Assembly: GCA_040398845.1 (NCBI GenBank)
Contig: JBBATH010000002.1
Coordinates: 75,559 to 139,558 of the forward strand
Direction of reading: 5' to 3'
Source of the DNA: Candidatus Nanopelagicales bacterium
Lineage (GTDB): Bacteria; Actinomycetota; Actinomycetes; S36-B12
Length of the DNA stretch: 64,000 bases
A model generated the notes under the pieces. It saw nothing but the letters and a program-made list of their open reading frames with translations. It was not told where the DNA came from and did not search any database. Made by a program: the position numbers and the translations under genes. Numbering within the stretch: the first letter of the stretch is position 1; every line of letters starts with the position of its first letter. Positions 1-64,000 of the stretch are shown one piece after another.

Positions 1-680
1 CTTGTTGACATTCGCGCGGCGTCCGCCTTGTTTCGCATGTTGCCGAGTTCGACGATCACCGTCGGGACGTCGCTGAAGTTCAGCGTGGTCTGATCACCGC
101 GGATCGACAGCGTGCTCGACAGGTAGGTTGCGGGCTCGGCACCGGCGCGAGTCATGCCGCTGATCATCGCGCGGGCCAGCTGGCGGCCCGGCTTCGCGAC
201 GTCGGTCGTCCAGCCCTTAATGGCGCTAGGCGCAATGACGTGGAACCCGCGACCGCTCGCGGGGGCGCCATCAGCGTGGATGCTGATCATGGCGTCGGCC
301 TTGGCCTCAGTGCCGATCTTGGCCCGGTCCCAGGTGCAGGGGCCCCAGGCATCACGCGAGTTCGATGAACGGGTGAACACCACGGTCGCACCCTGTTCCT
401 CGAGCAGGGTGCGGAGCCGCTTGGCGACCCGCCAGTTGAAGGTCACCTCGGGCAGCCCGGCATTCGTTGCGGTGCCGGTCGTGTTGCAGCCCTTAACTAT
501 CGAGCCGTTGAACTTTGTCGCGCTCATCTCCTTGGCGAACTTCGGGTTCGAGTTGCCGAGCTGATGGCCGGGATCGAGGACGATGATGCGCCCAGCAAGC
601 GGCTTCTCGGCAGCAGCGGCCGGCGCCTGGAAAGCCAGTCCGAGCAGGGAGGCAGCAAGGACCGCGGGGATAAGCCTCAT
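1..680 (-). CDS. N-acetylmuramoyl-L-alanine amidase (Amidase_3-like), secreted; 3' end lies beyond the window start
   Basis: Absent from the ORF track because it is open at position 1. My reverse translation from the ATG at 680-678 reads [43 protein letters not shown]...KADAMISIHADGAPASGRGFHV...VIVELGNMRNKADAARMST, with no stop down to position 1. It has a signal peptide plus DPGH and SIHADG motifs. Its ATG overlaps the TGA of the upstream GNAT gene (ATGA). Confidence 0.75.
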   Translation of the reverse strand, partial: MRLIPAVLAASLLGLAFQAPAAAAEKPLAGRIIVLDPGHQLGNSNPKFAKEMSATKFNGSIVKGCNTTGTATNAGLPEVTFNWRVAKRLRTLLEEQGATVVFTRSSNSRDAWGPCTWDRAKIGTEAKADAMISIHADGAPASGRGFHVIAPSAIKGWTTDVAKPGRQLARAMISGMTRAGAEPATYLSSTLSIRGDQTTLNFSDVPTVIVELGNMRNKADAARMST

Positions 681-1186
681 AGCACCAGCAGCATACGGTG
701 GTTGCCGAGCGTGTTCGGCTTCGCACGCTCAAGCCCCAGCATCTCGGCGACACCCTCGTCATATGAGTCGAGCAACTGCTCGTACACCGCATGATCGACG
801 GGCACACCGTCGATTTCCACGAACCCGTGGCGAGCAAAGAACTCGGTCGCGAAGGTCAGGCAGAACACTCGTTTGATGCCGAGGGTGCGAGCCCTCGCGA
901 GCAATGCAAGGAGGACAGCGGACCCGATGCCAGTGCGCTGGGTGCCCGGCACGACGGCGACGGTGCGCACCTCAGCGAGGTCCGCCCACAGGACGTGTAG
1001 CGCCCCGCAGCCGAGCACCTCACCACCTGAGGTCCCATCGACTGCCACGACGAATTCCTGCACATCCTCGTAAAGCGTCACCATGCTCTTCTTCAGCATC
1101 CGCGGGCCGTCGCCCGCAAAGCTGTCGACGAGCGCCCGGATCGCTCGGACATCACCGGTCTCGGCCGGCCGAATGATTGCGTTCAT
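677..1186 (-). CDS. GNAT family N-acetyltransferase (ArgA-like amino-acid acetyltransferase)
   Basis: 169 aa. Acetyl-CoA binding region [28 protein letters not shown]. The start overlaps the lysS stop by 4 nt. Confidence 0.75.
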
Positions 1187-2700
1187 CGCTCTGGTTTCAC
1201 GAGCGGGAACAGAATGGTCTCGCGGATGCCGAGCCCAGTGAGCGTCATGAGAAGCCGGTCGATGCCGATGCCCACGCCTCCTGACGGCGGCATGCCGTAT
1301 TCCAGTGCTCGCAGGAAGTCCTCGTCGAGGCGCATCGCTTCGGCATCGCCCCCTGCGCCGAGCGCGGCCTGCTCCACGAGCCGCTGGCGCTGGATGACGG
1401 GGTCGACGAGCTCGGAGTAGCCGGTGGCCTGCTCATAGCCGTTGACGTACAGGTCCCATTTCTCCACCTTGCCGGCATCCGTGCGGTGGTCGCGCACGAG
1501 CGGCGAGGTATCGACCGGGAAGTCCATGACAAAGACTGGTCGACCCTCGAAGGTGTCGATAACGTGATGTTCGAACAGCTCCTCCACGAGCTTGCCGGCA
1601 ATCGCCGACGACTGCACCTCGATCCCCGCCTTCGAGCAGAGGGCGAGCAGTTCCTCCCGACTCGTCAGCGGGGTGATCTCGACCCCGACGGCGTCCGAGG
1701 TCGACCCATAAAGCGAGATCTCCGGCCACACCCCCGAGAGGTCGTGGACCGAGCCGTCCGCGTGCACCACCTCGAGGGTGCCAACGGCCGCTAGGGCTGC
1801 CTCTTGGATGAGCTCACGGGTGAGCGCCGCTACGTCGCGATAGTCGGCATAGGCCTGATAAAACTCGAGCATCGCAAACTCTGGTGAATGGGTGGAGTCG
1901 GCGCCCTCATTACGGAAGTTTCGGTTGATCTCGAAGACCCGCTCGATTCCGCCGACGACTGCTCGCTTCAAGAACAGCTCCGGTGCAATCCGAAGAAAGA
2001 GCTCAAGGTCAAAGGCGTTGGACGTTGTCACGAACGGACGGGCCGTGGCACCGCCGTGCATCGTCTGGAGCATCGGGGTCTCGATCTCGAGGAACCCCCG
2101 GGAATCGAGGCTGCGGCGCAGGGCTGCCACCGCCGCCACGCGAGTGCGCGCCATCTGGCGGGCCTCCGGCCGCATGATGAGGTCGACGTAGCGCTGGCGG
2201 ACCCGGGTGTCCTCGCTCAGGGGCTTATGGGAGACCGGTAGCGGACGCAGTGCCTTCGCGGCCATCGACCACGTGTCGGCGAGCACTGAGAGTTCGCCCC
2301 GTTTTGAGGTGATGACCTCACCGTGGACGAACACATGATCGCCGATATCTACCAGCGCTTTCCAAGAATCAAGCTGCTCCTCGCCGACATTTGCCAGCGA
2401 CAGCATCGCCTGGAGTTCGACGCCCTCGCCGGAACGAAGGGTGGCGAAGCAGAGCTTGCCGGTATTGCGGACGAACATAACTCGCCCAGCGACACCCACC
2501 TTCTCACCGGTCGCCCCATCGGGTTCGAGATCAGGGTACGCCGCGCGAACACCGGCAATGGTCGAGGTGATCGGTACCTGAACCGGGTAGGGATCCATAC
2601 CCGCTTCGGTGAGGCGCTCGCGCTTATCGCGCCGGATCCGCATCTGCTCGGGAAGGTCTTCCTCCGGCTCGACGACAACCTCTGCCTGCTCAGTGCTCAC
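1183..2700 (-). CDS. lysS: lysine--tRNA ligase (class II)
   Basis: 505 aa. N-terminal OB-fold region, then class II core ([30 protein letters not shown]). Confidence 0.95.
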
Positions 2701-2862
2701 GGAGCACAGGGTATGCGATCGATGGAAGACCCCTCCTCACTCACGACGTGAGGAGTCTCGTGGGACAGGACCTTCGGCCATGGAGTCCCTACGAAGGTCA
2801 CTATCTGACGCCCTGCGATCTACGCGACAGTGCACTCACCAAACCTAATGAGGAGAAAAACC

Positions 2863-3327
2863 ATGGCATCACAAGGAAAATCCCCCGCTGCATCCTGGAT
2901 CTCCATCGTGCTGATCGTCGTGGGGGCAGTCTTGGCCATTACGGGCACCGTCAGCTACGTAATGGTCGGCTCAACCCTCGCTGATGAGCGCATCACTGTC
3001 TCGGAGGATGCCTGCCTCGGCGGCAACACCGTGAGCGGACCCTTCCAGGCCTACTGCGAGGCCATGATCATCGAGGTCCATGCGACCGAGGCGACCGGCG
3101 GCAAGACCTACGCAGAGCTCGATCGTGAGGATCCGCTTCGCCAGACGGCGATGACCGGCTCCTTCCTTCGCGCCTCACTGTTCACCTCCGTGGTCGCCTT
3201 CGGAGTCTCGGCCCTCGTTGTCGGACTCGGCGCCCTGTTCATCCTCACCGGCTTCGGCCTGCGCAGTCTCACCGATCGCAAAGAGGACGCCACGCAGGCC
3301 CCGGTTCCGCCCGCGGCAACCGCCTAG
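2863..3327 (+). CDS. small membrane protein, unknown function
   Basis: The ATG at 2863 is preceded by gaggag. Two hydrophobic helices (WISIVLIVVGAVLAITG and FGVSALVVGLGALFILTGF). The longer 2830 start lacks an RBS. Confidence 0.5.
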   Translation: MASQGKSPAASWISIVLIVVGAVLAITGTVSYVMVGSTLADERITVSEDACLGGNTVSGPFQAYCEAMIIEVHATEATGGKTYAELDREDPLRQTAMTGSFLRASLFTSVVAFGVSALVVGLGALFILTGFGLRSLTDRKEDATQAPVPPAATA

Positions 3328-3357
3328 TTGGTCTGTGGGCCGCACTACGCTCATTCT

Positions 3358-4047
3358 ATGAGTTGTGCGGCCCACATTTGCGTCCCGCCCGTCACGGGCG
3401 TCATCTTCGATATTCACTCAACACTCATCGATCAGGGAAACGCGAGCCATTGGCTCGATGCCGCACTTCTCAGGTCTCCGACCCCGCTTGCGGCCGATGA
3501 GCGCGCAGCACTCGAGTCCTTCCTCGACCTCATCTGGGAGGGCGCACGGATCAGCGATCCCGAGAGCACACGAGACCTATCCTTCGCCGCCCATGAACGA
3601 GTGTTCCACGAGCTCCTCGCTGCCGGCCCCGGCATCGACCCGGCGCTCGGTGCGGCCCTCTACGGGGTCATGCTCGACGTGTGGCATGCATATGAGGACA
3701 CGGTCCCCACCTTGGAGGCCCTACAGGAGTTGGGGGTCAAGGTGTGCCTGCTGTCCAATGCCGGGGTCCCGATCCGGACGGTGCTCGATCGCGAGGGCCT
3801 CACACCGCTCATCAATGGAGTCGTCCTCTCATGCGAAGTGGGCCTGGTGAAGCCGGATATTCGAATCTTCCAAACAGCCCTTGACGCAATCGCCTGCCCT
3901 GCAAACGAAGCGCTCATGGTTGGCGACAGCGGTCGCGATGACAGCGGGGGCACCGCGCTCGGCATCCGCACGCTCATCCTGCCGAGAACCAGCGGGCCAG
4001 TTCACGGACTGGGCGCTGTTGTGTCACTCGTGCGCCCCAGCCACTAG
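3358..4047 (+). CDS. HAD-superfamily hydrolase
   Basis: Motif I-like VIFDIHSTLID near the N-terminus, LLSNAG (motif II), and K...VGDSGRDD (motifs III/IV). The start is chosen to place motif I about 17 aa in. The TAG stop lies inside the CTAG at the IS boundary. Confidence 0.7.
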   Translation: MSCAAHICVPPVTGVIFDIHSTLIDQGNASHWLDAALLRSPTPLAADERAALESFLDLIWEGARISDPESTRDLSFAAHERVFHELLAAGPGIDPALGAALYGVMLDVWHAYEDTVPTLEALQELGVKVCLLSNAGVPIRTVLDREGLTPLINGVVLSCEVGLVKPDIRIFQTALDAIACPANEALMVGDSGRDDSGGTALGIRTLILPRTSGPVHGLGAVVSLVRPSH

Positions 4048-4618
4048 GGCGTGTCTCCAATGTTGAGCGGGTGTGAGGCCTGATCATGGTGATAGGTCAC
4101 GTACCGCTGTTCTTTCTGAGGAGATGTGGGCTCGTATTGAGCCGTCGCTGCCTCCAGTGAAGGGGGAGATGGGCAGGCCGATGCGGTCTGAGAACCGCAC
4201 GCTGATTGAGGGGTAGATCTAGCGTCTTCGAACGGGGTGCGCGTGGCGTGATCTGCCAGCGGAGTTCGGGCCGTGGCAGACGGTCTGGAAGCGTCACGCT
4301 CGCTTCTGCAAGGACAGGACGTGGGACGCGGTCCTGATCGCTGTCCAGGCCGAGGCGGATGCCAAGGGGGAGATCGCCTGGAATGTGTCGGTCAACTCCA
4401 CGATGGCCCGTGTTCACCAGCATGGGGCTACTGCTCCGAGGTCTGACGTGAAGGTCACCGCTCACACAGGGGGCTCGGTCGAATGACAAAGCATCGCTGG
4501 GTAGCGGGAACGAACCGAACGATCACGCCATCGGTCATTCCCGGGGTGGCCTGACGACCAAGACCCATGCACTGGTCAACGGCCGTGGGCTGCCGCAGGT
4601 CCTGATCCTGACGACCGG
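4044..4618 (+). mobile_element. Truncated copy (left 575 bp) of a decayed IS5-family / IS427-group-like insertion sequence
   Basis: By eye, base-for-base the same as 8305..8879 (offset 4261); the ORF track gives identical translations for 4097..4489 and 8358..8750. It starts with the IR ctagggcgtgtctcc. It encodes a DUF4096-type transposase N-terminus, LSEEMWARIEPSLP...RLRTGCAWRDLPAEFGPWQTVWKRHARFCKDRTWD, broken by in-frame stops (LIEG*I*). Homology ends abruptly at 4618. Confidence 0.85.
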
Positions 4619-4839
4619 AGGCAGTCAGCAAGGTCGGACCGGTCATGAAGAATCTGGACCTCAAGAACCCACTCGTCCGTGACGCAATCCTGCCAGGGCA
4701 CAAGTCGCCGCTGGATTACTACGAGTGCAACATCGCCATCGTCGCCGATTACACGTACACCTAATCCAGAACCTGTTTGGCCCCGAGCAACAAATTGACA
4801 TTCCAGATTTCATGAATACACGTGTGATAGGGTTCAGAC

Positions 4840-5886
4840 ATGGTAGTAAGCGTCCCTGCCCTGCTACAGGATGAGCTTGCCCGTCGTGACTGGCGACAGG
4901 CGGACCTCTGCCGCGTGCTCGGTTGGTCGACGCAGTCACTCTCTGAGCTCATGCAAGGCAAACGCCGGCTTGATACATCGATGGCTTTGGACCTCGAGTG
5001 CCTCACCTGCGAAGGTGCTGAGTACTGGCTCAACGCCCAACTCGCTGCTGACCTCGACAGTGCCCGGCGCAAGGACAGCCTCGCTGATCGAAACTCCAAC
5101 ATCCGTGCACGAGCCGAAGTGGAGTCGCTGGCACCAGTTCGCGAACTCATCCGCCGCCATTACGTCACAGCCAAGGAGCCGAGCGATCAGCTTGAGCAGG
5201 TTCGCCGACTCATCGGTGACGATGTGGCCTTCGGCGCCTTCGCAAAGCGAAGTGTCAATGGCACACCATTCACCCGAACGCAGGCTGCGTGGATGGCGAT
5301 TGCCCGGGACGTGGCCCACACGAGGGTTAGTAACGCCTTCAATTGCGAGCTCTTCGCGAAGTTTGCTGCCGAGCTGCCAAGGACTGTCCGTGACCCCGAA
5401 CACTTCCGTCGTCTGCCCGCTGACTTCGCAAGCCTAGGTGTTCGCATCGTATACGTGAAGCCGTTTCCCGGTGGCCGCATCGATGGCGTGTCCATGCGCC
5501 TAGACGACAAACCGATGATCGCCTTGTCGGGGCGAGGCAAGCGCCTCGACAAAGTTCTCTTCGCCCTACTTCACGAGTGTGCTCACATTGTCAGTGGAGA
5601 TTGGCTTCTCGGTCCTCGCGTGCACGAGGACAATCACGAGCAAGTCGTTGGTGATGATGCATCCGAAGCCGCCATTAGCGCTCTGGCGACTGACTGGGTA
5701 TTCCCCCGTGGGATGACCTTCCGTGGCCCACCCACGCGCCAGATCGTCCAAGATGTGGCCGATGAGTTCAACGTGGCGCCAGCAATCGTCGTAGGCCATC
5801 TCCAGCACTCCGGTGTTATCGATTGGTCATCCATTCTCAGCCGAGGACTACCCACCGTGGAGGAGCAGCTGATGTCTTGGACATAA
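4840..5886 (+). CDS. Xre/HigA-like HTH fused to an ImmA/IrrE (COG2856) zinc metallopeptidase
   Basis: 348 aa. N-terminal HTH RQADLCRVLGWSTQSLSELMQGKRRL. C-terminal HExxH in ALLHECAHIVSGD, typical of ImmA/IrrE peptidases. Confidence 0.8.
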   Translation: MVVSVPALLQDELARRDWRQADLCRVLGWSTQSLSELMQGKRRLDTSMALDLECLTCEGAEYWLNAQLAADLDSARRKDSLADRNSNIRARAEVESLAPVRELIRRHYVTAKEPSDQLEQVRRLIGDDVAFGAFAKRSVNGTPFTRTQAAWMAIARDVAHTRVSNAFNCELFAKFAAELPRTVRDPEHFRRLPADFASLGVRIVYVKPFPGGRIDGVSMRLDDKPMIALSGRGKRLDKVLFALLHECAHIVSGDWLLGPRVHEDNHEQVVGDDASEAAISALATDWVFPRGMTFRGPPTRQIVQDVADEFNVAPAIVVGHLQHSGVIDWSSILSRGLPTVEEQLMSWT

Positions 5887-5891
5887 AACAC

Positions 5892-5924
5892 GTCCGGATG
5901 GGTGCACGAAGCACCCACCCGGAC
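5892..5924 (+). terminator. Strong hairpin directly after the HTH-ImmA stop (possible terminator or attenuator)
   Basis: GTCCGGATGGGTGC acgaa GCACCCACCCGGAC: 14-nt arms with 1 mismatch and a 5-nt loop, beginning 6 nt after the stop. No U-tract follows. Confidence 0.45.
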
Positions 5925-5991
5925 ATTGCCAAAGCGGCTGCAACCGCTAGGCCCCCTCCCAGCCACGCGAAGAACCGAAAAGGACTTCATC

Positions 5992-6696
5992 ATGCTAACC
6001 CCTGACCGCTCCTGCTGTTCGTGCGATCCACCCCTTTGGCGTGCGGCGCGCGAAACTCTTCTCACCAGAGATCTGTTTTGGTACCCACCCGGCTTTCCTG
6101 TTGTGGGCGAATGGCAGATGCCTCTTTTGCCTGCACCCTCGCTCGACACGAGCCCGAGCCACTTCGCCCCCTACGACAAGAGAGCCGCGAACGAGGAACC
6201 TTCCTCGACGCTACTCCACGGGTACACGGCCAACCGGAAGCTACAGAGCCAACTGACTCGGCCCCACGAGTGGAGCGAGCGATTCGAAGGCTTTTGGGGA
6301 ACCGTCACACCAGACTTCTCCATGTGGGTCGACGACCCACTCGACATCAAGGTCTTTGCTACGCGCATGAGTCGCTCCGTCGGCGCTTTTCACGCCAGTC
6401 GCGGTCACCGTGTGCTACCCGGCATTCGCTGGACCGGACCCGCTGATTACGCATTCTGCTTCGATGGCATCACCCGGGGATCCGCAGTATCGGTGTCCAA
6501 CTACGGGTCGTGGAGGGATCCGGAGATGAGAGACCGCTTCCTCATCGGACTACCCGTGATGGTCGAAGTCCTCGAACCGTCAGTCGTCTTCGTTCACGGC
6601 ACTATGGATCACCGCTTATTCAGGATCCTCCAGAGCAAGACAGCCTTTATCCCACTGCAGACGCGCTGGAACAGCATGACAACGCAGGCTGGCTGA
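5992..6696 (+). CDS. DUF4417-like protein
   Basis: The ATG at 5992 is preceded by aaaagga. From memory of the DUF4417 profile it matches at FWGTVTPDFSMWVDDPLDIKVFATRMSRSVGAFHASRGHRVLPGIRWTGPADYAFCFDGITRGSAVSVSNYG (PDFS...YR.R..G...G..ViP...W....y.fcFdGi..gs.v.vS). Not verified by a search. Confidence 0.6.
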   Translation: MLTPDRSCCSCDPPLWRAARETLLTRDLFWYPPGFPVVGEWQMPLLPAPSLDTSPSHFAPYDKRAANEEPSSTLLHGYTANRKLQSQLTRPHEWSERFEGFWGTVTPDFSMWVDDPLDIKVFATRMSRSVGAFHASRGHRVLPGIRWTGPADYAFCFDGITRGSAVSVSNYGSWRDPEMRDRFLIGLPVMVEVLEPSVVFVHGTMDHRLFRILQSKTAFIPLQTRWNSMTTQAG

Positions 6697-7082
6697 TGGG
6701 CGGGCATTCTGGAGGTGGTTTCGCCGCCGGATCGCCTCGCTCCCCGCAAGCTTTCGAGAGGAACGCTTCTGCGCTTCTTCGTCGCTTCCCAGTGAACCAA
6801 CAGGGCCTCTTCGGCGTTCCAGGCCGTGGCAGCACGCGCCGGCTGTACAGCGACGACCCTGCGGCCACGGCCCGATACTTCTACGACACCCTCGGTCGTG
6901 GCGGTGCGCTACGCCGCATCGATCGTGGTTACATCCGCACTTTCGATGACGGTACGCACGTCACCTACCGCCCAGTCTCAGGATCAGACGGGAGTCCGGC
7001 CATCCAGATCACTGTCCGAAACCCAAACTCTCCCCTGGCCCGGTACCAAAAAATCCACTTCATGAAAGGCTCCGACCAATGA
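6696..7082 (+). CDS. hypothetical 128-aa protein (candidate small toxin-like module)
   Basis: Its ATG shares one base with the upstream TGA (TGATG at 6694-6698). Sequence MGGHSGGGF...IRTFDDGTHVTYRPVSGSDGSPAIQITVRNPNSPLARYQKIHFMKGSDQ. No domain recognised. The long 6510 start would overlap the DUF4417-like gene by 187 nt. Confidence 0.5.
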   Translation: MGGHSGGGFAAGSPRSPQAFERNASALLRRFPVNQQGLFGVPGRGSTRRLYSDDPAATARYFYDTLGRGGALRRIDRGYIRTFDDGTHVTYRPVSGSDGSPAIQITVRNPNSPLARYQKIHFMKGSDQ

Positions 7083-7666
7083 AACACGTGAACGTCACCC
7101 TCGCTCAGCGCGACATGTCCATGCTCGCGCCGCTCATCGGCGGACGTTGGGTCTTTATGGCCGGTGAAGCAATGACCCCTCACATGTTTTCGCCCGTGGA
7201 TGTCATCGTGAACACGACCAACGGTGCCGTGCGCATCGTGTCGGAGACGTTCGACTCCGACTTCGAAGGTGGCGAGGACGATACATACGCGCGCTTGTGG
7301 ATTTCCGATGACGTGAGCAGTCTGCGCGTCGCCCGACGCGAGGGGAACGTCTACGTCCACCACAGGGATGAACTCATTGATGACGTTCTCGTCGTGAGAG
7401 ACACCGTGTCGGCCATTGAGTCCGGGGAGACCCTGTGGACGTTGACTACCGATGTCGCCATCGTGTTCCAACTCAGCGGTAGCGTCATCTCGATTGCAAA
7501 AGGCAGTCACCACACTGAGATGCTCAGCGTGACCATGGCCCGCGGTCTGAAGTTGCTTGAGATCCCTGACTGTGTCGATGAATGGCAGGACGATCTGACC
7601 ATCCGCCACGAGTCCAGTCGAGAGTTGATCCCTCTAGCGACCTTGATGGCAGACGGGCCGAGGTGA
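7079..7666 (+). CDS. hypothetical 195-aa acidic protein (candidate cognate partner/immunity)
   Basis: Its ATG overlaps the upstream stop (ATGA at 7079-7082). Acidic, with no signal peptide or TM segment. No recognisable domain. Confidence 0.5.
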   Translation: MKHVNVTLAQRDMSMLAPLIGGRWVFMAGEAMTPHMFSPVDVIVNTTNGAVRIVSETFDSDFEGGEDDTYARLWISDDVSSLRVARREGNVYVHHRDELIDDVLVVRDTVSAIESGETLWTLTTDVAIVFQLSGSVISIAKGSHHTEMLSVTMARGLKLLEIPDCVDEWQDDLTIRHESSRELIPLATLMADGPR

Positions 7667-7737
7667 CTAAGGATGCGCGAATTAACAACGTAGGTTTTCG
7701 CGTGTGAGGGGCGTACGGCCGTATTACGTCCGCGAGC

Positions 7738-8304
7738 GTGGAACTTGTCGATTCCGTCGGGCGACGGTACGAGGTGTTACGGCCGCATCTGGATGAGCGT
7801 CAGCGTCGGTTGCTTCCCGGGGCGGAGGCAGGGGTGCTGGGGCGTGGCGGGATCAAGGTGGTCGCGGTGGCGACGGGCACTCACCCGGACACGGTTGCTC
7901 GGGGGGTGCAGGACTTGGAGGGCATTGACGAACCGGTGGTGCGGGTGCCGTTGCCGGGCGGTGGTCGCAAGAAGTTGTCGGTGAGTGACCCGCAACTGCT
8001 GGCGGAGTTGAAGGCGTTGGTGGATCCGGAGACCCGGGGGGATCCGATGTCGTTGCTGGTGTGGACGACGAAGCCGACGAGGAACTTGGCTGCGACGTTG
8101 ACCCAGTCGGGTCATCGGGTGTTGGACCGTACGGTGGCCAAAATGCTGCGTGACTTGGGTTTCGGGTTGCAGGAGAATGCGAAGGTGACTAAAGGTCGTC
8201 AGCATGAGGACCGTGATGCCCAATTCGGCTACTTGGCGGGGCAGGTCGCCGAGCAGGCGCGAGATGGCCAACCGGTGATCTCCGTTGACACCAGGAAGAA
8301 AGAA
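7738..8304 (+). pseudogene. ISAzo13-family (DDE_Tnp_ISAZ013) transposase, N-terminal fragment interrupted by the IS5-like element
   Basis: RRYEVLRPHLDERQRRLLPGAEAGVLGRGGIKVVAVATG...RGDPMSLLVWTTKPTRNLAATLTQSGHRV...RQHEDRDAQFGYL...QPVISVDTRKKEL matches the N-terminal third of ISAzo13-type transposases as I remember them. The frame runs straight into the IS inverted repeat at 8305. Only GEF continues after the IS. Confidence 0.75.
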
Positions 8305-9222
8305 CTAGGGCGTGTCTCCAATGTTGAGCGGGTGTGAGGCCTGATCATGGTGATAGGTCACGTACCGCTGTTCTTTCTGAGGAGATGTGGGCTCGTATTG
8401 AGCCGTCGCTGCCTCCAGTGAAGGGGGAGATGGGCAGGCCGATGCGGTCTGAGAACCGCACGCTGATTGAGGGGTAGATCTAGCGTCTTCGAACGGGGTG
8501 CGCGTGGCGTGATCTGCCAGCGGAGTTCGGGCCGTGGCAGACGGTCTGGAAGCGTCACGCTCGCTTCTGCAAGGACAGGACGTGGGACGCGGTCCTGATC
8601 GCTGTCCAGGCCGAGGCGGATGCCAAGGGGGAGATCGCCTGGAATGTGTCGGTCAACTCCACGATGGCCCGTGTTCACCAGCATGGGGCTACTGCTCCGA
8701 GGTCTGACGTGAAGGTCACCGCTCACACAGGGGGCTCGGTCGAATGACAAAGCATCGCTGGGTAGCGGGAACGAACCGAACGATCACGCCATCGGTCATT
8801 CCCGGGGTGGCCTGACGACCAAGACCCATGCACTGGTCAACGGCCGTGGGCTGCCGCAGGTCCTGATCCTGACGACCGGCAATGCGAGTGATTCTCCTGC
8901 GCTGCCAGTGCTGCTGAACCAGCTCCGGATCCCGCGCTGCGGCCCTGGCCGGCCTCGGACAACCCCGGACGCGTTGCGCGGTGTCGAAGCTTACTCGACC
9001 AAGGCCCACAGCGAGAACAAAGGCTGCCGCGGTGGCCAGCCGATCGGCTTCGACCCCGAGGACGACAAGAACCGCAACCTCATCGAACGCGCCTCCAACA
9101 AAGCAAACACTGGCGCCGACTCGCGACCCGCTACGACAAGCACGCATTCATCTACAGAGGCGGCATGGTCCTCGCATCATCCATTCTGTGGCTCACCGTC
9201 TGAGTTCGGAGACACGCCCTAG
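8305..9222 (+). mobile_element. Complete-ended but decayed IS5-family / IS427-group-like insertion sequence (918 bp)
   Basis: Perfect 15-bp terminal inverted repeats: ctagggcgtgtctcc (8305-8319) and ggagacacgccctag (9208-9222), with CTAG at both junctions. The transposase frame has at least 3 in-frame stops (LIEG*I*, GGSVE*). It also has a late frameshift, where QSKHWRRLATRYDKHAFIYRGGMVLASSILWLTV reads in another frame. The segment between KAHS and RGG is shortened. Confidence 0.85.
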
Positions 9223-9306
9223 GTGAGTTCCCGACACCACTACCGCAACAGGTGGGGGGAACGGACGGGACTGCGGCGTCTAGTTGGCGGCGTACGATTT
9301 CGCGCT

Positions 9307-9882
9307 ATGGGCGACAACGCGGGGTCCACGTCTCGCAGCATCGGGGATGTGCGTTGGGCAGTCATTGTCAACGGCCCACCGGGTTCTGGGAAGACCACGA
9401 CTGCTCACGCGCTTGCGGCGGTGCTGCGGCTCCCCGTGTTCTCCAAGGATGCGGTGAAGGAAACGCTGCTCGACGGGTTGGGCTACGCGAGCCGTGAAGA
9501 TTCACGCGCCATCGGCGCGGCGAGCGGCGAAGTCGTCTGGACGCTGCTGCGGGACTGCCCGACACCTGCCATCGTGGAGTCCTGGTTGGCACCCCACACG
9601 CGAGACATCGTTCGCGCGGGCCTGCGTCGAGCGGCAGTCGAGAGGGTCATCGAGGTGTGGTGCTCCTGTCCATTCGACGAGAACCGACGCCGATACGCCG
9701 AGCGCGAGCGCCATCCGGGGCACTACGACGTCGCACTGCTCCCCGAGTTGGACGAGGTGCTCCGGACCGCTGAACCTCTGGGTCTTGGCGAAGTCCTCCG
9801 AGTGGAGACCGACCGCGACCTGGACGCAATGGGCTTGGCGCGGTCTGTTCTGGCTGCCGCCCGGCTAGAACCGCAAGGCTAA
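9307..9882 (+). CDS. P-loop NTPase / AAA_33-like kinase family protein
   Basis: Walker A VIVNGPPGSGKTTTAHAL. About 190 aa from MGDNAGS. The longer 9223 start begins at the IS junction, so it is unlikely. Confidence 0.6.
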   Translation: MGDNAGSTSRSIGDVRWAVIVNGPPGSGKTTTAHALAAVLRLPVFSKDAVKETLLDGLGYASREDSRAIGAASGEVVWTLLRDCPTPAIVESWLAPHTRDIVRAGLRRAAVERVIEVWCSCPFDENRRRYAERERHPGHYDVALLPELDEVLRTAEPLGLGEVLRVETDRDLDAMGLARSVLAAARLEPQG

Positions 9883-10029
9883 GCGCCCAGCGAAGGGAGC
9901 GCGCAAGGCCGCCGACATCGAGCTCCGCCCTACCGCTGTCCAACACACCTACCGCTACCAGCTCCGCAGGCCGGCAGGGTGACGTCGCTCCTGTCGTGCC
10001 CGGTTCCTTGCGTGAACGCGATCGTCGGG

Positions 10030-10443
10030 ATGCTGGCCCTGCTCGAGTCCGACTTTAGGGTGCGTCTGGTAAGCGGCGAAGGAAGCGAACGTGTCCTCCC
10101 ACCGCAGATGAAGGTGATTCTCCGCCGAGCAGGCGAGATCATGGGTCAGGGCCACGACGTCGATGTGCTCGACGCCAGCAGTGAAACGCTCACTCCGAAC
10201 GAGGCGGCAGACCTCATCGGAATCAGCCGGCCCACCCTTCTCAAGCTCATCGATGAGGGAGTGCTCACGGCGACCAATGTTCCTGGGAGCTCGCATCGCC
10301 GTCTCGACCGCCTTGAGGTTGAGGCTTTCCGGGACAGCCGCCTCGAGATGCAGCCCGGTCTCAACGCCGCCGCTGCCGAGGCAGGCGCGACTGGGCTCTT
10401 CACTCGTCTACCTCGCAAGGCCCGGGCGCGGAACGGTCGGTAA
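10030..10443 (+). CDS. helix-turn-helix (excisionase/MerR-like) antitoxin of a PIN toxin pair
   Basis: RVRLVSGEGSERVLPPQMKVILRRAGEIMGQGHDVDVL...TLTPNEAADLIGISRPTLLKLIDEGVL...HRRLDRLEVEAF matches the HTH antitoxin family that precedes PIN toxins in actinobacteria. Its stop overlaps the next ATG (TAATG). Confidence 0.65.
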   Translation: MLALLESDFRVRLVSGEGSERVLPPQMKVILRRAGEIMGQGHDVDVLDASSETLTPNEAADLIGISRPTLLKLIDEGVLTATNVPGSSHRRLDRLEVEAFRDSRLEMQPGLNAAAAEAGATGLFTRLPRKARARNGR

Positions 10444-10927
10444 TGAGCCGCCGGGTCGTCGTCTACGCCGACACGAACGTCCTGTACCCGTACTACATCT
10501 CCGACCTGCTGCTATGACTGGCGTCAGACGGGGTCAGACGGAGGCGACTCACCCGCGACGTTGGGCGAGACGAGAGGTCCGTGCACAGCCAGTCGGACGC
10601 GGCTCGCGCGCACCTCAAGCGCGGGCGAGGGTGAGCGAGGCCCAATGGCGGACGAAGATGAGGCTCACCACTGGACCGGATGCCGATGACCACCCTCACC
10701 AGGCTGCGGCCATCTGCGCGCGGGCCGACTACCTCCTGACTCACGACAGCAGGGGATTCCCTGTTGGTCCCTTGCGCGAACAGGGTGTCACCGTCACGAG
10801 TGTGGATGACTTTCTCTGCGGCATCTTGGCCGAGCAGCCGGATGACGTCCTAGACACCGTGCAGAGTCGGGCCAGAAGCCTGAAGCAGCCACCGATGACT
10901 CTCGAGCGTTACCCAGGGAAGCACTGA
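10443..10927 (+). pseudogene. PIN-domain toxin, disrupted
   Basis: Opens MSRRVVVYADTNVLYPYYISDLLL, then hits an in-frame TGA. The family C-terminus (DADDHPHQAAAICARADYLLTHDSRGFP...VDDFLCGIL...SLKQPPMTLERY) is readable only in another frame, inside track ORF 10163..10927. Confidence 0.65.
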
Positions 10928-11356
10928 TTTCCCTATCCCTACTCATCCCCAAGGTTTTCACTTGAGTCATATCCACCGTGAATCCCGATGAGTTATGCAC
11001 TCACGAGGGACTCGTCGGGATTCGGGGTGGATCTGTCCGAATCGGCGCTCACTCGACTCACCACGCATGCCCGGAAACAGCCTGCGCGGCAAACAGCCTG
11101 ATGATCAGCGCTTCCCTAGAGGCTCTCGCGCTGCCAGCCCCTCGGTTCGCCGAACTGGTTGACCACGCATCGGACACTCACCTGTCCCGACTCGTTCGAC
11201 TACTCGTGCGTCTGCGCAAAATATCCAAATAAAGGCACGACGCCACCAGCGCCGCTTTGTGGAGTCAGTTTCGTGCGGCAGGTGCTCTATCTCGTAAACC
11301 TGAGCCACCCATGGGCTACGGTCCTTTATGCAGGCTGCGCGAAGGGAGGACCGGTC

Positions 11357-11974
11357 ATGAAGCATCGGACGACGGCTGGACTGATCGCGGCTACGGCCCT
11401 CTTGGGCAGCATTGCTACTGTCGTGTCAGCGTCTGCAGCCCCGGTGGGCGAGTTCACCACCTCCAACCAGATCGACGGAAGTTCGACTCCTCTCGGTATC
11501 GCGAAGAGCGCTGACGGGAGCATGTGATGCGCCCAGTGGGGCGGCAACAGCATCGGGCGCATCACCCCGGGCGGGGTGGTCACGAAGCACGCGGTGCCCA
11601 CCCCAGGTGTGGACCCGATGGGGATCGCGGCTGGTCCGGACGGGGCAATGTGGTTCACGGAGCGTGTTGCATCTCGGATTGCCTCGGTGGGCACAGGAAG
11701 GTGCAGGTCGGTGACGGCCCGTGTTACCGGCCGGACTGAGGTCGGCTCGACATTGCGGTGTGCGCTCGCCAACAATTCGGGATGGACGATCGCGGCAACC
11801 TCCCAAGTCTGGCTCAGAAACGGTGCGGTGATCCCGAGAGCAAATGGGCGAACCTACGTCGTCAAGGGCCAAGATGCAGGCAAGAACCTCACGTGCCAAG
11901 CGACGGTTACATTCAGTCCAGCGTTGAACCAGATGGGTGCCCAGTCCAAGACAAGGCCGATCGGCCACAGGTAG
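11357..11974 (+). pseudogene. secreted Vgb/NHL-like repeat protein with a single in-frame TGA (paralog of 25936..26448)
   Basis: RBS gaagggagga and a signal peptide (MKHRTTAGLIAATALLGSIATVVSASA). The TGA at 11525-11527 interrupts ...SADGSM*CAQWGGNSIGRI, and the same frame continues through 11974. The stop sits where the repeat motif has Trp (GPDGAMWF later in this protein, GPNGAMWF in the paralog). Confidence 0.7.
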
Positions 11975-11998
11975 TCCCTTTGGTTGCAATGCTGGGAC

Positions 11999-13237
11999 CT
12001 ACGTCTTCCCGCTGGGCCAGTCACGGTCAGGAGCGGCACCTGGTGCCGGCAACGTGACGCCGGCTTCGAGGTCGGCGAGGAGGTCAAGCAGGCCGGTGGC
12101 TTCCCAGGTGCGGTTGCGCTTGCCTTGCGACGCCCGGGTGAGCACGCCCGCGGATTCAAGTTGGAGGAGGGCGTCGTTGACAACGGCCTTGGTTCGCCCG
12201 GTGGCGGCCACCGCGACGGGGCCGGAGATCATGGGGTGCGCGGGCATGACATCGATGAGAGCCCAGGCTACGGAGTCCGCGCGCGGATTCGCGGCCGTGC
12301 CAAGCATCGCCCGCCACTGGTCCTGGAGGGCCTCCACCCGCGCGAGGTAGCGGCTGGCCAGCCCCGCGGACTGGGCAGTCGCCGCGGCGAAGGTCGTCAG
12401 CCAGGCGTCCACGTCCCCGCGCGCATAGGCGTCCAGCCCCGCGATGTAGGCGCCCGTGTCGCCAGCGAGCACGACGCTGATCGGCGGCACGTACATCGGG
12501 GTCAGCCCACGCCGCCGGAGCACGACGTGGATAAGGGCCCGGCCGATGCGTCCGTTGCCGTCCAGGAACGGGTGGATGACCTCGAACTGAGCATGCACCA
12601 GGCCGGCCTGGATCACCGGCGGCAGCGCCACATCGTTGATCGAAGCGCACAGGTCCTCCAGCAGTCGTGGGACCTCCTGCGGCGGTGGTCCCACGAAGCT
12701 GGCCCCGCACGGGTTGTAGTTGTTCCCGCCGATCCAGATCTGCTCGGTGCGCACGACGCCGGCGACGTGGGCGTTCGCGACCGTAGCCATCAGCGCGGCG
12801 TGAATGCTCACCAAATCGTTGAGCGTCACCGCGCTCGAACTGGTGGCATGGTCGATGGCGAGCTCCATCGCGTCGATGTTCGCCAGGATCTCCGCCGCCG
12901 TGGATCCGACCTTCCGCCCAGTCTCGAGCCGCGCCTCCGCACGCGCCAGGTCGCGGGCGTCGACCTGCATGCCCTCCACCTTCGAGGATGCGATCGACTC
13001 CGTGCGCAGCAGCAGCCGGGCCAGCGGCGGCAAAGCAGGCAGGGCGCGCGCATTCAACCGGTGGACGGCAGTCTCCGCATCGGATACCACCCCCACCAGG
13101 TCCGCTGAAAACAGCTCGTCGAAATCGGACAGCTCGTGAGGAACGAACGACTCGTAATGGCAGGCACGCCGGAACCTGGGCGGCGCATACCGAGCAGGGT
13201 CGTACTCCCACGCCCGACGCACCAGAGTGCCGCGCAT
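11999..13237 (-). CDS. Fic family protein (AMPylase-type) with N-terminal inhibitory helix and C-terminal wHTH
   Basis: Fic motif HPFLDGNGRIGRAL. Upstream motif SSKVEG fits (S/T)xxxE(G/N). 412 aa. Confidence 0.85.
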   Translation of the reverse strand: MRGTLVRRAWEYDPARYAPPRFRRACHYESFVPHELSDFDELFSADLVGVVSDAETAVHRLNARALPALPPLARLLLRTESIASSKVEGMQVDARDLARAEARLETGRKVGSTAAEILANIDAMELAIDHATSSSAVTLNDLVSIHAALMATVANAHVAGVVRTEQIWIGGNNYNPCGASFVGPPPQEVPRLLEDLCASINDVALPPVIQAGLVHAQFEVIHPFLDGNGRIGRALIHVVLRRRGLTPMYVPPISVVLAGDTGAYIAGLDAYARGDVDAWLTTFAAATAQSAGLASRYLARVEALQDQWRAMLGTAANPRADSVAWALIDVMPAHPMISGPVAVAATGRTKAVVNDALLQLESAGVLTRASQGKRNRTWEATGLLDLLADLEAGVTLPAPGAAPDRDWPSGKT

Positions 13238-13374
13238 ATCCCCGACTCACTGAACCACATCGAATGTATTAGTACTCAAACCATACTATGGAGATTCCTC
13301 AGACACCATGCGCGACGGTAACCGGTGCCCACCCACGAAGCGTCACGACCCCGTGGCACTGAACACCACCCGGG

Positions 13375-13461
13375 GTGGAGAACTCGCTGACGGACGCCGG
13401 CCGCGCCTTCGAACCGGTGCTCGCGGCACTTTCCCGCTGGGGTCGCACCCACACCTTCTAG
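13375..13461 (+). pseudogene. C-terminal remnant of an HxlR-type winged-helix regulator
   Basis: VENSLTDAGRAFEPVLAALSRWGRTHTF* resembles the HxlR C-terminus (VEYsLTe.G..L.pvl..L..Wg). A stop lies immediately upstream in this frame, so only about 28 codons remain. Confidence 0.35.
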
Positions 13462-13467
13462 ACGGAG

Positions 13468-14226
13468 CTAGTCGGCGTTCTTCTCATAGAGCAGCCGCAG
13501 GCCGAGCAGGGTGAGATCTGGCTCATGATGGGTAATGGTGAGCGACTCAGGGACCACGATCGGTGCGAGACCACCGGTCGCGACAACCGCGGTCACGTCG
13601 CCAAGCTCCTCGATGATCCGGTCGACAAGTCCGTCGACCTGTCCAGCAAAGCCATAGAGCGCGCCGGACTGGAGCGCCTCGACGGTGTTCTTGCCGATAA
13701 CCGACTTGGGTCGGACGAGCTCGACCTTGCGAAGTTGCGCGGCGCGCTGGGCGAGTGCATCAAGGGAGATCTCGATCCCCGGAGCAAGAGCGCCGCCGAG
13801 GAACTCTCCCTTCGCCGACACGACATCGAGGTTCGTTGAGGTCCCAAAGTCGACAACGATGCATGGCCCGCCGAAAAGATGGTGGGCCGCAATCGTATTG
13901 ACGATGCGATCGGCACCCACCTCCTTGGGGTTGTCGGTGAGCACCGGCACGCCGGTCTTGATCCCCGGCTCGACGATGACCGTCGGAACATCGTCGAAAT
14001 ACCGTCCGAGCATCATCCGCATCTCGCGCAGCACAGCCGGGACTGTGCTGCACAACACGATCCCGGTGACCGGCTCCTGATCGGCGAGGAGTCCGCGAAA
14101 GGTGAGGACCATCTCGTCGGCGGTCGTGCGGGCATCGGTCTTGATGCGCCAGGAATTCAGGAGGATGTCGCCGTCGAAGAGACCCAGGACAGTGTTCGTG
14201 TTTCCGACGTCAATCGCGAGCAGCAC
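13468..14226 (-). CDS. coaX: type III pantothenate kinase
   Basis: MLLAIDVGNTNTVLGLF..., DFGTSTN, ATGGLA motifs. 252 aa. Confidence 0.9.
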   Translation of the reverse strand: MLLAIDVGNTNTVLGLFDGDILLNSWRIKTDARTTADEMVLTFRGLLADQEPVTGIVLCSTVPAVLREMRMMLGRYFDDVPTVIVEPGIKTGVPVLTDNPKEVGADRIVNTIAAHHLFGGPCIVVDFGTSTNLDVVSAKGEFLGGALAPGIEISLDALAQRAAQLRKVELVRPKSVIGKNTVEALQSGALYGFAGQVDGLVDRIIEELGDVTAVVATGGLAPIVVPESLTITHHEPDLTLLGLRLLYEKNAD

Positions 14227-15114
14227 TCACGTCTCCTGTCGTAGGTCGGCGCCAATGTCGAGCACCGGCGCTGAGTGGGTGAGTGCGCCGACCGCGATGT
14301 AGTCGACTCCTGTCGCCGCGACCTCCGCCGCGTTCATGAGGTTCAGGCCGCCCGACGCCTCAAGCCGGGCGCGTCCGGCGGTCCGCTCGACCGCAATGAT
14401 CATTTGGGCGGACGTGAAATTGTCAAGCAATACGAGGTCGGCTCCCGCCTCGAGCACCTCGTCCAACTGCTCCATCGAGTCGACTTCGACCTCTACCGGG
14501 ACATCGGGAAAAGCCCGCCGCACGGCCTCGAACGCCGCGGCAACCCCGCCGGCTGCGAGCACGTGGTTGTCCTTCACCAGTGCAGCATCAGACAGTGACA
14601 TTCGGTGATTCTGCCCCCCACCGCACCGCACCGCGTACTTCTCAAGCCGGCGCATGCCGGGTGTGGTCTTTCTCGTATCGCGGACGGCAGCCTTCGTCCC
14701 GACGACGGCATCAGCCCACGCCCTCGTCAGGGTGGCGATGCCGCCGAGGTGGCCGAGCATGTTCAAAGCCGGGCGTTCTGCCCGGAGAAGCTCGTGGGTG
14801 AGCCCGGTCACCGAAATAAGGACGTCGCCCGGCTCGACCCGGTCGCCATCGCTCGCGCCGAACATGATCTCGAGGTCGTCGTCGCCGCTGACCGCCATGA
14901 ACACTGCTGCTGCAACAGGAATCCCCGCCGCAATGCCAGCCCCGCGGGCCACGAGGTCCAAGGTGGCGCGCTGACCCGGCGGGACTGTCGCCACAGTCGT
15001 GACGTCGACTCCGCCGTCAAGATCCTCCTCGATCGAGGCGAGAACCAACGACTCGAGGGCTTTGGGATCAAGCTGCGCATCCTCGAGCATGCGCGACACC
15101 GTCGCACCGAACAT
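14227..15114 (-). CDS. nadC: nicotinate-nucleotide diphosphorylase (carboxylating)
   Basis: TRKTTPGMRRLEKYAVRCGGGQNHRMSLSDAALVKDNH. The start is trimmed to Met-29 of the track ORF to clear the nadB stop at 15152; the exact start is uncertain. Confidence 0.85.
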   Translation of the reverse strand: MFGATVSRMLEDAQLDPKALESLVLASIEEDLDGGVDVTTVATVPPGQRATLDLVARGAGIAAGIPVAAAVFMAVSGDDDLEIMFGASDGDRVEPGDVLISVTGLTHELLRAERPALNMLGHLGGIATLTRAWADAVVGTKAAVRDTRKTTPGMRRLEKYAVRCGGGQNHRMSLSDAALVKDNHVLAAGGVAAAFEAVRRAFPDVPVEVEVDSMEQLDEVLEAGADLVLLDNFTSAQMIIAVERTAGRARLEASGGLNLMNAAEVAATGVDYIAVGALTHSAPVLDIGADLRQET

Positions 15115-15151
15115 TGATGAGGCCGTCACATTTGACCTGCGTCGGGCAGCA

Positions 15152-16831
15152 TTATTCGGGTCCTCCGATGGGCTCGGTTCTCGTGTGCAGCGCACCATTC
15201 TCGTCGATCGAGGTCACGAGCCGGGTTTGCCACCGAGCATCATCGCGCTCGGGGAAGTCCTCGCGCCAATGGGATCCCCTCGTCTCCTCTCGGAGCAGTG
15301 CATGACGAGTGAGGACGCAGGCGAGGGCGTGGATGTTCGTTGTCTCCCAGTCCTCCGTGCACGGCCTGGCCCCAGCCACAGTCGAGAGTGGCCACAACTC
15401 CCCCTCGGCGAGGTCGAGCGAGGCCTGGCTGCGCAGGACACCAACATGCTCGTCCATCGTCTGCTGCATGGCACGCCGGACGCTGTGAGGCAGCAACCCG
15501 GGACGCTGTCGGCCCACGGCTGGATCGCGAACAATCGCCTCGGTTCCTGCGAGCACCTCACCGATCCTTCCTGCGAATACCAACCCCTCGAGTAGTGAAT
15601 TCGATGCCAGCCGATTCGCGCCGTGTACCCCCGTGCACGCGACCTCGCCGCACGCAAACAGGCCGGGGATCGAGGCCCGACCCCAGTGATCGGTACGGAC
15701 CCCACCCGACACGTAGTGCTGCGCTGGCGCGACTGGAATGAGATCTGTTACCGGATCGATGCCACGCGTGCGACATGACTCGAGGATTGTTGGGAACCGG
15801 CTGATCCACATGTCGGCACCGAGGTGTCGCCCATCAAGCCACACATGGCTCGATCCTGAGGCCCGCATGCGACGCATGATCGCCTTCGCGACGACATCGC
15901 GAGGAGCGAGATCGGCCATCGGGTGCACGGCCTCCATGAACCGGGTACCGTCGATGTCGCGAAGGCAGGCGCCCTCGCCGCGGACAGCTTCTGAGACGAG
16001 GGGCTGCTGTCCCTGGGCCAGCGGTCCGAGCCACATGACGGTCGGATGGAACTGCACGAATTCAAGATCGGCGATCTCGGCGCCCGCCCGCATCGCCACG
16101 GCAACACCGTCGCCCGTTGAGACGTAGGGATTCGTCGTCTGACCGAAGACCTGACCAAACCCACCGGTCGCGAGCACGACATTCGGTGCGAGCGCCGCAC
16201 CGACGCCGCCGCGCTGGCCGGTGCCCATGACGTGCAGGGTGACGCCCTGCGCAGCACCGGTGCTGTCGAGGAGCAGATCGAGCACGAGGGCATTCTCGAC
16301 GAGCTCGATTCCGGCGTCGCGTGCGACCGCAGCGACAAGCGCCCTGGAGACCTCGGCCCCGGTAGCGTCACCACCTGCGTGCGCGATCCGGTCATGATGG
16401 TGGCCACCCTCACGGGTCAGTGAAATCGCACCGGTGGCATCGGTGTCGAATCGGGCGCCGAGTGCGATGAGCTGCCTGAGCGCCGGCGGCCCTTGGGTCA
16501 CGAGGATCCGGACTGCCTCCTCATCACACAATCCGACGCCTGCAACGAGGGTGTCGGCGAGATGCTCCTCGGGAGAGTCGTCGTCGGCGAGCGCGGCGGC
16601 GATGCCACCCTGCGCCCACTGGGTCGAGCCCTCGCTCACGCGGGCCTTCGTCACGAGCAGAACGGTCTTGCCGGCTGCACGAGCATGAAGGGCGGTCGTA
16701 AGGCCGGCGATGCCCGAACCTACGACGATGACATCTGCTCTTGTGGTCCACCCCGGCTCATCAGCGGAAAGCCTCGTCGGGATAAGTGCCGATGCGCTCA
16801 ACTCAGGCACGCCACCATGGTGATTGTTCAT
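15152..16831 (-). CDS. nadB: L-aspartate oxidase
   Basis: FAD motif DVIVVGSGIAGL; flavoprotein core HYVSGGVRTD and ACTGVHGANRLASNSLLE. 559 aa. Confidence 0.9.
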   Translation of the reverse strand: MNNHHGGVPELSASALIPTRLSADEPGWTTRADVIVVGSGIAGLTTALHARAAGKTVLLVTKARVSEGSTQWAQGGIAAALADDDSPEEHLADTLVAGVGLCDEEAVRILVTQGPPALRQLIALGARFDTDATGAISLTREGGHHHDRIAHAGGDATGAEVSRALVAAVARDAGIELVENALVLDLLLDSTGAAQGVTLHVMGTGQRGGVGAALAPNVVLATGGFGQVFGQTTNPYVSTGDGVAVAMRAGAEIADLEFVQFHPTVMWLGPLAQGQQPLVSEAVRGEGACLRDIDGTRFMEAVHPMADLAPRDVVAKAIMRRMRASGSSHVWLDGRHLGADMWISRFPTILESCRTRGIDPVTDLIPVAPAQHYVSGGVRTDHWGRASIPGLFACGEVACTGVHGANRLASNSLLEGLVFAGRIGEVLAGTEAIVRDPAVGRQRPGLLPHSVRRAMQQTMDEHVGVLRSQASLDLAEGELWPLSTVAGARPCTEDWETTNIHALACVLTRHALLREETRGSHWREDFPERDDARWQTRLVTSIDENGALHTRTEPIGGPE

Positions 16832-17679
16832 TTGGTGGCCACCGTGCAGGCCATGTTGTCGAGGAGTCGGGTCGCACCCACTCGAACAGCGACGAGGGCT
16901 CGGCCGGCTCCCGGACGTGCCAGGCCCAGCGCCGGATCAGTGACGACGAGGTAGTCGACCTCAAGTCCTGGGCTTCCCGACAGCAGTGCGAGTCCTGCTC
17001 GCACCCCGGCGTCGGCGCCCTCAACCTCAGCCACGCGGACGGTCTCCTCGAGAGCCCGAGGAACCAACGACGCAAGAGATCGCTCGACTGCGCTCAGGTA
17101 GCGATTGCGGCTGCTCATTGCCAGCCCATCGTGCTCGCGCACTGTCGGGACTGGTACCACCTTCGTCGGAAAGTTCAACTGAGACACCATTTCCTTGATG
17201 AGGATGAACTGTTGGTAGTCCTTCTCCCCGAAGAGTGCGAGGTCCGGTGCGGTGAGGTGCAAGAGTTTCGCCACCACCGTAAGCATGCCCCTGAAGTGAC
17301 CGGGGCGCACGGCGCCCTCAAGAATCTCGCCCACGGAACCTGGATCGACGGTGATCGAGGCGGCGGTCGAACCCTCTCCGTAGATCTCGGCCACCGTCGG
17401 CGCGTAGACGAGATCCGCGCCCGCAGCGCTGCAGATCCTCACGTCATCCTCGAGTGACCGCGGATACCGGTCAAAATCCTCGCCCTTACCAAACTGCATT
17501 GGGTTGACGAAGTCGGTGACGATGACGCAGCCGTCAGCACCGATCGCAGCACGCGCGTCCCTCACCAGGGCCGCGTGCCCCTCATGAAGGGCGCCCATCG
17601 TCATCACGACGGCGCACGGAACCGCCGGGGAGCGAGCCGCGACGAGGGCTCCGTGTGAATTCACGAGCACGGCACTCAT
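16828..17679 (-). CDS. panC: pantoate--beta-alanine ligase
   Basis: TMGALHEGHAALV (HxGH) and FGEKDYQQ motifs. Overlaps both neighbours by 4 nt. Confidence 0.9.
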   Translation of the reverse strand: MSAVLVNSHGALVAARSPAVPCAVVMTMGALHEGHAALVRDARAAIGADGCVIVTDFVNPMQFGKGEDFDRYPRSLEDDVRICSAAGADLVYAPTVAEIYGEGSTAASITVDPGSVGEILEGAVRPGHFRGMLTVVAKLLHLTAPDLALFGEKDYQQFILIKEMVSQLNFPTKVVPVPTVREHDGLAMSSRNRYLSAVERSLASLVPRALEETVRVAEVEGADAGVRAGLALLSGSPGLEVDYLVVTDPALGLARPGAGRALVAVRVGATRLLDNMACTVATK

Positions 17680-18566
17680 CGGCCCCTCCGCTCGCCGAGG
17701 ACTTCGAGTAGTGCCTCGGCATCGCGGGCCTTCAGCAGACCGGCACCGACGGCGCGGTCAGCAGTTAGGCGCCCGAGCGCTCGGTACGCGCTCGCCGCCT
17801 CTGGTGAGACCTCCTCGATCGCCCGAACATGATCTGCTACCGAAGCGGCGTCACCGCGGGCCACCGGTCCGGTGAGCGCCTGATCACCCCACCTGAGTGC
17901 GTTGTCGAGCGATGCACCAAGGAGCGGTGCCACGAGTCGCTGTGGGTCCGCAATTCCGGCGTGACGAAGCAGGTCTAGGCACTGGCTCACGAGCGTGATG
18001 AGGTAGTTGGAGCCGTATGCGAGGGCCGCGTGATAGGTCGACCGGTGCTCCTCCGGGACCCAGAACGGATCCCCACCCATCTCGACCACGAGGGCCTCAG
18101 CCACCGGACGAAGCACCTCCGGAGCCGTCACCCCGAAGGGGCAGTCACTTAGCCGGCTCAAGTCCAGGCTGGTGCCGGTAAACGTCATGACTGGGTGTAG
18201 GGCAAGGGGTAGTGCGCCCATTCGCGTCGCCGGGTCAAGCACCTCAATGCCAAACCGTCCTGCCGGGTGGCACCAGAACTGCCCCGGATGAATATTCCTC
18301 GTCTCCGCGAGGCCCGCGATGAGTCCTGGCAGGGCGTCATCGGGGACCGCCACGAGCACCAGATCGACATCGAGCACCACGGCAGGAAGATCGAGGATCG
18401 GCACACCTGGCAGCAGCGCCTCGGCTCGAAGCCGCGAGACATCAGAAACGGCGGTGACCGCCACGAGTTCATGTCCGGCGCGACGCAGCGCAGCGCCGAG
18501 CACCGCGCCGACGCGTCCGGTGCCGATGATGCCGACGCGCAGTCTCGGCGGGCCCAGATCGCTCAC
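17676..18566 (-). CDS. Rossmann-fold / DUF2520 oxidoreductase-like protein (pan-cluster associated)
   Basis: GIIGTGRVGAVLGAAL dinucleotide fold, and a C-terminal TGPVARGDAASV segment typical of DUF2520. Confidence 0.7.
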   Translation of the reverse strand: MSDLGPPRLRVGIIGTGRVGAVLGAALRRAGHELVAVTAVSDVSRLRAEALLPGVPILDLPAVVLDVDLVLVAVPDDALPGLIAGLAETRNIHPGQFWCHPAGRFGIEVLDPATRMGALPLALHPVMTFTGTSLDLSRLSDCPFGVTAPEVLRPVAEALVVEMGGDPFWVPEEHRSTYHAALAYGSNYLITLVSQCLDLLRHAGIADPQRLVAPLLGASLDNALRWGDQALTGPVARGDAASVADHVRAIEEVSPEAASAYRALGRLTADRAVGAGLLKARDAEALLEVLGERRGR

Positions 18567-18594
18567 AGGTGGAGCCTAGAGCCCGGTACCGTCA

Positions 18595-19473
18595 GTGGTC
18601 GTGCCGGATGAACTCACGCTCGTAGATGCCTGGGAGGAATCCCTTACCGGCGTTCGCTCGTTCTACCGCGGAGCCCACGGCGACCCCTACCGACATTTCG
18701 CAACCGATATCGCGAGGGGCGGGGAGATCATTCCCCTCATTCGTGAACTCTTTGCCTTCGCAAGCGATTGCCACGGTGGGCCTCTCACTGTCATTGATGT
18801 TGGATCGGGCACCGGGGGGCTCCTGACGAGACTCGCGATTGCCGGCATCGACGCCAGGCTCATTGGCATCGACCTGCGACCCCGACCCGCGGGGCTCGAC
18901 GCTGGTATCGAGTGGATGACCGGAGACGCCCGACTGCTCGCCCGTGAGATTCGCGGAGTTCGGGGCATTGTCGTCGCCCACGAATTCCTCGACGACATCC
19001 CGTGCCCGGCAGTTGAGGCGGGCGAGGACGGATGTCCGCGGCTGATCCGCGTGGACCCCTCAAGCCGCAGGATCGTCGTTGGCGAACCGCTCGAGGACCC
19101 CGCCGATCTCGGGTGGCTTGATCGTTGGTGGCCCGTCACCCGCCCGTTTATGCGAGCTGAGATCGGCCGGAGCCGCGACGAAGCATGGTCCGATATCACC
19201 GGGATGCTCAACTCAGGGGCCGCCCTCGCTATTGACTACGGCCACACCCGCCCCGAACGGCTGGCCGGCACGTGGGACGGCGGCACCCTCGTCGGTTATC
19301 GCGAAGGTCGAGTGGTCACCCCGGTTGCTGACGGCTCATGCAACCTCACTGCCCACGTGTCGATTGATTCGGTTGCCGAAGCCGCGCGCACAGCGCAGTC
19401 GACGCGGATCACCCATTGGTCGTCAGTACCCGGACGCGCAGACTTCGTCAGCCTCGTCCAGACCTTCACCTGA
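18595..19473 (+). CDS. SAM-dependent methyltransferase, MidA/NDUFAF7 (COG1565)-like
   Basis: FYRG...HFAT, VIDVGSGTGGLL (SAM motif I), AHEFLDDIPC, GAALAIDYGH and GTLVGYREGRVV...NLTAHVSIDSV follow the MidA family order of motifs as I remember it. Alternative (GTG) start. Confidence 0.6.
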   Translation: MVVPDELTLVDAWEESLTGVRSFYRGAHGDPYRHFATDIARGGEIIPLIRELFAFASDCHGGPLTVIDVGSGTGGLLTRLAIAGIDARLIGIDLRPRPAGLDAGIEWMTGDARLLAREIRGVRGIVVAHEFLDDIPCPAVEAGEDGCPRLIRVDPSSRRIVVGEPLEDPADLGWLDRWWPVTRPFMRAEIGRSRDEAWSDITGMLNSGAALAIDYGHTRPERLAGTWDGGTLVGYREGRVVTPVADGSCNLTAHVSIDSVAEAARTAQSTRITHWSSVPGRADFVSLVQTFT

Positions 19474-19485
19474 CACACTTGCCCA

Positions 19486-20610
19486 GTGACGTCACGCAAA
19501 GTCCTCGTCGCGCTCGGGGCAGCCCGTCACCTTGACGCAGATCTCGTCCTCGATCTCGGCGACCTCCACCCTGCCCAGCACGGCGCCCTCCAACTGGCCC
19601 TCGAACTCGATGACGACACCATCACCGCAGCCGATGCCCGCGTCGGCCTCCTGCATCGCAGCGCCGAGAAACTCTTCGAGGCACGCGATTATCGACAGAT
19701 CCTCATGCTCGCGAATCGGCACGACTGGCTATCTGCCTTCTCCTCAGAACTAGGAGTTGCCCTCACCATCGAAGCGGCGATGGGCATCGTTCCCCCCGAA
19801 CGCGCCACCTGGTCGCGCACCCTGCTCGCCGAGGTGAATCGCATCACGGCATCGCTCCTCCTCGTTGGGGCAGCCGTGCCCGATGCCGCGCCGAGCCTCG
19901 CTGTGCGAGAGGAGCTTCAGGAACTCCAAGAGCGGGCCACCGGCGGCCGAGTCCACCCGATGATCACTCGAATCGGCGGGCTCGCGCATCCGCTCGATAC
20001 ACCTTGGCTTGACGATCTCGTGCGAGTGCTTGCAGGGCTCACCTCACAACTGCCCGCTGTCCGCGAGTCCGTGACTACCGCCATGCAGGCTCACTCAGGA
20101 GTCGCCGTTCTCACCACCGCCGATGCACTTTCGATCGGGGTGAATGGGCCGGTCGCCCGAGCAAGCGGCGTCGACCTCGACCTCCGTCGTGATGCGGAGC
20201 TCCTCGCCTACCCGGAACTCTCGTCGCTGATCGACGTTTCGATCGCCACCGCGGGCGACATCCCCGCGCGTTACGAGGTCCTTCTCGGCCAGATACCCGT
20301 GAGCATTGCCATCGTCGGGGCCGCCAGCGCCCGGCTACGCGAACTTGGCGAAGGGCCGGTGAACGTACCGCTGCCCAAGGTCGTTCGGGTCCCCGAGAGC
20401 ACGAGTTACGGAGAGTTCGAAGGCCCGCTCGGACGCAGCGGCTACCTGCTCAGTAGCGTCGGCGAGAAGACTCCGTGGCGCCTGAAACTCCGCACGCCCT
20501 CATTTACCAATGTCCAAGCGCTGGCACGGGCTCTGCCAGGCACTCCCCTGCATGCCCTTGGGCCTGCGGTGACATCGTTCTTCTTCGTCGTCGGCGACAT
20601 CGACCGCTGA
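19486..20610 (+). CDS. stand-alone NuoD / complex I 49-kDa (NDUFS2)-like protein
   Basis: LHPAQHGALQLALELDDDTITAADARVGLLHRSAEKLFEARDYRQ aligns to the NuoD motif QHPxxHGvLRLvLEL.Ge.v...dphIGyLHRg.EKl. The C-terminus RTPSFTNVQAL...VVGDIDR aligns to R.PSF.Nlq.l...vmGevDR. No other nuo genes lie nearby. Confidence 0.7.
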   Translation: MTSRKVLVALGAARHLDADLVLDLGDLHPAQHGALQLALELDDDTITAADARVGLLHRSAEKLFEARDYRQILMLANRHDWLSAFSSELGVALTIEAAMGIVPPERATWSRTLLAEVNRITASLLLVGAAVPDAAPSLAVREELQELQERATGGRVHPMITRIGGLAHPLDTPWLDDLVRVLAGLTSQLPAVRESVTTAMQAHSGVAVLTTADALSIGVNGPVARASGVDLDLRRDAELLAYPELSSLIDVSIATAGDIPARYEVLLGQIPVSIAIVGAASARLRELGEGPVNVPLPKVVRVPESTSYGEFEGPLGRSGYLLSSVGEKTPWRLKLRTPSFTNVQALARALPGTPLHALGPAVTSFFFVVGDIDR

Positions 20611-20622
20611 CGAATGGCTCGG

Positions 20623-20919
20623 CTACTTCTCGTGATCGCGAATGTAGGTCGCTAAGCGAGCCCGCAGGAGCGCCTCGGTCGTGGGATCGAGATCCTTGTC
20701 ACCGAGCATCTCGCGCACTGCCCTGACCGTCTCGATGAAGGTGCCACCGATAGCACCCAGGTCGCCACCCTCGCCCTCAATTGCCACCATGCCGGGCATG
20801 TGTGCGAACAGATCAGTGAAGAAGCCGATATCGACGCGCTTCTCGGCCAGGTGGAAGGCTCGGTGACGAAGTTCGTCGAAGGGCAGGTCCTCAAGGCTCG
20901 TTGCATCGCTCATGGTCAC
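20623..20919 (-). CDS. conserved hypothetical protein (98 aa)
   Basis: Coding-like high-GC3 codon use. Its start overlaps the upstream gene's stop by 4 nt. No recognised domain. Confidence 0.5.
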   Translation of the reverse strand: MTMSDATSLEDLPFDELRHRAFHLAEKRVDIGFFTDLFAHMPGMVAIEGEGGDLGAIGGTFIETVRAVREMLGDKDLDPTTEALLRARLATYIRDHEK

Positions 20920-21413
20920 GAGCCTATACGCGCGATCGCGCCCCCCGGCCCATCACGATCGCGATCGACAGGCAGCCGACACTTCCGCTCAAGCCACAGC
21001 GCCGACGCTACGAGTGCGAGCGACCCGAGGGTCGTGATGAGCGCGGCCGCTACGGAGACGCTGCCCGCCTCGGTCATCCTTGAGGGCAGGGTCCCGATCG
21101 CGATCCCCGCATAAAACCCGGCGACGAGCGAACCGGTCCGTGAGGCGGCCATGGCCAGCGCTGCTGTTCGCGCGGCGACGAGCGGTGGCAACGGTCGCGA
21201 GCCCGGCTTACGTTGGAGTCGCGGACGGCTCAGGACGGTCCAGATGAGCAGGGCCAGAGCAAGGAACCACATGGTTGCGCCTGCGAGCCAGGGCACTGGA
21301 ATCACCCGACCAGTCCGCCCCTCGACGAGCGTCGCGGCGCCCCAGCCAACCGCCGCCGCGATCACGGCGAGGCCGGCGAGCAGCCGAATCCGGGTTGGCG
21401 TCATGGCATTCAC
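20916..21413 (-). CDS. DUF3180 membrane protein (fol-cluster associated)
   Basis: Four predicted TM helices. It sits immediately downstream of folK, like the M. tuberculosis Rv3605c-type protein. Confidence 0.7.
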   Translation of the reverse strand: MNAMTPTRIRLLAGLAVIAAAVGWGAATLVEGRTGRVIPVPWLAGATMWFLALALLIWTVLSRPRLQRKPGSRPLPPLVAARTAALAMAASRTGSLVAGFYAGIAIGTLPSRMTEAGSVSVAAALITTLGSLALVASALWLERKCRLPVDRDRDGPGGAIARIGS

Positions 21414-21907
21414 GTGATGGACATCCCCTCACTCGATCCCCGCACCCCTGACGTGTCAATCGCCAGCCCGCGGATTGGCCCGTGGCCGGAGAGCACCGCT
21501 TCGGGCTCGATCTCCAACCAAGGCACGATGACGAAACCGCGCTCATGCGCCCTCGGGTGCGGAAGCGTCAACGCTGGGTCATCGCTCACCTGGCCCCCCA
21601 CGTCAATGATGTCGATGTCGAGGGTGCGAGGACCCCAGCGCTCCAGCCGCGTGCGATCCCAGTCGGACTCAAGTTCGTGCGCGCGGTCAAGCAGCGCCCT
21701 CGCGGAGAGGGCCGATCTCACCCGGATCACGGCATTGGCATAGTTAGGCTGCTCCGGGCCGCCGACCGGGTCCGTTTCATAGACGGACGAGACGGCGATG
21801 ATCTCGACCCCGGGAGTGGCTCTCAGTCCGTCGAGCGCTCCCTGCAGGGCCGCGTGGCGGTCGCCGAGATTCGCACCGAGTGCGATCACGGCATTCACCG
21901 GCGGCAT
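21410..21907 (-). CDS. folK: 2-amino-4-hydroxy-6-hydroxymethyldihydropteridine diphosphokinase
   Basis: VIALGANLGDR...GPRTLDIDII...LPHPRAHERGFV. The ATG at 21907 is preferred because aaggagg lies 5 nt upstream. Confidence 0.9.
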   Translation of the reverse strand: MPPVNAVIALGANLGDRHAALQGALDGLRATPGVEIIAVSSVYETDPVGGPEQPNYANAVIRVRSALSARALLDRAHELESDWDRTRLERWGPRTLDIDIIDVGGQVSDDPALTLPHPRAHERGFVIVPWLEIEPEAVLSGHGPIRGLAIDTSGVRGSSEGMSIT

Positions 21908-21918
21908 GGGCTCCTCCT

Positions 21919-22275
21919 TCACGGCCGTTCAATGGTGACTGAGACGTCAGCAAAGGGGACAACGATCGGTGCCGACGGCTTGTGCACGGTTACCACGACA
22001 CCCTGAACTCCATCCATTGCCAAGAGTGAGGCCGAGATGCGCTCGGCAACCGTCTCGATGAGATCCACTGGTTCGCCGACGAGGATGGCGTGGACCCGGT
22101 TTGCGGCGTCGCCGTAATCGACGCTCGCCGCCAGATCGTCGGTGCGGGCTGCCTCGCGGGTCGACACCTCAAGTTCGACGTCGGCAATGAACTCCTGACC
22201 CTCGCGGCGCTCATGGTCGAAGACTCCGTGGAACCCGAACCCTCGGATCCCGGTGATCGTGATGCGATCGCTCAT
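21919..22275 (-). CDS. folB: dihydroneopterin aldolase
   Basis: DRITITGIRGFGFHGVFDHERREGQEF. 118 aa. Confidence 0.9.
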   Translation of the reverse strand: MSDRITITGIRGFGFHGVFDHERREGQEFIADVELEVSTREAARTDDLAASVDYGDAANRVHAILVGEPVDLIETVAERISASLLAMDGVQGVVVTVHKPSAPIVVPFADVSVTIERP

Positions 22276-23141
22276 GCGCAGCCCCTTGCCCAGGCACGTC
22301 CGACGAGGACTGCGTCGCGGGAGTTCGCGACGTCATGGACCCGGACCCCCCAGGCACCCGCGGCAGCAGCCAGTGCTGAGACGGCATCGGTCGCCGGATC
22401 GCGGTCGCGCATGCCCCTCGGCTCCCCAGTTCCCCCGGCCTTCGGGTCAGCAAGAAGGGAACCGAGGAATCGCTTGCGCGATGCGCCCACGAGCACCGGG
22501 AACCCCAAGGTCTGTAGGGATCCAAGATTTCGAAGGAGCTCCCAGTTGTGATCAGCCTCCTTCGCAAACCCTAGGCCAGGGTCGACGATGATCGAGGCAG
22601 GATTGATACCTGATGCGACCGCATCAGCAGTGCGAGCGCCAAGTTCCGCCACGACATCGGCGACGACGTCGACGTACACCGCCTGTCGATCCATCGTGAT
22701 GCTCGGGCCCCGCCAGTGCATCACCACATACGCAGCGCCAAGGCCCGCGACTGCGCGATACATCTCATCGTCGGCCATGCCACCGCTTACATCATTGACG
22801 ATGCGCGCGCCCGCGAGCACCGCCGCCGCCGCAGTACTCGCCCGCATGGTGTCAATGCTCACGGCTACCCCTGCCTGCGCGAGGGCCGTCACGACCGGCA
22901 GCACCCGATCCTGTTCCTCCCCGGCTGTGATGCGCTGAGCCCCGGGCCGGGTTGATTCACCGCCGACATCGACGATGTCAGCGCCCTGCAACTGCATCGC
23001 GAGGCCGTGCGCAATGGCCGCCTCGGCAGCGAGATGCTCTCCGCCATCGGAGAAGGAGTCGGGCGTGACGTTGAGGATGCCCATGATGAGCGGGCGATCG
23101 GCGCCGGCTAAGGCGGCCGGGAGACCTCGTAGCAGTGCCAT
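22272..23141 (-). CDS. folP: dihydropteroate synthase
   Basis: IMGILNVTPDSFSDGG, DVGGESTRPGA, VNDVSGG. The start is trimmed to Met-28 (MALLRG), which clears the folE stop. Confidence 0.9.
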   Translation of the reverse strand: MALLRGLPAALAGADRPLIMGILNVTPDSFSDGGEHLAAEAAIAHGLAMQLQGADIVDVGGESTRPGAQRITAGEEQDRVLPVVTALAQAGVAVSIDTMRASTAAAAVLAGARIVNDVSGGMADDEMYRAVAGLGAAYVVMHWRGPSITMDRQAVYVDVVADVVAELGARTADAVASGINPASIIVDPGLGFAKEADHNWELLRNLGSLQTLGFPVLVGASRKRFLGSLLADPKAGGTGEPRGMRDRDPATDAVSALAAAAGAWGVRVHDVANSRDAVLVGRAWARGCA

Positions 23142-23151
23142 GACAGGTGCT

Positions 23152-23763
23152 CTAACGACCTTGGATGAGTGACATTGCCTCGGCGCGGGGCGCAGCCTCG
23201 CGGAAGATGCCGCGGACAGCACTCGTCACGGTCTTCGACCCAGGTTTGCGAACGCCGCGCATCGACATGCACAAGTGCTCAGCCTCGATGACGACGATTG
23301 CCCCGCGCGGTTCGAGGATGCGCATGAGGGAATCAGCAATCTGGGTGGTGAGCCGCTCTTGGACCTGCGGCCGCTTCGCGTAGACGTCGACAAGCCGCGC
23401 GAGCTTCGAAAGCCCGGTGACGCGTCCGCTCTCGTTGGGGATGTATCCGATGTTCGCGACGCCATGGAACGGAACGAGGTGGTGCTCGCAGGTGCTGTAC
23501 ATCTCGATATTGCGGACGATGACCATCTCGCCGTGGCCAATGTCAAAGGTCGTCGTGAGGACGTCCTCCGCCGTTGACCGAAGGCCCGCGAACATCTCGC
23601 TGTAGGCCCGTGCCACCCGAGCGGGGGTGTCCTGCAGGCCCTCCCTCGCGGGATCCTCGCCGATCGCAACAAGGAGGTCGCGAATCGCCCGCTGAACCCC
23701 CGCCTCGTCATACGGCCTCGACGGTCCCTCATTGACCAGGGTCACCGGATTGATATCGGTCAC
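23152..23763 (-). CDS. folE: GTP cyclohydrolase I
   Basis: [14 protein letters not shown] and [12 protein letters not shown] motifs. Confidence 0.92.
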
Positions 23764-25742
23764 GAAGGCTCGTCGTCCGTCGATTCACCGCTCGGATGAT
23801 GGCCATTCGAGGACTCCGCCGTCACCGCAAGGGTCTCGATCGGAGTCAGGACCACGGTGGCGATCGGGCCACGCTCATCAGGCAGCCGGCGTGCTGAGCC
23901 CGTCCACGCCGGTCGCCTCTCGCGCAGGGTGAGCGCCTCGAACACCGCCTCGATCTGGGCCTTATCGAGCGTCTCCTTCTCAAGGAGTTCAACGACGAGG
24001 GCGTCGAGGATGTCGCGATTGGCGACGAGGCAGTCGTAGGCCTCCTGATGTGCTGACTCGATGAAAGTCCGGACCTCCTCGTCAATGGCCGCAGCCACCT
24101 CCTCCGAGTAGTCGCGCTGGTGGCCCATGTCGCGTCCGAGGAAGACCTCTCCCTGCTCCTGGCCGTAGCGGATGGCACCGAGCCGCTCGGTCATGCCGTA
24201 CTGGGTGACCATCGCACGCGCCAGGGAGGTCGCCTTCTCAATGTCGTTCGAGGCACCGGTCGTTGGGTCGTGGAAAATGAGCTCCTCAGCAGCCCGGCCT
24301 CCGAGCATGTACGCCAGTTGGTTTTGCATCTCGCTTCGAGTCGTGGAGTACCGCTCCTGCTCGGGCAGGACCATCGTGTAGCCGAGAGCGCGCCCCCGAG
24401 GGAGAATCGTGATCTTGTGTACCGGGTCGTTGCCGGGCAGCGCCGCTGCAACGAGAGCGTGACCAGCCTCGTGGTACGCGGTGATCTTCTTCTCGTGATC
24501 GTCCATTGCCCGCGTACGTTTCTGCGGACCCGCGATGACCCGATCGATTGCCTCGTCGAGTTCGGCGTTATCGACGAACGAATCGCCCTGTCGGGCGGTG
24601 AGCAGTGCGGCCTCGTTCAGGACATTGGCGAGGTCGGCCCCGGTGAAGCCAGGTGTCCGCTTCGCGACAGCGCGCAGGTCGACCCCCGGCGCCATCGGTT
24701 TGCCCTGCGAGTGGACTTTCAGGATCGCCTCGCGGCCATTGAGGTCGGGGCGGTCAACGGCGATCTGGCGATCGAACCGGCCAGGGCGTAGAAGGGCAGG
24801 ATCGAGAATATCGGGTCGGTTCGTCGCGGCAATAAGAATAACGTTCTGGCTAACGTCGAACCCGTCCATCTCGACAAGCATCTGATTCAGGGTCTGCTCA
24901 CGCTCATCATGACCGCCACCGAGACCGGCGCCGCGGTGACGACCCACGGCATCAATCTCATCGATGAAGATGATTGCGGGGGCGTTGGTCTTGGCTTGCT
25001 CGAAAAGATCGCGGACTCGACTAGCACCGACGCCGACGAACATCTCTACGAAGTCCGAGCCTGAGATCGAGAAGAATGGCACACCAGCCTCGCCGGCGAC
25101 CGCGCGCGCTAGCAAGGTCTTGCCCGTGCCGGGCGGGCCATACAGGAGAACACCCTTCGGGATCTTCGCGCCGACTGCCTGGAACTTGGCCGGCTCGGCA
25201 AGGAACTCCTTGATCTCCTGGAGCTCCTCTACCGCCTCCTCGGCCCCGGCGACATCGGCGAAGGTCGTCTGCGGCATGTCCTTGGAGACCATTTTCGCCT
25301 TGGACTTGCCGAAGTTCATGATGCGGTTGCCACCGCCCTGCATCTGGCCCATGAAAAAGAAGAGCAGAAAGATGACAAGGGCGATCGGCAAGAGCGACAC
25401 GAGCAGAGTGACGAGGAGGTTATCGGTCGGCACGACAACGTTGTAGCCGCCTGGAAGTGCGCCTGAGTCGGCCTTTTGCTGGAGCATCTCCTGGAGGTTC
25501 ACGCCCTGGCCGGTGATGTAGGAGGTGCGGACCTTCGAACCGTCCTTGAGGGTCATCTCAAGGACCTGATCGCGGTCGATGATGGTGGCTGTATCGACCT
25601 GGCCGCCTTGAATCTCGCCCACTGCCTGACTGGTATCGACCTGGGTTGGGCCCCCAATGCCGGAGATCAGACTCGAGCCCAGCAGGACGAACATCACCGC
25701 CAGTAAGATCCAGAAGATGGGGCCTCGAACGAACCGCTTCAT
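23760..25742 (-). CDS. ftsH: ATP-dependent zinc metalloprotease FtsH
   Basis: [18 protein letters not shown] (Walker A), [16 protein letters not shown] (zinc site). The start at [14 protein letters not shown] is preceded by aaggggtgg. Confidence 0.95.
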
Positions 25743-25935
25743 ATCCACCCCTTGAGGGTAGTACGCCGACGCAAATCCTCCCGCCGACCGAAGCAATGTC
25801 CGCGCAAAGCGAACCCCCAACTTCATCTGGCCCCGATTCTGGGCCAGTTGAAGGATTAGGCGCCGTAATCGGCGACATTCGTTCATCCCGCCCATCGGGG
25901 GGACATCTTTTCGCGCAGAACCCCTGGTCTTGGGC

Positions 25936-26448
25936 TCAAGACCCCTTGATTGGCTTGGCCTTCACGCCGAGTTGGACCAACGTTGAGCTGAACGTGACCG
26001 AGGCTTGGCAAGTTATCAGCGCGCCAATGTCGCGAACCCTCAGCCGGTACGTTCGCCTTGTCGCATCGGGGATTGGCATGCCGTCACGTCGCCACACCCG
26101 CGCTGTCGAGGCCACCTTCCATGGAGAGCTGTTCGCGTTGGCGCAGCTCAGCCTCGAGCCGGCTGTCGACCTTCCGTTGGCCGATGTTGTCACGAGCCTG
26201 CCATTTCCGGTTCCCACTTTGGAGAGCCGCGACGTGCCCTGTTCCGCGAACCACATGGCCCCATTAGGGCCCGCTGCGATCCCGCACGGCGCCGACCCGA
26301 CGAATGGGACCGGCTTGTACGTCTCGAATGAGCCAAGGGGCATGCCCGAAGCAGCCTGTGCAGTGGTAGCAGCAAGCGCACCCAGCACGCCCACCAGTGC
26401 TGGGACCAAGATGCGACGGCTTGTGCGGGTTTTCAGCGAACTCCCCAT
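25936..26448 (-). CDS. secreted Vgb/NHL-like repeat protein (intact paralog of 11357..11974)
   Basis: Signal peptide [41 protein letters not shown] repeat. The C-terminal module RLSC...[36 protein letters not shown] aligns with the 11-kb copy. Confidence 0.65.
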
Positions 26449-26750
26449 GTTTGCTCCAAGTTCAGGGTCGGTCCCTGCAGCGCGCAGCATCACCGCCCAC
26501 CACTCGAAGGTCAAGGGTCACCGATATGCGATGGACCGTGCGTCAGGAGAGGAAAACATGCGAACTGTCGTAGGTAGACGAGATATTGCGTTCGCCAACA
26601 CGTCGTCGGCGTCCAAGGTGACGAAAATGCACTCCATGCGTCGTCGCCCTTCTAGGCCCCGCGGGAGTGAGCGTACGAACCTGACGGACACGAACCAACA
26701 AGTGCTCCTGGCAGGAACTTACGGGTTGTTCGCGAGCCCGACGCCGTGGA

Positions 26751-26822
26751 TGAAATGACCAAATACCTAATCAAATGACCAGAAATCTGGTCATTTAAGC
26801 CGGATTCCGGACGAAATGACTG
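26751..26822. repeat. AT-rich variant of the palindromic intergenic repeat family
   Basis: AAATGACCAG aaat CTGGTCATTT (26773-26796) and GTCATTT aag CCGGATTCCGG acg AAATGAC (26790-26820), plus an extra AAATGACC at 26753. It shares the CAGAA(A)TCTGG and CCGGAATCCGG cores with the 47.7-kb and 57.9-kb elements. Confidence 0.6.
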
Positions 26823-26831
26823 GGGGAGGGG

Positions 26832-27386
26832 TTAGCCGCCGTAGACGTGCTTGGCTAGCGTTCCTACGCAGCGCAGGTTCCGATACTGCTGGTCATAGTC
26901 GAGCCCGTACCCGACAACGAATTCATTCGGAATGTCGAAACCGACGTACTTCGGGGTGACCTGCACCTTCATCGCCTCGGGCTTTCGCAGCAGCGTGAAG
27001 ACCTCGACCGACGCCGGGCCCCTGGAGGACAGGTTCGTCATGAGCCACGACAGCGTGAGACCCGAGTCGAGGATGTCCTCAACGAGAAGCACATTGCGGC
27101 CCGCGAGGTCGCAGTCGAGGTCCTTGAGGATCCGCACAACCCCACTGGACTTAGTACCGGAGCCGTATGACGACACCGCCATCCAGTCCATCTCTGAGCT
27201 GCGACCGAGCGCACGGGCCAAATCAGCCATGATCATGATCGCGCCCTTGAGCACACCCACGAGAAGGAGGTCGCGTCCCTCGTAGTCGCGCTCGATCTGC
27301 GCGGCGACCTCACTGATCCGCTCGAGAATCTGATCCTCCGTGAGGAGCACGTGATCAAGATCGCCGTCAATGTCTTCAGGGCGCAA
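26832..27386 (-). CDS. hpt: hypoxanthine phosphoribosyltransferase
   Basis: [20 protein letters not shown]-binding motif. 184 aa. Confidence 0.92.
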
Positions 27387-27389
27387 GGC

Positions 27390-28406
27390 CTACTCCTGGG
27401 TCGGTGGGACGTCCGGTGCACGCACACGCGGTGCTGCGTGCCAGACGCTAACCCATCCTCCTGCACGGCTCACCGTGATCCCTCCCGGAAGGCTTATCGG
27501 GCCCTGACCGCTCCACTCCGAGACGATCCGATCGACCGCCACCACGTGGTCGTGCGACAGGTCCCCGGCCGGGCTGCCAGCCTCAATGCACATGCGCCGC
27601 AGCACCCGTGTCCGAACCGCCCGGGGCAGTGCCGCCAAGACGGATGCCTCGATTCGTCCGTCAAGAACCCACCTGTCGCACTCGCGCTGGGCCCAGTCAT
27701 CAAGGGCATCGGCATCGTCTCGAAGAAGCGAGGCCGAACGTGCGAGCCCACCGACCATCCCGGCGCCGAGCGCCATCGCGAGCGTGTCCATCGACTCCCG
27801 CACCCGCACCCGGGCAAAGCGGACATCTGCATTATGAGGATCAATCCAGGGAGTCTCGCCGACGTTCGCCAGCACCTCACTCGCCGAAGCATGAACAACG
27901 GCACGGGATATCCCGAGAAGTGGTCTGCGCCACAGGCCGCTCCTTGGAGCCATGGCTGCCAGCGAGCGAGCTCCTGACCCGCGCGCAAGCCTTAGGAGCA
28001 CTGTCTCGGCCTGATCTTCGAGGGTGTGGCCAAGAAGTACGGCGACCGCGCCCGAGTCTTGGGCCTCACTGCGCAGGCCCTCGTAGCGTGCATCGCGCGC
28101 GGCCGCCTCCGGCCCACCCTCCGAGCCGACGCTCACTGATCGAACCGCAATCGGCGCGAGCCCAAGCTTTCCGCACACCGCCGCCGCCCAATTGGCGACC
28201 TCACCAGAACCCGGCTGCAGCCGGTGATCGATGACAACGCCGCCAGCCCGCCATCCGGCTCGTGGAGCCACGAACGCTGTCGCCGCGGCCAGCGCCAGCG
28301 AGTCAGGTCCGCCCGAGCACGCCACCAGAATACGTTCCCCCGGCTCGATATCGGCGAGTGCGCGTCGCACGGCGTCGCGCACTGCAAGCGTCGCTCGCTC
28401 CGCCAC
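27390..28406 (-). CDS. tilS: tRNA(Ile)-lysidine synthase
   Basis: PP-loop VACSGGPDSLAL. 338 aa. Position next to hpt as in other actinobacteria. Confidence 0.9.
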   Translation of the reverse strand: MAERATLAVRDAVRRALADIEPGERILVACSGGPDSLALAAATAFVAPRAGWRAGGVVIDHRLQPGSGEVANWAAAVCGKLGLAPIAVRSVSVGSEGGPEAAARDARYEGLRSEAQDSGAVAVLLGHTLEDQAETVLLRLARGSGARSLAAMAPRSGLWRRPLLGISRAVVHASASEVLANVGETPWIDPHNADVRFARVRVRESMDTLAMALGAGMVGGLARSASLLRDDADALDDWAQRECDRWVLDGRIEASVLAALPRAVRTRVLRRMCIEAGSPAGDLSHDHVVAVDRIVSEWSGQGPISLPGGITVSRAGGWVSVWHAAPRVRAPDVPPTQE

Positions 28407-28412
28407 CGGTGA

Positions 28413-29450
28413 TCAGCCGGCCGTCCGAGCGAGCCACAACTCTGGCGCCTTGATCTCGGCGCGGCTCGGTAGCAGCCCCGGAGACGTCCAGACTTCGTTG
28501 AAGCCACTCATCCCTACTGAGGCAACCACCGTCCGAACGAAATCGGCACCTTCGCTGTATTGACGGAGCTTGACGTCCATCCCGAGCACCTTGCGCGCGA
28601 CCGAATCAACGGGCGACGGATTGGAGCGGCGCTTGGTGAACCGCTCGCGGATCAGCGCGACGCTCGGAATCACCTCCGGTCCCACCTCATCCATGACAAC
28701 GTCAGCGTGGCCCTCAAGAAGCGACATAAGACCGGTTATGCGATCAAAGACCGCTCGCTGAGCGGGGCTCTGGAGCGCCTCCATGATCGGTTCCCTCGGC
28801 CCCCCGTGCGGTCCCATGCCCCCTTTCACCACCTGAGCGAGGCTCTTGAGTACCTGACCAAACCCCAGCTCGGACGCCTCCACGAAATCCCCGACGAGTG
28901 AGGCGAGATGGCCGGCGAGCCATGGGACCGCGCCAAATTGCACCCGATGGGTCTCCTCATGCAGGCACACCCACAGCCTGAAATCACGTGAAGGCACCTG
29001 CAGTTGCTGCTCGACATGCACGATGGTCGGGGCAACGAGCAGGAGTCGGCCCTGCTCGCCCGGATCGGTGAAGACCTCGTACTGGCCAAGCACCTTGCCT
29101 GAAAGCCAAGCGAGCACCGCACCGATCTGCAGCGCCGTTCCGCGGGACCCAAGATCGCGGATGAAAGCCGGGGGCTCGCGGCCATCGACCCGTTCGAGAA
29201 GAGGACCCATCGCGATGCGCATCCCGGTGACATTCGAGGCGATCCACGCCGGGCGATCGACGACGGCCGCTCGCCCGTCGCCGGGAACCTCCAACCCGGT
29301 GACGCGACGCACCGGTTCTACTGCCTCGGATGACAGGTCGCGCAGCATTGCAACCGCCTCGCGTGCCTGGGCCCTCGGGAGATCTGGTCCCCTGGGTGCG
29401 AGGCGCGTTGCGGTGACGACGGCCAAGCGCCAATCGACTGATTCGCCCAT
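28413..29450 (-). CDS. zinc-dependent metalloprotease, DUF2342 family
   Basis: HExxH in CLHEETHRVQF. Its position between tilS and dacB matches the M. tuberculosis Rv3626c-type protein. Confidence 0.7.
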   Translation of the reverse strand: MGESVDWRLAVVTATRLAPRGPDLPRAQAREAVAMLRDLSSEAVEPVRRVTGLEVPGDGRAAVVDRPAWIASNVTGMRIAMGPLLERVDGREPPAFIRDLGSRGTALQIGAVLAWLSGKVLGQYEVFTDPGEQGRLLLVAPTIVHVEQQLQVPSRDFRLWVCLHEETHRVQFGAVPWLAGHLASLVGDFVEASELGFGQVLKSLAQVVKGGMGPHGGPREPIMEALQSPAQRAVFDRITGLMSLLEGHADVVMDEVGPEVIPSVALIRERFTKRRSNPSPVDSVARKVLGMDVKLRQYSEGADFVRTVVASVGMSGFNEVWTSPGLLPSRAEIKAPELWLARTAG

Positions 29451-29453
29451 GGG

Positions 29454-30500
29454 TCAGCGCGGATTAGCCGGGGAGTCGGGCGACGGCGGGCGGCAGGCGA
29501 CGGCCCGCACATCGCCTTGCAGGTTCCAGGTGCCGGCCGCGAACGGCATGAGCGCGACGTCGCCACGGACGATCTCAACGGATGCCTCGTCCGAGTGGAT
29601 GACGCCGCTGCCCTCGAGAACAAGGACGACCGAGAACCCAGCCTCAACCTCCACCGGTCCCGCACTCGTGTCGATGCGGTGCGCCCGGAAGTAGGCGTCG
29701 GCCTGCGATGGCATGATCGAGGTCAGGCCAGCCCCTTCGATCTGCTCCCTGGCCAAGACGAGCCGGTCTAGGTCCTGCTCAGATACCGAACTTCGGTCGA
29801 CGGCCTGCAGCGCCGTCTCGAATCCAAGGTTGAGGTGGCCGTCCTTCACGCCATCCACAGCGAAGTCCTGCCATTCGAGGAGGATCGACAGATCCGTCGG
29901 CTCCTGCAGTTCGAGGACGAACACCCCCGACTGCACGGTGTGGGGTAGGCCCGCCGGAACAAGCATGGCGTCGCCCGGACGCACTACCTTCGTTCGCAGT
30001 GCCCCCAGAAGCGCCGCACTGTCGCGGTCGCGGACCCAGTCGCTCACCTGCTCGAGGGACATCGCCTCCTTGAAGCCGACGCCGACCTCGGCACCCTCGG
30101 GCGCATCGAGCACGAACCACGCCTCGGTCTTGCCGTGCGCCAGCCCGAGGTGCGCACGAGCGAACTCGCGATTCGGATGCAGATGGACCGGGAGCCGCTG
30201 GTCGAGATCGAGGAGCTTGATGAGGACCTCGGTGCTCGTGCCGTAGCGGGCAACATGATCTGGGCCAAGCCATGCGACCGGATTCTCGTCGATCGCCTCG
30301 ATGAGGAGTCGCCCGTCCGGCAACCGACTGAAGCCCTGGGGTGCCTGACCGAAACGAGCGGTCGTCGACCCGATCCACTCCTCGGGTCGCTGAGGACCGC
30401 CCGGCCCACGCCGCAGCGCGCCGATGCGATCACCACCGCGGTAATAGTGGTCAAACTGGTTCACCGGCAGCAGGACCGGAGCGGCGGATTTGGCCGTCAT
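29454..30500 (-). CDS. class I mannose-6-phosphate isomerase-like (cupin) protein
   Basis: QRLPVHLHPN...HGKTEAWFVLDA cupin metal-site motifs and an LVPAGLPH segment. Start uncertain (Met-5 of the track ORF chosen). Confidence 0.55.
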   Translation of the reverse strand: MTAKSAAPVLLPVNQFDHYYRGGDRIGALRRGPGGPQRPEEWIGSTTARFGQAPQGFSRLPDGRLLIEAIDENPVAWLGPDHVARYGTSTEVLIKLLDLDQRLPVHLHPNREFARAHLGLAHGKTEAWFVLDAPEGAEVGVGFKEAMSLEQVSDWVRDRDSAALLGALRTKVVRPGDAMLVPAGLPHTVQSGVFVLELQEPTDLSILLEWQDFAVDGVKDGHLNLGFETALQAVDRSSVSEQDLDRLVLAREQIEGAGLTSIMPSQADAYFRAHRIDTSAGPVEVEAGFSVVLVLEGSGVIHSDEASVEIVRGDVALMPFAAGTWNLQGDVRAVACRPPSPDSPANPR

Positions 30501-31912
30501 GAACACCCACATTTCGCTAGTCGGGAGGCAAACTGGTCGAGCGTGTCACGAGCTACTTCGAGCGACGGTACGTCGTTCGCAAGTACAGCGAACACCAGAA
30601 CACGTCCATCCAAATCTTTGACGGTACCCGCGAGACCCACGACACCGCTGAGCGTGCCCGTCTTTGCCCGGACATAGCCGGCGGCATCGGCGGTCAAGCC
30701 CGCCTTGTAACGATCCGACAGAGTTCCGGTGAAGCCGGCAACCGGCAACCCGGAACCGATGGGCCACAGCGCCGGATCGGACTGCCGCGACACGCTCACC
30801 AGGAGTTGCGCAAGAGCGATCGGCGGGACCTTGTCACGCCCAGATAGACCGCTCCCATCAACGACCGACAGACCGTCGACCGCGATGCCAAGTTTGGCCG
30901 CAGACTCCTGCACCCCCTTCGCCCCCGAGGCGAAGGTGAACTTGCCGTTGGCTCGCCCACCAATCAGGTGTCCGAGCGCCTCGGCGAGGTCATTCTCCGA
31001 ATCGGTGAGCATACGCTCGATGAGGTCGCGGATGGTCGGCGACTCAACCCTTCCAACCTCCGTTGCGCCCTCCGGCGCCTTGCCCACTCCTGTCATCGTG
31101 ACGGTGAGGCCGCGCTTCTTGAGCAGCCCCGCAAGAACCTGAGCCGCTTGGCGCGAGGGATTATCGACCCTCGATGTCGCGCCCGGCCGTACGCGGCCCT
31201 GGTCGACCATGAGCGCGGTCACCGGTGCCACGACTCCGTCAAGGGGGAAGGACGAGGGCCAGCCCGGAGCGAGGACCGGGCCGGTGAAGAGTGAGTCGTC
31301 GTACTGCAGGTCAACGGCATTCGCTGCAACGTTCTGCTCCACCTGGTCCGCAAGCGACTCAAGCGTCGCCGCCTCGACCCCCGGTTGCTCCTTGCGCGCA
31401 AGCGTTGCGTCACCGCCCCCCACAAGGGTGAGCGTGGTGGACTTCAAGAGAACGACCGTGGCCAGTCGCTCGCCGGGATCAAGGACCGAAAGGGCCGCGC
31501 TCGCGGTGAGCAACTTGATCGTCGATGCCGGGGTGCGTGGCCGGCCCGCGCGGACGTCGAGGAGGACCGTCTCGGTCGCCGGATCGATGACGACCGCACT
31601 GAACTGCCCCAGGGTGCTCGCCTTGAGCAGCGGAGTCACCGACCTTTGGATGCCCGTGGGTGTTGGAGCATTGGCCGTCGAGTTGGCCACCGCCGTTGGT
31701 GTGAGCACGCTCGGGGCGGGCGATGCAGGAGGACTCGACCCTGGCGCCACGACATTGTCAACGGAGGCGGCCGGCTCGAGAGACGAGAACATCAGGGCGA
31801 GCACGATGAGCAATCCAGTGCTTCCCGCACGTCGAACGGCGCTAAAGCGCCGACCGTGACCTCGCCGTCCGTGAACCCGCACCCGGTGTCCCCTCTCCAT
31901 TGAATCCCTCAT
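30497..31912 (-). CDS. dacB: D-alanyl-D-alanine carboxypeptidase/endopeptidase (PBP4, peptidase S13)
   Basis: SxxK active site in PASTIKLLTA, an N-terminal signal/anchor, and the KTGTLSGV motif (KTG). Confidence 0.85.
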   Translation of the reverse strand: MRDSMERGHRVRVHGRRGHGRRFSAVRRAGSTGLLIVLALMFSSLEPAASVDNVVAPGSSPPASPAPSVLTPTAVANSTANAPTPTGIQRSVTPLLKASTLGQFSAVVIDPATETVLLDVRAGRPRTPASTIKLLTASAALSVLDPGERLATVVLLKSTTLTLVGGGDATLARKEQPGVEAATLESLADQVEQNVAANAVDLQYDDSLFTGPVLAPGWPSSFPLDGVVAPVTALMVDQGRVRPGATSRVDNPSRQAAQVLAGLLKKRGLTVTMTGVGKAPEGATEVGRVESPTIRDLIERMLTDSENDLAEALGHLIGGRANGKFTFASGAKGVQESAAKLGIAVDGLSVVDGSGLSGRDKVPPIALAQLLVSVSRQSDPALWPIGSGLPVAGFTGTLSDRYKAGLTADAAGYVRAKTGTLSGVVGLAGTVKDLDGRVLVFAVLANDVPSLEVARDTLDQFASRLAKCGCS

Positions 31913-31929
31913 GGTGAAGACTAGCCATC

Positions 31930-32436
31930 ATGACCCCCTTGGACTTTGACGTCACCATCGAGATCCCCGCGGGAAGCCGCAACAAGTATGAGATGGATCA
32001 TGCGACCGGTCGGATCCGCCTCGACCGCATGCTCTTCACCTCAACCCGGTACCCGCATGACTACGGCTTCATCGAGAACTCGCTTGGCCTCGATGGTGAT
32101 CCACTCGACGCCCTTGTCCTCACCCAGGAGCCCACGTTCCCCGGAGTGCTCATCCGCTGTCGCACCGTCGGCATGTTCCGCATGACCGATGAGGCCGGCG
32201 GCGACGACAAGGTGCTTTGCGTTCCTGCTGGCGATCCACGCATGGAGCATCTACGCGATATCCATCACGTGCCGGAGTTCGACCGCATGGAGATCCAGCA
32301 CTTCTTCGAGGTCTACAAGGAACTCGAGCCGGGTAAGAGCGTCGAGGGCGCCACGTGGGCCGGCCGAGCCGACGCCGAGGCCGAGATACACGCCTCCTGG
32401 GCCAGGTTCACCGATGGGGACGGCACGCACGCCTGA
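31930..32436 (+). CDS. ppa: inorganic pyrophosphatase
   Basis: [31 protein letters not shown] motifs. 168 aa. Confidence 0.95.
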
Positions 32437-32440
32437 GCGA

Positions 32441-33547
32441 TTACGTCTCGACCGTGGTGAGGGCGTCCTCGACAACGTTGGTGCGGTGCAGGTAGGTCCC
32501 GACGAAAGCTTTCACGGTTGCGGCGAGCGGCAAGGCGAGCACTGCCCCGATGGGTCCGAGGATCGCACCGCCCGCGAGTACCGAGAGGAACGACACCGCG
32601 GTGTTCAACTCCATCGCCTTCGCCGACACCCTCGGCTCGATGGTGAGGTTCTCGACCTGCTGGTAGGCGAGGATGAAGGCCAGCGTCCCCACGCCCTGGA
32701 TCGGGGACTGCGCGAACGCAAGGACGATCGGGAGCAGCCCACCGAGATAGGTGCCGATCGTCGGCACGAAGGCAGAGACGATCCCGGTGAAAGCGCCGAG
32801 AACAAGCGCATTGTCGACCCGGATGATGAAGAGGAAGATCGTGGTCGCCGAGCCACAGACGACGGCGAGGATGGATCGCGAGACGAGGTAGCTCGAGGTC
32901 TTGTCGATCGCCACCTCCCACACTGCCAACAACTCGCGCTGACGGGCCTGCGGGAACAGCGAGCACACGCTTCGCCTGAACCTTGGCCCGTCCGCAACGA
33001 GGTAGAAGGTGACGAGAAGCACTGTGAGCGACCCGACAATGAAGGCTAGGAAGGAATCCACGATGCCGAGGACGCTGTTTGCGATGGTTTGAATCGCCAC
33101 GTCCCAGTACTCGCTGATGAGGTCGCTCGGCTCCGGCAGGGTGATTCCGAAGGATACATCGACACGGTCTCGGATACCCTCATAAAGATCCGGCACCTCT
33201 CTCGCGAGGCTGATCACCTGCGTGACGAGTAGGTTGCCAAACAATGCGATGAATCCGGCGATCACGAGGAATCCAGCGCCGTAGATGAGTAGGGTCGCAC
33301 GCGAGCGCTTCCATCCGCGGGCACTGAGCCTGTTCACGGTCGGTTCGATCGCGAACGCCAGAAAGAAGCAGATTGCCACGGTGATCATGAGGTCGGTGAG
33401 TCTCGAGGCGACGTACCAGCCGCAGATGCTCAGGGCAATAGCGAAGATCGCATACCAGATGCCCTTGACGTACCAACGCGGAAGACGCGTCGAGTCTGAA
33501 CTATCGACGGGACGCTCCACCGAACCCTGCTCCATCACAGGAACCAA
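32441..33547 (-). CDS. AI-2E family transporter (PerM/UPF0118)
   Basis: 368 aa, about 8 TM helices, with the characteristic long central loop and C-terminal GPIGAVLALPLAA segment. Confidence 0.7.
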   Translation of the reverse strand: MVPVMEQGSVERPVDSSDSTRLPRWYVKGIWYAIFAIALSICGWYVASRLTDLMITVAICFFLAFAIEPTVNRLSARGWKRSRATLLIYGAGFLVIAGFIALFGNLLVTQVISLAREVPDLYEGIRDRVDVSFGITLPEPSDLISEYWDVAIQTIANSVLGIVDSFLAFIVGSLTVLLVTFYLVADGPRFRRSVCSLFPQARQRELLAVWEVAIDKTSSYLVSRSILAVVCGSATTIFLFIIRVDNALVLGAFTGIVSAFVPTIGTYLGGLLPIVLAFAQSPIQGVGTLAFILAYQQVENLTIEPRVSAKAMELNTAVSFLSVLAGGAILGPIGAVLALPLAATVKAFVGTYLHRTNVVEDALTTVET

Positions 33548-33586
33548 CGCTAGGGCATCAAGGAGTTGGTCGACGCTCGAGTGTCA

Positions 33587-34774
33587 TCAGTTCGAAGGAG
33601 CCGCAGACTCTCCATCGCCCTGAACCGTCACCTTCAGCGGGATGAACGTCTTGACCCGAATGGGCTCGGGCATTGGGGTGACGCCGAACGTCTCGAGCGA
33701 GCCCTGCCCTGCCAAACGTACGACATATTGCGCGAACGAAACGGGCAAGGGATCAGCCGCATCGTCGCAGATGAGCAGGTGCGCATACCCGACCACCGGC
33801 CAGCCGATAAGTGCCTGGTTCTCACCGAGAACGATCTTCGAGGAGGCGATGTCGAAGTTGCCCTCAACCGGCACACCACCAATTGCAGGGCTCGCCAGGA
33901 TGTTTCCGCGCTCGTCAGTCGTGACGTTCGTGGCACCCGACCCAACCTTGTAGAGCTGCACATCATCCGCGGTCACGATGACCTCAACGGCCTTGCCGTC
34001 ATTGCCGGTAACCGTGATGGGCAGGTTCGCGATAGCGAGCACGTTGTTCATGGCCTGGAAGATAGGCAGGACGGCGATTGCGCCCTCGGTGACGGTCAAC
34101 TCGCCAATGAGGTCGGTTACCGTCGGGAGACGGGTGCCAGCCTCAAGGGTGCCGACAGTGCCGGCGGTCCAGGCATCCGGCGCGTATTGGGAGGTCCAGG
34201 TGGTCATCGCCTCGACGGCACCCTGAGTGGTTTCGACGGACATCAACGTGATCGGGGGCAGACCGCTGAGGTCGAAGTCGGGATTAGCCTCGGCGAGCAA
34301 TGGTGCATCCCAGGTGGTAACGGTTCCGGCAAGGATTCCGGCTACCGCCTCCGGTGTCATGACCAAGCCTTCCAGCCCGGGAACGTTGTAGGCCAAGCTC
34401 ACCGGGTACGCGAAGGCTGGAACGACGATCGTAACGCCTGCAGGGCAGTTGGTGGAGCCGAAGGACGTGATGTCGACTGCCGTCGGCGTACGGTCCACCA
34501 GAGCCATCGCTGCGGAATCGGCAGGCGGTAGTTCGGCGAGAATCTGCTCCGGGCAGATCGAAGTTAGGGCATCCCCAACGGCGGTCATTGCACCGGCGAA
34601 GGTCTCTGCCACCGCGACATCCACGGTGCCGGAAGCGCATTCGATCTGCGACTCGGCGCGAGCCGCGAGCACATCGGGGGGCATTGGGGGCGTGCATGCG
34701 GCAATGATCATGACCGCAAAGGGAACGAGGACGATGCCCCGGGTTCGCATTGACATCCGGGACATCGTCCTCAT
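33587..34774 (-). CDS. divergent PstS-like (PBP type 2) substrate-binding lipoprotein
   Basis: Lipobox VMIIAAC. AYPVSLAYNVPGLEGLVMTPEAVAGILAGTVTTWDAPLLAEANPD resembles the PstS core. The SGTT phosphate-binding segment is not recognisable (LMSVETTQGAVEAM instead). Confidence 0.5.
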   Translation of the reverse strand: MRTMSRMSMRTRGIVLVPFAVMIIAACTPPMPPDVLAARAESQIECASGTVDVAVAETFAGAMTAVGDALTSICPEQILAELPPADSAAMALVDRTPTAVDITSFGSTNCPAGVTIVVPAFAYPVSLAYNVPGLEGLVMTPEAVAGILAGTVTTWDAPLLAEANPDFDLSGLPPITLMSVETTQGAVEAMTTWTSQYAPDAWTAGTVGTLEAGTRLPTVTDLIGELTVTEGAIAVLPIFQAMNNVLAIANLPITVTGNDGKAVEVIVTADDVQLYKVGSGATNVTTDERGNILASPAIGGVPVEGNFDIASSKIVLGENQALIGWPVVGYAHLLICDDAADPLPVSFAQYVVRLAGQGSLETFGVTPMPEPIRVKTFIPLKVTVQGDGESAAPSN

Positions 34775-34813
34775 CCTTCGTTCGTTTAATCAGTTATGAC
34801 TTACAGACTTCAA

Positions 34814-35869
34814 CTACTTGATCTTGACGACGAGACCCTTAGCCACCGTGAGCACCTTGCCGGCAACCGGCACGTAGCCGAGCGAGGCCGCACGTGCAGG
34901 ACCGCACTTCTGGATTACATAGTCCTGGAACTGGCGGACACCGAGGCCATTGGGGCCCTTACCGTCGGTACGCACCAGGGCGTAGCTGAAGATCGACATC
35001 GGGTAGGCCCCCGAGACTGCCACCTTGTAGTCCAGCTGCACGAGACCGAGTGCGTCGACGTTCGTCTGGTTCGCCAGGTTCTTCGCGGCCGAGGCAGACG
35101 ACGGTGCGATGAACTCGCCCTTCGCGTTCTGGATGCGTGCCGACGGGTAGCCCTTGGCGTCGCCGAGGTCAACGTAGCCGAGGGTGCCTTCCTTTGCGAG
35201 CACATTCGCCATTACGCCCGAGTTGCCCTTGCCTGCAACAGAGTTTGCCGGAGGCTTGCCACCGGGGAATGCGGTGGTCATGTCGTCCTGAACCTTCGGC
35301 CAGATGGTCGGCGCCCAAGCGTTGAGGTACTGAAGGAAGTTGTTCGTGGTACCCGAGCTGTCCGAGCGGTAGGCGATGGTGATCGGCGTCGCCGGGAGCG
35401 CCGCCGAGATGCGGGGATTGTCCTTGACGATCTCGGGGTGGTTCCAGGTGGTGATGACGCCTGAGTAGATCTTCGCGAGCGTGACCTGCTTGAGCTGGAT
35501 CGAAGATCCAAGGGTGCGGCCAGTGGTCGCGTTCTTCAGGTTGATCGGCACGGTGAGCGCTCCACCGATGTTCGGGATGTACTCCCACTCCCAGGTCGGC
35601 TCGCCCGAGGTGTACTTCGAGTCAGTCTGCGCGTAGGCGAAGGTGCCCTTCGAGAAGTTGCCCTTGCCAGTGCCCGAACCTGTCGATGTGTACTGGATGG
35701 TGAAATCGCTCTGCGACGCATTGAAGTCCGCAGCGCACTGCGACAAGAACACGTAGGGGAACGACGCACCGCCACCGGCGATGCTGTTGGCCGCGTTGGC
35801 CGGGGCGGCCAGCGCAACCGCTGAGGTTACGAGAACGCTGCTAGCGACGATCGCGAGAGTGCGACGCAC
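34814..35869 (-). CDS. pstS: phosphate ABC transporter substrate-binding protein
   Basis: Signal peptide. GGGASFPYVF, ITTWNHPEIVKDNP and YRSDSSGTTNNFLQYL motifs. Confidence 0.9.
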   Translation of the reverse strand: MRRTLAIVASSVLVTSAVALAAPANAANSIAGGGASFPYVFLSQCAADFNASQSDFTIQYTSTGSGTGKGNFSKGTFAYAQTDSKYTSGEPTWEWEYIPNIGGALTVPINLKNATTGRTLGSSIQLKQVTLAKIYSGVITTWNHPEIVKDNPRISAALPATPITIAYRSDSSGTTNNFLQYLNAWAPTIWPKVQDDMTTAFPGGKPPANSVAGKGNSGVMANVLAKEGTLGYVDLGDAKGYPSARIQNAKGEFIAPSSASAAKNLANQTNVDALGLVQLDYKVAVSGAYPMSIFSYALVRTDGKGPNGLGVRQFQDYVIQKCGPARAASLGYVPVAGKVLTVAKGLVVKIK

Positions 35870-35902
35870 GGTATCTCCTTTGTCATGGACGTTGCTTACG
35901 TA

Positions 35903-35991
35903 GATGAACCTACGAGCCTGTTCTTTACGTTTGGAGTGCTTTCGGTGTTACTTCGACAACGCCTCGGTGAACAATCGGGGGCGAGATGAAC
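35903..35991 (-). promoter_or_regulatory. GTTCAYC heptamers upstream of pstS (possible PHO-box units)
   Basis: On the minus strand, GTTCATC (35991-35985), GTTCACC (35972-35966) and GTTCATC (35909-35903) lie in the 128-nt pstB-pstS spacer. Their spacing is not the canonical 11 nt. Confidence 0.3.
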
Positions 35992-35997
35992 AACGGG

Positions 35998-36834
35998 TTA
36001 ACCGAAACGACCACTCACGTAATCAAGGGTGCGCTCATCCTGCGGGTTACCAAAGATTTCGGTTGTTGCACCCTGCTCGATGACGCGCCCCGGCTCGTTC
36101 TCGGCCGCCAGGAAGAATGCGGTGTTATCGGCGACGCGCACTGCCTGCTGCATGTTGTGGGTCACGATGATGATCGTGACCTCCTTGGAGAGTTGGCGGA
36201 TCGTCTCCTCGATCTTCAGCGTTGACGCCGGGTCGAGCGCTGAACACGGCTCATCCATAAGGAGCACGTGCGGCTGTACCGCAAGGGCTCGCGCGATGAC
36301 CAGCCGCTGCTGCTGTCCACCTGAGAGTTCGCCGCCCGCACGATCGAGCCGATCCTTGACCTCGGTCCAAAGTCCCGCCGCTGTGAGGGTCTCCTCGACG
36401 ATGTCGTCGTGGTTGCTGCGCTTCATCCCGGACAGCTTCAGACCCGAAAGCACATTGCCTCGAATGGTCATGCTCGGGAATGGGTTGGGCTTTTGGAAAA
36501 CCATCCCGATGGCGAGCCGGATGTGCACCGGGTCGACGTCACGTGAGTAAATGTCGCGTCCCTCATAGAGGATCTCGCCCGCGAGTGCTGCACCAGGAAG
36601 GAGCTCGTGCAAGCGATTGAGGGTCCGGATGAAGGTCGACTTCCCACAGCCGGAAGGACCGATGAGCGCGGTCACCGAGTTCTTCGGGAAGGACATGTTC
36701 ACGCCCTCAAGCACCTTGCGCTGCCCGAACCAGACGCTCACGTTCCGCGCCTCGAGTTCCGTACTAGCAGCCGCTGCGGGTGTGGTTATCTCGGACTCAA
36801 GCACATCGACACTCTCGAATTCGGCGGTGGACAT
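35998..36834 (-). CDS. pstB: phosphate ABC transporter ATP-binding protein
   Basis: GPSGCGKST, LSGGQQQRL, LLMDEPCSALD. 278 aa. Confidence 0.95.
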   Translation of the reverse strand: MSTAEFESVDVLESEITTPAAAASTELEARNVSVWFGQRKVLEGVNMSFPKNSVTALIGPSGCGKSTFIRTLNRLHELLPGAALAGEILYEGRDIYSRDVDPVHIRLAIGMVFQKPNPFPSMTIRGNVLSGLKLSGMKRSNHDDIVEETLTAAGLWTEVKDRLDRAGGELSGGQQQRLVIARALAVQPHVLLMDEPCSALDPASTLKIEETIRQLSKEVTIIIVTHNMQQAVRVADNTAFFLAAENEPGRVIEQGATTEIFGNPQDERTLDYVSGRFG

Positions 36835-36848
36835 TACGTGCTCCTTCT

Positions 36849-37931
36849 CTATCGGCCCAAGCGCCCGCGACTGAGCACGCGGGCGAGGGTGAACAAAATG
36901 GCGACGAAGATCATGAGAGCAAGTGCTGCTCCCCAGGCTCGGGTCACAGCATCCGGATACGGGAGTGCAACGTTATTGAAGATATAGGTCGGAAGCGAAG
37001 CCACAGGTGATCCGGTGGGATTGAGGATCGTCTGATCGCTATTGCCCGCCGCGAGGAGGAGAGGTGCCGTCTCGCCGATGATCCGGGCGATCCCAAGGAT
37101 TATCGCCGTTACGATGCCCGTTCGAGCCGCTGGCAGGACGACCCGAAAGACGGTTCGCGCACGCGTCGACCCGAGGGCCAGTGCCCCCGTCCGGAGTTCA
37201 TCGGGGACAAGGCGGAGCACCTCCTCAGTGGTGCGGGCAACGGTCGGGAGCATGAGGATGGCGTAGGCGAGGCCGCCAGCGAGTGCGCTCTGGGTGAGTG
37301 CACCCGTGACGATGAGGGTCGTGAGGATGAACAGACCGGCGACCACGGAGGGAACGCCGCTCATCGACTGGACGAAGAACCGCACATACGGCACGGCTCG
37401 TCCGCGCACCTCGGTGATGTAGATGGCGGTCGCGATGCCGATGGGCACCGCGACGAGGGATGCCAGAAAGACGATGAGCGCGGTGCCGAGAACCGCGTGC
37501 CCGATACCGCCGTACTCCAGCGGTGTGCTCGGACTGATGTAGATGTTGTTCTGTAGCAGGAAGGACGGCGACAGTGCCTTCCATCCGCGGACGATAAGTG
37601 CGCCGATGAGCGAGAGGAGGATCACTAGGCTGAAGACAGTCGCACCGATTGCGCTCACGATGACGATTGAGTCCGCGATGCCACGGCGGCCCCGGGTCAC
37701 GATTGATGCCAGCGTGGATGCAATGAGCTGCATCGGCAGGTAGATGGCCACGAGGAGCACCGGCGTTGGAATCGTGCTCGTCTGCCAAAGGAACCAGGTG
37801 ACCACCGCTGGGATTATGACGGCAAGAACGACCGCCAGCTTGAATCGTGGGGTGCGCTTGCGCCACGGGCGCTGCGGTCGTTGCTCGGTTAGGTTCGGCA
37901 GCGCCGTCGGGTCAAGGGTCTGAGTAGTCAC
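36849..37931 (-). CDS. pstA: phosphate ABC transporter permease PstA
   Basis: YITEVRGRAVPYVRFFVQSMSGVPSVVAGLF, and the EAA-loop region ALGSTRARTVFRVVLP. Confidence 0.9.
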   Translation of the reverse strand: MTTQTLDPTALPNLTEQRPQRPWRKRTPRFKLAVVLAVIIPAVVTWFLWQTSTIPTPVLLVAIYLPMQLIASTLASIVTRGRRGIADSIVIVSAIGATVFSLVILLSLIGALIVRGWKALSPSFLLQNNIYISPSTPLEYGGIGHAVLGTALIVFLASLVAVPIGIATAIYITEVRGRAVPYVRFFVQSMSGVPSVVAGLFILTTLIVTGALTQSALAGGLAYAILMLPTVARTTEEVLRLVPDELRTGALALGSTRARTVFRVVLPAARTGIVTAIILGIARIIGETAPLLLAAGNSDQTILNPTGSPVASLPTYIFNNVALPYPDAVTRAWGAALALMIFVAILFTLARVLSRGRLGR

Positions 37932-38899
37932 TTCTGCAACCGTCCAGTCCGGTTAACGATGAGATTTGCTAGGACGTTGACGATGAGGGTCATGATGAAC
38001 AGGAAGAAGCCGGAGGCGAGGAGCAACTGCAACTCGTACGGGCCGCTGATCTCTCCGAAGCGTGAAACGATGAGCGTGGCAACCGACCCGCCGCCTGACT
38101 CAATGATGTTGTACCAGTTAGTGTCGAAGACGATCTTCAAGACGAAGAAGACCGCGATCGTTTCACCGAGCGCCCGGCCAAGCCCCAGCATGATGCCGCC
38201 GACGATGCCGCCGCGGCCATACGGGAGTGCGACAAACCGCAGCATCGTCCACATCGAGCACCCGAGGGCCTCCGAGGCGTTCACCAAGTCCGGCGGGGTC
38301 CGACTAAGCACCTCACGCGTGACCGATGTGACGATGGGGATCATCATGATTGCGAGGACGAACCCGGCGATGAACGGGGTGCCGAGAAAGTTGCCCGAGG
38401 CGTTCTGGAAGATTGGAATCCAACCGAGGTACTGGTTGAGGAGCTGCTGCCAAACCTCAGCGGTGGGGTTGAGGACGTAGAACGCCCACAGGCCGAGGAT
38501 GACACTCGGGATCGCTGCCATGAGGTCGATGAGGTTCGTGAGCATCGAAGCGAGTTTCTTCGGGGCGAGAAACACCATGAAGATCGACATCATGAGCGAG
38601 GCCGGAACCGCAATGACCAACGCGACTACGGCGAGGAGGACCGAGCCGTACAGCATGCCCCAGATGCCCGCTGTGGGCGGATCAGTGTTGATGTCCCACG
38701 CAGTGGTCGTGAGGAAGGACAGGCCCTGGGTCTGAAGCACCGGAATCGTCTGCGCCCCGAGGAAGATCGCAATCCCGGCGAGGACGAATAGCGCCGAGAA
38801 CGCCGCGGCGGTGATCGTCCGGCTGAACACCCGGTCGCCGCGGTGAGCCGTCGCCGAGGCAGACAGGTTCCGTCGTTCTTGCACGTCCAAATCGGCCAT
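37928..38899 (-). CDS. pstC: phosphate ABC transporter permease PstC
   Basis: IDLMAAIPSVILGLWAFYVL and ASEALGCSMWTMLRFVALP. Overlaps pstA by 4 nt. Confidence 0.9.
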   Translation of the reverse strand: MADLDVQERRNLSASATAHRGDRVFSRTITAAAFSALFVLAGIAIFLGAQTIPVLQTQGLSFLTTTAWDINTDPPTAGIWGMLYGSVLLAVVALVIAVPASLMMSIFMVFLAPKKLASMLTNLIDLMAAIPSVILGLWAFYVLNPTAEVWQQLLNQYLGWIPIFQNASGNFLGTPFIAGFVLAIMMIPIVTSVTREVLSRTPPDLVNASEALGCSMWTMLRFVALPYGRGGIVGGIMLGLGRALGETIAVFFVLKIVFDTNWYNIIESGGGSVATLIVSRFGEISGPYELQLLLASGFFLFIMTLIVNVLANLIVNRTGRLQK

Positions 38900-38960
38900 G
38901 TGATGAGTCTTGCGAAGATCGGCATCGCAGGAGGGCGCTCAGCGTTAACGCTCGTCGACA

Positions 38961-38982
38961 ACTACATGAACGGAGGATGAAC
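38961..38982 (-). promoter_or_regulatory. PHO-box-like pair of 11-nt direct repeats upstream of pstC
   Basis: The minus strand reads GTTCATCCTCC GTTCATGTAGT, two exactly 11-nt-spaced units. They end 62 nt upstream of the pstC ATG. This matches the Streptomyces PhoP repeat-unit core GTTCAYY. Confidence 0.5.
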
Positions 38983-38990
38983 GAGCTCGA

Positions 38991-39497
38991 TTACGGCCGT
39001 TCCACCGCGTTTTTGACCCCCTTGGCTCCCATGCTCACCACGAGCATCCGCACGGTCTCGACACCCGTGTTCGTGCCGTTGTGCCACACGCCGACCGCTT
39101 CGATCAGGGCCGATCCAGCCCGGAACTCCTTCACAACTCCCCCGTCGTATTCAACGGTGATGGCGCCCTCGAGCACATACACATAGGTCGGCACCGGATT
39201 CTTGATCCAGCCAGTCTCCTGTCCAGGTTCGATCACCATAATCGAACTCGACACCTGCGCCTTGCCCTTGGTCGGATATCGAAGGGGCTGGTCCAGGACG
39301 GTGAGCCGTTGAGCATCAAAGAGGACTCGCGGTCCGCTGGCCGCAGCACCTCCCTGGGTCAGCACGCTCACAACGGCGGGGTCGTTGGACCCGCATCCCG
39401 TCACGATGCCCGCGCTCATGACGAAAGAAGCGACGAGGAATACACCGGATCTCCGCACCCTTCGACGATAGCCCATGGCCCGAGCAGCATGGCGCAT
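38991..39497 (-). CDS. cupin-domain lipoprotein
   Basis: Lipobox IVTGC after a basic N-terminus. Cupin-like YVYVLEGAITVEY...GVWHNGTN. Start uncertain. Confidence 0.5.
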   Translation of the reverse strand: MRHAARAMGYRRRVRRSGVFLVASFVMSAGIVTGCGSNDPAVVSVLTQGGAAASGPRVLFDAQRLTVLDQPLRYPTKGKAQVSSSIMVIEPGQETGWIKNPVPTYVYVLEGAITVEYDGGVVKEFRAGSALIEAVGVWHNGTNTGVETVRMLVVSMGAKGVKNAVERP

Positions 39498-39526
39498 GTT
39501 CGCCCTGTGGTTATTTCGTTCTGTGG

Positions 39527-40252
39527 TTGTATCCGCAGATGGACATCCTCAGTTGGCTCAGGCCGGCGCGCACCGTTCCGATCACCCGTTGGCGTTCGTC
39601 CTCACGCTGGCGCGCACGTCCCGGCACCCTCTCCATCCTCGCGCTGGGCCTCTATCTCTTCGGCACCGGCGACGCGATGCTCGTCCAGTCTGGGCTAGGA
39701 GTCAGCCCCTGGACCGTCCTCGCCCAGGGCCTCGCCGCCCGGCTTGGCGTATCCATTGGCCTCGCGACATTCATCGTGAGCGTCGCCGTCCTCCTGCTCT
39801 GGATCCCACTCCGTGAGCGACCCGGCCTCGGGACTATCTCCAACGCGGTCATCATCGCGGTCGCTCTTCAGGTCGGCGTGACGTTCCTGCCGAGCCCCTC
39901 GAACGTGTTCACTCAATTCGCCTTCGTGATCGGGGGGATCCTCATCATTGGGCTGGGCAGCGGCCTCTACCTCACTACCCGCATGGGCCCAGGGCCGCGT
40001 GACGGCTGGATGACCGGCATCCATCTGCGCACCGGGTGGCCGGTGAGTGGCGTCCGCTTGGGTATCGAGGTCGTCGTGCTCGCCGCGGGCTGGCTGCTCG
40101 GCGGGACCGTCGGCATTGGCACGGTCATGTTCGCCATCCTCATCGGACCTTCGGTCGGATACGGACTCATGCTCGTTGGAGCCGTCGGACGCGACCCGAA
40201 CGCCGCGATTCCGGTCGAACAGGACCCCGACTTTCCAGAGCTCGACGCCTAA
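39527..40252 (+). CDS. YczE/YitT-like integral membrane protein
   Basis: About 6 TM helices. Resembles the YczE family in GTGDAMLVQSGLGVSPWTVL and GPGPRDGWMTG. Confidence 0.45.
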   Translation: MYPQMDILSWLRPARTVPITRWRSSSRWRARPGTLSILALGLYLFGTGDAMLVQSGLGVSPWTVLAQGLAARLGVSIGLATFIVSVAVLLLWIPLRERPGLGTISNAVIIAVALQVGVTFLPSPSNVFTQFAFVIGGILIIGLGSGLYLTTRMGPGPRDGWMTGIHLRTGWPVSGVRLGIEVVVLAAGWLLGGTVGIGTVMFAILIGPSVGYGLMLVGAVGRDPNAAIPVEQDPDFPELDA

Positions 40253-40366
40253 GGTCCACCCACTTGGCATGACCATGTCTCCCGGAAACGAACCCACGGT
40301 GCCCCCGCTTCGGCGCCCTCAAGCGAGGCGTCCCCGCCAGCCCGCGTGTGCAGCTCAGCGAGGCTC

Positions 40367-41218
40367 CTACTTGATCGTCGTCCGACTGAACTTGCGCACC
40401 GAGAGCGTCGCAAAGACCGCAATGATGAGCGCGCACGCCATGACGGTGTAAGGGATCGGATGCTGCAGCGGCCAGTAGTCGGGCTGGATACCAGTTGGGT
40501 TACCGAAGAGCTCACGGGTCGCAAGAACAAGGGTCGAAACCGGATTGAAGGCAGCGAATGCCTGCAGCCAATCGGGCATCGACGAGATGGGCACGAAGGC
40601 ATTTGACAGGAAGGTCACGGGGAAGAGCCAAGCGAGCCCGGCGGTGCTCGCCGTCTCCGGATTCGGCATCGCCAAGCCGATCGTCGAACCCACCCATGAC
40701 ACGGTGTACGCGAACAGCAGAAGCAGCAAATAGGCGTAGATCGCGTTCAGGAGTCCCCCGGTGATGCGCCAGCCGATGATGAACCCGGTGATGCTCAGCA
40801 CGGCGAGGACGAGTGTTTGTCGCGCAGCGTCGGCGAAGGTGCGGCCGATGAGCACTGCGCCGTGCGCCATCGGCAGCGCCCTGAATCGGTCAATGAGGCC
40901 CTTGCGCATGTCCTCCGCTATGCCGACAGTGCTGGCAGCCGCGGCAAACGCCACCGTCTGCCCAAAAATCCCAGGCATGAGGTAGTTGCGATAGGCATTG
41001 GCCGCCTCCTCGGGATTCGCCCCGTCCCCAGGAATGGGGATCGCCCCGCCGAAGACGTAGGCGAAGAGGAGCACGAAGATGACCGGCTGGACGAGGGAGA
41101 AGAACAGCGACTCAGGTACCCGGATCGACTGGATGAGGTTGCGGCGCGCGACAACAATGCCATCGTGAATGGCCCAGCCAACGATTGGCCGGCTCCGCAC
41201 CGGTGCAACGGTGGTCAT
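40367..41218 (-). CDS. ABC-2 type transporter permease
   Basis: 283 aa, 6 TM helices. Overlaps the upstream ATPase gene by 4 nt (DrrB-like arrangement). Confidence 0.75.
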   Translation of the reverse strand: MTTVAPVRSRPIVGWAIHDGIVVARRNLIQSIRVPESLFFSLVQPVIFVLLFAYVFGGAIPIPGDGANPEEAANAYRNYLMPGIFGQTVAFAAAASTVGIAEDMRKGLIDRFRALPMAHGAVLIGRTFADAARQTLVLAVLSITGFIIGWRITGGLLNAIYAYLLLLLFAYTVSWVGSTIGLAMPNPETASTAGLAWLFPVTFLSNAFVPISSMPDWLQAFAAFNPVSTLVLATRELFGNPTGIQPDYWPLQHPIPYTVMACALIIAVFATLSVRKFSRTTIK

Positions 41219-42213
41219 GATTGACGTCCCCTTCGGCCGCGCTTGGCTACGACTGGTGTTTCTTCCTCGGCAGCGTGGCCGGTGAGCGACATGAAGACAT
41301 CATCGAGGGTGGGCCTTCGGAGCAAGAGGTCACTCACCTCGATCCCGGCAACGTCCAGTGCTCGAATCGCATTCACGAGAACTGTCGAGCCGCCCGAGAC
41401 AGGAGCCGAGACCCGCCCCTCCTCGATCGCGGGCTCACCGGTGCTCACTGTTCGCAGAACATCTGCAGCGGCGCTGGCCTGACCGAGGTTCACGACCGTG
41501 ACCTCAATACGGTCACCGCCGATCTGGTCCTTGAGCACCTCGGCAGTGCCGTGCGCGATGACACGTCCGTGATCAATCACCACGATGTCCTGAGCAAGCT
41601 GATCGGCCTCCTCGAGGTACTGGGTCGTGAGGAGCACTGTCGTGCCCTCGGCAACGAGGCCCTCGATCACCGCCCACATTCCGAGCCGCGATCGAGGATC
41701 AAGGCCGGTGGTCGGCTCGTCAAGGAAGAGAATGGACGGCCGCGCGATGAGACTGGAAGCAAGGTCGAGCCTTCGTCTCATACCACCGGAGTAGGTGCGA
41801 ACGGATCTATCGGCGGCCTCCGATAGATCAAACGAGTCGAGGAGCTCCTGGGAACGGCGCTTTACGTAATTGGGTTCGAGATGGTAAAGATCACCGAACA
41901 TTCGCAGATTTTCACGGCCGGTGAGGTACTCGTCGACCGCTGCGTACTGCCCCGTAAGGCCAATCGCGCGGCGCACCTCATCCGGCTGGGTCACAACATC
42001 GAATCCGGAGACTCGGGCAGTGCCCGCGGTCGGGGTGAGAAGGGTCGAGAGGATCCGGACCATCGTGGTCTTGCCTGCACCATTCGGGCCGAGCAGTCCG
42101 ACCACCTGACCCCGCTCGACCGTGAGATCCATACCGTCGAGCGCGACAACGTCACCGAACTTCTTCACCACACCTTCAGCAAAGACTGCCGTGTCATCAC
42201 TCATATCGGGCAC
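41215..42213 (-). CDS. ABC transporter ATP-binding protein (DrrA-like)
   Basis: GPNGAGKTT, YSGGMRRRL, ILFLDEPTTGLD. Confidence 0.9.
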   Translation of the reverse strand: MPDMSDDTAVFAEGVVKKFGDVVALDGMDLTVERGQVVGLLGPNGAGKTTMVRILSTLLTPTAGTARVSGFDVVTQPDEVRRAIGLTGQYAAVDEYLTGRENLRMFGDLYHLEPNYVKRRSQELLDSFDLSEAADRSVRTYSGGMRRRLDLASSLIARPSILFLDEPTTGLDPRSRLGMWAVIEGLVAEGTTVLLTTQYLEEADQLAQDIVVIDHGRVIAHGTAEVLKDQIGGDRIEVTVVNLGQASAAADVLRTVSTGEPAIEEGRVSAPVSGGSTVLVNAIRALDVAGIEVSDLLLRRPTLDDVFMSLTGHAAEEETPVVAKRGRRGRQS

Positions 42214-42232
42214 CCTACCGAAGGCACACGAC

Positions 42233-43465
42233 TCAGCCGAAATCGTGGCTGATCAACTGCGAGACCACGCGATACTCAGCTTCGAGGACCCCGAGCACCT
42301 CATCGCAGTGCTCCGCGCCGCGCGTTTCCATCTGCACCACAATGTCGACCTCATCAACCCCGAGGCCCACATCGAGTCGATCGTGTCGAACCTCGAGAAC
42401 ATTGGCCCGCAGGTCCTTCACCTCCGCCAGAAGTCGGGCGAGGGACCCGGGTTTGTCCGGTACCCGCACCGAAACCGTGAGGTAACGTCCGGCGGCTGCC
42501 AAACCATGTCGAATGATCCGGAGGAGGAGCAGGGAGTCGACATTGCCACCCGAGATGACGACGGCAACGGGCGGCTCGAAGGACTGCGGGTTCGCAAGGA
42601 CGGCCGCAGTTGCCACCGCCCCAGCCGGCTCGACGAGCAGCTTCGCACGCTCAAGCAGGAGAAGTACCGCCCGAGAGATCTCCACCTCCGAGACCGTCTC
42701 AATGTCATCGACATAGTCCTGGACGATGGCAAACGGCACGGCGCCAGGTCGTCCGACAGCGATGCCGTCCGCCATCGTCGCCATCCGCTCGAGGGGCAAT
42801 GGTCTTCCCGCCGCCAGTGACGCAGGGTAAGCAGCAGCCTCCTGCGCCTGAACCCCCACCACGCGCACATCAGGACGCTGAGACTTCACCGCCATTGCGA
42901 TGCCAGCAAGCAGGCCACCCCCGCCCGTGCACACCACGATTGTGCGGACATCAGGGATCTTTCGAAGGATCTCCAGCCCGACCGTGCCCTGGCCCGCGAC
43001 GATGTCGACGTGATCGAATGGATGGATGAGCACAGCGCCGGTCTCATCGCCGAAGGCAATGGCCGCCGACAGCGCCTCGTCGATCGTCGACCCGGCGAAT
43101 CGAACCTCTGCCCCATAGGCACGTGTCGCTTGCACCTTGGGGATAGTCGCACCCTCAGGCATGAACACGGTCGCCCGGACCCCCAGAAGCTGAGCTGCCA
43201 GCGCAACCCCCTGGGCGTGATTGCCCGCACTTGCAGCCACAACACCTCGCCCGCGCTCCTCCTCGGACAGGAGCGAGATCCGGTTATAGGCGCCCCGGAT
43301 CTTGAACGAGCCGGCACGTTGCAGGTTCTCGGTGATGAGATGCACCCGGCCGCCTACCCGGTCATCGAGCCATCTGGCCCCGGCAATCGGCAACTCTCGG
43401 ATTACCCCCGATAGTCGCTCGGCCGCTGCTTCGATGTCACCGAGCGTCACAGTGGTTGTGCTCAT
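42233..43465 (-). CDS. ilvA: threonine ammonia-lyase
   Basis: PLP lysine motif GSFKIRGA, SAGNHAQG, and a C-terminal ACT-like regulatory domain. 410 aa. Confidence 0.9.
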   Translation of the reverse strand: MSTTTVTLGDIEAAAERLSGVIRELPIAGARWLDDRVGGRVHLITENLQRAGSFKIRGAYNRISLLSEEERGRGVVAASAGNHAQGVALAAQLLGVRATVFMPEGATIPKVQATRAYGAEVRFAGSTIDEALSAAIAFGDETGAVLIHPFDHVDIVAGQGTVGLEILRKIPDVRTIVVCTGGGGLLAGIAMAVKSQRPDVRVVGVQAQEAAAYPASLAAGRPLPLERMATMADGIAVGRPGAVPFAIVQDYVDDIETVSEVEISRAVLLLLERAKLLVEPAGAVATAAVLANPQSFEPPVAVVISGGNVDSLLLLRIIRHGLAAAGRYLTVSVRVPDKPGSLARLLAEVKDLRANVLEVRHDRLDVGLGVDEVDIVVQMETRGAEHCDEVLGVLEAEYRVVSQLISHDFG

Positions 43466-44271
43466 GGGCTCGATCCTTGCACCGGCTTCTTGCCAGGCAG
43501 AGCTTGCTGCGCCGCGAGCCTCGCCAAGGACGCGGCCCTTCGCCCAGCATTGCCCGAGGATCCGCCGTCACCTCGCACTCCACCCGTGTACCCGGCCCAG
43601 GACCCACGAGCCTTCGAGGTGCTGCAATGGAAGTCGCCGATCTCCTCCGACTTCTCGCGCAGCACGAGCGACCGATCAATTCCATCGGGCTCCGCCGGTG
43701 CCCGATACGCCTGCTCAGTGGCCGCCTCGCGAGCCTCGGACAGGCGCTCATGAATCCTTGGGACGTACGCCTGATAAAACGCCACCCTCGCCGTCTGGGC
43801 TGTGTGCTGCTTCACCACCTGACGGGTGCGTGCACCCTCCTTGACCACGGCGACGTATGTTTCCCGCCGCCACGGGCCAACCGCAAGCCAGGTCTGTGCC
43901 GCCGCCGTCATCTGCACTGCTAGCGATGAGAACAGTGCATTCACCACCTCTAGGTCAGAGGGCATTCCGTAGGCAATAACGAAGGTTGAATCTGACGCGA
44001 CGTCGAGCTTGACGTCATTCGCCTGTGACACCGCGATGAACAGCGAGATGAGGTGACGGTTCGCGCGCTTGCCCTTGTCGCCAATGATGACGGTGCGCAT
44101 CTCGGGTTGCTCCCGCTGCTCCTTTTTTGCCGTGCGAGACCTCGCCATCGCCAGATCGATGCTCGCGGCAGTCGCCAGGGACTGTGCCTTCATCAGGTAG
44201 GCATCGGCCTCTTCTGCGTTGTCGGTGCGCTCTGCCTTGGCCAGCAGGGCAGCGATTCGGTCAATCGACAT
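43462..44271 (-). CDS. DUF2786 domain protein
   Basis: IDRIAALLAKAERTDNAEEADAYLMKAQSL is the DUF2786 signature helix pair. Start trimmed to MSIDRI. The stop overlaps the ilvA start. Confidence 0.65.
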   Translation of the reverse strand: MSIDRIAALLAKAERTDNAEEADAYLMKAQSLATAASIDLAMARSRTAKKEQREQPEMRTVIIGDKGKRANRHLISLFIAVSQANDVKLDVASDSTFVIAYGMPSDLEVVNALFSSLAVQMTAAAQTWLAVGPWRRETYVAVVKEGARTRQVVKQHTAQTARVAFYQAYVPRIHERLSEAREAATEQAYRAPAEPDGIDRSLVLREKSEEIGDFHCSTSKARGSWAGYTGGVRGDGGSSGNAGRRAASLARLAAQQALPGKKPVQGSSP

Positions 44272-44761
44272 GGGCGGGAACCACCAGTCCCTTCGACTCA
44301 AAGCAGCTCCGCAGGAGGAGAGCAGACTCCAGCGTCTGAGCACGACCAACGAGCTCGACCATCACGGCGCGAAATCGGGGGCCGTGGGCCGCTTGTGGAG
44401 CATGAGAGCCCTGGCAGAAGGCGGAATTGCGGTGATGGGCGAACTCGTGCAGCAAAACCGACTCCCGGCAGGCCCAGGTCGCAGCCATCGGAATGGCGAT
44501 CACTCCGTCTGAGTAATGCGCTCGGGTATCGCCGCGTCGATGCCGCGCCGAGACCGGCGAAATGTCCGGATACATCGTCACCAAGTTCTCGACATACTGC
44601 TGAACCGCAGGCAACGATCCGAACCGGGTCTGCACTGGCAACTCGAGGCGAGAGCCGAAGAAGTCGATGACACCGCCTCGATCAATCGCCGCGGACCATT
44701 GGTCCTCGGCTGCGTAGACCGCCGCGCGATCGACGTCCCTGCTCATCGTGGCACCTGCCAT
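44261..44761 (-). CDS. putative HExxH metallohydrolase (TIGR04338-like)
   Basis: LLHEFAHH zinc motif. About 160 aa. Overlaps the DUF2786 gene start by 11 nt. Confidence 0.55.
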   Translation of the reverse strand: MAGATMSRDVDRAAVYAAEDQWSAAIDRGGVIDFFGSRLELPVQTRFGSLPAVQQYVENLVTMYPDISPVSARHRRGDTRAHYSDGVIAIPMAATWACRESVLLHEFAHHRNSAFCQGSHAPQAAHGPRFRAVMVELVGRAQTLESALLLRSCFESKGLVVPAHVD

Positions 44762-44799
44762 CGAACCTCCCCTGAATGTACCGAGGATAAGGTCACCGG

Positions 44800-46104
44800 G
44801 TGGGTCCTGTTACTCGCCTGCAGGGCGCAATCCGAAGCACGCCGATGCTTCGCGATCTTCCGCGCGAGGTCGCAGTGCTCTCCGCCGTCGCATTCTGCGT
44901 CGCGCTCGGATTCGGGATCCTAGCGCCCGCCCTACCCGTCTTCGCTCGGACCTTCGACGTCACCGCCCTTCAGGCAAGTGCCGTCATCTCCGTGTTCGCT
45001 CTCGTCCGCTTCGTCACATCACCGATCTCCGGTGTCATGGTCGATCGCTGGGGCGAACGAGTCGTACTCACGAGCGGACTCATAATTGTCGCAGTCTCCA
45101 GTGCCGCAGCGGGATTTTCACAGTCGTACCATCAACTCCTGGTCCTACGCGGCATTGGCGGCCTCGGATCGTCCATGTTCACGGTCTCGGCCCTCGCACT
45201 GCTCCTGCGCGTCGTTCACTCCTCTCAGCGCGGCCGAGCCGCAGGCGCCTTCCAAGGTGGTTTCCTCCTCGGTGGAGTCACAGGTCCCGCTGTCGGCGGT
45301 CTCGTCGTCGCCTGGTCCATCAGGGCACCGTTCTTCGTCTACGCAGCCACCCTCGGGCTCGCCGCCGTCGTCGCGGTCGGATTCCTCGCCAAGGCGCACC
45401 TTGCTGAGCGCGAGCAGGAGGTCTCGCACGGGGAGGCAGGCAAGTTTGAGCGACTTCGCGAGGCCTTCCAGGATCGTGGATACCGGGCAGCCCTCGGGGT
45501 GAGCCTCGTCACGGGGTTCGTCGTCTTCGGAATGCGCGCCTCCATCGTTCCGCTGTTCATCACCGAGGGCATGGACAAGAGTGCGTCCCTCGTCGGCATC
45601 GGTTTTCTCATCGCTGCTGCATGCCAGGCCGTGCTCCTCCTGCCTGCCGGACGAATGGCCGATACGGAGGGCAGGCGCAAGGCAATGCTCATCGGCACGG
45701 TCACCACGGCGGTCGGCATGTTGGCGCTCACCGCAGCCGACGTGGTCGTTAACGGGTGGGGCACTACCGCAGTTGCCGCCACGGCGTTGTTCCTGCTCGC
45801 CATGGCAATTCAGGGAGTCGCGGGAGCGTTCCTTGCCTCCGCTCCAGCGGCGGTCGTCGGTGACGTCGTGGGTGGGCGCAAGGGAGGTGTCGTCGTCGCG
45901 ACCTTTCAGATGATGTCTGATCTCGGTGCCGTGCTCGGACCCCTCATCGCCGGAGTGCTCGTCGACATGTTCGATTTCGACTGGGCATTTGCAGCGGGTT
46001 CGGCTTTGAGCGTCGGAGCGGTTATCTTGGTTCTCGTGATGCCTGAAACGTTGCATCGCACAACCGCATCAAATGACGATCACTCCGAGGAGAACGTTTC
46101 GTGA
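44800..46104 (+). CDS. MFS transporter
   Basis: About 12 TM helices. MFS motif A in both halves (GVMVDRWGERV and AGRMADTEGRRKA). Confidence 0.85.
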   Translation: MGPVTRLQGAIRSTPMLRDLPREVAVLSAVAFCVALGFGILAPALPVFARTFDVTALQASAVISVFALVRFVTSPISGVMVDRWGERVVLTSGLIIVAVSSAAAGFSQSYHQLLVLRGIGGLGSSMFTVSALALLLRVVHSSQRGRAAGAFQGGFLLGGVTGPAVGGLVVAWSIRAPFFVYAATLGLAAVVAVGFLAKAHLAEREQEVSHGEAGKFERLREAFQDRGYRAALGVSLVTGFVVFGMRASIVPLFITEGMDKSASLVGIGFLIAAACQAVLLLPAGRMADTEGRRKAMLIGTVTTAVGMLALTAADVVVNGWGTTAVAATALFLLAMAIQGVAGAFLASAPAAVVGDVVGGRKGGVVVATFQMMSDLGAVLGPLIAGVLVDMFDFDWAFAAGSALSVGAVILVLVMPETLHRTTASNDDHSEENVS

Positions 46105-47678
46105 CTGCTATGCCCCCACGCAAATTGTGGACCGTCGCCGTAACGGCAGGCGTGACCTCCCTAGGGATCATTGCAGCGGCCGGAATCTTCTCAGCGAGCG
46201 CCTGGTCCACACCGCATCGCGAGATCACCGCCGGAAGCGGGGCGATGACGGCGCTCAATCCCGGACTCGGTCCCCTGCCGGAGCAGGCAGTTGTCACCGA
46301 TGAGCAATTCCAGTCGAAGATCGACAACATCGTTTTTATCCTCGCTGATGATCTCGACTGGGCCACCTTTCGCCAGGTCCCGCGACTCAATGCTCTGCAG
46401 GCCAAGGCGACAACCTTCACGAATGCCACGGTGACCGACTCCCTCTGTTGCCCGTCGCGCGTCTCGATCCTGCGCGGGCAGTATGTCCACAACCACAAGG
46501 TTGTCTCCAATGAACCGGCTTCTGGCGGCGGCTGGCCCACCTTTTATCGCCTCGGCGAGGAGAAGGACTGCCTGCCGGTCTGGCTCTCGTCCGTCGGCGT
46601 GCAGACAGCATTCATGGGCAAGTACCTGAATTCCTACCCCGACGGCGCGAAGAACCCCGCCTACGTCCCACCGGGCTGGGATCGATGGGTCGTTCCGGTG
46701 ACCCAGCCGGAGATGTACCGCGGCTACGGCTACACGCTCAATGTCGACGGGACCCTGAAGACCTACGGCACCAATTTGAAGGACTTCCTCAGTGACGTCC
46801 TCGTTGGCGAGGCCGCCAAATACATCGTTTCCGCTCGGGAGCCCTTTTACCTGCAACTGAGCCTCACGAACCCGCACCGGCCATCCCCGGTCGCCACCCG
46901 GCACCTCACGAGCAGCAAGTCTGCGACCGTGCCGAGGTCAAAGGGCTACAACGCGACGGGCCTGAATGAGCCGGCATGGCGCAGCGGCCTGCCAGTGATG
47001 AGCCCTCGGCGACTCGCCACCTACGACAAGCGCTGGCGCGAGCGTGTGCAATCCGCCGAGTCCATCGCCGATGCGTACGATTCCGTCGTCGCTGCCCTGT
47101 CGAAGGCCGGCAAACTGGATACGACCCTCATCGTGGTCGGATCCGACAACGGGTACCACGCGGTCGTTCGTCGACTCCCCCCAGGTAAGCGCACCCCCTA
47201 CCTTGAGGACACCGTCGTGCCCTACCTCTTCATTGGGCCGGGGGTGGAGGCCGGGGCCAAGGTGACCGCGATGAGCTCGACGATCGACCTCGGGCCGACC
47301 TTCGCTGCGCTCCTTAACGCCAAGGTCCCCGAGTGGACCGACGGCCGCTCCCTCGTGCCCTTCCTTGCCCGCGGCACGGTTCAGGACTGGCGCACCGGGG
47401 TCATATCCGAGAGCCTGTCCCAAGCCCGGCCGGGCGACCCGGATTACGAGGCCTTCAAGCCGCCTCGGTTTACGGCGCTGCGGACCGAGCAGTGGGTGTA
47501 CGTCGAGTACGAGGACGGCACGAAAGAGATCTACAACCGGGTCACCGACCCCGACGAGCTCAACAACATTCTGTCGACTGCTGATCCGGACCTCGTCAAG
47601 TCCCTCAATCGTCAACTCCTCGCCCTGCGCACCTGCGTTGGCCCCACCTGCCGAGTAGCAGACTCCCTACCCGACTAA
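46101..47678 (+). CDS. sulfatase (formylglycine-dependent)
   Basis: Signal peptide. The CxPxR signature is in SLCCPSRVSILRGQY. Overlaps the MFS gene stop by 4 nt. Confidence 0.85.
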   Translation: MTAMPPRKLWTVAVTAGVTSLGIIAAAGIFSASAWSTPHREITAGSGAMTALNPGLGPLPEQAVVTDEQFQSKIDNIVFILADDLDWATFRQVPRLNALQAKATTFTNATVTDSLCCPSRVSILRGQYVHNHKVVSNEPASGGGWPTFYRLGEEKDCLPVWLSSVGVQTAFMGKYLNSYPDGAKNPAYVPPGWDRWVVPVTQPEMYRGYGYTLNVDGTLKTYGTNLKDFLSDVLVGEAAKYIVSAREPFYLQLSLTNPHRPSPVATRHLTSSKSATVPRSKGYNATGLNEPAWRSGLPVMSPRRLATYDKRWRERVQSAESIADAYDSVVAALSKAGKLDTTLIVVGSDNGYHAVVRRLPPGKRTPYLEDTVVPYLFIGPGVEAGAKVTAMSSTIDLGPTFAALLNAKVPEWTDGRSLVPFLARGTVQDWRTGVISESLSQARPGDPDYEAFKPPRFTALRTEQWVYVEYEDGTKEIYNRVTDPDELNNILSTADPDLVKSLNRQLLALRTCVGPTCRVADSLPD

Positions 47679-47700
47679 CCCACCCCACAAAGAACCCACC

Positions 47701-47793
47701 CGTTCATCTGGCCCGGAATCCGGGCCAGATGAACGAATCAGCGCGCAATACTGCTCAGTTCGTTCATCTCACCCAGAATGTGGGCCAGATGCG
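47701..47793. repeat. palindromic REP/MITE-like intergenic element (full copy)
   Basis: CGTTCATCTGGCCCGG aat CCGGGCCAGATGAACG (perfect 16-nt arms, 47701-47735), a 25-nt spacer, then CGTTCATCTCACCCAGAATGTGGGCCAGATGCG (47761-47793). It lies between the convergent sulfatase and Cys/Met PLP enzyme genes. Confidence 0.7.
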
Positions 47794-47800
47794 AAGGGGG

Positions 47801-48952
47801 TTAGGCGAGGGCTTGTTGTAGGTCGTCTGCTAGGTCTTCGAGGGTTTCTATCCCGACCGAGAGCCGGATGAGGTCGGACGGAACTTCGAGTGGACTGCCC
47901 GCTGCCGATGCGTGCGTCATCCGCCCGGGGTGCTCGATGAGCGACTCGACCCCGCCGAGCGACTCGCCGAGGGTGAACACCTTGGTTCGGCCACACACGT
48001 CGACCGCGTGCTGCTCCCCCCCACTCACCCGGAACGAAATCATCCCGCCGAAGTCGCGCATTTGACGCTTCGCGACCTCATGCCCCGGGTGCATGGGTAG
48101 GCCCGGCCACATGACCTGAACCACCGAGGGGTGGGCGAGGAGCAGATCAACGATCGCTCGCGCGTTCGCGCAGTGACGGTCCATGCGGACGCCTAGGGTC
48201 TTGATACCGCGCAGGACGAGCCAACTGTCAAACGGCCCGGCGATGGCGCCCATGGCGTTCTGGTGGAATCGCAGCCGCTCGATAAGCGCCGCATCGGTGG
48301 CAACGAGTGCTCCTCCGATGACGTCGCTGTGCCCGCCGAGGTACTTCGTCGTGCTGTGCACCACGATGTCGGCCCCGAGCGCAATCGGCTGCTGCAGGTA
48401 GGGCGAGGCGAAGGTGCTGTCAACGACAAGCAGGGCGCCTGCCGCGTGGGCCACGCCCGCCAGCGCGGCGATATCGGCGATATTGAGGAGCGGATTGGTC
48501 GGCGTCTCGATCCAGACCAGCTTGGTGCGTCCGGGGACGATGGCCGCGGCGACGGAAGTTGGGTCGGTGACGTCGGCCGGAGTGTGATCGACCCCCCACG
48601 GGCCCGCCACCTTCGAAAAGAGCCGGTAGGTGCCTCCGTAGGCGTCGTTGGGGATGACTGCGTGGTCGCCGGGCCGGCAGACGGTACGGATGACGGTGTC
48701 TTCGGCTGCGAGGCCCGAGGCGAATGCCAGACCGGCAGCGCCGAGCACCCCGGGCGCCTCGAGCGCTGCCAGGCACTCCTCGAGCGCCGTACGGGTCGGG
48801 TTGCCGCTACGCGAGTACTCATAACCCCCGCGCAGTCCACCAACACCGTCCTGGGCGTACGTCGAGACCTGGTAGATCGGGGGCACGACGGCCCCGGTCA
48901 GCGGGTCTGGCTCCTGGCCGGCATGTATCGCGCGTGTGTCGAATCCACTCAT
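47801..48952 (-). CDS. cystathionine gamma-synthase / gamma-lyase family PLP enzyme
   Basis: PLP-lysine motif HSTTKYLGGHSD. 383 aa. Exact specificity (MetB versus CGL) cannot be decided by eye. Confidence 0.85.
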   Translation of the reverse strand: MSGFDTRAIHAGQEPDPLTGAVVPPIYQVSTYAQDGVGGLRGGYEYSRSGNPTRTALEECLAALEAPGVLGAAGLAFASGLAAEDTVIRTVCRPGDHAVIPNDAYGGTYRLFSKVAGPWGVDHTPADVTDPTSVAAAIVPGRTKLVWIETPTNPLLNIADIAALAGVAHAAGALLVVDSTFASPYLQQPIALGADIVVHSTTKYLGGHSDVIGGALVATDAALIERLRFHQNAMGAIAGPFDSWLVLRGIKTLGVRMDRHCANARAIVDLLLAHPSVVQVMWPGLPMHPGHEVAKRQMRDFGGMISFRVSGGEQHAVDVCGRTKVFTLGESLGGVESLIEHPGRMTHASAAGSPLEVPSDLIRLSVGIETLEDLADDLQQALA

Positions 48953-48970
48953 GCGTCGTACCCTACGGGC

Positions 48971-49627
48971 ATGAGCATGTTCGGATTTTCGAAGTCGTCA
49001 ATGATCACCCCCGACAAGGCCCTCCCGGGTCATGCGACCCGGCCATTCACGGTGGGCGATACCCACGCGGTACTCGGGAGCTCGTTGACCGGTCCCTGGC
49101 CCGACACGTCGGTCTCGATCTACCTCGCGATGGGCTGCTTTTGGGGTGCAGAGGAGATCTACTGGCGCCTGCCGGGAGTGCTCTCGACGAGCGTGGGCTA
49201 CATGGGGGGCTTCACGCCGAACCCGACCTACGAGGAGGTCTGCACGGGCCTCACCGGCCACACCGAGGCCGTGCGCGTCGTCTACGAGCCAGCGAACCTC
49301 ACCACTTACGACGTCCTGAAGACCTTCTGGGAGAACCACGACCCGACGCAGGGCTACCGGCAGGGCAACGACATGGGCACCCAGTATCGAAGCGCCCTGC
49401 TCTACACGACCGATGAGCAGCGCGATCTGGCCGAACTCACGAGAGCGGCGTACCAGAAGGTCATCACCGAGCGAGGCTACGGCGACATCACCACTCAGAT
49501 CGCCCCGGCATCAGACTTCGGGTACTTCTACGCGGAGGATCACCACCAGCAGTACCTCTACAAGGTGCCCAATGGGTACCGCTGCCACGCAAACACCGGC
49601 CTAGCACTCCCCGCACTGGCGGTCTAG
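48971..49627 (+). CDS. msrA: peptide-methionine (S)-S-oxide reductase
   Basis: Catalytic GCFWGAEE. The start is taken at MSMFGF (48971), because the 5' part of the 454-aa track ORF is antisense to the preceding gene. Confidence 0.9.
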   Translation: MSMFGFSKSSMITPDKALPGHATRPFTVGDTHAVLGSSLTGPWPDTSVSIYLAMGCFWGAEEIYWRLPGVLSTSVGYMGGFTPNPTYEEVCTGLTGHTEAVRVVYEPANLTTYDVLKTFWENHDPTQGYRQGNDMGTQYRSALLYTTDEQRDLAELTRAAYQKVITERGYGDITTQIAPASDFGYFYAEDHHQQYLYKVPNGYRCHANTGLALPALAV

Positions 49628-51004
49628 TTACCTCGAGAGGTAGCCGAGGACATCTTGGCGGGTGATGACCCCGGTCGGCTTGCCGTCATCAACAACGACC
49701 GCGGCGTCGGACGCCTCGAGGGCTGCCACGGCAACCTTGATCGGCTCACCAGCCCCGATCATCGGCAGCGCAGCCGACATGTGGGCCGACACCGGGTCAG
49801 CCAATTGCGCCTTCCCCGAAAACAGTGCATCGAGGAGATCCCGCTCAACGACAGCCCCGACAACCTCAGCGGCCATCACGGGCGGCTCGGCGCGCACGAC
49901 CGGCATCTGCGACACCCCGTACTCGCGCAGGATGTCGATTGCATCGCGGACGGTCTCGGTCGGGTGGGTGTGGACGAGCCTGGGCATGGCACCCGACTTG
50001 CCAAGGAGGACGTCGCCGACGGTGCGCTCAGTATCAGACTGAAGGAATCCGTAGGAACTCATCCACTCGTCATTAAAGACCTTCGAAAGGTAGCCACGAC
50101 CGCTGTCTGGGAGCAGCACGACGATGACGTCGTCCGGACCCGCCGTGGCAGCGACGCGAACGGCCGCGACCATCGCCATACCGCATGAGCCACCAACGAG
50201 GAGTCCCTCCTCCTTGGCCAGACGCCGAGTCATGGCGAAGGATTCCTTGTCACAGACGGCGATGATCTCGTCGCACACGGTCGGGTCGTAGGCGGTTGGC
50301 CAGAAGTCCTCACCGACGCCCTCGACGAGATAGGGCCGGCCAGTGCCCCCTGAGTAGACCGACCCTTCCGGATCGGCGCCGATGACACGAACCGCTCCGT
50401 TGCTCATCTCCTTGAGGTAACGCCCCGTGCCGGAGATCGTCCCACCGGTACCCACACCGGCGACGAAGTGCGTGACTCGACCCTCGGTCTGCTTCCAGAT
50501 CTCCGGACCGGTGGTTTCGTAGTGGGAGCGGGGATTGTTCTGGTTGGAGTACTGATCGGGCTTCCAGGCGCTTGGGATCTCACGTGCGAGCCGCTCGCTC
50601 ACGGAGTAGTAGGAACGCGGGTCCTCTGGGTCAACAGCGGTAGGGCAAACGACGACGTCGGCCCCATAGGCCTTGAGCACATTGCGCTTGTCCTCGCTCA
50701 CCTTGTCGGGGCACACGAAAACGCAGCGATAACCGCGCTGCTGGGCGACGAGCGCAAGCCCGACGCCGGTGTTGCCGCTTGTCGGCTCGACGATGGTCCC
50801 GCCGGGCTTGAGGGAACCATCAGCTTCTGCCGCGTCGATCATGCGTGAGGCAATTCGATCCTTGACCGAGCCCCCCGGATTGAAGTACTCGACCTTGGCA
50901 ATGAGCAGCGGACCAGGCTCAGGGACCACCCCTCGCGTCACCGCGTGAATGCGGACGAGCGGGGTATTGCCAATGAGGTCAGTGACCGAATCATGTATCT
51001 CCAC
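49628..51004 (-). CDS. cbs: cystathionine beta-synthase (PLP fold plus tandem CBS domains)
   Basis: NPGGSVKDR, PTSGNTGVGLA, GTGGTISG, then a C-terminal CBS pair. 458 aa. Confidence 0.85.
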   Translation of the reverse strand: MEIHDSVTDLIGNTPLVRIHAVTRGVVPEPGPLLIAKVEYFNPGGSVKDRIASRMIDAAEADGSLKPGGTIVEPTSGNTGVGLALVAQQRGYRCVFVCPDKVSEDKRNVLKAYGADVVVCPTAVDPEDPRSYYSVSERLAREIPSAWKPDQYSNQNNPRSHYETTGPEIWKQTEGRVTHFVAGVGTGGTISGTGRYLKEMSNGAVRVIGADPEGSVYSGGTGRPYLVEGVGEDFWPTAYDPTVCDEIIAVCDKESFAMTRRLAKEEGLLVGGSCGMAMVAAVRVAATAGPDDVIVVLLPDSGRGYLSKVFNDEWMSSYGFLQSDTERTVGDVLLGKSGAMPRLVHTHPTETVRDAIDILREYGVSQMPVVRAEPPVMAAEVVGAVVERDLLDALFSGKAQLADPVSAHMSAALPMIGAGEPIKVAVAALEASDAAVVVDDGKPTGVITRQDVLGYLSR

Positions 51005-51036
51005 AGTGCTACCCTAGGACCTCGTAGGCTCAGGTC

Positions 51037-51231
51037 ATGGGGAACCCTGCCGTCGTGCTCGTCCCAGGGGTCGTCCATACCCCGGGCTATACCCCCGGCT
51101 ATACCCCCGGCGACTCCATCCTCGCCGGCCTCGAGGACGGCATCGCCGCGTTCAAGCACGGCCCCGAACTCAGTGACCACGCACGTGAACGGATCCGCGA
51201 CTTCCTTCGTGCGAAGGGCAACCATGAGTGA
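51037..51231 (+). CDS. hypothetical small protein (64 aa)
   Basis: High-GC3 codon pattern. Contains the PGYTPGYTPG tandem duplication. No homology recognised. Confidence 0.35.
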   Translation: MGNPAVVLVPGVVHTPGYTPGYTPGDSILAGLEDGIAAFKHGPELSDHARERIRDFLRAKGNHE

Positions 51232-51526
51232 CGGCGCCGCCGAGTTCGCCAGAGAACTGGGCCGAGTCGTCGACCGCCTTCGTGGCATGCCGCTCACCAA
51301 ACTCGCCGCCAGCGCAGAACTCGCATTCAGGGCGTGCGAGCGACTGCTCTCGATGGCCATAGCGGCAGGTGACTGCGCGCCCGCCCTCCTGCCCCGCCTC
51401 GGCGACCACGCCTCGGGCGACCAACTTTCGGTCATCGGCCGTGACTTCGCGTCACTTCAACCTGATGTCGTCGCCTACCTGCAAGCAACCGACATCCTCG
51501 CCGAGCTGCGCCGCGCGCTTCCCTGA
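51225..51526 (+). CDS. hypothetical protein (100 aa)
   Basis: Starts MSDGAAEF, overlapping the previous ORF by 7 nt. Coding-like codon use. No domain recognised. Confidence 0.4.
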
Positions 51527-51633
51527 CCCCTCACCAACGACAAACGCACCCCGAATCTCGATGACGGGGCCGCGAGGGGCTCGCTCATCGGGATTCAGGG
51601 TGCGTTTGATCGCCGCGACGCAGCGGTTGAGGA

Positions 51634-52494
51634 CTAGTTGCGGCTGAAGATCGCGATCAGCCGCAGGAACTCAAGGTAAATCCACACGAGGGTGACGAGC
51701 AGGCCAAACGCCATCCGCCACGACTCGCGCTCCGGCGCACCGAGCGCGATGCCCTGCTTGATGGCCTCGAAGTCGAGCATGAGGAAGAAGGCGGCGATCA
51801 GGACACCGAACACGCAGATGAGCAGGCCGATCATGCCGACTCCGTAGAAGCCCCAGCCACCACCGACGCCAAACATCGAGGCGATGAATGATGCGAGGCC
51901 GAGCACGAGGTAGGAGACCGCTGCAACCATCAGGATGCTCTGGAACTTCTTCGTGACCTTCACGACGCCCGTGAGGTAGAGCGTGAGCATGACGGCAAAG
52001 GTGGTCATCGTCGCGACGACCGCCTGGAGGACGATGCCGTTGTAGTCAGATGATTGTGCGTACTGGTCGAAGATATTGCTGATCGCGCCGAGGAACACGC
52101 CCTCGAAGACCGCGTAGAGGATCATAAGTGGCGGCGAGACGCGCTTCTTGAGGGCGTTGACGAAGCCGAGGACGGTCGCCACGATGAGCGCCGGCAGGAT
52201 GATGATCGGGGCTGCATCGACCAGGTTCCAGCCGAGGATCGCGAAGACAACGACGACGACGAACATCATCATCGTCTTGACGATGACATCGTTGATCGTG
52301 AGTCGGACGCCACCTGCGGCCGTGATCGCCTGGAATTCGGCGTTCGTATCTGCTGGCGGTGCACCGACAGGAGCGGTCGCGACAGGCGTCGCACCGCTGG
52401 CTGACGCATAGGCCGTGCGGCCTTCATCAAAAGCGAAGCCGGCCTCGCCGGGCTTCTTCTCGTAGCGGGCAAGGACAGGGTTATTTGACTGCAT
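51634..52494 (-). CDS. Bax inhibitor-1 / YccA family membrane protein
   Basis: N-terminus MQSNNPVLARY..., a low-complexity linker, then 7 TM helices, as in actinobacterial BI-1 proteins. Confidence 0.75.
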   Translation of the reverse strand: MQSNNPVLARYEKKPGEAGFAFDEGRTAYASASGATPVATAPVGAPPADTNAEFQAITAAGGVRLTINDVIVKTMMMFVVVVVFAILGWNLVDAAPIIILPALIVATVLGFVNALKKRVSPPLMILYAVFEGVFLGAISNIFDQYAQSSDYNGIVLQAVVATMTTFAVMLTLYLTGVVKVTKKFQSILMVAAVSYLVLGLASFIASMFGVGGGWGFYGVGMIGLLICVFGVLIAAFFLMLDFEAIKQGIALGAPERESWRMAFGLLVTLVWIYLEFLRLIAIFSRN

Positions 52495-52544
52495 GGAAAC
52501 ACGTTAACCGAACAGCGACGTTTCGACAATCGCGACCTACAAAT

Positions 52545-52621
52545 TGGTGCCCCCGATGGGATTTGAACCCATACTGTGCCGGGTTTAAGCCGGGTGTCTC
52601 TGCCAGTTGGACTACGGGGGC
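52545..52621 (-). tRNA. tRNA with anticodon UAA (Leu by the code), class I geometry, encoded CCA
   Basis: The minus strand reads GCCCCCG TA GTCCAACTGGCAGAGAC A CCCGG CTTAAAC CCGGC ACAGT ATGGG TTCAAAT CCCAT CGGGGGC A CCA. It has a 7-bp acceptor stem, a perfect T arm, U33, and anticodon U34-A35-A36. The variable loop is only 5 nt and the anticodon stem has a C-C mismatch. Confidence 0.8.
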
Positions 52622-52649
52622 GCGATGCCAACCCTAGGTGCCTCGAAGG

Positions 52650-53342
52650 TCAGTCCCGCAGGGACCGGCACTCACGAATGTGGTCGATTGTGCGTCGCCA
52701 CGCCGCTACGGCGTTCGACTCCTGAAAGACCTCAGGACGGTCATCATTGAAGAATGCGTGCACCGAGCCCGGGTATTCAATGACCGTGGCCGCTCCACCG
52801 TGCTCAGTGATGGCTTCCGCGTAGGTAGCGATCGCGGGTCCGGCCCAGGATTCATCGGACTCGGCCTTGTGGATGAGCGCTGACTTGCCGGCGTACTGCG
52901 ACCAGTCCGGCGCGAAGTCGGGCCACGGCATGGCAGGGTAGAACGCAACGGAGCAGCAGACGTCAGCGCTTACCGTCGGCGCGAGGAGCGCGAGGCCGCC
53001 CCCCATGCAGAAGCCAACGACCGCGATCCCGTCTCCCTCGACCTCGGGAAGCTCCGCAAGGGTTCGGGCTGCATACGCAAGATCATCGGTAACGCGTTCG
53101 ATATTCAGGCCGAGCATGAGCTTTTGCGCCTCGTCAGGTTCCGTTGTCTCGACTCCCCGATAGTGGTCAACGGCCATTGCAACGAAGCCCTCGTCTGCGA
53201 AACGCTGGAGTACGTCGCGAATGTGCGGGACAAGGCCCCACCACTCCTGCACGACGATAACACCGGGACCGCCACCGGAGGCGGGACGCGAGATCAGGGC
53301 CGGGACCATGTCACCGCGGATGTCGATCGAGATGCGCTTCAT
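52650..53342 (-). CDS. dienelactone hydrolase family protein
   Basis: GVIVVQEWWGL, GFCMGG nucleophile elbow, YPGSVHAF. Start trimmed to MKRISI. Confidence 0.75.
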   Translation of the reverse strand: MKRISIDIRGDMVPALISRPASGGGPGVIVVQEWWGLVPHIRDVLQRFADEGFVAMAVDHYRGVETTEPDEAQKLMLGLNIERVTDDLAYAARTLAELPEVEGDGIAVVGFCMGGGLALLAPTVSADVCCSVAFYPAMPWPDFAPDWSQYAGKSALIHKAESDESWAGPAIATYAEAITEHGGAATVIEYPGSVHAFFNDDRPEVFQESNAVAAWRRTIDHIRECRSLRD

Positions 53343-53402
53343 CCGCCAAGTGTGCATCACCGCAGCCCGATCCACAGCCCCTTCAGCCACAACGGAGTCA
53401 GG

Positions 53403-54413
53403 TCACCCGGTCGCGGCAGTTGTCGATCCGCGAACGAAGAGTCGGGTCGGCAGCTGGCATGACGGCACTGCCGCCGCCACCGTCCCCGCCGTGATCTGTT
53501 CGAGCAGGGTCTCGGCGGCCATCCGACCGAGCTCGACGACCGGCTGGGCCACCGTCGTCAGATCGAGGAGTTCTGACATGTCGTGGCCATCGACACCGAT
53601 GAGGGAGAGGTCTGTGCCAGCCACCAGGCCGTGGCTGCGGAGCGAACGCATCGCGCCGAAGGCCATCTCATCGGACATCGCGAAGACCGCAGTGGGTCGG
53701 TTGCGTTGAGTGAGGAGCGACGTCATCGCCTGCTCGCCGCCTGCGACCGTGAAGTGCCCGGTTGACTCCAAATGCGGATCCACCTCGAGGCCCGCCTCGG
53801 ACATTACCTCCCGAAATCCTCGCTGACGATCCTGATCCGCCGTGGACGGGGAGTTCGTTGCCGACCCCCCGATGATGCCGATGCGCCGATGGCCGAGGTT
53901 GACGAGGTGCTGGGTCGCAATGCGGGCGGCAAGGACGTCGTCGATCGTCACACTTGGCACACCGTCCAACGAGACCCCGATAAGACTGGTCGGCATGCCG
54001 AGGTCGATCACCTCACGGAGTTCCGGTTCGCTCGGCGGTACCGCGATGACGAGCACTCCATCCACCCGTCGTCTGAGCCTCGGCGCCGGCGGCTGCCGTA
54101 GCTGAGCGTCGGGATTCGAGACGCTCATGAGGAGCAGGTCCATGCCCGCGCTCTGGAGTACTGACTCGATCCCAGAGATGACGGTTGAGAAGAACCATCG
54201 TGCGATGTACGGCGTGATGACGGCGACGCTGCCGGTCCGGCCGCTCGCGAGTCGTGATGCGCTCGGCGAAATCACGTAATCGAGGTCGCCAGCGATCCTC
54301 TGCACGCGCAATCGGGTCTGCTCGTCGACATTCGGAAGTCCGCGCAGCGCCCGCGAAACGGTCGCTGTTGAGACGCCGGCCGCTTGGGCGACGTCGCGAA
54401 TCGTGATGCCCAT
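53403..54413 (-). CDS. LacI family transcriptional regulator
   Basis: N-terminal HTH ITIRDVAQAAGVSTATVSRAL, then a periplasmic-binding-protein-like effector domain. Confidence 0.88.
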   Translation of the reverse strand: MGITIRDVAQAAGVSTATVSRALRGLPNVDEQTRLRVQRIAGDLDYVISPSASRLASGRTGSVAVITPYIARWFFSTVISGIESVLQSAGMDLLLMSVSNPDAQLRQPPAPRLRRRVDGVLVIAVPPSEPELREVIDLGMPTSLIGVSLDGVPSVTIDDVLAARIATQHLVNLGHRRIGIIGGSATNSPSTADQDRQRGFREVMSEAGLEVDPHLESTGHFTVAGGEQAMTSLLTQRNRPTAVFAMSDEMAFGAMRSLRSHGLVAGTDLSLIGVDGHDMSELLDLTTVAQPVVELGRMAAETLLEQITAGTVAAAVPSCQLPTRLFVRGSTTAATG

Positions 54414-54466
54414 TCTCGGGAGTGTAGACAGGCGCCCCTGCCTTCCACAATCGGTTACATTGTGAA

Positions 54467-55417
54467 TCAGCGAGGTTGCTTGGAGCTCAGCGAAGCCAGC
54501 CTATACACGATGCCGTCGAGGATGTCGGTCTCACTCGCGATGACCTCCTGCTGATCAAAGGCCCGCATGAGCGCTCGAAGCACCATCGCTCCGCCGGCGA
54601 TGACATCGATCCGTCCCTCATGCATGAAGGGCAACTTTGCGCGCTGCGCCCGTGTCATCGCGAGTAGCCGCTCGGTCACGTGCTCCACCTCGTCACGGGT
54701 GACGACCGCACCATGCAGGAGCGCCGGATCATATTCTGCGAGGTCAAGCACCATCGCAGCGACCGTTGTCACCGACCCCGCGACTCCGACGAGGGTGCGC
54801 GCCTCCCCTACCGGAACCGCGCTCGCGACCGTCGCGAGGGCGTCGGCAAGGTCGGCTTCAACCAGGTCGATCTCACGGGTGCTCGGCGGATCTGAATGCA
54901 AGTGACGTTCGGTCATACGGACGCATCCGATGTTCACGCTGATGCTGTGGCTCGGGAGTTCACCGCCGAGGACGAACTCAGTCGATCCGCCACCAATGTC
55001 GACAACGAGGACTGGTTGCGTAAGTAGGCCCTGCGGCAGGCCGCGCACTGCGCCGAGAAATGAGAGTTCCGCCTCCTCTGCGCCGGGGATGACATCAGGT
55101 TCAACCCCGAGCCGGGCCTTCACTCCAGCCACGAATTCAGCACGATTGCCGGCATCGCGGGTCGCCGAGGTGGCGACGAATCGCAGGGGCGGATTGCCGT
55201 ACTTCGACAGTAGAGCGGCGTAGTCATCGCACGCCGCGAAGGTCCTTTCGAGCGCCCCCTGCGAGAACTCGCCAGTGCTATCGACTCCTTCACCGAGGCG
55301 CACGACCCGCATGATGCGATCGAGGTTGCGCAGTTCACCCGTCACCCCATCGACGTCAGCAGTGAGGAGCCTGATCGAGTTAGTGCCGCAGTCGATCGCC
55401 GCCACCACCAGCGTCAC
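54467..55417 (-). CDS. ppx: Ppx/GppA family phosphatase (exopolyphosphatase)
   Basis: AAIDCGTNSIRLL and VVDIGGGSTEF motifs. The GTG start at 55417 overlaps the TGA of the upstream gene (GTGA). Confidence 0.85.
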   Translation of the reverse strand: MTLVVAAIDCGTNSIRLLTADVDGVTGELRNLDRIMRVVRLGEGVDSTGEFSQGALERTFAACDDYAALLSKYGNPPLRFVATSATRDAGNRAEFVAGVKARLGVEPDVIPGAEEAELSFLGAVRGLPQGLLTQPVLVVDIGGGSTEFVLGGELPSHSISVNIGCVRMTERHLHSDPPSTREIDLVEADLADALATVASAVPVGEARTLVGVAGSVTTVAAMVLDLAEYDPALLHGAVVTRDEVEHVTERLLAMTRAQRAKLPFMHEGRIDVIAGGAMVLRALMRAFDQQEVIASETDILDGIVYRLASLSSKQPR

Positions 55418-55929
55418 GTCGCTTCGTCCTCGGATGAAGCGGAACAGGGATTCGTGACCCACCAAGGACCGAGCGCCGCGACCACCTCGTCACCGAGCGG
55501 GTTCACCCCTGCACCCCGCGCGAGGGCATGTGCTGCAAGGACATGCAGGCACTTCACCCGGTTTGGCATCCCACCTGCGCTGATGCCCTCAATCTCCGAG
55601 ACGTCGCCAAGGCTGCCGCGATCGGCGAGATAGGCCTCGTGCGCGGCCCCGTACGAAGCGGCGAGATCTTCATCAGTGGCGAGCCTGGACTCCATGTCGC
55701 GCATGAGCCCACTCGCCTCAAGCGTGCCAATTGCCCCATTGAGCCTAGGGCAGGTGAGGTAGAAGGTCGTTGGGAACGGGGTTCCGTCGGGGAGTCGGGG
55801 AAGCGTCCGGACGACATCGGGGGCGCCGCAGGCGCACCGGTGGGAAACCGCCACCATCGCCCGCGGCGCACGTCCGAGTTGTCGCTCGACGCACGCGACG
55901 TCGGTCGGGGACAGCGCTGCGTCCGTCAC
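55414..55929 (-). CDS. DUF501 domain protein
   Basis: Conserved position between the ftsB-like gene and ppx (M. tuberculosis Rv1025-type). Cys-rich segments CACG...LTCPRL. Confidence 0.65.
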   Translation of the reverse strand: MTDAALSPTDVACVERQLGRAPRAMVAVSHRCACGAPDVVRTLPRLPDGTPFPTTFYLTCPRLNGAIGTLEASGLMRDMESRLATDEDLAASYGAAHEAYLADRGSLGDVSEIEGISAGGMPNRVKCLHVLAAHALARGAGVNPLGDEVVAALGPWWVTNPCSASSEDEAT

Positions 55930-56405
55930 TGGCCATCCTCTGCATTCGTCACGGCCTTGTCACCTACAGATGCGCCTTTCTTCTTCTTGCCTTGATCGAG
56001 GGTTCCATCGGCCTCCGCTATCGATTTCCAAAGCCGCTCGTACCACAACTGCGGGGCAATCTCCTGTACCTCGGCGACGGCGAGCTCCTCGGGGAGATCC
56101 ACCGTCCCGATGGTCGTGTAGCCGATCTCACCCGGCCGAACGAAGTGCAGCCGACGACGGGCCTGCGCAGCGATGAACGCCGGATCAGCCCAGCGCAGCT
56201 TCTCGATACGCAACTCCTCGACAAGCATTTGCCCGGACGCCACCTGGTCCTCAAGTTCAGCGATCTCTTCGCGCTGATCCAACCAAGCGCGTACTGGGAC
56301 CGCCAAGGTCGCCACCAAGACCGCCGCGACAACAGTGGCCATCGCTGCTCGACCGGTATGCGATCCCCCACGCCTCGGCGTGATCAGCAGCGGGGTCTCA
56401 CTCAC
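55926..56405 (-). CDS. septum formation initiator (FtsB/DivIC-like)
   Basis: A single TM helix, then the coiled coil REEIAELEDQVASGQMLVEELRIEKLRW. Position downstream of eno. Confidence 0.7.
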   Translation of the reverse strand: MSETPLLITPRRGGSHTGRAAMATVVAAVLVATLAVPVRAWLDQREEIAELEDQVASGQMLVEELRIEKLRWADPAFIAAQARRRLHFVRPGEIGYTTIGTVDLPEELAVAEVQEIAPQLWYERLWKSIAEADGTLDQGKKKKGASVGDKAVTNAEDGQ

Positions 56406-56428
56406 ACTGGCGATCGTCCCATGAACGG

Positions 56429-57724
<1,296 letters not shown>

Positions 57725-57937
57725 CTAGGGGTGAGCGTGGCCGGGGAGGCAACGGCTGAATCGATAGCGCTGGGATCTGTGCTGGTGGACTGGCGGAGCG
57801 CTACTGCCCCCCGAGAAGGAGCGCTCCACCAGCCGCTGAAGGCCGATGGACTCGACCCGCGTCGGCGAGCTGCAGCAAGGCATCCCGCGACAGGAACACA
57901 CTCCCAGCAGGGTCTGACAATCCCCCATCCCTCATCC

Positions 57938-58010
57938 CGCATCTGGCCCAGAATCTGGGTGTGATGAACGAGGCGGGCTCCAAAACGGGCAGATTCGTTC
58001 ATCCGGCCCA
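57938..58010. repeat. palindromic REP/MITE-like element, inverted partial copy
   Basis: CGCATCTGGCCCAGAATCTGGGTGTGATGAACG (57938-57970) is the reverse complement of 47761-47793 with 3 mismatches. An identical-length 25-nt spacer follows, then CGTTCATCCGGCCCAC. Confidence 0.7.
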
Positions 58011-58106
58011 CTCGCAGAGCTACAAATGCGTCGCCGAGGCGGTCTGAATACGGATGCCACCATCGTGCCTCGTATAAAGAAAGCCACCCTCATAGGGGAA
58101 GAGAAA

Positions 58107-58535
58107 CTATTGCCAGGCTCCAAGGATTCCGCCCATGACGACAAGCGCCGCGATATCGCCACCGACTTCGATTGCCCACACGACGAAACCCTGACCACCC
58201 ATGAGCCGGTGGCCCAGCGACGTGGTGGCCGAGAACCCGACTCCGACGATAAGTCCCATCACGGCACCGAGCATGAGGCCAACCTCGGTGCCGCTGTCGC
58301 GAAGCACGCCGATGATGAGGGCAAGGACGACTGCCTGAACGAACGCGGCAACACCGATGAGACCGAATGTCACGGCCATCGAACCGGAGCCCCCCGGCTT
58401 GTCCTCCGGCGAACGGCCGATTGCCTTCCACCAGATCGGGTAGAACGTCCTTGGCCCGAACCATATTGAGCCCACGACGAATGCTGCGATCGTGCTCACC
58501 ACAACGGCGAGCCAGTTGACAGTAGTGAAATCCAT
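58107..58535 (-). CDS. DUF1761 membrane protein
   Basis: MDFTTVNWLAVVVSTIAAFVVGSIWFGPRTF is the typical DUF1761 N-terminus. 4 TM helices. Confidence 0.65.
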   Translation of the reverse strand: MDFTTVNWLAVVVSTIAAFVVGSIWFGPRTFYPIWWKAIGRSPEDKPGGSGSMAVTFGLIGVAAFVQAVVLALIIGVLRDSGTEVGLMLGAVMGLIVGVGFSATTSLGHRLMGGQGFVVWAIEVGGDIAALVVMGGILGAWQ

Positions 58536-58573
58536 GGCGCGCACAGTAGCAGCCGGGCCCTGGAATGGGCCGA

Positions 58574-59275
58574 CTATTTAGCCTGCGGGGAACTCCGGCC
58601 GAACAGTTGCGCCGGCCTTCCCCGTCGTCCCTCAGCGGCAGCCGGCAGCGACTCAAGTTCGTCGATCATGACCCGGCGAAAGGTGTCCTTTTGGAGCTCG
58701 CGGCCAGCCACCGCCTCGTGCACGACGCGCAGGTCGGCGATGGTGAAGGAATCCGGCAGCAGCCTGCGTGGGTCCGGGAGCGCTCGATACTCCTGTCGTA
58801 GTCGCTCGGTCGCGAGATCGATGATTGCGAGGTGGTCGTATGGCAAGCGCAGTCGCGACGGGAGTACCCCGATGCGCGTGTGAGCCGGTTTTCGCAGCCG
58901 TTCCAGGTCAGCGAACGCGAGCACATCGAGGTGGGCGACCGAAAGCACCCAGCCGCGATCATCTCGCGCCGGGTCGTCGAAGACATGGAGTTGCTGCGGC
59001 TCCCGACCCGTCACCCCTGCCTTTACTTCAAGGGATCGGCGCACGGCTTCGGCGAGGGTCTCCCCCTCATGGAGGAAGGTGCCCGGCAGCGCCCAATCCG
59101 CGAGCGCGCCAACCGATTGTGGGGGTCGCCGAACGAGCAAGATGCCCAGTCGCGCAGCGTTGCCAACGGCAGGGGGGATCACGGTCATGAGGGCCGTATC
59201 TACCGCAACTGACGGCCGCGGATAGTGAGCCAACGCTCGACCGTCGCCGTCACGAAAAGCCTCGTCCCGAACCAC
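58574..59275 (-). CDS. NrtR-like regulator (degenerate Nudix domain plus C-terminal winged helix)
   Basis: Nudix box GTFLHEGETLAEAVRRSLEVKAGV lacks the REx2EE glutamates. The C-terminal FTIADLRVVHEAVAGRELQKDTFRRVMIDEL matches the NrtR wHTH (FTL..LQ.vyE.ilg..ldkrNFRRK). Confidence 0.75.
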   Translation of the reverse strand: MVRDEAFRDGDGRALAHYPRPSVAVDTALMTVIPPAVGNAARLGILLVRRPPQSVGALADWALPGTFLHEGETLAEAVRRSLEVKAGVTGREPQQLHVFDDPARDDRGWVLSVAHLDVLAFADLERLRKPAHTRIGVLPSRLRLPYDHLAIIDLATERLRQEYRALPDPRRLLPDSFTIADLRVVHEAVAGRELQKDTFRRVMIDELESLPAAAEGRRGRPAQLFGRSSPQAK

Positions 59276-59295
59276 CAGTCCATTGTGTCGGACAG

Positions 59296-59351
59296 TTGCG
59301 CTACTGTCTTCCTTATTAGCGCAATTTTAATCTAATTAGTCAGGTTGCGCT
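59296..59351. promoter_or_regulatory. candidate operator repeats in the AT-rich divergent spacer
   Basis: TTGCGCT (59296-59302) and AGCGCAA (59318-59324) form an inverted repeat. CTAATTAG (59332-59339) is a palindrome. A third TTGCGCT lies at 59345-59351. Confidence 0.35.
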
Positions 59352-59379
59352 TTCCGGGTCCGAGGAGAGCAAGGAGCAC

Positions 59380-60276
59380 ATGATGACGAGGACGAGACAG
59401 ATCCCCCAACTGCATGTCGGACGCGGCACACAGGCCGGACCGCTCACCGTGTTTCCCGTCTGGTCGAGTGAACCGGAGCTGACCAGCCTGTCAATGGGCG
59501 TCAGCGCCCAGATCGAGGCAGGTGAACGCGAAGGCAGCCCCGTGGTCGGCGAGCTCATCGTCAAGAACACCGGATCCACCACCGCGCTGCTCGTCGAGGG
59601 TGAACTGCTCGAAGGCGGCTGGCAGCACCGGGCACTGCAGCACGACCTCATCCTCAAACCGGGCAGCACCATGGTTGCCCCAGTCGTCTGCGTTGAGGCA
59701 GGCAGGTGGAGCGGTGACGGCAGGGTCCTTACCCGCAATGCGCGACGCGCATCAGGCAACGTCCGCGCAGCCATGCGCTTACACGACGACCACGTCCGTC
59801 AAGGTCGCGTGTGGAGCGAGGTGTCGGCCTACGATCATTCGATGGGGGCTTCGCGGACCTCGTCCTACGTCGATCATCTCGACCGACTCCACTCATCGAA
59901 TGACCGTCCAAAGACCCCGGTCCTTGATGGCCAGCGCGGGGTCATCGTCGGCCTTGCCGGCCAGCCGGTGCTCCTCGAGGTTTTCCCCTCGCAAGCATGC
60001 CTCGCCGCAGGACTCCCAGACCTCCTCGCCGCACTCATGTTCGATGCACTCGCAAGCGGCGGCCCGTCCGAGTTGACCCCAGGTCGGCGGGCAAGACGCC
60101 TCGTCGAGCGTCTCGACGGCCGGCACGCGCACCGCTCACCCGCGGTCGATGCCGGATCCGGCGAAGCCTTCGTCCTCGACACTCAATACGCAGCCCTCCG
60201 AGGAGTTGCCCTTGATGATTCTTGGGCCCACCTCACTGCGTTCAATCGCCGCCACCGACTCGTGGAGGTCTCATGA
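59380..60276 (+). CDS. ARPP-like protein (ARG and Rhodanese-Phosphatase-superfamily Associated Protein family, from memory)
   Basis: 298 aa with RBS aaggag. The N-terminal LHVGRGTQAGPLTVFPVW motif is what I recall from proteins encoded next to ARG genes. The stop overlaps the next ATG (ATGA). The family call is unverified. Confidence 0.55.
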   Translation: MMTRTRQIPQLHVGRGTQAGPLTVFPVWSSEPELTSLSMGVSAQIEAGEREGSPVVGELIVKNTGSTTALLVEGELLEGGWQHRALQHDLILKPGSTMVAPVVCVEAGRWSGDGRVLTRNARRASGNVRAAMRLHDDHVRQGRVWSEVSAYDHSMGASRTSSYVDHLDRLHSSNDRPKTPVLDGQRGVIVGLAGQPVLLEVFPSQACLAAGLPDLLAALMFDALASGGPSELTPGRRARRLVERLDGRHAHRSPAVDAGSGEAFVLDTQYAALRGVALDDSWAHLTAFNRRHRLVEVS

Positions 60277-61787
60277 CCATCGCCAAGCCCAGCGCACCAT
60301 CGCTCTCCACGGTTCAAGCCGACCGCGCCGCCGGCGTACTCCTCGGCCTCGCATGCGGTGACGCACTCGGGGCCGGCTACGAGTTCCAGCCGGCGCGAAT
60401 CCATGGCGAGCCTGTCGACATGGTCGGCGGCGGCGGATTCGGCTGGGCACCCGGAGAATGGACTGACGATACGTCGATGGCGGTCGCGATCGCGGAAACG
60501 TCATCCACGGGCGTCGACCTCAGATCATCCACGGCCCTCGACGCCATCACGGTGCGCTTCGTCAACTGGGCCAAGGATGCACCAGATGTCGGCATCCAGA
60601 CAGGGTCCGTCCTCCGCTCGATCGCAGCCGATCCAACGAGCGCTGCCGCCGCAACCAGCGCCCGCGAGCACTTCGCCAGGACAGGCCGCACTGGCAACGG
60701 ATCCCTTATGAGAACAGCGCCTGTCGCCCTTGCGTACCTGCATGACCCCGAGGCACGGGGGCAGGCTGCCCGCTCCATCAGCGGGCTCACCCACGGTGAT
60801 GATGATGCTGGCGACGCGTGCGCCCTGTGGTGCGATGCCATCGCCCATGCAGTGATTCACGGCAATCTCGAGGGCCTAAGGCTCGCACTCGCGGCCCTAC
60901 CGGCAGACCGGGCTCGAGTCTGGTCCGAACGACTGGACCACGCCGAGTCGGTTGCACCGCACGAGATCCCACACAACGGCTGGGTTGTCGCGGCACTCCA
61001 GGCTGCCTGGTCGGCCATCACCAGGACACCGGTCCCCACCGATGATCCGGCCAACGGCCGCTTCCCCGCCCAGCACCTCACCCTGGCCCTCGATACCGCC
61101 GTACGCGCCGGCGACGATACCGACACCGTTGCCGCCATCGCCGGCGGACTCCTCGGGGCACGGTGGGGAGCATCAGCGATTCCCACGCAATGGCAACGGA
61201 TTCTGCACGGCTGGCCGGGAGTTCGAGCCCGTGACCTCATCCGCCTCGGGCTGCTCACCGCCCGCGCTGGCACGCCCGACGCTTCCGGCTGGCCCCTCGA
61301 AGCAATTCACGATTACTCGGGCTACCCCGGGGCCGATGCCCTCGCGACTCACCCACACGACTCCGGCGTCCTGCTCTCCGGCGTCCGGCATCTCAGGCAT
61401 CTGCCGGAGGGGGTCGATGCCGTCGTATCCCTCTGCCGGCTCGGAGCGGACGAGGTACCACCGTCCGGGGTAACGGCCGGTGATCACCTCGAGGTCTGGC
61501 TCGTCGACAGCGACGACCCTGCCGTCAACCCGAACCTCTGCTGCGTTCTCACTCAGGCAGCCGATGCAGTCGCCGCGCTGCGCGCCGAGGGTCGAACGGT
61601 GCTTCTGCACTGCGTTCAGGCGCAGAGCCGGACACCTGCTGTCGCCGCCCGGTACTCCGCCCGGCACCGCGGAATCGCGATCAGTCAGGCGTTCGCAGAC
61701 GTGCAGTCGGCACTCCCCCACGCCCATCCGAACGCCACTTTCCGAGCCGCCCTCGAAAGCCTGTCACCCGGACTTCCCGCCGGCTAG
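60273..61787 (+). CDS. ADP-ribosylglycohydrolase fused to a CX5R (dual-specificity/PTP-like) phosphatase domain
   Basis: ARG motifs GLACGDALGAGYEF, GEWTDDTSMAVAIAE and GDDTDTVAAIAGGLLGARWGASAIP. The C-terminal P-loop is VLLHCVQAQSRTPAV (Cys-X5-Arg). 504 aa from the ATG at 60273. Confidence 0.8.
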   Translation: MTIAKPSAPSLSTVQADRAAGVLLGLACGDALGAGYEFQPARIHGEPVDMVGGGGFGWAPGEWTDDTSMAVAIAETSSTGVDLRSSTALDAITVRFVNWAKDAPDVGIQTGSVLRSIAADPTSAAAATSAREHFARTGRTGNGSLMRTAPVALAYLHDPEARGQAARSISGLTHGDDDAGDACALWCDAIAHAVIHGNLEGLRLALAALPADRARVWSERLDHAESVAPHEIPHNGWVVAALQAAWSAITRTPVPTDDPANGRFPAQHLTLALDTAVRAGDDTDTVAAIAGGLLGARWGASAIPTQWQRILHGWPGVRARDLIRLGLLTARAGTPDASGWPLEAIHDYSGYPGADALATHPHDSGVLLSGVRHLRHLPEGVDAVVSLCRLGADEVPPSGVTAGDHLEVWLVDSDDPAVNPNLCCVLTQAADAVAALRAEGRTVLLHCVQAQSRTPAVAARYSARHRGIAISQAFADVQSALPHAHPNATFRAALESLSPGLPAG

Positions 61788-64000
61788 CCCGCCAGCAATT
61801 GCGAGGCCAGGGTGAAGTCGGCCGGCAACGGTTCGTCCAGTCGCCATACGAACGACACTGGACGCTCACCCTGGTGCGACACGTACTGCGCTGAGCCCAG
61901 GAAAAGATAGGGCCTGGTGCCAAACTCCCAGTCCGGGCTCTCCCGCGCAAACAGGAGTATGCGGTGCCCCTCCGCAGCATGCCGGATGTATCGCTGGATT
62001 TTCGCCGACCTCTCGCGGTCGGCATGCTGCGACTGCCAATGGATGAGGCGGTCCGAAATGGCATAGTCGCGGTACATGGTGTGAGGTGAATACCGGCCCT
62101 CAACCTTCTGCCAGGTCATGTTGAACACGTCAGCATCAAACGCTCTGGCATGCACGACCCCCTCACGATTGTCGTACGGCGACTTGACCATGCTTCCCTC
62201 ACCCACCGCGGTGAGCATCTCCGCGCGGCTGTAACGGGCGTGGATGCTCAGGGGTAGGTCTGGAACCCTCGGACCGATCGGTGTCGTGACATGGGAAAAG
62301 CGGTCAGCCACCACCTCCCACGCCTGGAGGAGTTCCTCCCGGAAGGCCCCGCAGACATGGGCCGCCAACAGACCATCAACAACGGATCCGTGCCCAATCT
62401 TCGGCCAGATTGCGTGGTAAAGCATGAGTGCGAGGCGCTGCTCCGTGGCACTGAGATCGGGAATCGACCGCACGTAGTCGGCCTCGCCGATGAACCGGCG
62501 GTACGCATCGAGCCGTGGCTGATCGTCGATATGGAGCATCGATGCAACCCGCTTCAGCAACCTCGACTCGCCGTCGGTCGACGGCGCCGTCGTGATCCCA
62601 GCCATGCGGACGAGATCGGTCCAGTTGCGTCCGGTCGATCCGTAGATGTCTGCGAGGTCTAAGCCCGACTCTGCCAGATAGTTTGTGAGCCGATACTCGA
62701 TCGCACTACTCCGACCAGCATGCTCGCGAATATCCGCTGCGATGGCGGCCTTCGAGGATGGGAGTGCGGACTTGATGTTCTCGAGGACAAGCCGCGAAGC
62801 AACCTCATCCATCCGGATAAACGCGCCCGACGGCAGATAGGGGAAGCCCTGGGCAATCGCCTGTTCGAGTCGACGGCGGCCGATACCGGTGAGCGCACGA
62901 AACCGGATGTCGTAGCGAAACTCCTTGCGCTGCATCCCAACGAGGTCGAGCACCGTGAGGAACGACTTGGCGGAGGTCTTACGCAAGCCTCGCCCAAGCT
63001 GCTGCAGAAAAACGGTGCCCGACTCGGTCGGGCGGAGCATGACGACCGTATCGACCTCGGGGATGTCGACGCCTTCGTTGAAGATATCGACCGAGACGAT
63101 GGCCGAGATGGCCCCCGCCCGCAGGTCTCGGATCGCTTGGGCACGAACCGGCTTCGGCGTTTGCGCGTCAAGGGCAATCGACGCAATGCCCGCCTCGTTG
63201 AGCCGCAGGGCGACGAAGCGCGCGTGACGCACCCCGCCCGCGAAGACGAGCGCCTTCATCGTCAGGGGGTCCGTCACCACGTGGGCGATCTCGCGCAAGA
63301 CCCAATTCATGATGACGTCATTGCCGGTGAGGACCTCATCGAGATCATCAGCGTTGTAACGTCCAGCGTTCCAACGGGCCCGGCTAAAGTCGAGTTCTTC
63401 GCTCCCGACTGCGAAATAGTGGAAGGGCACAAGGAGGTTGCGCTCTAGTGCGTCCCAGAGCCTCAGCTCCGAGGCAATGCGGCCGTCGAACCATTGCGTG
63501 ACGTCGATGCCGTCGGGCCGCTCAGGGGTCGCGGTGAGACCGAGCATGATCTTGGGCCGCAGGTAGTCGAGGAGTCGTTGGTACGAAACGGCTCCGGCAT
63601 GATGGAATTCGTCGACGATGACGATGTCGTAGTAGTCAGCAGCCACCCCGACCAGACGACTCGATGCCGAGAGGGACTGGATCGACGCGAACACCTGATC
63701 GCCCGCAACCGGTTCATGCCCGTCGACGAGCAGCTCGCCGAACGAGGCATCCTTGAGTACCTGCCGGAAGACCCCAAGCGATTGGGTGAGGATTTCCTTG
63801 CGGTGCGCGACGAACAACAACCGCGGGTAACGACCCGGAGTGCTCGCCCACCTGCGTTCCTCCGCCAATCGCCGATAGTCGAATGCAGCAACGAGGGTCT
63901 TGCCCGTGCCAGTTGCAGCGACGACGAGATTGCGGTGTCGTTGGTAGACCTCGCGTTCGCGCCGCAGATCGTCGAGCATCTCCTGCTGAAACGGATACGG
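61784..64000 (-). CDS. DExH-box helicase with C-terminal DUF3427-like domain; N-terminus beyond window end
   Basis: Motif I AATGTGKT, II DEFHH, III TATPER, VI QQLGRGLR. The C-terminal HARYSRAEML...YRDYAISDRLIHWQSQ...ILLFARE...YLFLGSAQYVSHQGERPVSFVWRL fits my memory of DUF3427. The frame stays open to 64000 (PYPFQQEMLDDL). Confidence 0.8.
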   Translation of the reverse strand, partial: PYPFQQEMLDDLRREREVYQRHRNLVVAATGTGKTLVAAFDYRRLAEERRWASTPGRYPRLLFVAHRKEILTQSLGVFRQVLKDASFGELLVDGHEPVAGDQVFASIQSLSASSRLVGVAADYYDIVIVDEFHHAGAVSYQRLLDYLRPKIMLGLTATPERPDGIDVTQWFDGRIASELRLWDALERNLLVPFHYFAVGSEELDFSRARWNAGRYNADDLDEVLTGNDVIMNWVLREIAHVVTDPLTMKALVFAGGVRHARFVALRLNEAGIASIALDAQTPKPVRAQAIRDLRAGAISAIVSVDIFNEGVDIPEVDTVVMLRPTESGTVFLQQLGRGLRKTSAKSFLTVLDLVGMQRKEFRYDIRFRALTGIGRRRLEQAIAQGFPYLPSGAFIRMDEVASRLVLENIKSALPSSKAAIAADIREHAGRSSAIEYRLTNYLAESGLDLADIYGSTGRNWTDLVRMAGITTAPSTDGESRLLKRVASMLHIDDQPRLDAYRRFIGEADYVRSIPDLSATEQRLALMLYHAIWPKIGHGSVVDGLLAAHVCGAFREELLQAWEVVADRFSHVTTPIGPRVPDLPLSIHARYSRAEMLTAVGEGSMVKSPYDNREGVVHARAFDADVFNMTWQKVEGRYSPHTMYRDYAISDRLIHWQSQHADRERSAKIQRYIRHAAEGHRILLFARESPDWEFGTRPYLFLGSAQYVSHQGERPVSFVWRLDEPLPADFTLASQLLAG

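Follow-up and report, generated by a model that had tools for sequence, protein, structure and literature searches.

A predicted toxin–immunity cassette headed by an Xre-metallopeptidase gene and containing a DUF4417 gene

The analysed window (the whole stretch of DNA, 64 kb) contains, according to ORF calls, four genes in the same direction on the + strand at positions 4840–7666. This cassette is read, with somewhat more confidence than doubt, as a toxin–immunity module switched by an Xre-metallopeptidase, in which a DUF4417 protein would be the partner specific to the glycine-rich leader of the toxin. The gene order is spread over two phyla, from Actinobacteria to Firmicutes, and all four genes are under purifying selection.

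Gene layout and conservation of the cassette

The first gene, P1 (4840–5886, 348 aa), encodes a HigA/Xre-type HTH fused to an HExxH metallopeptidase of the COG2856/ImmA-IrrE-like kind, as judged from profile and PDB matches. P2 (5992–6696, 234 aa) was recognised as a DUF4417 protein by its match to PF14386; its ORF is open from 5902, and the ATG at 5992, which gives the length of 234 aa, is the start in public gene calls. P3 (6696–7082, 128 aa) is a predicted free-standing toxin with a domain common to the C-termini of RHS-repeat proteins, and P4 (7079–7666, 195 aa) is its predicted cognate immunity protein, whose family adjoins P3 downstream. The sequence reads TGATG at 6694–6698, a 1-nt overlap of P2 and P3, and ATGA at 7079–7082, a 4-nt overlap of P3 and P4, by which the translation of P4 is probably coupled to that of P3. 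P3 is basic (pI 10.83) and P4 acidic (pI 4.68). GC3 of the cassette genes is 0.65–0.75 versus 0.73–0.85 in the backbone genes, a modest difference. The four same-strand genes, both overlaps, the hairpin after P1, the IS5-family and ISAzo13 flanks, the lower GC3 and the acidic last ORF had been pointed out in a preliminary description of this DNA, and all were confirmed.

The ratio dN/dS, calculated against the 75%-identical ortholog L001, was 0.24 for P1, 0.20 for P2, 0.14 for P3 and 0.13 for P4 (dS 0.7–1.1). L001 has all four genes at 74–77% amino acid identity, with a frameshift in P3. The range of 0.13–0.24, as opposed to values near 1, bears out the coding signal. The last two ORFs, previously regarded as unknown, are conserved coding genes (0.14 and 0.13); they are not anonymous, however, as P3 has an RHS-type toxin domain and P4 is a predicted immunity protein.

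The DUF4417-P3-P4 triad was found at 43–50% identity in three other loci (L003, L004 and L005). In Lachnospiraceae AC2012 (L010), separate Xre (HTH_3, 8.7e-16) and ImmA (Peptidase_M78, 7.4e-7) genes are followed by DUF4417, P3 and a 185-aa ORF. In about 40 of 80 metagenome loci, DUF4417 abuts P3, which precedes a P4-like ORF of 182–194 aa. In 39 loci the upstream sequence is at least 1.3 kb long; 19 of these have an ImmA-like gene upstream and 18 an Xre-like gene. Fused Xre-ImmA versions (357 aa and 375 aa) are present in L077 and L087. The order Xre, ImmA, DUF4417, P3, P4 recurs with short gaps or overlaps, so the search for recurrence of the gene order, proposed earlier as a check, finds it in many genomes. 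Half of the triads are without an Xre or ImmA gene, and the switch is therefore additional to the module itself. Integrases, relaxases and Wadjet, RM and AbiE genes are enriched on either side of the cassettes.

The predicted switch and the toxin–immunity pair

The N-terminus of P1 is likely homologous to the HTH of Xre/HigA proteins, although the profile matches lie under the curated thresholds: HTH_31 was matched at 1.4e-4 (22.5 bits, cut-off 27) and TIGR02607 (HigA) at 1.4e-7 (31.3 bits, cut-off 47.7). Residues 8–78 additionally match Xre/HigA chains in the PDB with E-values of 6e-4 to 3e-3. The HExxH motif is HECAH (H245–H249, nt 5572–5586). Local BLASTP around this motif gave E = 1e-4 with the Pfam-confirmed ImmA of L010, and residues 15–323 match the PADLOC model PD-Lambda-2_B (Xre-peptidase) at 3.9e-21. 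Two results were counted against the preferred reading: the match to Pfam Peptidase_M78 reaches 12.7 bits versus a cut-off of 22 (E = 0.12), and jackhmmer seeded with a Firmicute ImmA did not recruit P1. The earlier view of a real multi-gene unit headed by a likely Xre-metallopeptidase was supported, and P1 is probably the repressor-protease switch of the operon.

Upstream of P1, a conserved stretch with a presumed function (4795–4839, + strand) was identified in the alignment with L001. The hexamers TTGACA (4795–4800) and the -10-like TAGGGT (4828–4833), which the preliminary description had placed 2–4 nt away, are present; they are separated by 27 nt and do not form a sigma-70 promoter pair, and a sigma-70 promoter scan upstream of P1 detected no promoter-like site. 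The same stretch contains a candidate operator, CATTC-N10-GAATA (4799–4818), and in L001 the distance of CATTC-N10-GAATG and TAGCGT to the start codon is unchanged. Between the end of TAGGGT, the counterpart of this TAGCGT, and the start codon of P1 lie 6 nt. As there is no Shine-Dalgarno sequence 5' of P1, its mRNA is probably leaderless. The hairpin between P1 and P2 (5892–5924, + strand) has a folding energy of -26.1 kcal/mol (z = -5.8; none of 200 shuffled sequences folds as well) and is kept in L001 with one compensatory and one broken pair. The terminator scan at the hairpin made its sole terminator-like call on the - strand, the + strand being without a U-tract; the hairpin is a possible attenuator or factor-independent terminator.

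P3 consists of a glycine-rich leader of about 25 aa and a core of about 100 aa, and its family comprises 456 representatives. No match to P3 was found in Pfam or the PDB, and no N-terminal secretion or trafficking domain was found in its 128 aa. However, the HMM of P3 matches the last ~100 residues of RHS-repeat proteins and other long ORFs (i-E 1e-21 to 1e-23). The RHS-repeat proteins that end in the P3 domain (L083, L094, L090, L093 and L089) are 837–1753 aa long and match RHS_repeat at 1e-56 to 1e-240. Since the same domain ends RHS-repeat polymorphic toxins, P3 is predicted to be a toxin domain. G40, R92, P101 and H121 are invariant in the family and N23 is nearly so. The structure model of P3 is only moderately confident (pLDDT 71) and has no significant fold match; the best-probability match is weak (probability 0.87, E = 0.09) and concerns the BECR-fold CdiA-CT toxin 5t86_A.

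Jackhmmer started from P4 recruited 76 family members among 7336 ORFs, 68 of them directly 3' of a P3 ORF. The remaining members adjoin P3 remnants, and the family was seen nowhere else among these ORFs. P4-family ORFs come after P3 whether it is free-standing or RHS-borne, in the latter form in every case; because the family directly follows the P3 domain in both contexts, P4 is assigned as the cognate immunity protein. A natural P3+P4 fusion protein exists (P0103), and intact P4 stands beside decayed P3 in L006, L007, L071 and L072. Neither family is represented in Pfam. We consider it very probable that P3 and P4 form a toxin–immunity pair.

DUF4417 and the glycine-rich leader

The DUF4417 assignment of P2 was borne out by PF14386 (6e-27, 94.8 bits versus a cut-off of 28.9, profile positions 3–173 of 183). 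P2 is also similar to gp1 of mycobacteriophage CloudWang3 (27% identity, E = 8e-21), which itself matches DUF4417 at 2.4e-68. The AF2 model of P2 (pLDDT 82.8) shows alternating beta/alpha units, and the fold search against the PDB gave no significant match, TIM-barrel-like proteins being matched weakly (E at least 0.016). P2 has N where a conserved D stands in nearly all other DUF4417 proteins, which was counted against the preferred reading. As stated previously, no function is assigned to DUF4417 in the papers found to mention the family. P2, P3 and P4 match none of the PADLOC models.

DUF4417 is the constant gene directly 5' of the free-standing P3 form, and it is tied to numerous phage proteins, as yet uncharacterised, with a common glycine-rich start. 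In 80 DUF4417 phage loci, 87 ORFs have GG[RKHSG][GS][AGS] in the first 25 residues, and nearly all of them lie on the strand of DUF4417 and begin at -90 to +1700 nt from its stop codon. The phage proteins after DUF4417 start with MGGRGA and have variable C-termini, which form 23 clusters and include known toxin domains such as Tox-PL1 (2.5e-17). In L012, DUF4417 is followed by an Ntox37 protein. P3 starts with MGGHSGGG; the likeness to the phage MGGRGAS is short and of low complexity and was counted against a link through the leader. P3 itself was absent from IMG/VR contigs and from the 80 phage loci searched, and these loci have no adjacent immunity genes.

The phage DUF4417 and leader-protein genes directly precede terminase and portal genes. 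Some leader proteins carry a Prp/L27-type propeptide (...NLQFF'GGRGA) that they share with the capsid and scaffold proteins of phage 80alpha. Fusion of DUF4417 with the N-terminal domain of ParB is frequent, but P2 lacks this domain. The glycine-rich leader is what sets the free-standing P3 apart from the RHS-borne form, and the possibility that DUF4417 acts through it is evenly balanced in our judgement.

Proposed mechanism, related systems and alternative explanations

In the proposed mechanism, P1 would bind the candidate operator, which would overlap its own promoter, and keep the operon low, and the hairpin would further limit read-through into P2–P4. Any P3 made would be neutralised one-to-one by P4, translated through the ATGA coupling. 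A stress or infection signal would activate the peptidase domain of P1, which would inactivate the HTH of P1 or possibly cleave P4. IrrE acts in the former manner on DdrO. Inactivation of ImmR by ImmA has been described as well (PMC2701414). The switch would produce a burst of DUF4417 and toxin, and DUF4417 would recognise or process the P3 leader, making the toxin deployable. Against this mechanism, toxin and immunity protein are co-induced and translationally coupled, and therefore induction alone would not free an intracellular toxin; the immunity partners of polymorphic toxins, too, are as a rule stable. The producing cell may then arrest growth or die in a toxin-antitoxin/abortive-infection manner, which is considered the most likely outcome, although our trust in it falls somewhat short of even. 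Protease gating and abortive infection, both named in the preliminary description, are thus properties that we infer from sequence.

Makarova, Wolf and Koonin (2009, PMC2701414) predicted toxin-antitoxin-like systems of three components built on Xre-COG2856 (ImmA/IrrE-type Zn-peptidase). The cassette resembles them in that an HTH-Xre and HExxH peptidase fusion heads an operon with a predicted toxin, and in the proposed logic of a protease inactivating an Xre repressor or antitoxin (ImmA/ImmR, IrrE). Instead of RelE or PIN toxins in three components, it contains DUF4417, a polymorphic-toxin-type domain and a dedicated 195-aa immunity protein, and P1 lies under the Pfam M78 cut-off. PD-lambda-2, which has been validated by experiment as an abortive-infection system (Vassallo et al. 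2022, PMC9519451), consists of a HigB-like toxin A upstream, B and a P4-phage-antitoxin-like C. P1 resembles its B protein (HigA-like HTH and peptidase), whereas the other components have no counterpart and the gene order and partners differ; upstream of P1 there is no HigB-like gene, the place being taken by an IS stump in the window and by a divergent Fic gene in L001. RosmerTA is reportedly a validated anti-phage TA-like system built around an Xre-peptidase (Millman et al. 2022); models of its antitoxin RmrA, an Xre plus Zn-peptidase protein, match P1 weakly (6e-4 and 1e-3) over 50–70 residues around HExxH, and PADLOC models found no match to the RmrT toxin in the cassette. As in RHS/YD-repeat polymorphic toxins (Zhang et al. 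2012, PMC3482391), the P3 core is a C-terminal domain with a P4-family gene immediately downstream, and a basic toxin is paired with an acidic immunity protein. P3 differs in being free-standing, with a leader only and no trafficking or repeat domain, and in its coupling to DUF4417 and a transcriptional switch. In type II TA systems, a labile antitoxin made from the same transcript neutralises the toxin by binding it directly and autoregulates the operon; here, what bears on P3–P4 binding is the ATGA coupling and a single natural fusion.

Mobilisation of the cassette as IS cargo, assumed in the preliminary description, was not borne out. Two IS5-family copies in direct orientation bracket 4619–8303, as in a composite transposon, but the left one (4043–4618, + strand) is a stump of the first 576 bp of the element, 100% identical to 8304–8879 and without the other end, so that two complete copies are not present. 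The fuller copy (8304 to approximately 9230, + strand; DUF4096 3.3e-13, DDE_Tnp_1 9.8e-5) has a transposase reading frame broken into several pieces. It cuts, at 8304, an ISAzo13-type transposase fragment lying inside the bracket (7738–8303, + strand; DDE_Tnp_ISAZ013 1.1e-31, match 7738–8337, only profile positions 1–101 of 308). In L001, no IS adjoins P1, and a divergent homolog of a Fic gene from the same island as in the window lies beside the cassette; the close relative L009 retains a decayed P3 remnant and the start of P4 at the same site. The left stump, the lack of an IS next to P1 in L001 and the L009 remnant indicate that the cassette predates the IS elements, which erode rather than carry it, and a composite transposon is extremely unlikely. 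The erosion of the island (only remnants in L008 and L009, the frameshifted P3 of L001) would also suit chance neighbours. In that case, an unremarkable Xre-COG2856 regulator belonging to a decayed mobile element would stand beside an orphan toxin–immunity cassette kept as RHS recombination stock and an unrelated phage-derived DUF4417 gene. Orphan cassettes are known at polymorphic toxin loci (PMC3482391), and the regulator is missing from half of the triads. However, P3 begins at a start codon of its own, its leader is conserved and it is tightly coupled to DUF4417 in about 40 loci of two phyla, dN/dS does not exceed 0.24 for any of the four genes, the five-gene order recurs with short spacing, and the 64-kb window has no RHS gene or second P3 copy; coincidence is very unlikely.

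A delivered weapon rather than a suicide module deserves more attention, although we consider it unlikely. As in colicin operons, the switch would answer to the SOS response or to the induction of a prophage, and DUF4417 would load leader-tagged P3, freed of P4, into phages or particles resembling them, or onto transferred DNA; recipients without P4 would be killed and P4 would shield kin. The same toxin–immunity pair serves RHS toxins, which act between cells, and orphan immunity genes exist. A stress-responsive repressor over a co-expressed, nuclease-like toxin with a tightly coupled immunity gene would by analogy match the logic of colicin-type SOS operons. The cassette nevertheless lacks domains for receptor binding or translocation as well as structural, secretion and lysis genes, and its repressor is an Xre-peptidase, not LexA. 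Delivery by capsid packaging has been proposed for MuF phage-encoded polymorphic toxins (Zhang et al. 2012, PMC3482391). The phage DUF4417 loci are similar to MuF in their late-region position by terminase and portal genes and in that a constant N-terminal part is joined to toxin domains that vary (including Tox-PL1), and the propeptide, the frequent ParB fusions and the lack of adjacent immunity genes fit delivery too. In contrast to MuF, their constant part is a short MGGRGA leader and a separate DUF4417 (with or without ParB), with no fused MuF domain. Against delivery stand the absence of P3 from IMG/VR contigs and the 80 phage loci, the absence of ParB from P2, and flanks in which integrative or mobilisable elements and defence genes stand instead of virion genes.

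Under the preferred reading, a switched toxin–immunity module with a DUF4417 partner, the cassette would broaden the three-component type of Xre-COG2856 system that Makarova et al. (2009) predicted. It is built on known kinds of system, and its way of handling the effector may be new. More tentatively, DUF4417 might be the core of an undescribed effector-handling system common to phages and bacterial islands. The constant DUF4417, often ParB-fused in phages, would act on a Gly-Gly-(Arg/His)-Gly leader, exposed at the N-terminus by Met removal or Prp-type cleavage, of polymorphic effectors (toxins, peptidases, deamidases, ART-like domains) to load, tether or activate them, and in the window such a system would have been domesticated, with the addition of an immunity gene and a repressor-protease switch. 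If true, polymorphic toxins would have a new route by which they are trafficked or activated, and a function would be found for the gp1/gp2-type genes of hundreds of mycobacteriophages and Streptococcus prophages.

Organization and control region of the cassette

The cassette consists of four ORFs on the forward strand, which encode an Xre-peptidase (P1, 4840–5886, 348 aa), a DUF4417 protein (P2, 5992–6696, 234 aa), a predicted toxin (P3, 6696–7082, 128 aa), and a predicted immunity protein (P4, 7079–7666, 195 aa). The ATG codon at 5992 was taken as the start of P2, as in public gene calls; the maximal ORF begins with GTG at 5902. The gene overlaps noted in the preliminary description are exact, namely, TGATG (6694–6698) at the stop of P2 and the start of P3 and ATGA (7079–7082) at the stop of P3 and the start of P4. 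The proteins P3 and P4 are basic and acidic, respectively (pI 10.8 and 4.7). As had been noticed, GC3 is lower in P1–P4 (0.65–0.75) than in the backbone genes (0.73–0.85).

All four genes were found in a Logan contig (L001) with 74–77% amino acid identity. The dN/dS values of P1, P2, P3, and P4 relative to this contig (Nei-Gojobori) were 0.24, 0.20, 0.14, and 0.13, with dS of 0.68–1.07; therefore, all four genes are under purifying selection, and the three downstream ORFs, with values of 0.13–0.20 rather than near 1, are conserved coding genes. In L001 (2720–2770, corresponding to 7040–7082 of the window), a 1-nt deletion in an A-run changes CAAAAAATCC to CAGACATCC and shifts the frame of the 3′-end of P3. 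Since an intact copy of this P3 variant exists (database protein P0037), the frameshift reflects an error of assembly or else a lesion confined to this strain (pseudogenization).

The hairpin at 5892–5924 is strong, as described (−26.1 kcal/mol, z −5.8). The window and L001 share 88% identity in the P1–P2 spacer, and the hairpin is retained with one compensatory and one broken pair. The 45 nt preceding the P1 start are also conserved in L001. The TTGACA and TAGGGT hexamers of this region do exist, but they are located at 4795–4800 and 4828–4833, not where the preliminary description had placed them; because they are 27 nt apart, they are not a sigma-70 pair, and a promoter scan gave no sites. 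The alignment of the two sequences, and this alignment only, indicates a candidate operator, CATTC-N10-GAATA (4799–4818), which reads CATTC-N10-GAATG in L001; the repeat tool found no convincing operator palindrome upstream of P1. The −10-like TAGGGT is TAGCGT in L001, and this TAnnnT box ends 6 nt before the P1 start codon. Since the conserved 45 nt contain no Shine-Dalgarno sequence before the P1 start, the P1 mRNA is probably leaderless, and the conserved upstream elements suggest that the promoter is probably autoregulated as well.

As for P1 itself, its N-terminal sequence matches HTH domains of the HigA/Xre type with scores under the curated cut-offs. The HExxH motif (HECAH, aa 245–249) is located in the C-terminal half, with an E-value of only 0.12 for Pfam Peptidase_M78. 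The PADLOC model PD-Lambda-2_B, an Xre-peptidase fusion, aligns to residues 15–323 (3.9e-21). Thus, judging from these matches, P1 is probably a divergent member of the Xre-COG2856-like fusion class. PD-lambda-2 is a validated abortive-infection system, and its Xre-peptidase component is toxic when over-expressed (PMC9519451).

Recurrence of the gene order and the P3/P4 pair

P3 and P4 gave no match in Pfam, NCBIfam, PADLOC, or PDB, and a word-indexed protein search found few relatives of either. A profile search of 1.84 billion cluster representatives revealed 456 relatives of P3, nearly all of them free-standing proteins of 120–135 aa. The order DUF4417-P3-P4 was detected in three further loci (L003, L004, and L005) at 43–50% identity; neither the TetR gene of L003 nor the 253-aa gene located upstream in L005 is related to P1. 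In a Lachnospiraceae genome (L010), separate Xre (HTH_3, 8.7e-16) and ImmA genes (Peptidase_M78, 7.4e-7, over the cut-off) are followed by DUF4417, P3 (39% identity), and a 185-aa ORF, all amid housekeeping genes.

A metagenome scan with a P3 sub-profile gave 80 loci. In about 40 of them, a DUF4417 gene (215–250 aa) abuts or overlaps the start of the P3 gene (124–142 aa), which is followed by an ORF of 182–194 aa. In 39 loci, 1.3 kb or more of sequence was available upstream; 19 of these had an ImmA-like gene directly upstream and 18 an Xre-like gene, and two (L077 and L087) encode fused Xre-ImmA proteins like P1 (357 aa and 375 aa, respectively). BLASTP comparison of P1 with the two fused proteins aligned the HExxH region alone, and jackhmmer searches started from the Firmicute ImmA and Xre proteins did not reach P1. 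The order of ImmA, DUF4417, small ORF, and acidic ORF described for the window thus recurs in L001, L010, and about half of these 39 metagenome loci. Since the triad was found in about 40 loci and an ImmA-like gene precedes it in 19 of 39, DUF4417-P3-P4 is the core module, to which the predicted repressor-protease switch is frequently added as a module of its own. In two metagenome loci (L063, 2588–4274, and L067, 804–2483), the order is permuted to P3, P4, DUF4417 with the linkage retained.

In high-GC loci, the reading frame of P3 continues open upstream of the start codon, which raised the possibility that P2 and P3 are fused by programmed −1 frameshifting; this was rejected because low-GC loci carry a stop codon directly upstream of P3. 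The 117 non-redundant proteins flanking the cassettes include six tyrosine recombinases, resolvases, NikA and relaxase proteins, Wadjet, type I and type II RM, AbiE, and the products of many housekeeping genes; no virion genes were found among them.

The nature of P3 is indicated by its large relatives. In five loci (L083, L094, L090, L093, and L089), the P3 HMM aligns to the C-terminal ~100 residues of long ORFs (837–1753 aa; i-E 1e-21 to 1e-23) that are RHS/YD-repeat proteins (RHS_repeat, 1e-56 to 1e-240; TEN_YD-shell), each followed directly by an ORF of 169–185 aa. A C-terminal toxin domain on an RHS or other repeat protein is the defining architecture of polymorphic toxins (PMC3482391). 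An iterative search started from P4 of the window collected 76 proteins among the 7336 ORFs of the fetched loci; 68 of them start directly after a P3-bearing ORF, RHS toxins included, and the other 8 adjoin P3 remnants. A single database protein of 280 aa (P0103) contains both domains (P3, 1.9e-30; P4, 8.8e-15). In addition, an orphan immunity pattern, i.e., an intact P4 beside a decayed or truncated P3, was observed in L006, L007, L071 (5001–5736), and L072. These sequence relationships make it very probable that P3 and P4 are a toxin-immunity pair.

In the alignment of the P3 family, G40, R92, P101, and H121 are invariant and N23 is nearly so. The AlphaFold2 model of P3 (pLDDT 71) shows a helix-strand-helix arrangement followed by five strands. 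Foldseek search of PDB and BFVD with this model gave nothing significant; the PDB match with the best probability was the CdiA-CT toxin 5T86 (BECR-fold), but with an E-value of 0.09, so an RNase-like activity of P3 is suggested as a lead only. A viral match to P3 in locus L011 proved to be a chance similarity (ATARYFYDG) inside a tail-fibre-like ORF. The RHS-borne homology begins at approximately residue 28 of P3; therefore, the first ~25 residues (MGGHSGGGFAAGS...) are specific to the free-standing form.

DUF4417 proteins and glycine-rich leaders

The assignment of P2 to DUF4417 holds according to the Pfam profile (6e-27). Its AlphaFold model, based on 28 homologs, has a pLDDT of 82.8 and alternating beta/alpha units. 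In PDB, Foldseek found only weak TIM-barrel-like matches to this model (E ≥ 0.016, TM ≤ 0.43), which were not used for function, and profile searches with P2, P3, and P4 gave nothing meaningful. In the searchable literature on DUF4417, no function is assigned; one paper mentions it as frequently fused to ParB-CTPase in phages. At aa 74–85 of P2 in the window (6211–6246, LLHGYTANRKLQ), A-N is present where DUF4417 proteins show (D/H)-D, a pair that belongs to their conserved HFY-x-D-D-x-x-F motif; L001 P2 has A-D. The activity of P2 in the window may therefore be altered or lost.

Relatives of DUF4417 were found in at least 498 contigs of the IMG/VR viral collection. A ParB-DUF4417 query matched 1011 cultured-phage records, some through the ParB part only, including 385 of Mycobacterium phages (D29-like included) and 182 of Streptococcus phages. 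Among the 1780 ORFs of 80 aa or more in 80 IMG/VR loci (L096–L175), 87 contain GG[RKHSG][GS][AGS] in the first 25 residues, and 71 begin with exactly MGG[RK]G[AS]. Nearly all leader ORFs lie on the strand of the DUF4417 gene and start between −90 and +1700 nt from its stop codon, frequently as tandem pairs, and the DUF4417 protein encoded upstream may or may not have an N-terminal ParB domain. The C-terminal parts of the leader proteins form 23 clusters that are unrelated to one another; a Tox-PL1 glutamine deamidase (2.5e-17) is one of them, and others resemble HExxH peptidases, JAB, and ARTs. By sequence, these proteins look like a hitherto undescribed polymorphic effector family. In Mycobacterium phage CloudWang3 (L176, 418–1925), gp1 is a DUF4417 protein (2.4e-68) and gp2, annotated as “peptidase”, reads MGGRGGGGGPG...HELGH; Streptococcus phage Javan23 (L177, 2971–4450; genes 0032 and 0033) provides another such pair, and both pairs are located just before the terminase, which is also where these genes lie in the phage loci.

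In some phage leader proteins, GGRGA is preceded by an N-terminal ...NLQ(F/L)F (L106, 2555–3268; L114, 4069–4731; L110, ~338 nt after DUF4417). NLQ(F/L)F is the Prp/L27 cleavage motif used by the capsid and scaffold proteins of phage 80alpha (PMC9405229); therefore, cleavage would expose the same N-terminus that the MGGRGA forms acquire by removal of Met. In a Firmicute prophage (L012, GCA_054286725.1, 6001–7602), DUF4417 is situated at the end, where it follows GH25 lysin and holin-like genes and precedes a 90-aa Ntox37 toxin (8e-8) that starts with MSKGNSGLFKGTKG; two further ORFs come next, one Cys-rich (78 aa) and then one acidic (117 aa). This Ntox37 protein is a second toxin type coupled to DUF4417; P3 itself is not a relative of Ntox37 (hhalign probability 0.3%).

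At least 90% of the P3 family start with MG, the consensus being MGxGxGGGY. Given the phage leaders linked to DUF4417, P3 seems to be one member of a broader class of polymorphic effectors that carry such a leader and are associated with DUF4417; the association is of a genomic and statistical kind, and the leader itself is a short, low-complexity sequence. That DUF4417 marks a genuinely new way of handling effectors is less likely than not, but the chance is substantial.

History of the island and proposed mode of action

The backbone of the window carries conserved actinobacterial housekeeping genes (lysS, coaX, nadB, panC, fol genes, and ftsH). The cassette lies in a variable island (4043–13,460) between a HAD hydrolase gene (3328–4047) and coaX (13,468–14,226). 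The island also contains genes for an AAA_33 kinase (9223–9882), an HTH_17 protein (9979–10,443) overlapped by an ORF with a weak PIN_3 match, and a Fic/DOC protein (11,999–13,237). On its forward strand, positions 4043–4618 are 100% identical to 8304–8879 and thus represent the initial 576 bp of an IS5-family element, the fuller copy of which occupies ~8304–9230 (forward strand; DUF4096, 3.3e-13; DDE_Tnp_1, 9.8e-5). The first third of an ISAzo13-type transposase (7738–8337, forward strand; 1.1e-31) is interrupted by this second copy at 8304; its ORF reads through into the copy, so IS5 was inserted into ISAzo13 (nested IS).

The cassette had been proposed to be IS-mobilised cargo, which is not borne out. 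In L001, the cassette adjoins a Fic homolog with no IS between this homolog and P1. Two contigs 90–98% identical to the backbone (L008, CAMCSO010000176.1, and L009, CAMAWO010000002.1) retain at the cassette site a P3 remnant and the first 28 codons of P4, nothing more of the cassette, and L009 has only ~1.9 kb at the position of the island. Their label, “MAG: Bifidobacterium breve”, is doubtful because the DNA has 64% GC. The cassette has thus long resided in the island and is being degraded by IS activity. A composite transposon was rejected in view of the 576-bp stump of the left IS5 copy and the L001/L009 comparison.

The compared loci establish a conserved operon, a frequent Xre-ImmA switch, and DUF4417 as the obligatory neighbour of the free-standing toxin. 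In the proposed mechanism, P1 would repress the operon until a stress or infection signal leads to its inactivation by its own peptidase domain, for which ImmA/ImmR and IrrE are precedents (PMC2701414); P1 is somewhat more likely than not to be a regulatory switch. The DUF4417 protein would then act on the leader and make P3 deployable, and P4 would protect the cell. The chances that DUF4417 acts through the leader seem about even.

In its mode of action, the cassette would resemble PD-lambda-2, RosmerTA, and the three-component Xre-COG2856 TAS predicted in 2009, yet it belongs to neither of the two defence systems, as their partner genes are absent in the PADLOC search. Its payload is a pair of the polymorphic-toxin type, although, unlike polymorphic toxins, it lacks a trafficking domain. 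Because of the resemblance to PD-lambda-2/Rosmer and the neighbourhoods with defence genes and mobile elements, an intracellular outcome, as in TA and abortive-infection systems, is tentatively preferred. This reading has a real difficulty in that toxin and immunity are expressed in a coupled manner. The outcome could instead be intercellular, following the logic of colicins or RHS toxins, an alternative favoured by the orphan immunity genes, by the location of the phage homologs among late genes, and by the Prp-type leaders.

Searches of Pfam, NCBIfam, PADLOC, PDB, and the searchable literature revealed neither of the two protein families (toxin and immunity), nor the architecture of five genes, nor the link of DUF4417 with the leader. 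Two anonymous ORFs of the window can now be read as a probable toxin-immunity pair from families absent in Pfam, PADLOC, and PDB, within a four- to five-gene system (Xre, ImmA, DUF4417, toxin, immunity) that is widespread in Actinobacteria and Firmicutes. The constant association with proteins that have a glycine-rich N-terminus gives a first functional handle on DUF4417, and the hypothesis is addressable in phages of M. smegmatis and prophages of Streptococcus. If the cassette does defend against phages, it would represent a new type of payload for the Xre-peptidase class.

Follow-up and report, generated by a model that had tools for sequence, protein, structure and literature searches.

INTRODUCTION

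The closest described counterpart of the gene pair reported here is NDUFAF7 (MidA) with its target NDUFS2, the NuoD of mitochondria, a couple that has also been inferred for alpha-proteobacteria. In Dictyostelium and in human, MidA and NDUFS2 interact physically (PMC3829151, PMC9006661), and NDUFAF7 matures NDUFS2 beside cluster N2 by dimethylating one arginine of its HRGXE motif; the definition of this motif and the positions of the quinone-ligand histidine follow PMC8042128. An NDUFAF7 gene adjoins an 11-subunit nuo operon in heliorhodopsin-carrying monoderm bacteria and is presumed to have an assembly role there (bioRxiv 10.1101/2021.02.01.429150). In Streptomyces that produce piericidin, Degli Esposti (2015) reported "NuoD" sequences that carry Y87W and an altered position 401, and interpreted these as natural resistance to inhibitors.

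The window analyzed here is a stretch of 64,000 nucleotides from a Candidatus Nanopelagicales bacterium, and all coordinates refer to its forward (+) strand. The initial annotation had singled out two open reading frames, 18595 to 19473 and 19486 to 20610, as a MidA-like methyltransferase and a NuoD-like protein that might be enzyme and substrate. Both frames lie as described, and we find that Actinomycetes conserve a two-gene unit in which a MidA/NDUFAF7-type methyltransferase is followed by a stand-alone copy of NuoD. Our literature search found no description of a MidA-type methyltransferase paired with a NuoD-like paralogue, and the pair looks like an undescribed enzyme-target couple. The DUF185 matches in a mutant-fitness preprint were actually DUF1854.

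RESULTS

The upstream gene encodes a MidA-type methyltransferase

The upstream frame (18595 to 19473) starts with GTG and encodes 292 amino acids. Its product matches Pfam Methyltransf_28 (PF02636; COG1565) with an E value of 3.1e-16 and 60 bits against a cut-off of 23.3, and PF02636 is present in every listed homologue except P0188, a short fragment. As a single sequence the protein gave no matches in a PDB search; a family profile was required, and one built from 20 homologues reached the COG1565/MidA structures 4f3n (6e-17) and 1zkd (1.6e-13) as well as Dictyostelium MidA, 5ztz (9e-7), with 11 to 20% identity to the solved MidA structures. The AF2 model (pLDDT 88) was matched by Foldseek to 4g67, 4f3n, and 5zu0 at TM 0.71 to 0.77 (E values of 1e-13 to 5e-11) and to other methyltransferases at TM 0.50 or less; normalized to the target, the score against MidA structures is 0.54 to 0.61. 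Full-length family members have about 380 to 430 residues with a C-terminal helical part, an architecture that the 292-residue protein does not have, and the alignment places a deletion of about 45 columns near the C terminus relative to the Streptomyces-type homologues, so this is a short form.

All four motifs quoted in the initial annotation occur in the protein, each with core residues that do not vary within the family. SAM-binding motif I, VIDVGSGTGG (residues 66 to 75; 18790 to 18819), has the D/E-x-G-x-G-x-G pattern of class I enzymes, with D68, G70, and G74 invariant and G72 nearly so among 20 homologues; generic methyltransferase families give weak Pfam matches around it, at residues 64 to 97. 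AHEFLDDIP (residues 128 to 136; 18976 to 19002) corresponds to VVGNEVLDAMP of 4f3n and has A128, E130, L132, D133, and P136 invariant. AIDYGH (residues 212 to 217; 19228 to 19245) aligns with FIDYGF of 4f3n, and NLTAHV (residues 250 to 255; 19342 to 19359) aligns with DITAHV of 4f3n and DLTAHV of 1zkd. These three segments align with the MidA-family patterns (A/G)-x-E-(F/L)-(L/F)-D-x-x-P, (I/V)-D-Y-G, and D-(L/I)-T-(A/S)-H-V. Pfam, the profile-to-PDB search, and the predicted fold agree, and on these grounds the product is a class I SAM methyltransferase of the MidA/NDUFAF7 family that is predicted to be catalytically competent.

The downstream gene encodes a member of a distinct NuoD paralogue family

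The downstream frame (19486 to 20610) also starts with GTG and encodes 374 amino acids with the NuoD/NDUFS2 fold. Its product matches Pfam Complex1_49kDa (PF00346) with an E value of 1.5e-39, the NCBIfam NuoD model covers residues 22 to 374 of 374, and the AF2 model (pLDDT 86) superimposes on complex I 49-kDa subunits at TM 0.80 to 0.84, which bears out the earlier description of a protein that is NuoD-like along its full length. The matches for both reading frames are far beyond chance. Model confidence is low at two invariant segments, 51 to 80 and 151 to 170, and at the C terminus. Identity to canonical NuoD is 27 to 31%. Actinobacterial NuoD is about 65 residues longer, and the canonical parts that are missing here are about 20 N-terminal residues and an internal segment of 25 to 40 residues. 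The 374-residue translation contains no cysteine, and with that the four cysteine ligands of [NiFe]-hydrogenases are absent.

Public annotation names the protein "NADH-quinone oxidoreductase subunit D" or "NuoD2," as would suit the organism's own nuoD displaced from an otherwise complete nuo operon. We hold this to be extremely improbable: the protein scores below every NuoD equivalog cut-off (229.7 versus 360 for NF004739, 212.8 versus 459 for TIGR01962, and 213 versus 522 for NF008974) and carries a signature of its own, RHDW, which about 120 of the 150 top-ranking clusters at 50% identity share. For Streptomyces the displacement is refuted, since Streptomyces coelicolor has the paralogue (SCO3392, between panC and folK) in addition to canonical nuoD (SCO4565) in a complete nuo operon. 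Judged by its sequence, the product of 19486 to 20610 belongs to a large and distinct family of NuoD paralogues, a question that the initial annotation had raised in asking whether the gene was simply a displaced nuoD.

The quinone site is altered and the arginine methylated in NDUFS2 is retained

Four motifs place the protein relative to canonical NuoD. The β1-β2 loop HPAQHG (19567 to 19584) holds H28 and H32, the latter equivalent to the quinone-ligand histidine (Yarrowia H95, Thermus H38; PMC8042128), which is kept in the window protein; the motif table shows it substituted in many divergent family members. The HRGXE motif reads HRSAE (19654 to 19668). Its Arg58 (19657 to 19659) was located by the alignment that the initial annotation had called for and is the equivalent of the dimethyl-arginine of NDUFS2 (bovine R85, Yarrowia R121), the mitochondrial target of NDUFAF7. 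RHDW (19717 to 19728) replaces the canonical R-x-D-Y, and the family has an invariant LANRHDW where canonical NuoD has DRxDY; His79 is family specific, and Trp81 occupies the site of the tyrosine that meets the quinone head group. This tryptophan is found in 100% of 78 full-length family members, while the tyrosine (Thermus Y87, Yarrowia Y144) is found in 21 of 21 canonical sequences. At the C terminus, GDIDR (20593 to 20607), a remnant of the hydrogenase C-terminal metal-ligand motif, has Asp371 in place of the canonical glutamate of GE(I/V)DR. Because the tyrosine ligand is lost and the N-terminal and internal segments are missing, we conclude that the paralogue is a soluble-type NuoD-fold protein and not the quinone-reducing subunit of complex I.

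The family-specific invariant residues of the paralogue, D68, H79, W81, H157, and D371, cluster in sequence, and the segments that hold them line the former NiFe/quinone/N2-facing pocket in NuoD. Because of this clustering, we take the pattern to mean that the pocket has probably been retooled for a different partner or ligand.

The same residues can be viewed differently: the paralogue might replace canonical NuoD in complex I as an alternative isoform with an inhibitor-insensitive or differently tuned quinone site, matured by the methyltransferase much as NDUFS2 is by NDUFAF7. The retained fold, the HRGXE motif, both histidines of the β1-β2 loop in the window protein, and most core NuoD residues agree with this, as do the Y87W and position-401 features of the sequences described by Degli Esposti, which match the paralogue family. 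However, the tryptophan is invariant throughout the family, including aquatic, genome-streamlined lineages, and in mutagenesis cited in the context of Degli Esposti's work the tyrosine-to-tryptophan change severely lowers DBQ activity. The quinone-ligand histidine is gone in many members, the missing segments noted above belong to canonical NuoD, and the paralogue gene lies in no nuo operon among the examined loci.

Protein abundance in Streptomyces speaks to the same question. SCO3392 was detected in 12 of 12 proteome conditions, and its small abundance changes run parallel to those of NuoD within Streptomyces lividans samples (r = 0.88, n = 8), as an isoform would have it. Against this, it does not occur in stoichiometric proportion to NuoD or NuoC, its abundance spanning 0.74 log2 units in S. 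lividans versus 4.8 for NuoD, and the strain effect is opposite in direction to that on NuoD and NuoC. Taken together, we consider an isoform of complex I quite unlikely.

The two genes form a conserved unit between the pan and fol operons

A 12-nt spacer (19474 to 19485) with no obvious Shine-Dalgarno sequence separates the two genes, and in many relatives, from many independent lineages, the frames overlap by 4 nt. The pair is flanked by coaX, nadC, nadB, panC, and a DUF2520 gene on one side and by a small open reading frame, a DUF3180 gene, folK, folB, folP, folE, and ftsH on the other, and so lies in the fol-pan cluster as the initial annotation had it. Its statement that no other nuo gene is nearby also stands: we found none among the window reading frames of at least 300 amino acids, among the immediate neighbors, or in the related loci. 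The same location between the pan and fol operons recurs in freshwater actinobacteria, Streptomyces, Kitasatospora, Nonomuraea, Actinoplanes, and others.

The adjacency is conserved. With this, none of the three outcomes that the initial annotation had named as refuting its reading was obtained. Both genes are present in 72 of 83 related loci, with the methyltransferase directly upstream of the paralogue in 45, often with the 4-nt overlap, and the pairing was recovered also in a search begun from the methyltransferase. The spaces around and within the pair (28, 12, and 12 nt) are too short for classical signals. A scan of 18000 to 21200 gave no promoter-like site and a single terminator-like site inside the methyltransferase frame, which is the chance level, and Rfam and tRNA scans of the window gave a single tRNA-Leu far from the pair. 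We conclude that the two genes are one transcription and translation unit, and the frequent 4-nt overlaps imply that translation is coupled.

It may nevertheless be argued that the two are mere neighbors in a conserved housekeeping block, the methyltransferase having some other substrate, be it a protein or a small molecule, and the NuoD-like protein working on its own. Synteny extends over the entire pan-fol region in Actinomycetes, each gene is found without the other close by, and in Nonomuraea, Embleya, and some Streptomyces the two are split by 1.5 to 5 kb of unrelated genes. These inserts (TerC-like, class V aminotransferase, DoxX-like, CoA-transferase, bPH_2-type membrane proteins, P450, and an epimerase) are heterogeneous, with none common to all, and a third conserved partner was rejected. 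Against this reading stand the shared strand and order in nearly all loci and the recurrence of 4-nt overlaps in many independent lineages. Moreover, the only characterized members of both families are a physically interacting enzyme-substrate pair, and the paralogue has arginine where canonical NuoD has threonine. We therefore regard independent neighbors as very unlikely.

DISCUSSION

The most likely reading, to which we give a probability somewhat below even, is that the methyltransferase would methylate Arg58 of the co-encoded paralogue. By analogy with MidA and NDUFS2, the enzyme would bind the paralogue and modify the guanidino group of this arginine in the HRSAE loop; the enzyme-substrate relation proposed for the pair in the initial annotation is what we infer here as well. 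The arginine of HR(G/S)xE is retained in 97% of the paralogue family, whereas canonical NuoD is HTGxE, with threonine at the arginine site, in 120 of 120 Streptomyces clusters and in Mycobacterium smegmatis, and this HTGxE NuoD sits in a normal nuoA-L operon (locus L084). The contrast supports the paralogue as the methylation target, and in Streptomyces, and probably in most carriers, it would be the only available target of that kind.

Some observations count against methylation. The Arg58 equivalent is conserved also in many canonical NuoDs of organisms without MidA, so its conservation alone is no proof of a target. Two loci of streamlined freshwater lineages (L012 and L013) have the paralogue with its arginine and no adjacent methyltransferase, in Glycomyces no NuoD-like gene lies within 6 kb of the methyltransferase, and the separations of the pair in some genera point in the same direction. 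In these three cases the neighboring methyltransferase has been either lost or relocated. In addition, enzyme and substrate need no 1:1 synthesis of the kind that overlapping genes suggest, and a stable heterodimer that has a different activity would fit just as well.

Low but appreciable is the probability that we give to a stand-alone soluble module of methyltransferase and paralogue, independent of complex I, in which the former NiFe/quinone pocket of the hydrogenase-large-subunit fold would bind a new ligand, metal, or protein and methylation of the arginine in the adjacent HR(G/S)xE loop would switch or tune that binding; a module unrelated to complex I was the second option of the initial annotation. 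The invariant His79, Asp80, Trp81, His157, and Asp371/373 would then be the pocket residues. If true, this would give an ancient fold a new function and would be the first bacterial circuit outside respiration that is dedicated to arginine methylation.

The pair could instead be a biogenesis device for complex I, with the NuoD look-alike serving as a placeholder or chaperone for NuoB/NuoC or for N2 insertion and methylation controlling its release. NDUFAF7 is a precedent as an assembly factor, its homologues adjoin a nuo operon in other monoderm bacteria, the N2-facing HRGXE helix is kept in the paralogue, and the low-confidence segments of the model are what would be expected of partner-dependent surfaces. 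A genomic link to nuo genes is absent, however, and the family-specific changes fall exactly on residues facing NuoB and the quinone site, which suggests a changed partner and not the same one. Mycobacteria have complex I but are not known to carry the pair at the pan-fol locus, and we count this too against a biogenesis role, whose probability we rate as low.

Methylation of Arg58 remains our preferred reading, and the pair offers a genetically tractable bacterial system for the role of MidA/NDUFAF7-type arginine methylation, with SCO3392 and its upstream gene in Streptomyces as the obvious model. The putative target is here separate from the working complex I, which is impossible in mitochondria. 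Complex I of Streptomyces and M. smegmatis runs with threonine at the "essential" N2-proximal arginine site while an arginine-bearing paralogue is kept elsewhere in Actinomycetes, and this raises the question of what the paralogue contributes. The family is also an annotation trap: named as nuoD, it can be counted as such in metabolic reconstructions, and in piericidin-producing Streptomyces it may already have been taken for a NuoD that resists inhibitors (Y87W).

Compared with known systems, the pair is closest to NDUFAF7/MidA and NDUFS2, in which the same two protein families are represented, the partner has the HRGXE arginine, and the eukaryotic enzyme and target are known to bind each other. 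It differs in that the partner is a shortened paralogue with tryptophan for the quinone tyrosine and not a complex I subunit, the two genes make up an operon apart from the nuo genes, threonine stands at the arginine site in the true NuoD of Streptomyces and M. smegmatis, and the methyltransferase is divergent and, at 292 residues, shorter. Canonical NuoD/Nqo4/49-kDa subunits have the same fold as the paralogue and share the motifs HPxxHG, HRGxE, GxRxH, and C-terminal G-D/E-x-D-R; the paralogue is set apart by the absence of a nuo operon, a score below the equivalog cut-offs, the tyrosine-to-tryptophan change, and the family-specific H79, H157, D68, and D371. The large subunits of group 4 [NiFe]-hydrogenases and of Mbh/Mbx/Fpo-type complexes have the same superfamily fold (distant matches 6cfw_L, 6u8y_L, and 7z0s_E), but a cysteine-free protein has no NiFe site, and genes for small and membrane subunits are absent nearby. 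The heliorhodopsin-carrying monoderms (bioRxiv 10.1101/2021.02.01.429150) likewise link a bacterial MidA-family gene to a NuoD-family gene; in them the linked genes are an entire nuo operon, whereas in the window the partner is a single stand-alone paralogue.

RESULTS AND DISCUSSION

The methyltransferase gene (ORF1, 18595-19473, plus strand, 292 aa) and the NuoD-like gene (ORF2, 19486-20610, plus strand, 374 aa) lie in tandem with a 12-nt spacer (19474-19485), flanked on both sides by minus-strand gene blocks. Upstream are coaX, nadC, nadB, panC and a Rossmann/DUF2520 gene, the start codon of which is separated from the ORF1 start by a divergent gap of 28 nt (18567-18594). The converging downstream block consists of a 98-aa ORF, DUF3180, folK, folB, folP, folE and ftsH, with a convergent gap of 12 nt (20611-20622) after ORF2. 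The initial annotation described this locus accurately, including the pan/fol setting and the absence of nuo genes, none of which was present among the window ORFs of at least 300 aa. No promoter-like or terminator-like signals were found in the three gaps, and such tight packing without signals suggests leaderless or internally promoted transcripts.

The 98-aa ORF (20623-20919, minus strand), a member of the fol-side operon between DUF3180 and the NuoD-like gene, had no match in Pfam or NCBIfam. No other protein of the region is as conserved: its identity among freshwater actinobacteria is 74-93%, compared to 51-87% for the NuoD-like protein, and weaker copies (39-42% identity) occur in Frankiales and Cryptosporangium. 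The stretch at ~4100-13300, between a HAD hydrolase gene and coaX, has a lower GC content (0.60-0.64) and carries genes for an HTH protein, DUF4417, an ISAZ013-type DDE transposase fragment, an AAA_33 kinase-like protein and Fic/DOC; it looks like a strain-specific insertion island, since the HAD gene directly adjoins coaX in a related complete genome (L001).

ORF1 proved to be MidA-like, as first proposed. It matched Pfam Methyltransf_28 well over the threshold. It also carries motif I (VIDVGSGTGG) as well as AHEFLDDIP, AIDYGH and NLTAHV, the motifs of the family, and the core residues of each are invariant. Searched alone against the PDB, the sequence gave no match; a profile of 20 homologues retrieved three solved MidA/COG1565 members (4f3n, 1zkd and Dictyostelium MidA). 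The AlphaFold model (pLDDT 88, pTM 0.89) gave TM scores of 0.71-0.77 to the solved MidA/COG1565 structures and of ≤0.50 to all other methyltransferases. ORF1 is a short form, Streptomyces-type homologues being ~45 residues longer near the C terminus.

ORF2 is a NuoD-fold protein over its full length (Pfam E=1.5e-39; TM scores of 0.80-0.84 to the 49-kDa subunits of mitochondria, Paracoccus, Thermus and M. smegmatis), and it scores far under every NCBIfam NuoD equivalog cutoff (229.7 versus 360). Compared to canonical subunits, it is shorter by ~20 residues at the N terminus and by an internal 25-40 residues directly preceding the C-terminal beta-sheet, and it contains no cysteines. In alignment with Drosophila NDUFS2, LHPAQHG corresponds to QHPAAHG, with both loop histidines retained, and LLHRSAEKL corresponds to LLHRGTEKL, which places Arg58 of the HRSAE loop at the HRGXE-motif Arg (R85/R121) that is symmetrically dimethylated and adjoins cluster N2 (PMC8042128; PMC3829151). 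NRHDW aligns with DRLDY, so that the Tyr ligating the quinone head group is replaced by Trp. The lowest confidence in the AF2 model falls on residues 51-80, residues 151-170 and the C-terminal GDIDR, which are the most conserved stretches and may, cautiously, be partner- or ligand-dependent in structure.

When 1.8 billion cluster representatives were searched exhaustively, a long series of related proteins of ~360-400 aa was returned. The signature (L/M)A(N/D)RHDW occurs in ~120 of the 150 best matches, where canonical NuoD has DRxDY. Comparison of 78 full-length members of this RHDW family with 21 canonical NuoD sequences identified D68, L75, A76, H79, W81, E88, H157, A261 and D371 as conserved in the family and different from NuoD; 97% of members retain Arg58. 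Many divergent members have lost the quinone-ligand His, which argues against quinone reduction as the function of the family. Two intermediate NuoD-like forms, P0334 (398 aa, also with a shortened LPKVIKVP segment) and P0377 (500 aa), carry N-R-I-D-W or D-R-M-D-W, that is, the Trp without the family His, and are possibly deeper branches of the family.

We compared 83 loci, comprising the best 80 of 454 relatives from a scan covering a single genome for each species and three from an exact-protein look-up. The best 80 included freshwater actinobacterial MAGs, Nanopelagicales, Frankiales, Micromonosporaceae, Streptomyces, Kitasatospora, Streptacidiphilus, Embleya, Nonomuraea, Streptosporangium, Cryptosporangium, Aeromicrobium and Ornithinimicrobium. 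A methyltransferase homologue was found in 72 of the 83 loci, immediately upstream on the same strand in 45, very commonly with a 4-nt overlap; starting from the methyltransferase gave a similar picture, and the Actinoplanes pair overlaps by 4 nt. Inserts of 0.5-5 kb, with unrelated and mutually different genes, separate the pair in 23 loci. In MAGs of two streamlined freshwater lineages (L012, 5931-6001; L013, 1514-1582), the methyltransferase is gone from the locus and DUF2520 directly adjoins the NuoD-like gene. The latter still encodes the Arg, preceded in L012 by N instead of H. No NuoD-like gene was found within 6 kb of the methyltransferase in Glycomyces. In Oryzobacter telluris, a same-strand 190-aa ORF without a Pfam match (L085, 6988-7560) lies between the two genes and may be a third component specific to this lineage or simply an insertion. 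The operon-like linkage is thus ancient and strong, though with exceptions. That the two genes are mere neighbors is a less likely rival reading.

The possibility that the NuoD-like gene is a displaced nuoD of a complete nuo system is ruled out for Streptomyces and very unlikely for the window. S. coelicolor has, besides its NADH dehydrogenase operon (SCO4562-SCO4575; PMC3479208), a second homologue, SCO3392 ("NuoD2"), between panC (SCO3383) and folK/folE/ftsH (SCO3401/3403/3404), where the family lies in all other actinomycetes, and canonical Streptomyces nuoD (L084, 8001-9323) lies in a nuoA-B-C-D-E-F-G-H-I-J-K-L array. M. smegmatis NuoD (PDB 8e9g, 8e9g_D) reads GYLHTGIEKN...TRMDY, and GYLHTGIEK and TRMDY were found in 120 of 120 Streptomyces cluster representatives retrieved (P0407-P0526). 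Thr at this position was already known from Thermus (PMC8042128); the Arg that it replaces has been reported to be critical for cluster N2 in Yarrowia. Judged from these sequences, canonical NuoD of Streptomyces and M. smegmatis lacks the methylatable Arg, and Streptomyces thus combines a MidA-family methyltransferase, a NuoD not methylatable at the classical site and an adjoining Arg-bearing paralogue. Since the complex I NuoD lacks the Arg and the paralogue retains it, the paralogue is most simply read as the target, and we infer that the methyltransferase may bind it and methylate Arg58.

The paralogue is made in Streptomyces, but out of step with complex I. A published label-free proteome study (PMC8981147, supplementary Table 1) covered S. 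lividans, its pptA mutant and S. coelicolor. It quantified SCO3392 in each of the 12 conditions; the protein correlated negatively with NuoD (r = -0.49, 12 samples), compared to r = 0.98 for NuoC and NuoD. Its range in the S. lividans strains was 0.74 log2 units versus 4.8 for NuoD, and in S. coelicolor SCO3392 was lower while NuoD and NuoC were higher. Within the eight S. lividans samples, small changes ran parallel (r = 0.88), so a loose functional tie to respiration may exist. In two further rivals, the paralogue is a complex I assembly placeholder or an exchangeable, possibly inhibitor-insensitive NuoD isoform. The isoform reading gains some color from Degli Esposti 2015 (PMC4758237), where Streptomyces strains that produce piericidin were reported to have a "NuoD" with Y87W and a changed position 401, proposed to give natural resistance. 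Both changes match hallmarks of the paralogue family, which extends far beyond piericidin producers, and we suspect that the protein described there may have been the paralogue and not the subunit of complex I. In the proteome table cited above (PMC8981147), SCO3392 and SCO4565 of the nuo operon alike bear the label "NuoD2", an example of how the paralogue and the true subunit are confused in annotation.

Public annotations call the NuoD-like protein "NADH-quinone oxidoreductase subunit D" or "NuoD2"; the methyltransferase is entered as "SAM-dependent MidA family methyltransferase." Our literature search turned up no account of the two genes as a pair, no separation of the RHDW family from NuoD and no described function. 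With methylation of the paralogue as the preferred reading, the pair is best filed as a version of the MidA-NuoD enzyme-target relation, differing in that the putative target is a stand-alone paralogue with a disabled quinone site.

Follow-up and report, generated by a model that had tools for sequence, protein, structure and literature searches.

A catalytically degenerate NrtR-family regulator and its predicted operator at an ADP-ribosylglycohydrolase operon of a Candidatus Nanopelagicales bacterium

We analyzed a 64,000-nt stretch of Candidatus Nanopelagicales bacterium DNA (contig JBBATH010000002.1, positions 75,559-139,558; hereafter “the window”), in which the gene for an NrtR-family regulator (58574..59275, minus strand, GTG start, 233 amino acids) stands divergently to a two-gene operon across a 104-nt control region (59276..59379). 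The first gene of this operon (59380..60276, plus strand, 298 amino acids) encodes ARPP-1, which matches PF20208 over its full length (E = 3e-59), and a purine-rich Shine-Dalgarno region can be read from the sequence upstream of its ATG at 59380 (GAGGAGAGCAAGGAG; 59362..59376, plus strand). The second gene (60273..61787, plus strand, 504 amino acids) encodes an ADP-ribosylglycohydrolase (ARG) fused to a DSP/PTP-like phosphatase, its start codon and the stop codon of ARPP-1 overlapping in the sequence ATGA, i.e., the two genes form a translationally coupled operon. The ARG domain (PF03747, E = 6e-52; PDB 2CWC, E = 1e-21) has intact metal-site motifs GDALG, TDDT, GNGSLMR, and DTDT, all aligning to those of 2CWC. 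The phosphatase domain scores 32 bits against DSPc, slightly below the 33.5-bit cutoff, matches the DUSP 2HCM at E = 6e-9, and displays a CX5R motif (HCVQAQSR) in its translation; the 504-amino acid gene call for the fusion was found in locus L001.

On the other side of the regulator, 29 nt downstream, lies a gene for a DUF1761 membrane protein (58107..58544, minus strand; PF08570, E = 4e-19) that is possibly co-transcribed with it, a linkage confined to loci L001-L004. No ADP-ribosyltransferase (ART) or sirtuin domain was found near ARG among its neighbors, i.e., ARPP-1, the regulator, the DUF1761 protein, and a type IV restriction enzyme. The latter adjoins the locus and weakly hints at a defence-island context; no PADLOC model matched the regulator, ARPP-1, or ARG.

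The initial annotation had described the regulator as a 233-amino acid protein of NrtR architecture, and profile matches bear this out: an N-terminal Nudix-fold effector domain (Pfam NUDIX PF00293, 31 bits for a cutoff of 21.1) is followed by a C-terminal NrtR winged helix (NrtR_WHD PF21906, residues 171-225, 43 bits for a cutoff of 27). The protein matches SoNrtR (3GZ5) at E = 2e-17 with 30% identity, in a full-length alignment to SoNrtR residues 34-223. Its AF2 model (pLDDT 85) was matched by Foldseek to AraR and SoNrtR with TM-scores of 0.69-0.81 over about 215-220 columns, and NrtR proteins, 3GZ8 among them, have Nudix domains that match that of the model. The public annotation (P0002) instead places the start at Met30, yielding 204 amino acids, a truncation that would remove a portion of the ligand pocket. 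Conservation of residues 7-29 in 21 of 21 aligned homologues supports the GTG start at 59275 and hence the 104-nt spacer; we thus consider the Met30 start a likely mis-annotation.

The Nudix box of this regulator is degenerate. The initial annotation had reported a loss of catalytic glutamates, which holds (REUxEExGU has become R-S-L-E-V-K-A-G-V), but with a register one residue off: aligned to SoNrtR, the box reads G-x-E72-x7-R80-S-L-E-V-K85-A-G-V, so that S81, V84, and K85 replace all three glutamates of REUxEE and the protein departs from the active-hydrolase signature GX5EX7REUXEEXGU. K85 is invariant in the clade (21 homologues). Such degeneration is usual among NrtR proteins (Rodionov 2008, PMC2330246; MsNrtR, PMC6800001). 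Iyer et al. 2022 (PMC9503650) suggest in passing that the Nudix domain may act as an enzyme, in which case it would degrade the ADP-ribose released by ARG and regulation would be secondary. For the protein studied here this is hardly credible, given the replaced glutamates and the invariant lysine, and family members with perturbed boxes argue against it as well: MsNrtR, whose box (RQUxEK) is less degenerate, has no detectable hydrolase activity and leaves DNA upon ADP-ribose binding (PMC6800001), while Slr1690, whose signature is perturbed, has almost no activity (Rodionov 2008, PMC2330246). Judging from its residues, the Nudix domain of the regulator cannot plausibly take part in catalysis.

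The divergent spacer is compositionally unusual, with 49% GC compared to 63.9% for the window, and only 0.3% of 104-nt windows are equally AT-rich, in agreement with the AT-rich spacer initially noted upstream of the ARPP gene. To characterize it we used 75 related actinobacterial loci with flanks of ~6 kb. Their clade consensus is a 20-bp palindrome, TTAGCGCA-N4-TGCGCTAA (TTAGCGCAnATnTGCGCTAA), with core GCGCA-N4-TGCGC, and the spacer holds one copy of it, the predicted operator, at 59316..59335 (TTAGCGCA-ATTT-TAATCTAA; TTAGCGCAATTTTAATCTAA). With a position weight matrix (PWM) whose training set was limited to regulators ≤57% identical, this copy scored 26.2 bits, compared to 7.3 bits for the next best position in the 64 kb and a shuffle maximum of 15.5 bits, i.e., the window contains a single operator. 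The element is conserved in L002-L006. Across the comparison set, TGCGCTAA was the most enriched 8-mer, present in upstream regions of 39 of 75 loci (0.11 expected), and 71 of 75 loci had at least one upstream site of at least 12 bits. One additional site (L058:5156, 20.7 bits) falls inside a GC-rich ORF and was taken as a chance match. In metagenome contigs, the perfect palindrome returned 80 loci, 3 of which carried ARG, ARPP, or the regulator; the other 77 loci were unrelated, mostly on low-GC contigs. As a 16-base pattern should turn up by chance in a collection of this size, these matches have no bearing on the specificity of the element.

The initial annotation had instead emphasized short repeats, and all of these are present where it placed them: a TTGCGCT/AGCGCAA pair, a third TTGCGCT, and the palindrome CTAATTAG (59332-59339). 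The three TTGCGCT copies (59296, 59318 on the minus strand, and 59345) represent 3 of the 14 in 64 kb, all inside 56 nt. Their conservation is uneven across orthologous loci: the central AGCGCAA is conserved as an operator half-site, CTAATTAG is not kept as a palindrome (only its ATTAG part is conserved), and the flanking TTGCGCT copies persist only in near relatives. Specifically, for the half-site-like copy by the regulator start (59296..59302, plus strand), AGCGCA is retained in L002-L004 and absent in L006, while the copy on the ARPP-1 side (59345..59351, plus strand) is retained in L003 and L004 and changed in L002 and L006. Their clustering and this partial retention, along with the 15 of 75 loci that do carry two or three full sites, would fit a reading in which the whole array is the functional operator set and additional dimers are recruited by the flanking copies, acting as auxiliary half-sites. 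We regard this as improbable: as full sites the two flanking positions reach at best -3.4 and -9.6 bits, respectively, both copies are gone in L006, CTAATTAG has decayed as noted, and near relatives are ~78% identical over the whole spacer, so that retention in these genomes weighs little. Based on these conservation patterns, the predicted functional element is the 59316-59335 palindrome, i.e., the central AGCGCAA half-site together with TAATCTAA, rather than the TTGCGCT triplet.

A consensus scan found no sigma-70-type promoter in the spacer, which leaves an overlap between operator and promoters a matter of conjecture. A terminator-like hairpin at 59290-59309 is not conserved, and an Rfam search of 57600-59600 returned nothing credible.

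Next, we evaluated which genes accompany the regulator and its operator across the 75 loci. ARG or ARPP-1 is directly divergent from the regulator in 58 of these (60 with L025 and L067 included), and tblastn detected ARG within the ~6-kb flanks of 62, while NadB or NadC was found beside the regulator in none of the 75. Further neighbors at related loci include Metallophos, TY-Chap1, and vWA proteins, and the operator tracks ARG, ARPP, and vWA genes. This association extends to loci in which ARG is unlinked from the regulator (L018, L020, L023, L030, and L054), where each ARG has its own site, and to a Rhodococcus plasmid locus outside the training set (regulator 44% identical), where regulator and ARG form a divergent pair and two sites score 29 and 21 bits. 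Viral contigs yielded no relatives of the regulator.

Since NrtR proteins mostly control NAD genes (Rodionov 2008, PMC2330246) and our scan covered 64 kb of the genome, a member of this family could in principle be a canonical NrtR acting on remote NAD biosynthesis or salvage genes, its adjacency to ARG being incidental. The evidence largely refutes this reading. In the window, nadB (15152-16831) and nadC (14227-15198) lie ~43 kb away, as first reported, within a panC-nadB-nadC-coaX cluster, and a motif search comparing nad genes with this site, run on the 64-kb window, identified one operator and none near panC-nadB-nadC, although the element recovered was the 20-bp palindrome and not the repeats noted initially. 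The canonical mycobacterial NrtR box, GTTTTCGA-N7-TCGAAAAC, yielded two matches with 3 mismatches in the window (one at 35938, the other inside the ARG gene), neither of them upstream of nad genes. In addition, the regulator scored 84.3 bits against the NCBIfam NrtR equivalog NF050029, far from its cutoff of 400, and NAD-linked homologues were found only at ≤41% identity. Together with the absence of NadB/NadC neighbors and an operator that goes with ARG even where ARG and regulator are unlinked, these results make a canonical role very improbable and uphold the earlier suggestion that the regulator serves the ARG operon beside it.

The likely effector can be approached through the ligand pocket. 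Taking the ADP-ribose contacts of SoNrtR second-hand from Chang et al. 2015 (PMC4666351), we found that 4 of 5 contacts to adenine and diphosphate are retained in the regulator: Phe15 corresponds to Y18, Arg41 to R50, Lys76 to K85, and Arg98 to R107, each invariant or ≥90% conserved among homologues, while the Asn43 contact is lost (P52). Because most of these contact residues are retained, an ADP-ribose-like effector is likely, as far as can be judged from sequence. Effectors do vary within the family, however: besides the members that respond to ADP-ribose, NdnR senses NAD and AraR senses arabinose (PMC4666351). The local repressor and its operator could thus stand with an effector other than free ADP-ribose; candidates are nucleosides, NAD in the role of a co-repressor, and ADP-ribose derivatives that have been phosphorylated or processed in some other way. 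Such a ligand would fit the tight coupling to ARPP-1 and to a phosphatase, fused to ARG here and replaced by Metallophos at other loci, as well as the missing Asn43 contact, and Iyer et al. 2022 propose “ADPr or nucleoside molecules” as inducers. We nonetheless consider it unlikely, as the four retained contacts argue for an ADP-containing ligand.

Taken together, these observations are best accounted for by a dedicated local NrtR-family repressor acting through one operator on an ARG operon induced by ADP-ribose or a close derivative, a reading to which we assign a probability of roughly 0.72. The regulator would be a dimeric repressor that has lost Nudix hydrolase activity and kept a nucleotide-diphosphate-sugar pocket. 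Bound to the 20-bp palindrome in the divergent spacer, it would repress the ARPP-1/ARG-phosphatase operon and its own gene, possibly along with the DUF1761 gene. Accumulating ADP-ribose, or a closely related derivative set free by ARG activity, would bind the Nudix domain, and the ligand-bound regulator would leave DNA, thereby inducing the operon. Regulation would thus be local and would not extend to NAD biosynthesis.

A broader reading, which we advance only tentatively and hold to be clearly less probable, is that this operator defines a widely distributed actinobacterial “ADP-ribose stress” regulon, whose members would include ARG-phosphatase, ARPP-1, calcineurin-like phosphatases, and vWA or TY chaperones. 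There, the dead Nudix repressor may sense the ADP-ribose (or a derivative) that ARG, at its basal activity, removes from ADP-ribosylated macromolecules of the host, and the resulting product-induced positive feedback could provide inducible protection against ADP-ribosyltransferases of phage or toxin origin. If true, a defined and directly testable cis-element would be available for such a system for the first time.

The pairing of regulator and target is not new: it is already predicted in the nrtR-draG case of Rodionov 2008 (PMC2330246) and in the ARG/phosphatase/ARPP systems with Nudix-HTH regulators of Iyer et al. 2022 (PMC9503650). The locus is therefore a well-supported, expected instance of a published prediction and no surprise by itself. 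What the present analysis adds is an explicit predicted operator, derived from sequence comparison, and evidence for a regulon. ARG/phosphatase/ARPP systems are widely distributed among Actinobacteria, with many mycobacteria carrying them, and are the proposed first host systems reversing ADP-ribosylation by phage enzymes, so that a defined operator in a one-operator, one-operon case offers a simple handle for testing this proposal.

Among characterized proteins, the best structural match is Bacteroides AraR (5BS6/5DEQ; TM-scores of 0.75-0.81), an NrtR-family arabinose sensor that was likewise recruited to a non-NAD operon, but in which the ADP pocket is filled (Lys76 to Leu, Arg98 to Gly, Asn43 to Phe), whereas lysine and arginine are kept here. 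SoNrtR (3GZ5/3GZ6/3GZ8) and MsNrtR (MSMEG_3198) share with the regulator a two-domain fold (TM-score of about 0.7 to SoNrtR), a degenerate Nudix box with lysine at the last glutamate position, and a divergon, autoregulated in both, with a palindromic operator. They differ in targeting NAD genes (prs-nadV and nadABC, respectively) and in the operators themselves, which span 21-23 bp (GT-N7-AC core; GTTTTCGA-N7-TCGAAAAC) compared to 20 bp here. Most NrtR groups display a 21-bp operator symmetry with this GT-N7-AC core, although divergent groups exist (Rodionov 2008, PMC2330246), and the GCGCA-N4-TGCGC element departs from both the symmetry and the core.

Closer in target is the Streptomyces nrtR1-draG-SCO1765 regulon (Rodionov et al. 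2008, NAR 36:2047; PMC2330246), assigned to group Actinobacteria-2a with its own motif group. There too, an actinobacterial NrtR paralogue is predicted to act on an ADP-ribosylglycohydrolase (pathway “ADPR”) rather than on NAD synthesis, but the Streptomyces genes are co-directional, without mention of ARPP-1 or a fused phosphatase, and those described here form a divergon. We also considered whether nrtX-nrtY of group 2b correspond to ARPP-1 and ARG; this is probably not the case, as the ~36%-identical plasmid homologues adjoin band-7 and PpnK-like genes.

The nearest counterparts are the ARG-centric systems of Iyer et al. 2022 (Viruses 14:1977, section 3.8; PMC9503650), which are predicted to counter ADP-ribosylation and have Nudix-HTH or WYL regulators; protection against phage-encoded ADP-ribosyltransferases is a hypothesis in that paper as well. 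As described in that section, these systems resemble the present locus in having an ARG without a linked ART, here fused to a phosphatase of the rhodanese-phosphatase superfamily, together with ARPP and, as negative regulator, a one-component Nudix-HTH protein (predicted there to sense ADPr), in an actinobacterial setting with a restriction enzyme alongside. Unlike systems in that section, the locus is without a chaperone or Macro/NADAR gene, although the variable modules listed there (calcineurin-like phosphatase, TY-Chap1, and vWA) do occur at related loci. Finally, while the text examined gives no operator, the analysis presented here defines one of 20 bp.

The NrtR-like regulator gene (58574–59275, minus strand; GTG start, 233 aa) and the ARPP-1 gene (59380–60276, plus strand; PF20208, E = 3e-59) diverge across a 104-nt spacer (59276–59379). 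At 49% GC against 63.9% for the window, this spacer falls within the lowest 0.3% of 104-nt windows, in agreement with the AT-richness first noticed by eye. The second gene of the ARPP-1 operon starts at ATG 60273 (plus strand), overlapping the ARPP-1 stop codon, and encodes an ADP-ribosylglycohydrolase (ARG) fused at its C-terminus to a DSP/PTP-like phosphatase (504 aa by the gene call in L001, one of the closest relatives), which carries the ARG metal-site motifs and the CX5R motif HCVQAQSR. For the regulator, an identical protein in the public record (P0002) is annotated as 204 aa beginning at Met30. Since residues 7–29 are kept in 21/21 aligned homologues (D9, G12, L15, Y18, P19, P21, S22, A24, V25, and D26 being invariant) and GTG 59275 is the sole in-frame start upstream of this block, a length of 233 aa, and with it a spacer of 104 nt, is most likely correct. 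The conserved N-terminal 29 residues include Y18, at the position of the adenine-stacking Phe15 of Shewanella oneidensis NrtR (SoNrtR), so that GTG 59275 is probably the true start and Met30 a misassigned one.

The regulator combines a NUDIX domain (residues 45–104) with an NrtR winged helix (PF21906, residues 171–225). Its best PDB sequence match is SoNrtR (3GZ5, E = 2e-17, residues 40–225), and its AF2 model (pLDDT 85, pTM 0.81) matches both full-length AraR, the Bacteroides arabinose sensor (TM 0.69–0.81), and DNA-bound SoNrtR (TM 0.69–0.73); sequence match and predicted fold thus place it in the NrtR family. With 84 bits against a cutoff of 400 for NCBIfam NF050029, it does not score as an equivalog of the NAD regulator. 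Aligned to SoNrtR, its Nudix box reads R80-S-L-E-V-K85-A-G-V versus REUxEExGU, i.e., all three glutamates of REUxEE are missing, as the initial annotation had proposed for the catalytic residues.

We evaluated the genomic linkage of this regulator across relatives from a one-genome-per-species scan (492 in total), of which the best 80 were fetched and the 75 loci with upstream sequence counted. Among these, an ARG-phosphatase homologue was directly divergent from the regulator in 37/75 loci and ARPP-1 in another 21/75, with ARG further along in nearly all of the latter, while ARG was found anywhere within the ~6-kb flanks in 62/75 and NadB/NadC in 0/75. This pattern (58/75 loci with directly divergent ARG or ARPP-1) supports the proposal that the regulator serves its adjacent ARG operon rather than NAD genes. 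On inspection, L025 and L067 were also ARG/ARPP-adjacent; in the remaining loci, the divergent neighbor was unrelated or encoded a calcineurin-like phosphoesterase, a TY-Chap1 chaperone, or a Schlafen/AlbA_2 protein. Taxa represented among the loci include Mycobacterium/Mycolicibacterium, Nakamurella, Geodermatophilus, Klenkia, Blastococcus, Arthrobacter, Actinotalea, and Dermatophilaceae. Homologues that are more distant (≤41% identity) and plasmid-borne adjoin nadM-pncB, or band-7 and PpnK-like genes, and no relatives were found in viral contigs. In the window, nadB and nadC do lie ~43 kb from the regulator, within a panC-nadB-nadC-coaX string (13468–18566, minus strand) that is preceded by a Rossmann/DUF2520 gene and lacks nadA; a position weight matrix (PWM) scan of the 64 kb predicted no operator near this cluster, and no NrtR-type site lies upstream of it. 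Next to the same cluster, a 412-aa protein of the Fic/DOC family (Fic_N + Fic) is encoded at 11999–13237 (minus strand).

Upstream regions of the regulator homologues share an obvious motif. In an unbiased 8-mer count, the top word was TGCGCTAA/TTAGCGCA (39/75 loci, 0.11 expected), followed by the variant half-site TTAGATCA (18/75, 0.08 expected), and the symmetrised consensus is a 20-bp palindrome, TTAGCGCAnATnTGCGCTAA. It was matched at ≥11 of 16 specified positions in 73/75 upstream regions; of 1500 pieces drawn at random from these loci, only 2 exceeded 11/16, and no shuffled upstream region exceeded 12/16. At 12 bits, 71/75 loci had at least one predicted site no more than 260 nt from where the regulator starts (two or three sites in 15/75), and only nine sites were predicted away from these regions in 859 kb. 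Six of these nine, in five loci (L018, L020, L023, L030, and L054), directly precede ARG genes that are not adjacent to the regulator, i.e., the predicted operator follows the ARG genes. Another of the nine, a 22-bit site ~5.5 kb from the regulator (L040:11526–11545), precedes by 22 nt an ORF of 102 aa and, after it, a vWA-domain gene, suggesting that the regulon of Dermatophilaceae includes vWA proteins; a similar site, also one of the nine, is at 11046 in L023. The remote site in L058 is inside a GC-rich ORF and was treated as chance. Outside the training set, a Rhodococcus plasmid locus (regulator 44% identical, divergent from ARG) carries two sites of 29 and 21 bits. In metagenome sequence (L138:12037–12056 and L162:287–306), a perfect operator copy precedes an operon of ARPP-1, DUF4236-DUF2510, and DSPc phosphatase genes by 66 nt, with neither ARG nor regulator adjacent. 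Separately, metagenome contig Ga0256405_10000826 (GC ~35%; L114, L148, and L152) holds at least 12 exact TTAGCGCA-N4-TGCGCTAA copies and no ARG, ARPP, or NrtR genes; these copies either form a repeat family of unrelated origin or serve a different regulator as its operator.

In the window, the predicted operator lies at 59316–59335 (TTAGCGCAATTTTAATCTAA) and scores 26.2 bits with a PWM whose training set was restricted to regulators ≤57% identical; no other position in the 64 kb exceeds 7.3 bits, and the best in 20 shuffles reaches 15.5. The repeats initially noted in the spacer are present at the coordinates given, TTGCGCT occurring 14 times in 64 kb with three copies within 56 nt in the spacer, and local regulation is supported, with the operator re-assigned. 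The central AGCGCAA (59318–59324) is the core of the left half-site, and its partner TAATCTAA (reverse complement TTAGATTA) is a degenerate form of the TTAGATCA variant. Across the close relatives L002–L006, the 20-bp site is the best conserved spacer block, and the two half-site types are swapped in L006, as a palindromic operator allows. Of the initially noted palindrome CTAATTAG (59332–59339), only the ATTAG part is kept, and this forms the operator's outer end. Scored as full sites, the flanking GTTGCGCT copies, which are 49 nt apart, reach only −3.4 and −9.6 bits; the closest three or four relatives largely retain them, L006 does not, and they may function as auxiliary half-sites or as promoter elements. 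A near-perfect 18-bp palindrome centred on the first TTGCGCT (59291–59308, GACAGTTGC/GCTACTGTC), also flagged as a terminator-like hairpin, is not conserved in L002–L006. In mycobacterial orthologues, the enriched 8-mer TGTACGCT contains a TANNNT-type hexamer, TACGCT, which follows the right half of the operator at 16 nt and precedes the conserved start context CCGACATG by a few bases. This suggests an overlap between the operator and the −35 region of the promoter that drives the regulator; in the window's spacer, scanning with the sigma-70 consensus found no promoter.

Given this arrangement, we infer that a regulator dimer would bind the single predicted operator and repress both the ARPP-1/ARG-phosphatase operon and its own gene, perhaps along with a DUF1761 membrane protein gene (58107–58544, minus strand). 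The latter follows the regulator on the same strand after 29 nt and may share its transcript, a linkage limited to L001–L004 among the compared loci. ARG would free ADP-ribose from modified macromolecules, and ADP-ribose or a close derivative would then release the repressor. Family effectors include ADP-ribose (SoNrtR and Mycobacterium smegmatis MsNrtR), NAD (NdnR), and arabinose (AraR) (PMC4666351), and belonging to the family therefore does not by itself identify the ligand. We mapped the SoNrtR–ADP-ribose contacts listed by Chang et al. 2015 (PMC4666351), with a chain numbering offset of 3 in the alignments. Phe15 (adenine stacking), Lys76 (alpha-phosphate), and Arg98 (ribose and phosphate) correspond to Y18, K85, and R107, all invariant in the clade, and Arg41 (phosphate) to R50 (≥90%), while the alpha-phosphate contact of Asn43 is lost (P52). 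In AraR, replacement of Lys76, Arg98, and Asn43 closes the ADP pocket (PMC4666351). Because most contacts are kept and the AraR-type replacements of Lys76 and Arg98 are absent, the pocket looks built for an ADP-containing ligand. MsNrtR, whose box (RQUxEK) is comparably degenerate, has no hydrolase activity, and ADP-ribose releases it from DNA (PMC6800001).

Beyond the operon, a convergent gene on the minus strand (61784–63979, running off the window end; full gene L001:784–3987), whose stop codon overlaps that of the ARG-phosphatase gene, encodes a 1067-aa PLD-nuclease/helicase/DUF3427 protein matching the PADLOC type IV methyl-directed restriction enzyme model (E = 2.5e-250). This neighbor, shared only with the closest relatives L001 and L002, hints at a defense-island setting; its architecture resembles that of SauUSI. 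The local gene order of the window recurs in L002 and L003, adjoining eno. The closest relatives L002, L003, and L005 are MAGs labelled “Bifidobacterium breve”, a label that looks wrong, with environmental-looking isolate names.

The main value of these results is that the ARG-regulator system becomes directly testable. Many NrtR proteins with degenerate Nudix signatures were already reported by Rodionov et al. 2008, with Streptomyces nrtR adjoining draG in a separate motif group (Actinobacteria-2a, pathway “ADPR”) (PMC2330246). In Iyer et al. 2022 (section 3.8; PMC9503650), ARG systems without a linked ADP-ribosyltransferase combine a rhodanese-phosphatase-superfamily phosphatase, ARPP, and variable chaperones and nucleases; a Nudix-HTH or WYL negative regulator is described as sensing ADPr, and the system is proposed to counter ADP-ribosylation by viral enzymes. 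Coupling of the regulator to the ARG product, as initially suggested for the window, therefore rediscovers what had already been predicted computationally in print. The available text of both papers, the 2008 motif logos aside, gives no operator sequence for ARG systems. The window locus belongs to this computationally predicted kind, and is exactly the same kind of system as those of Iyer et al.
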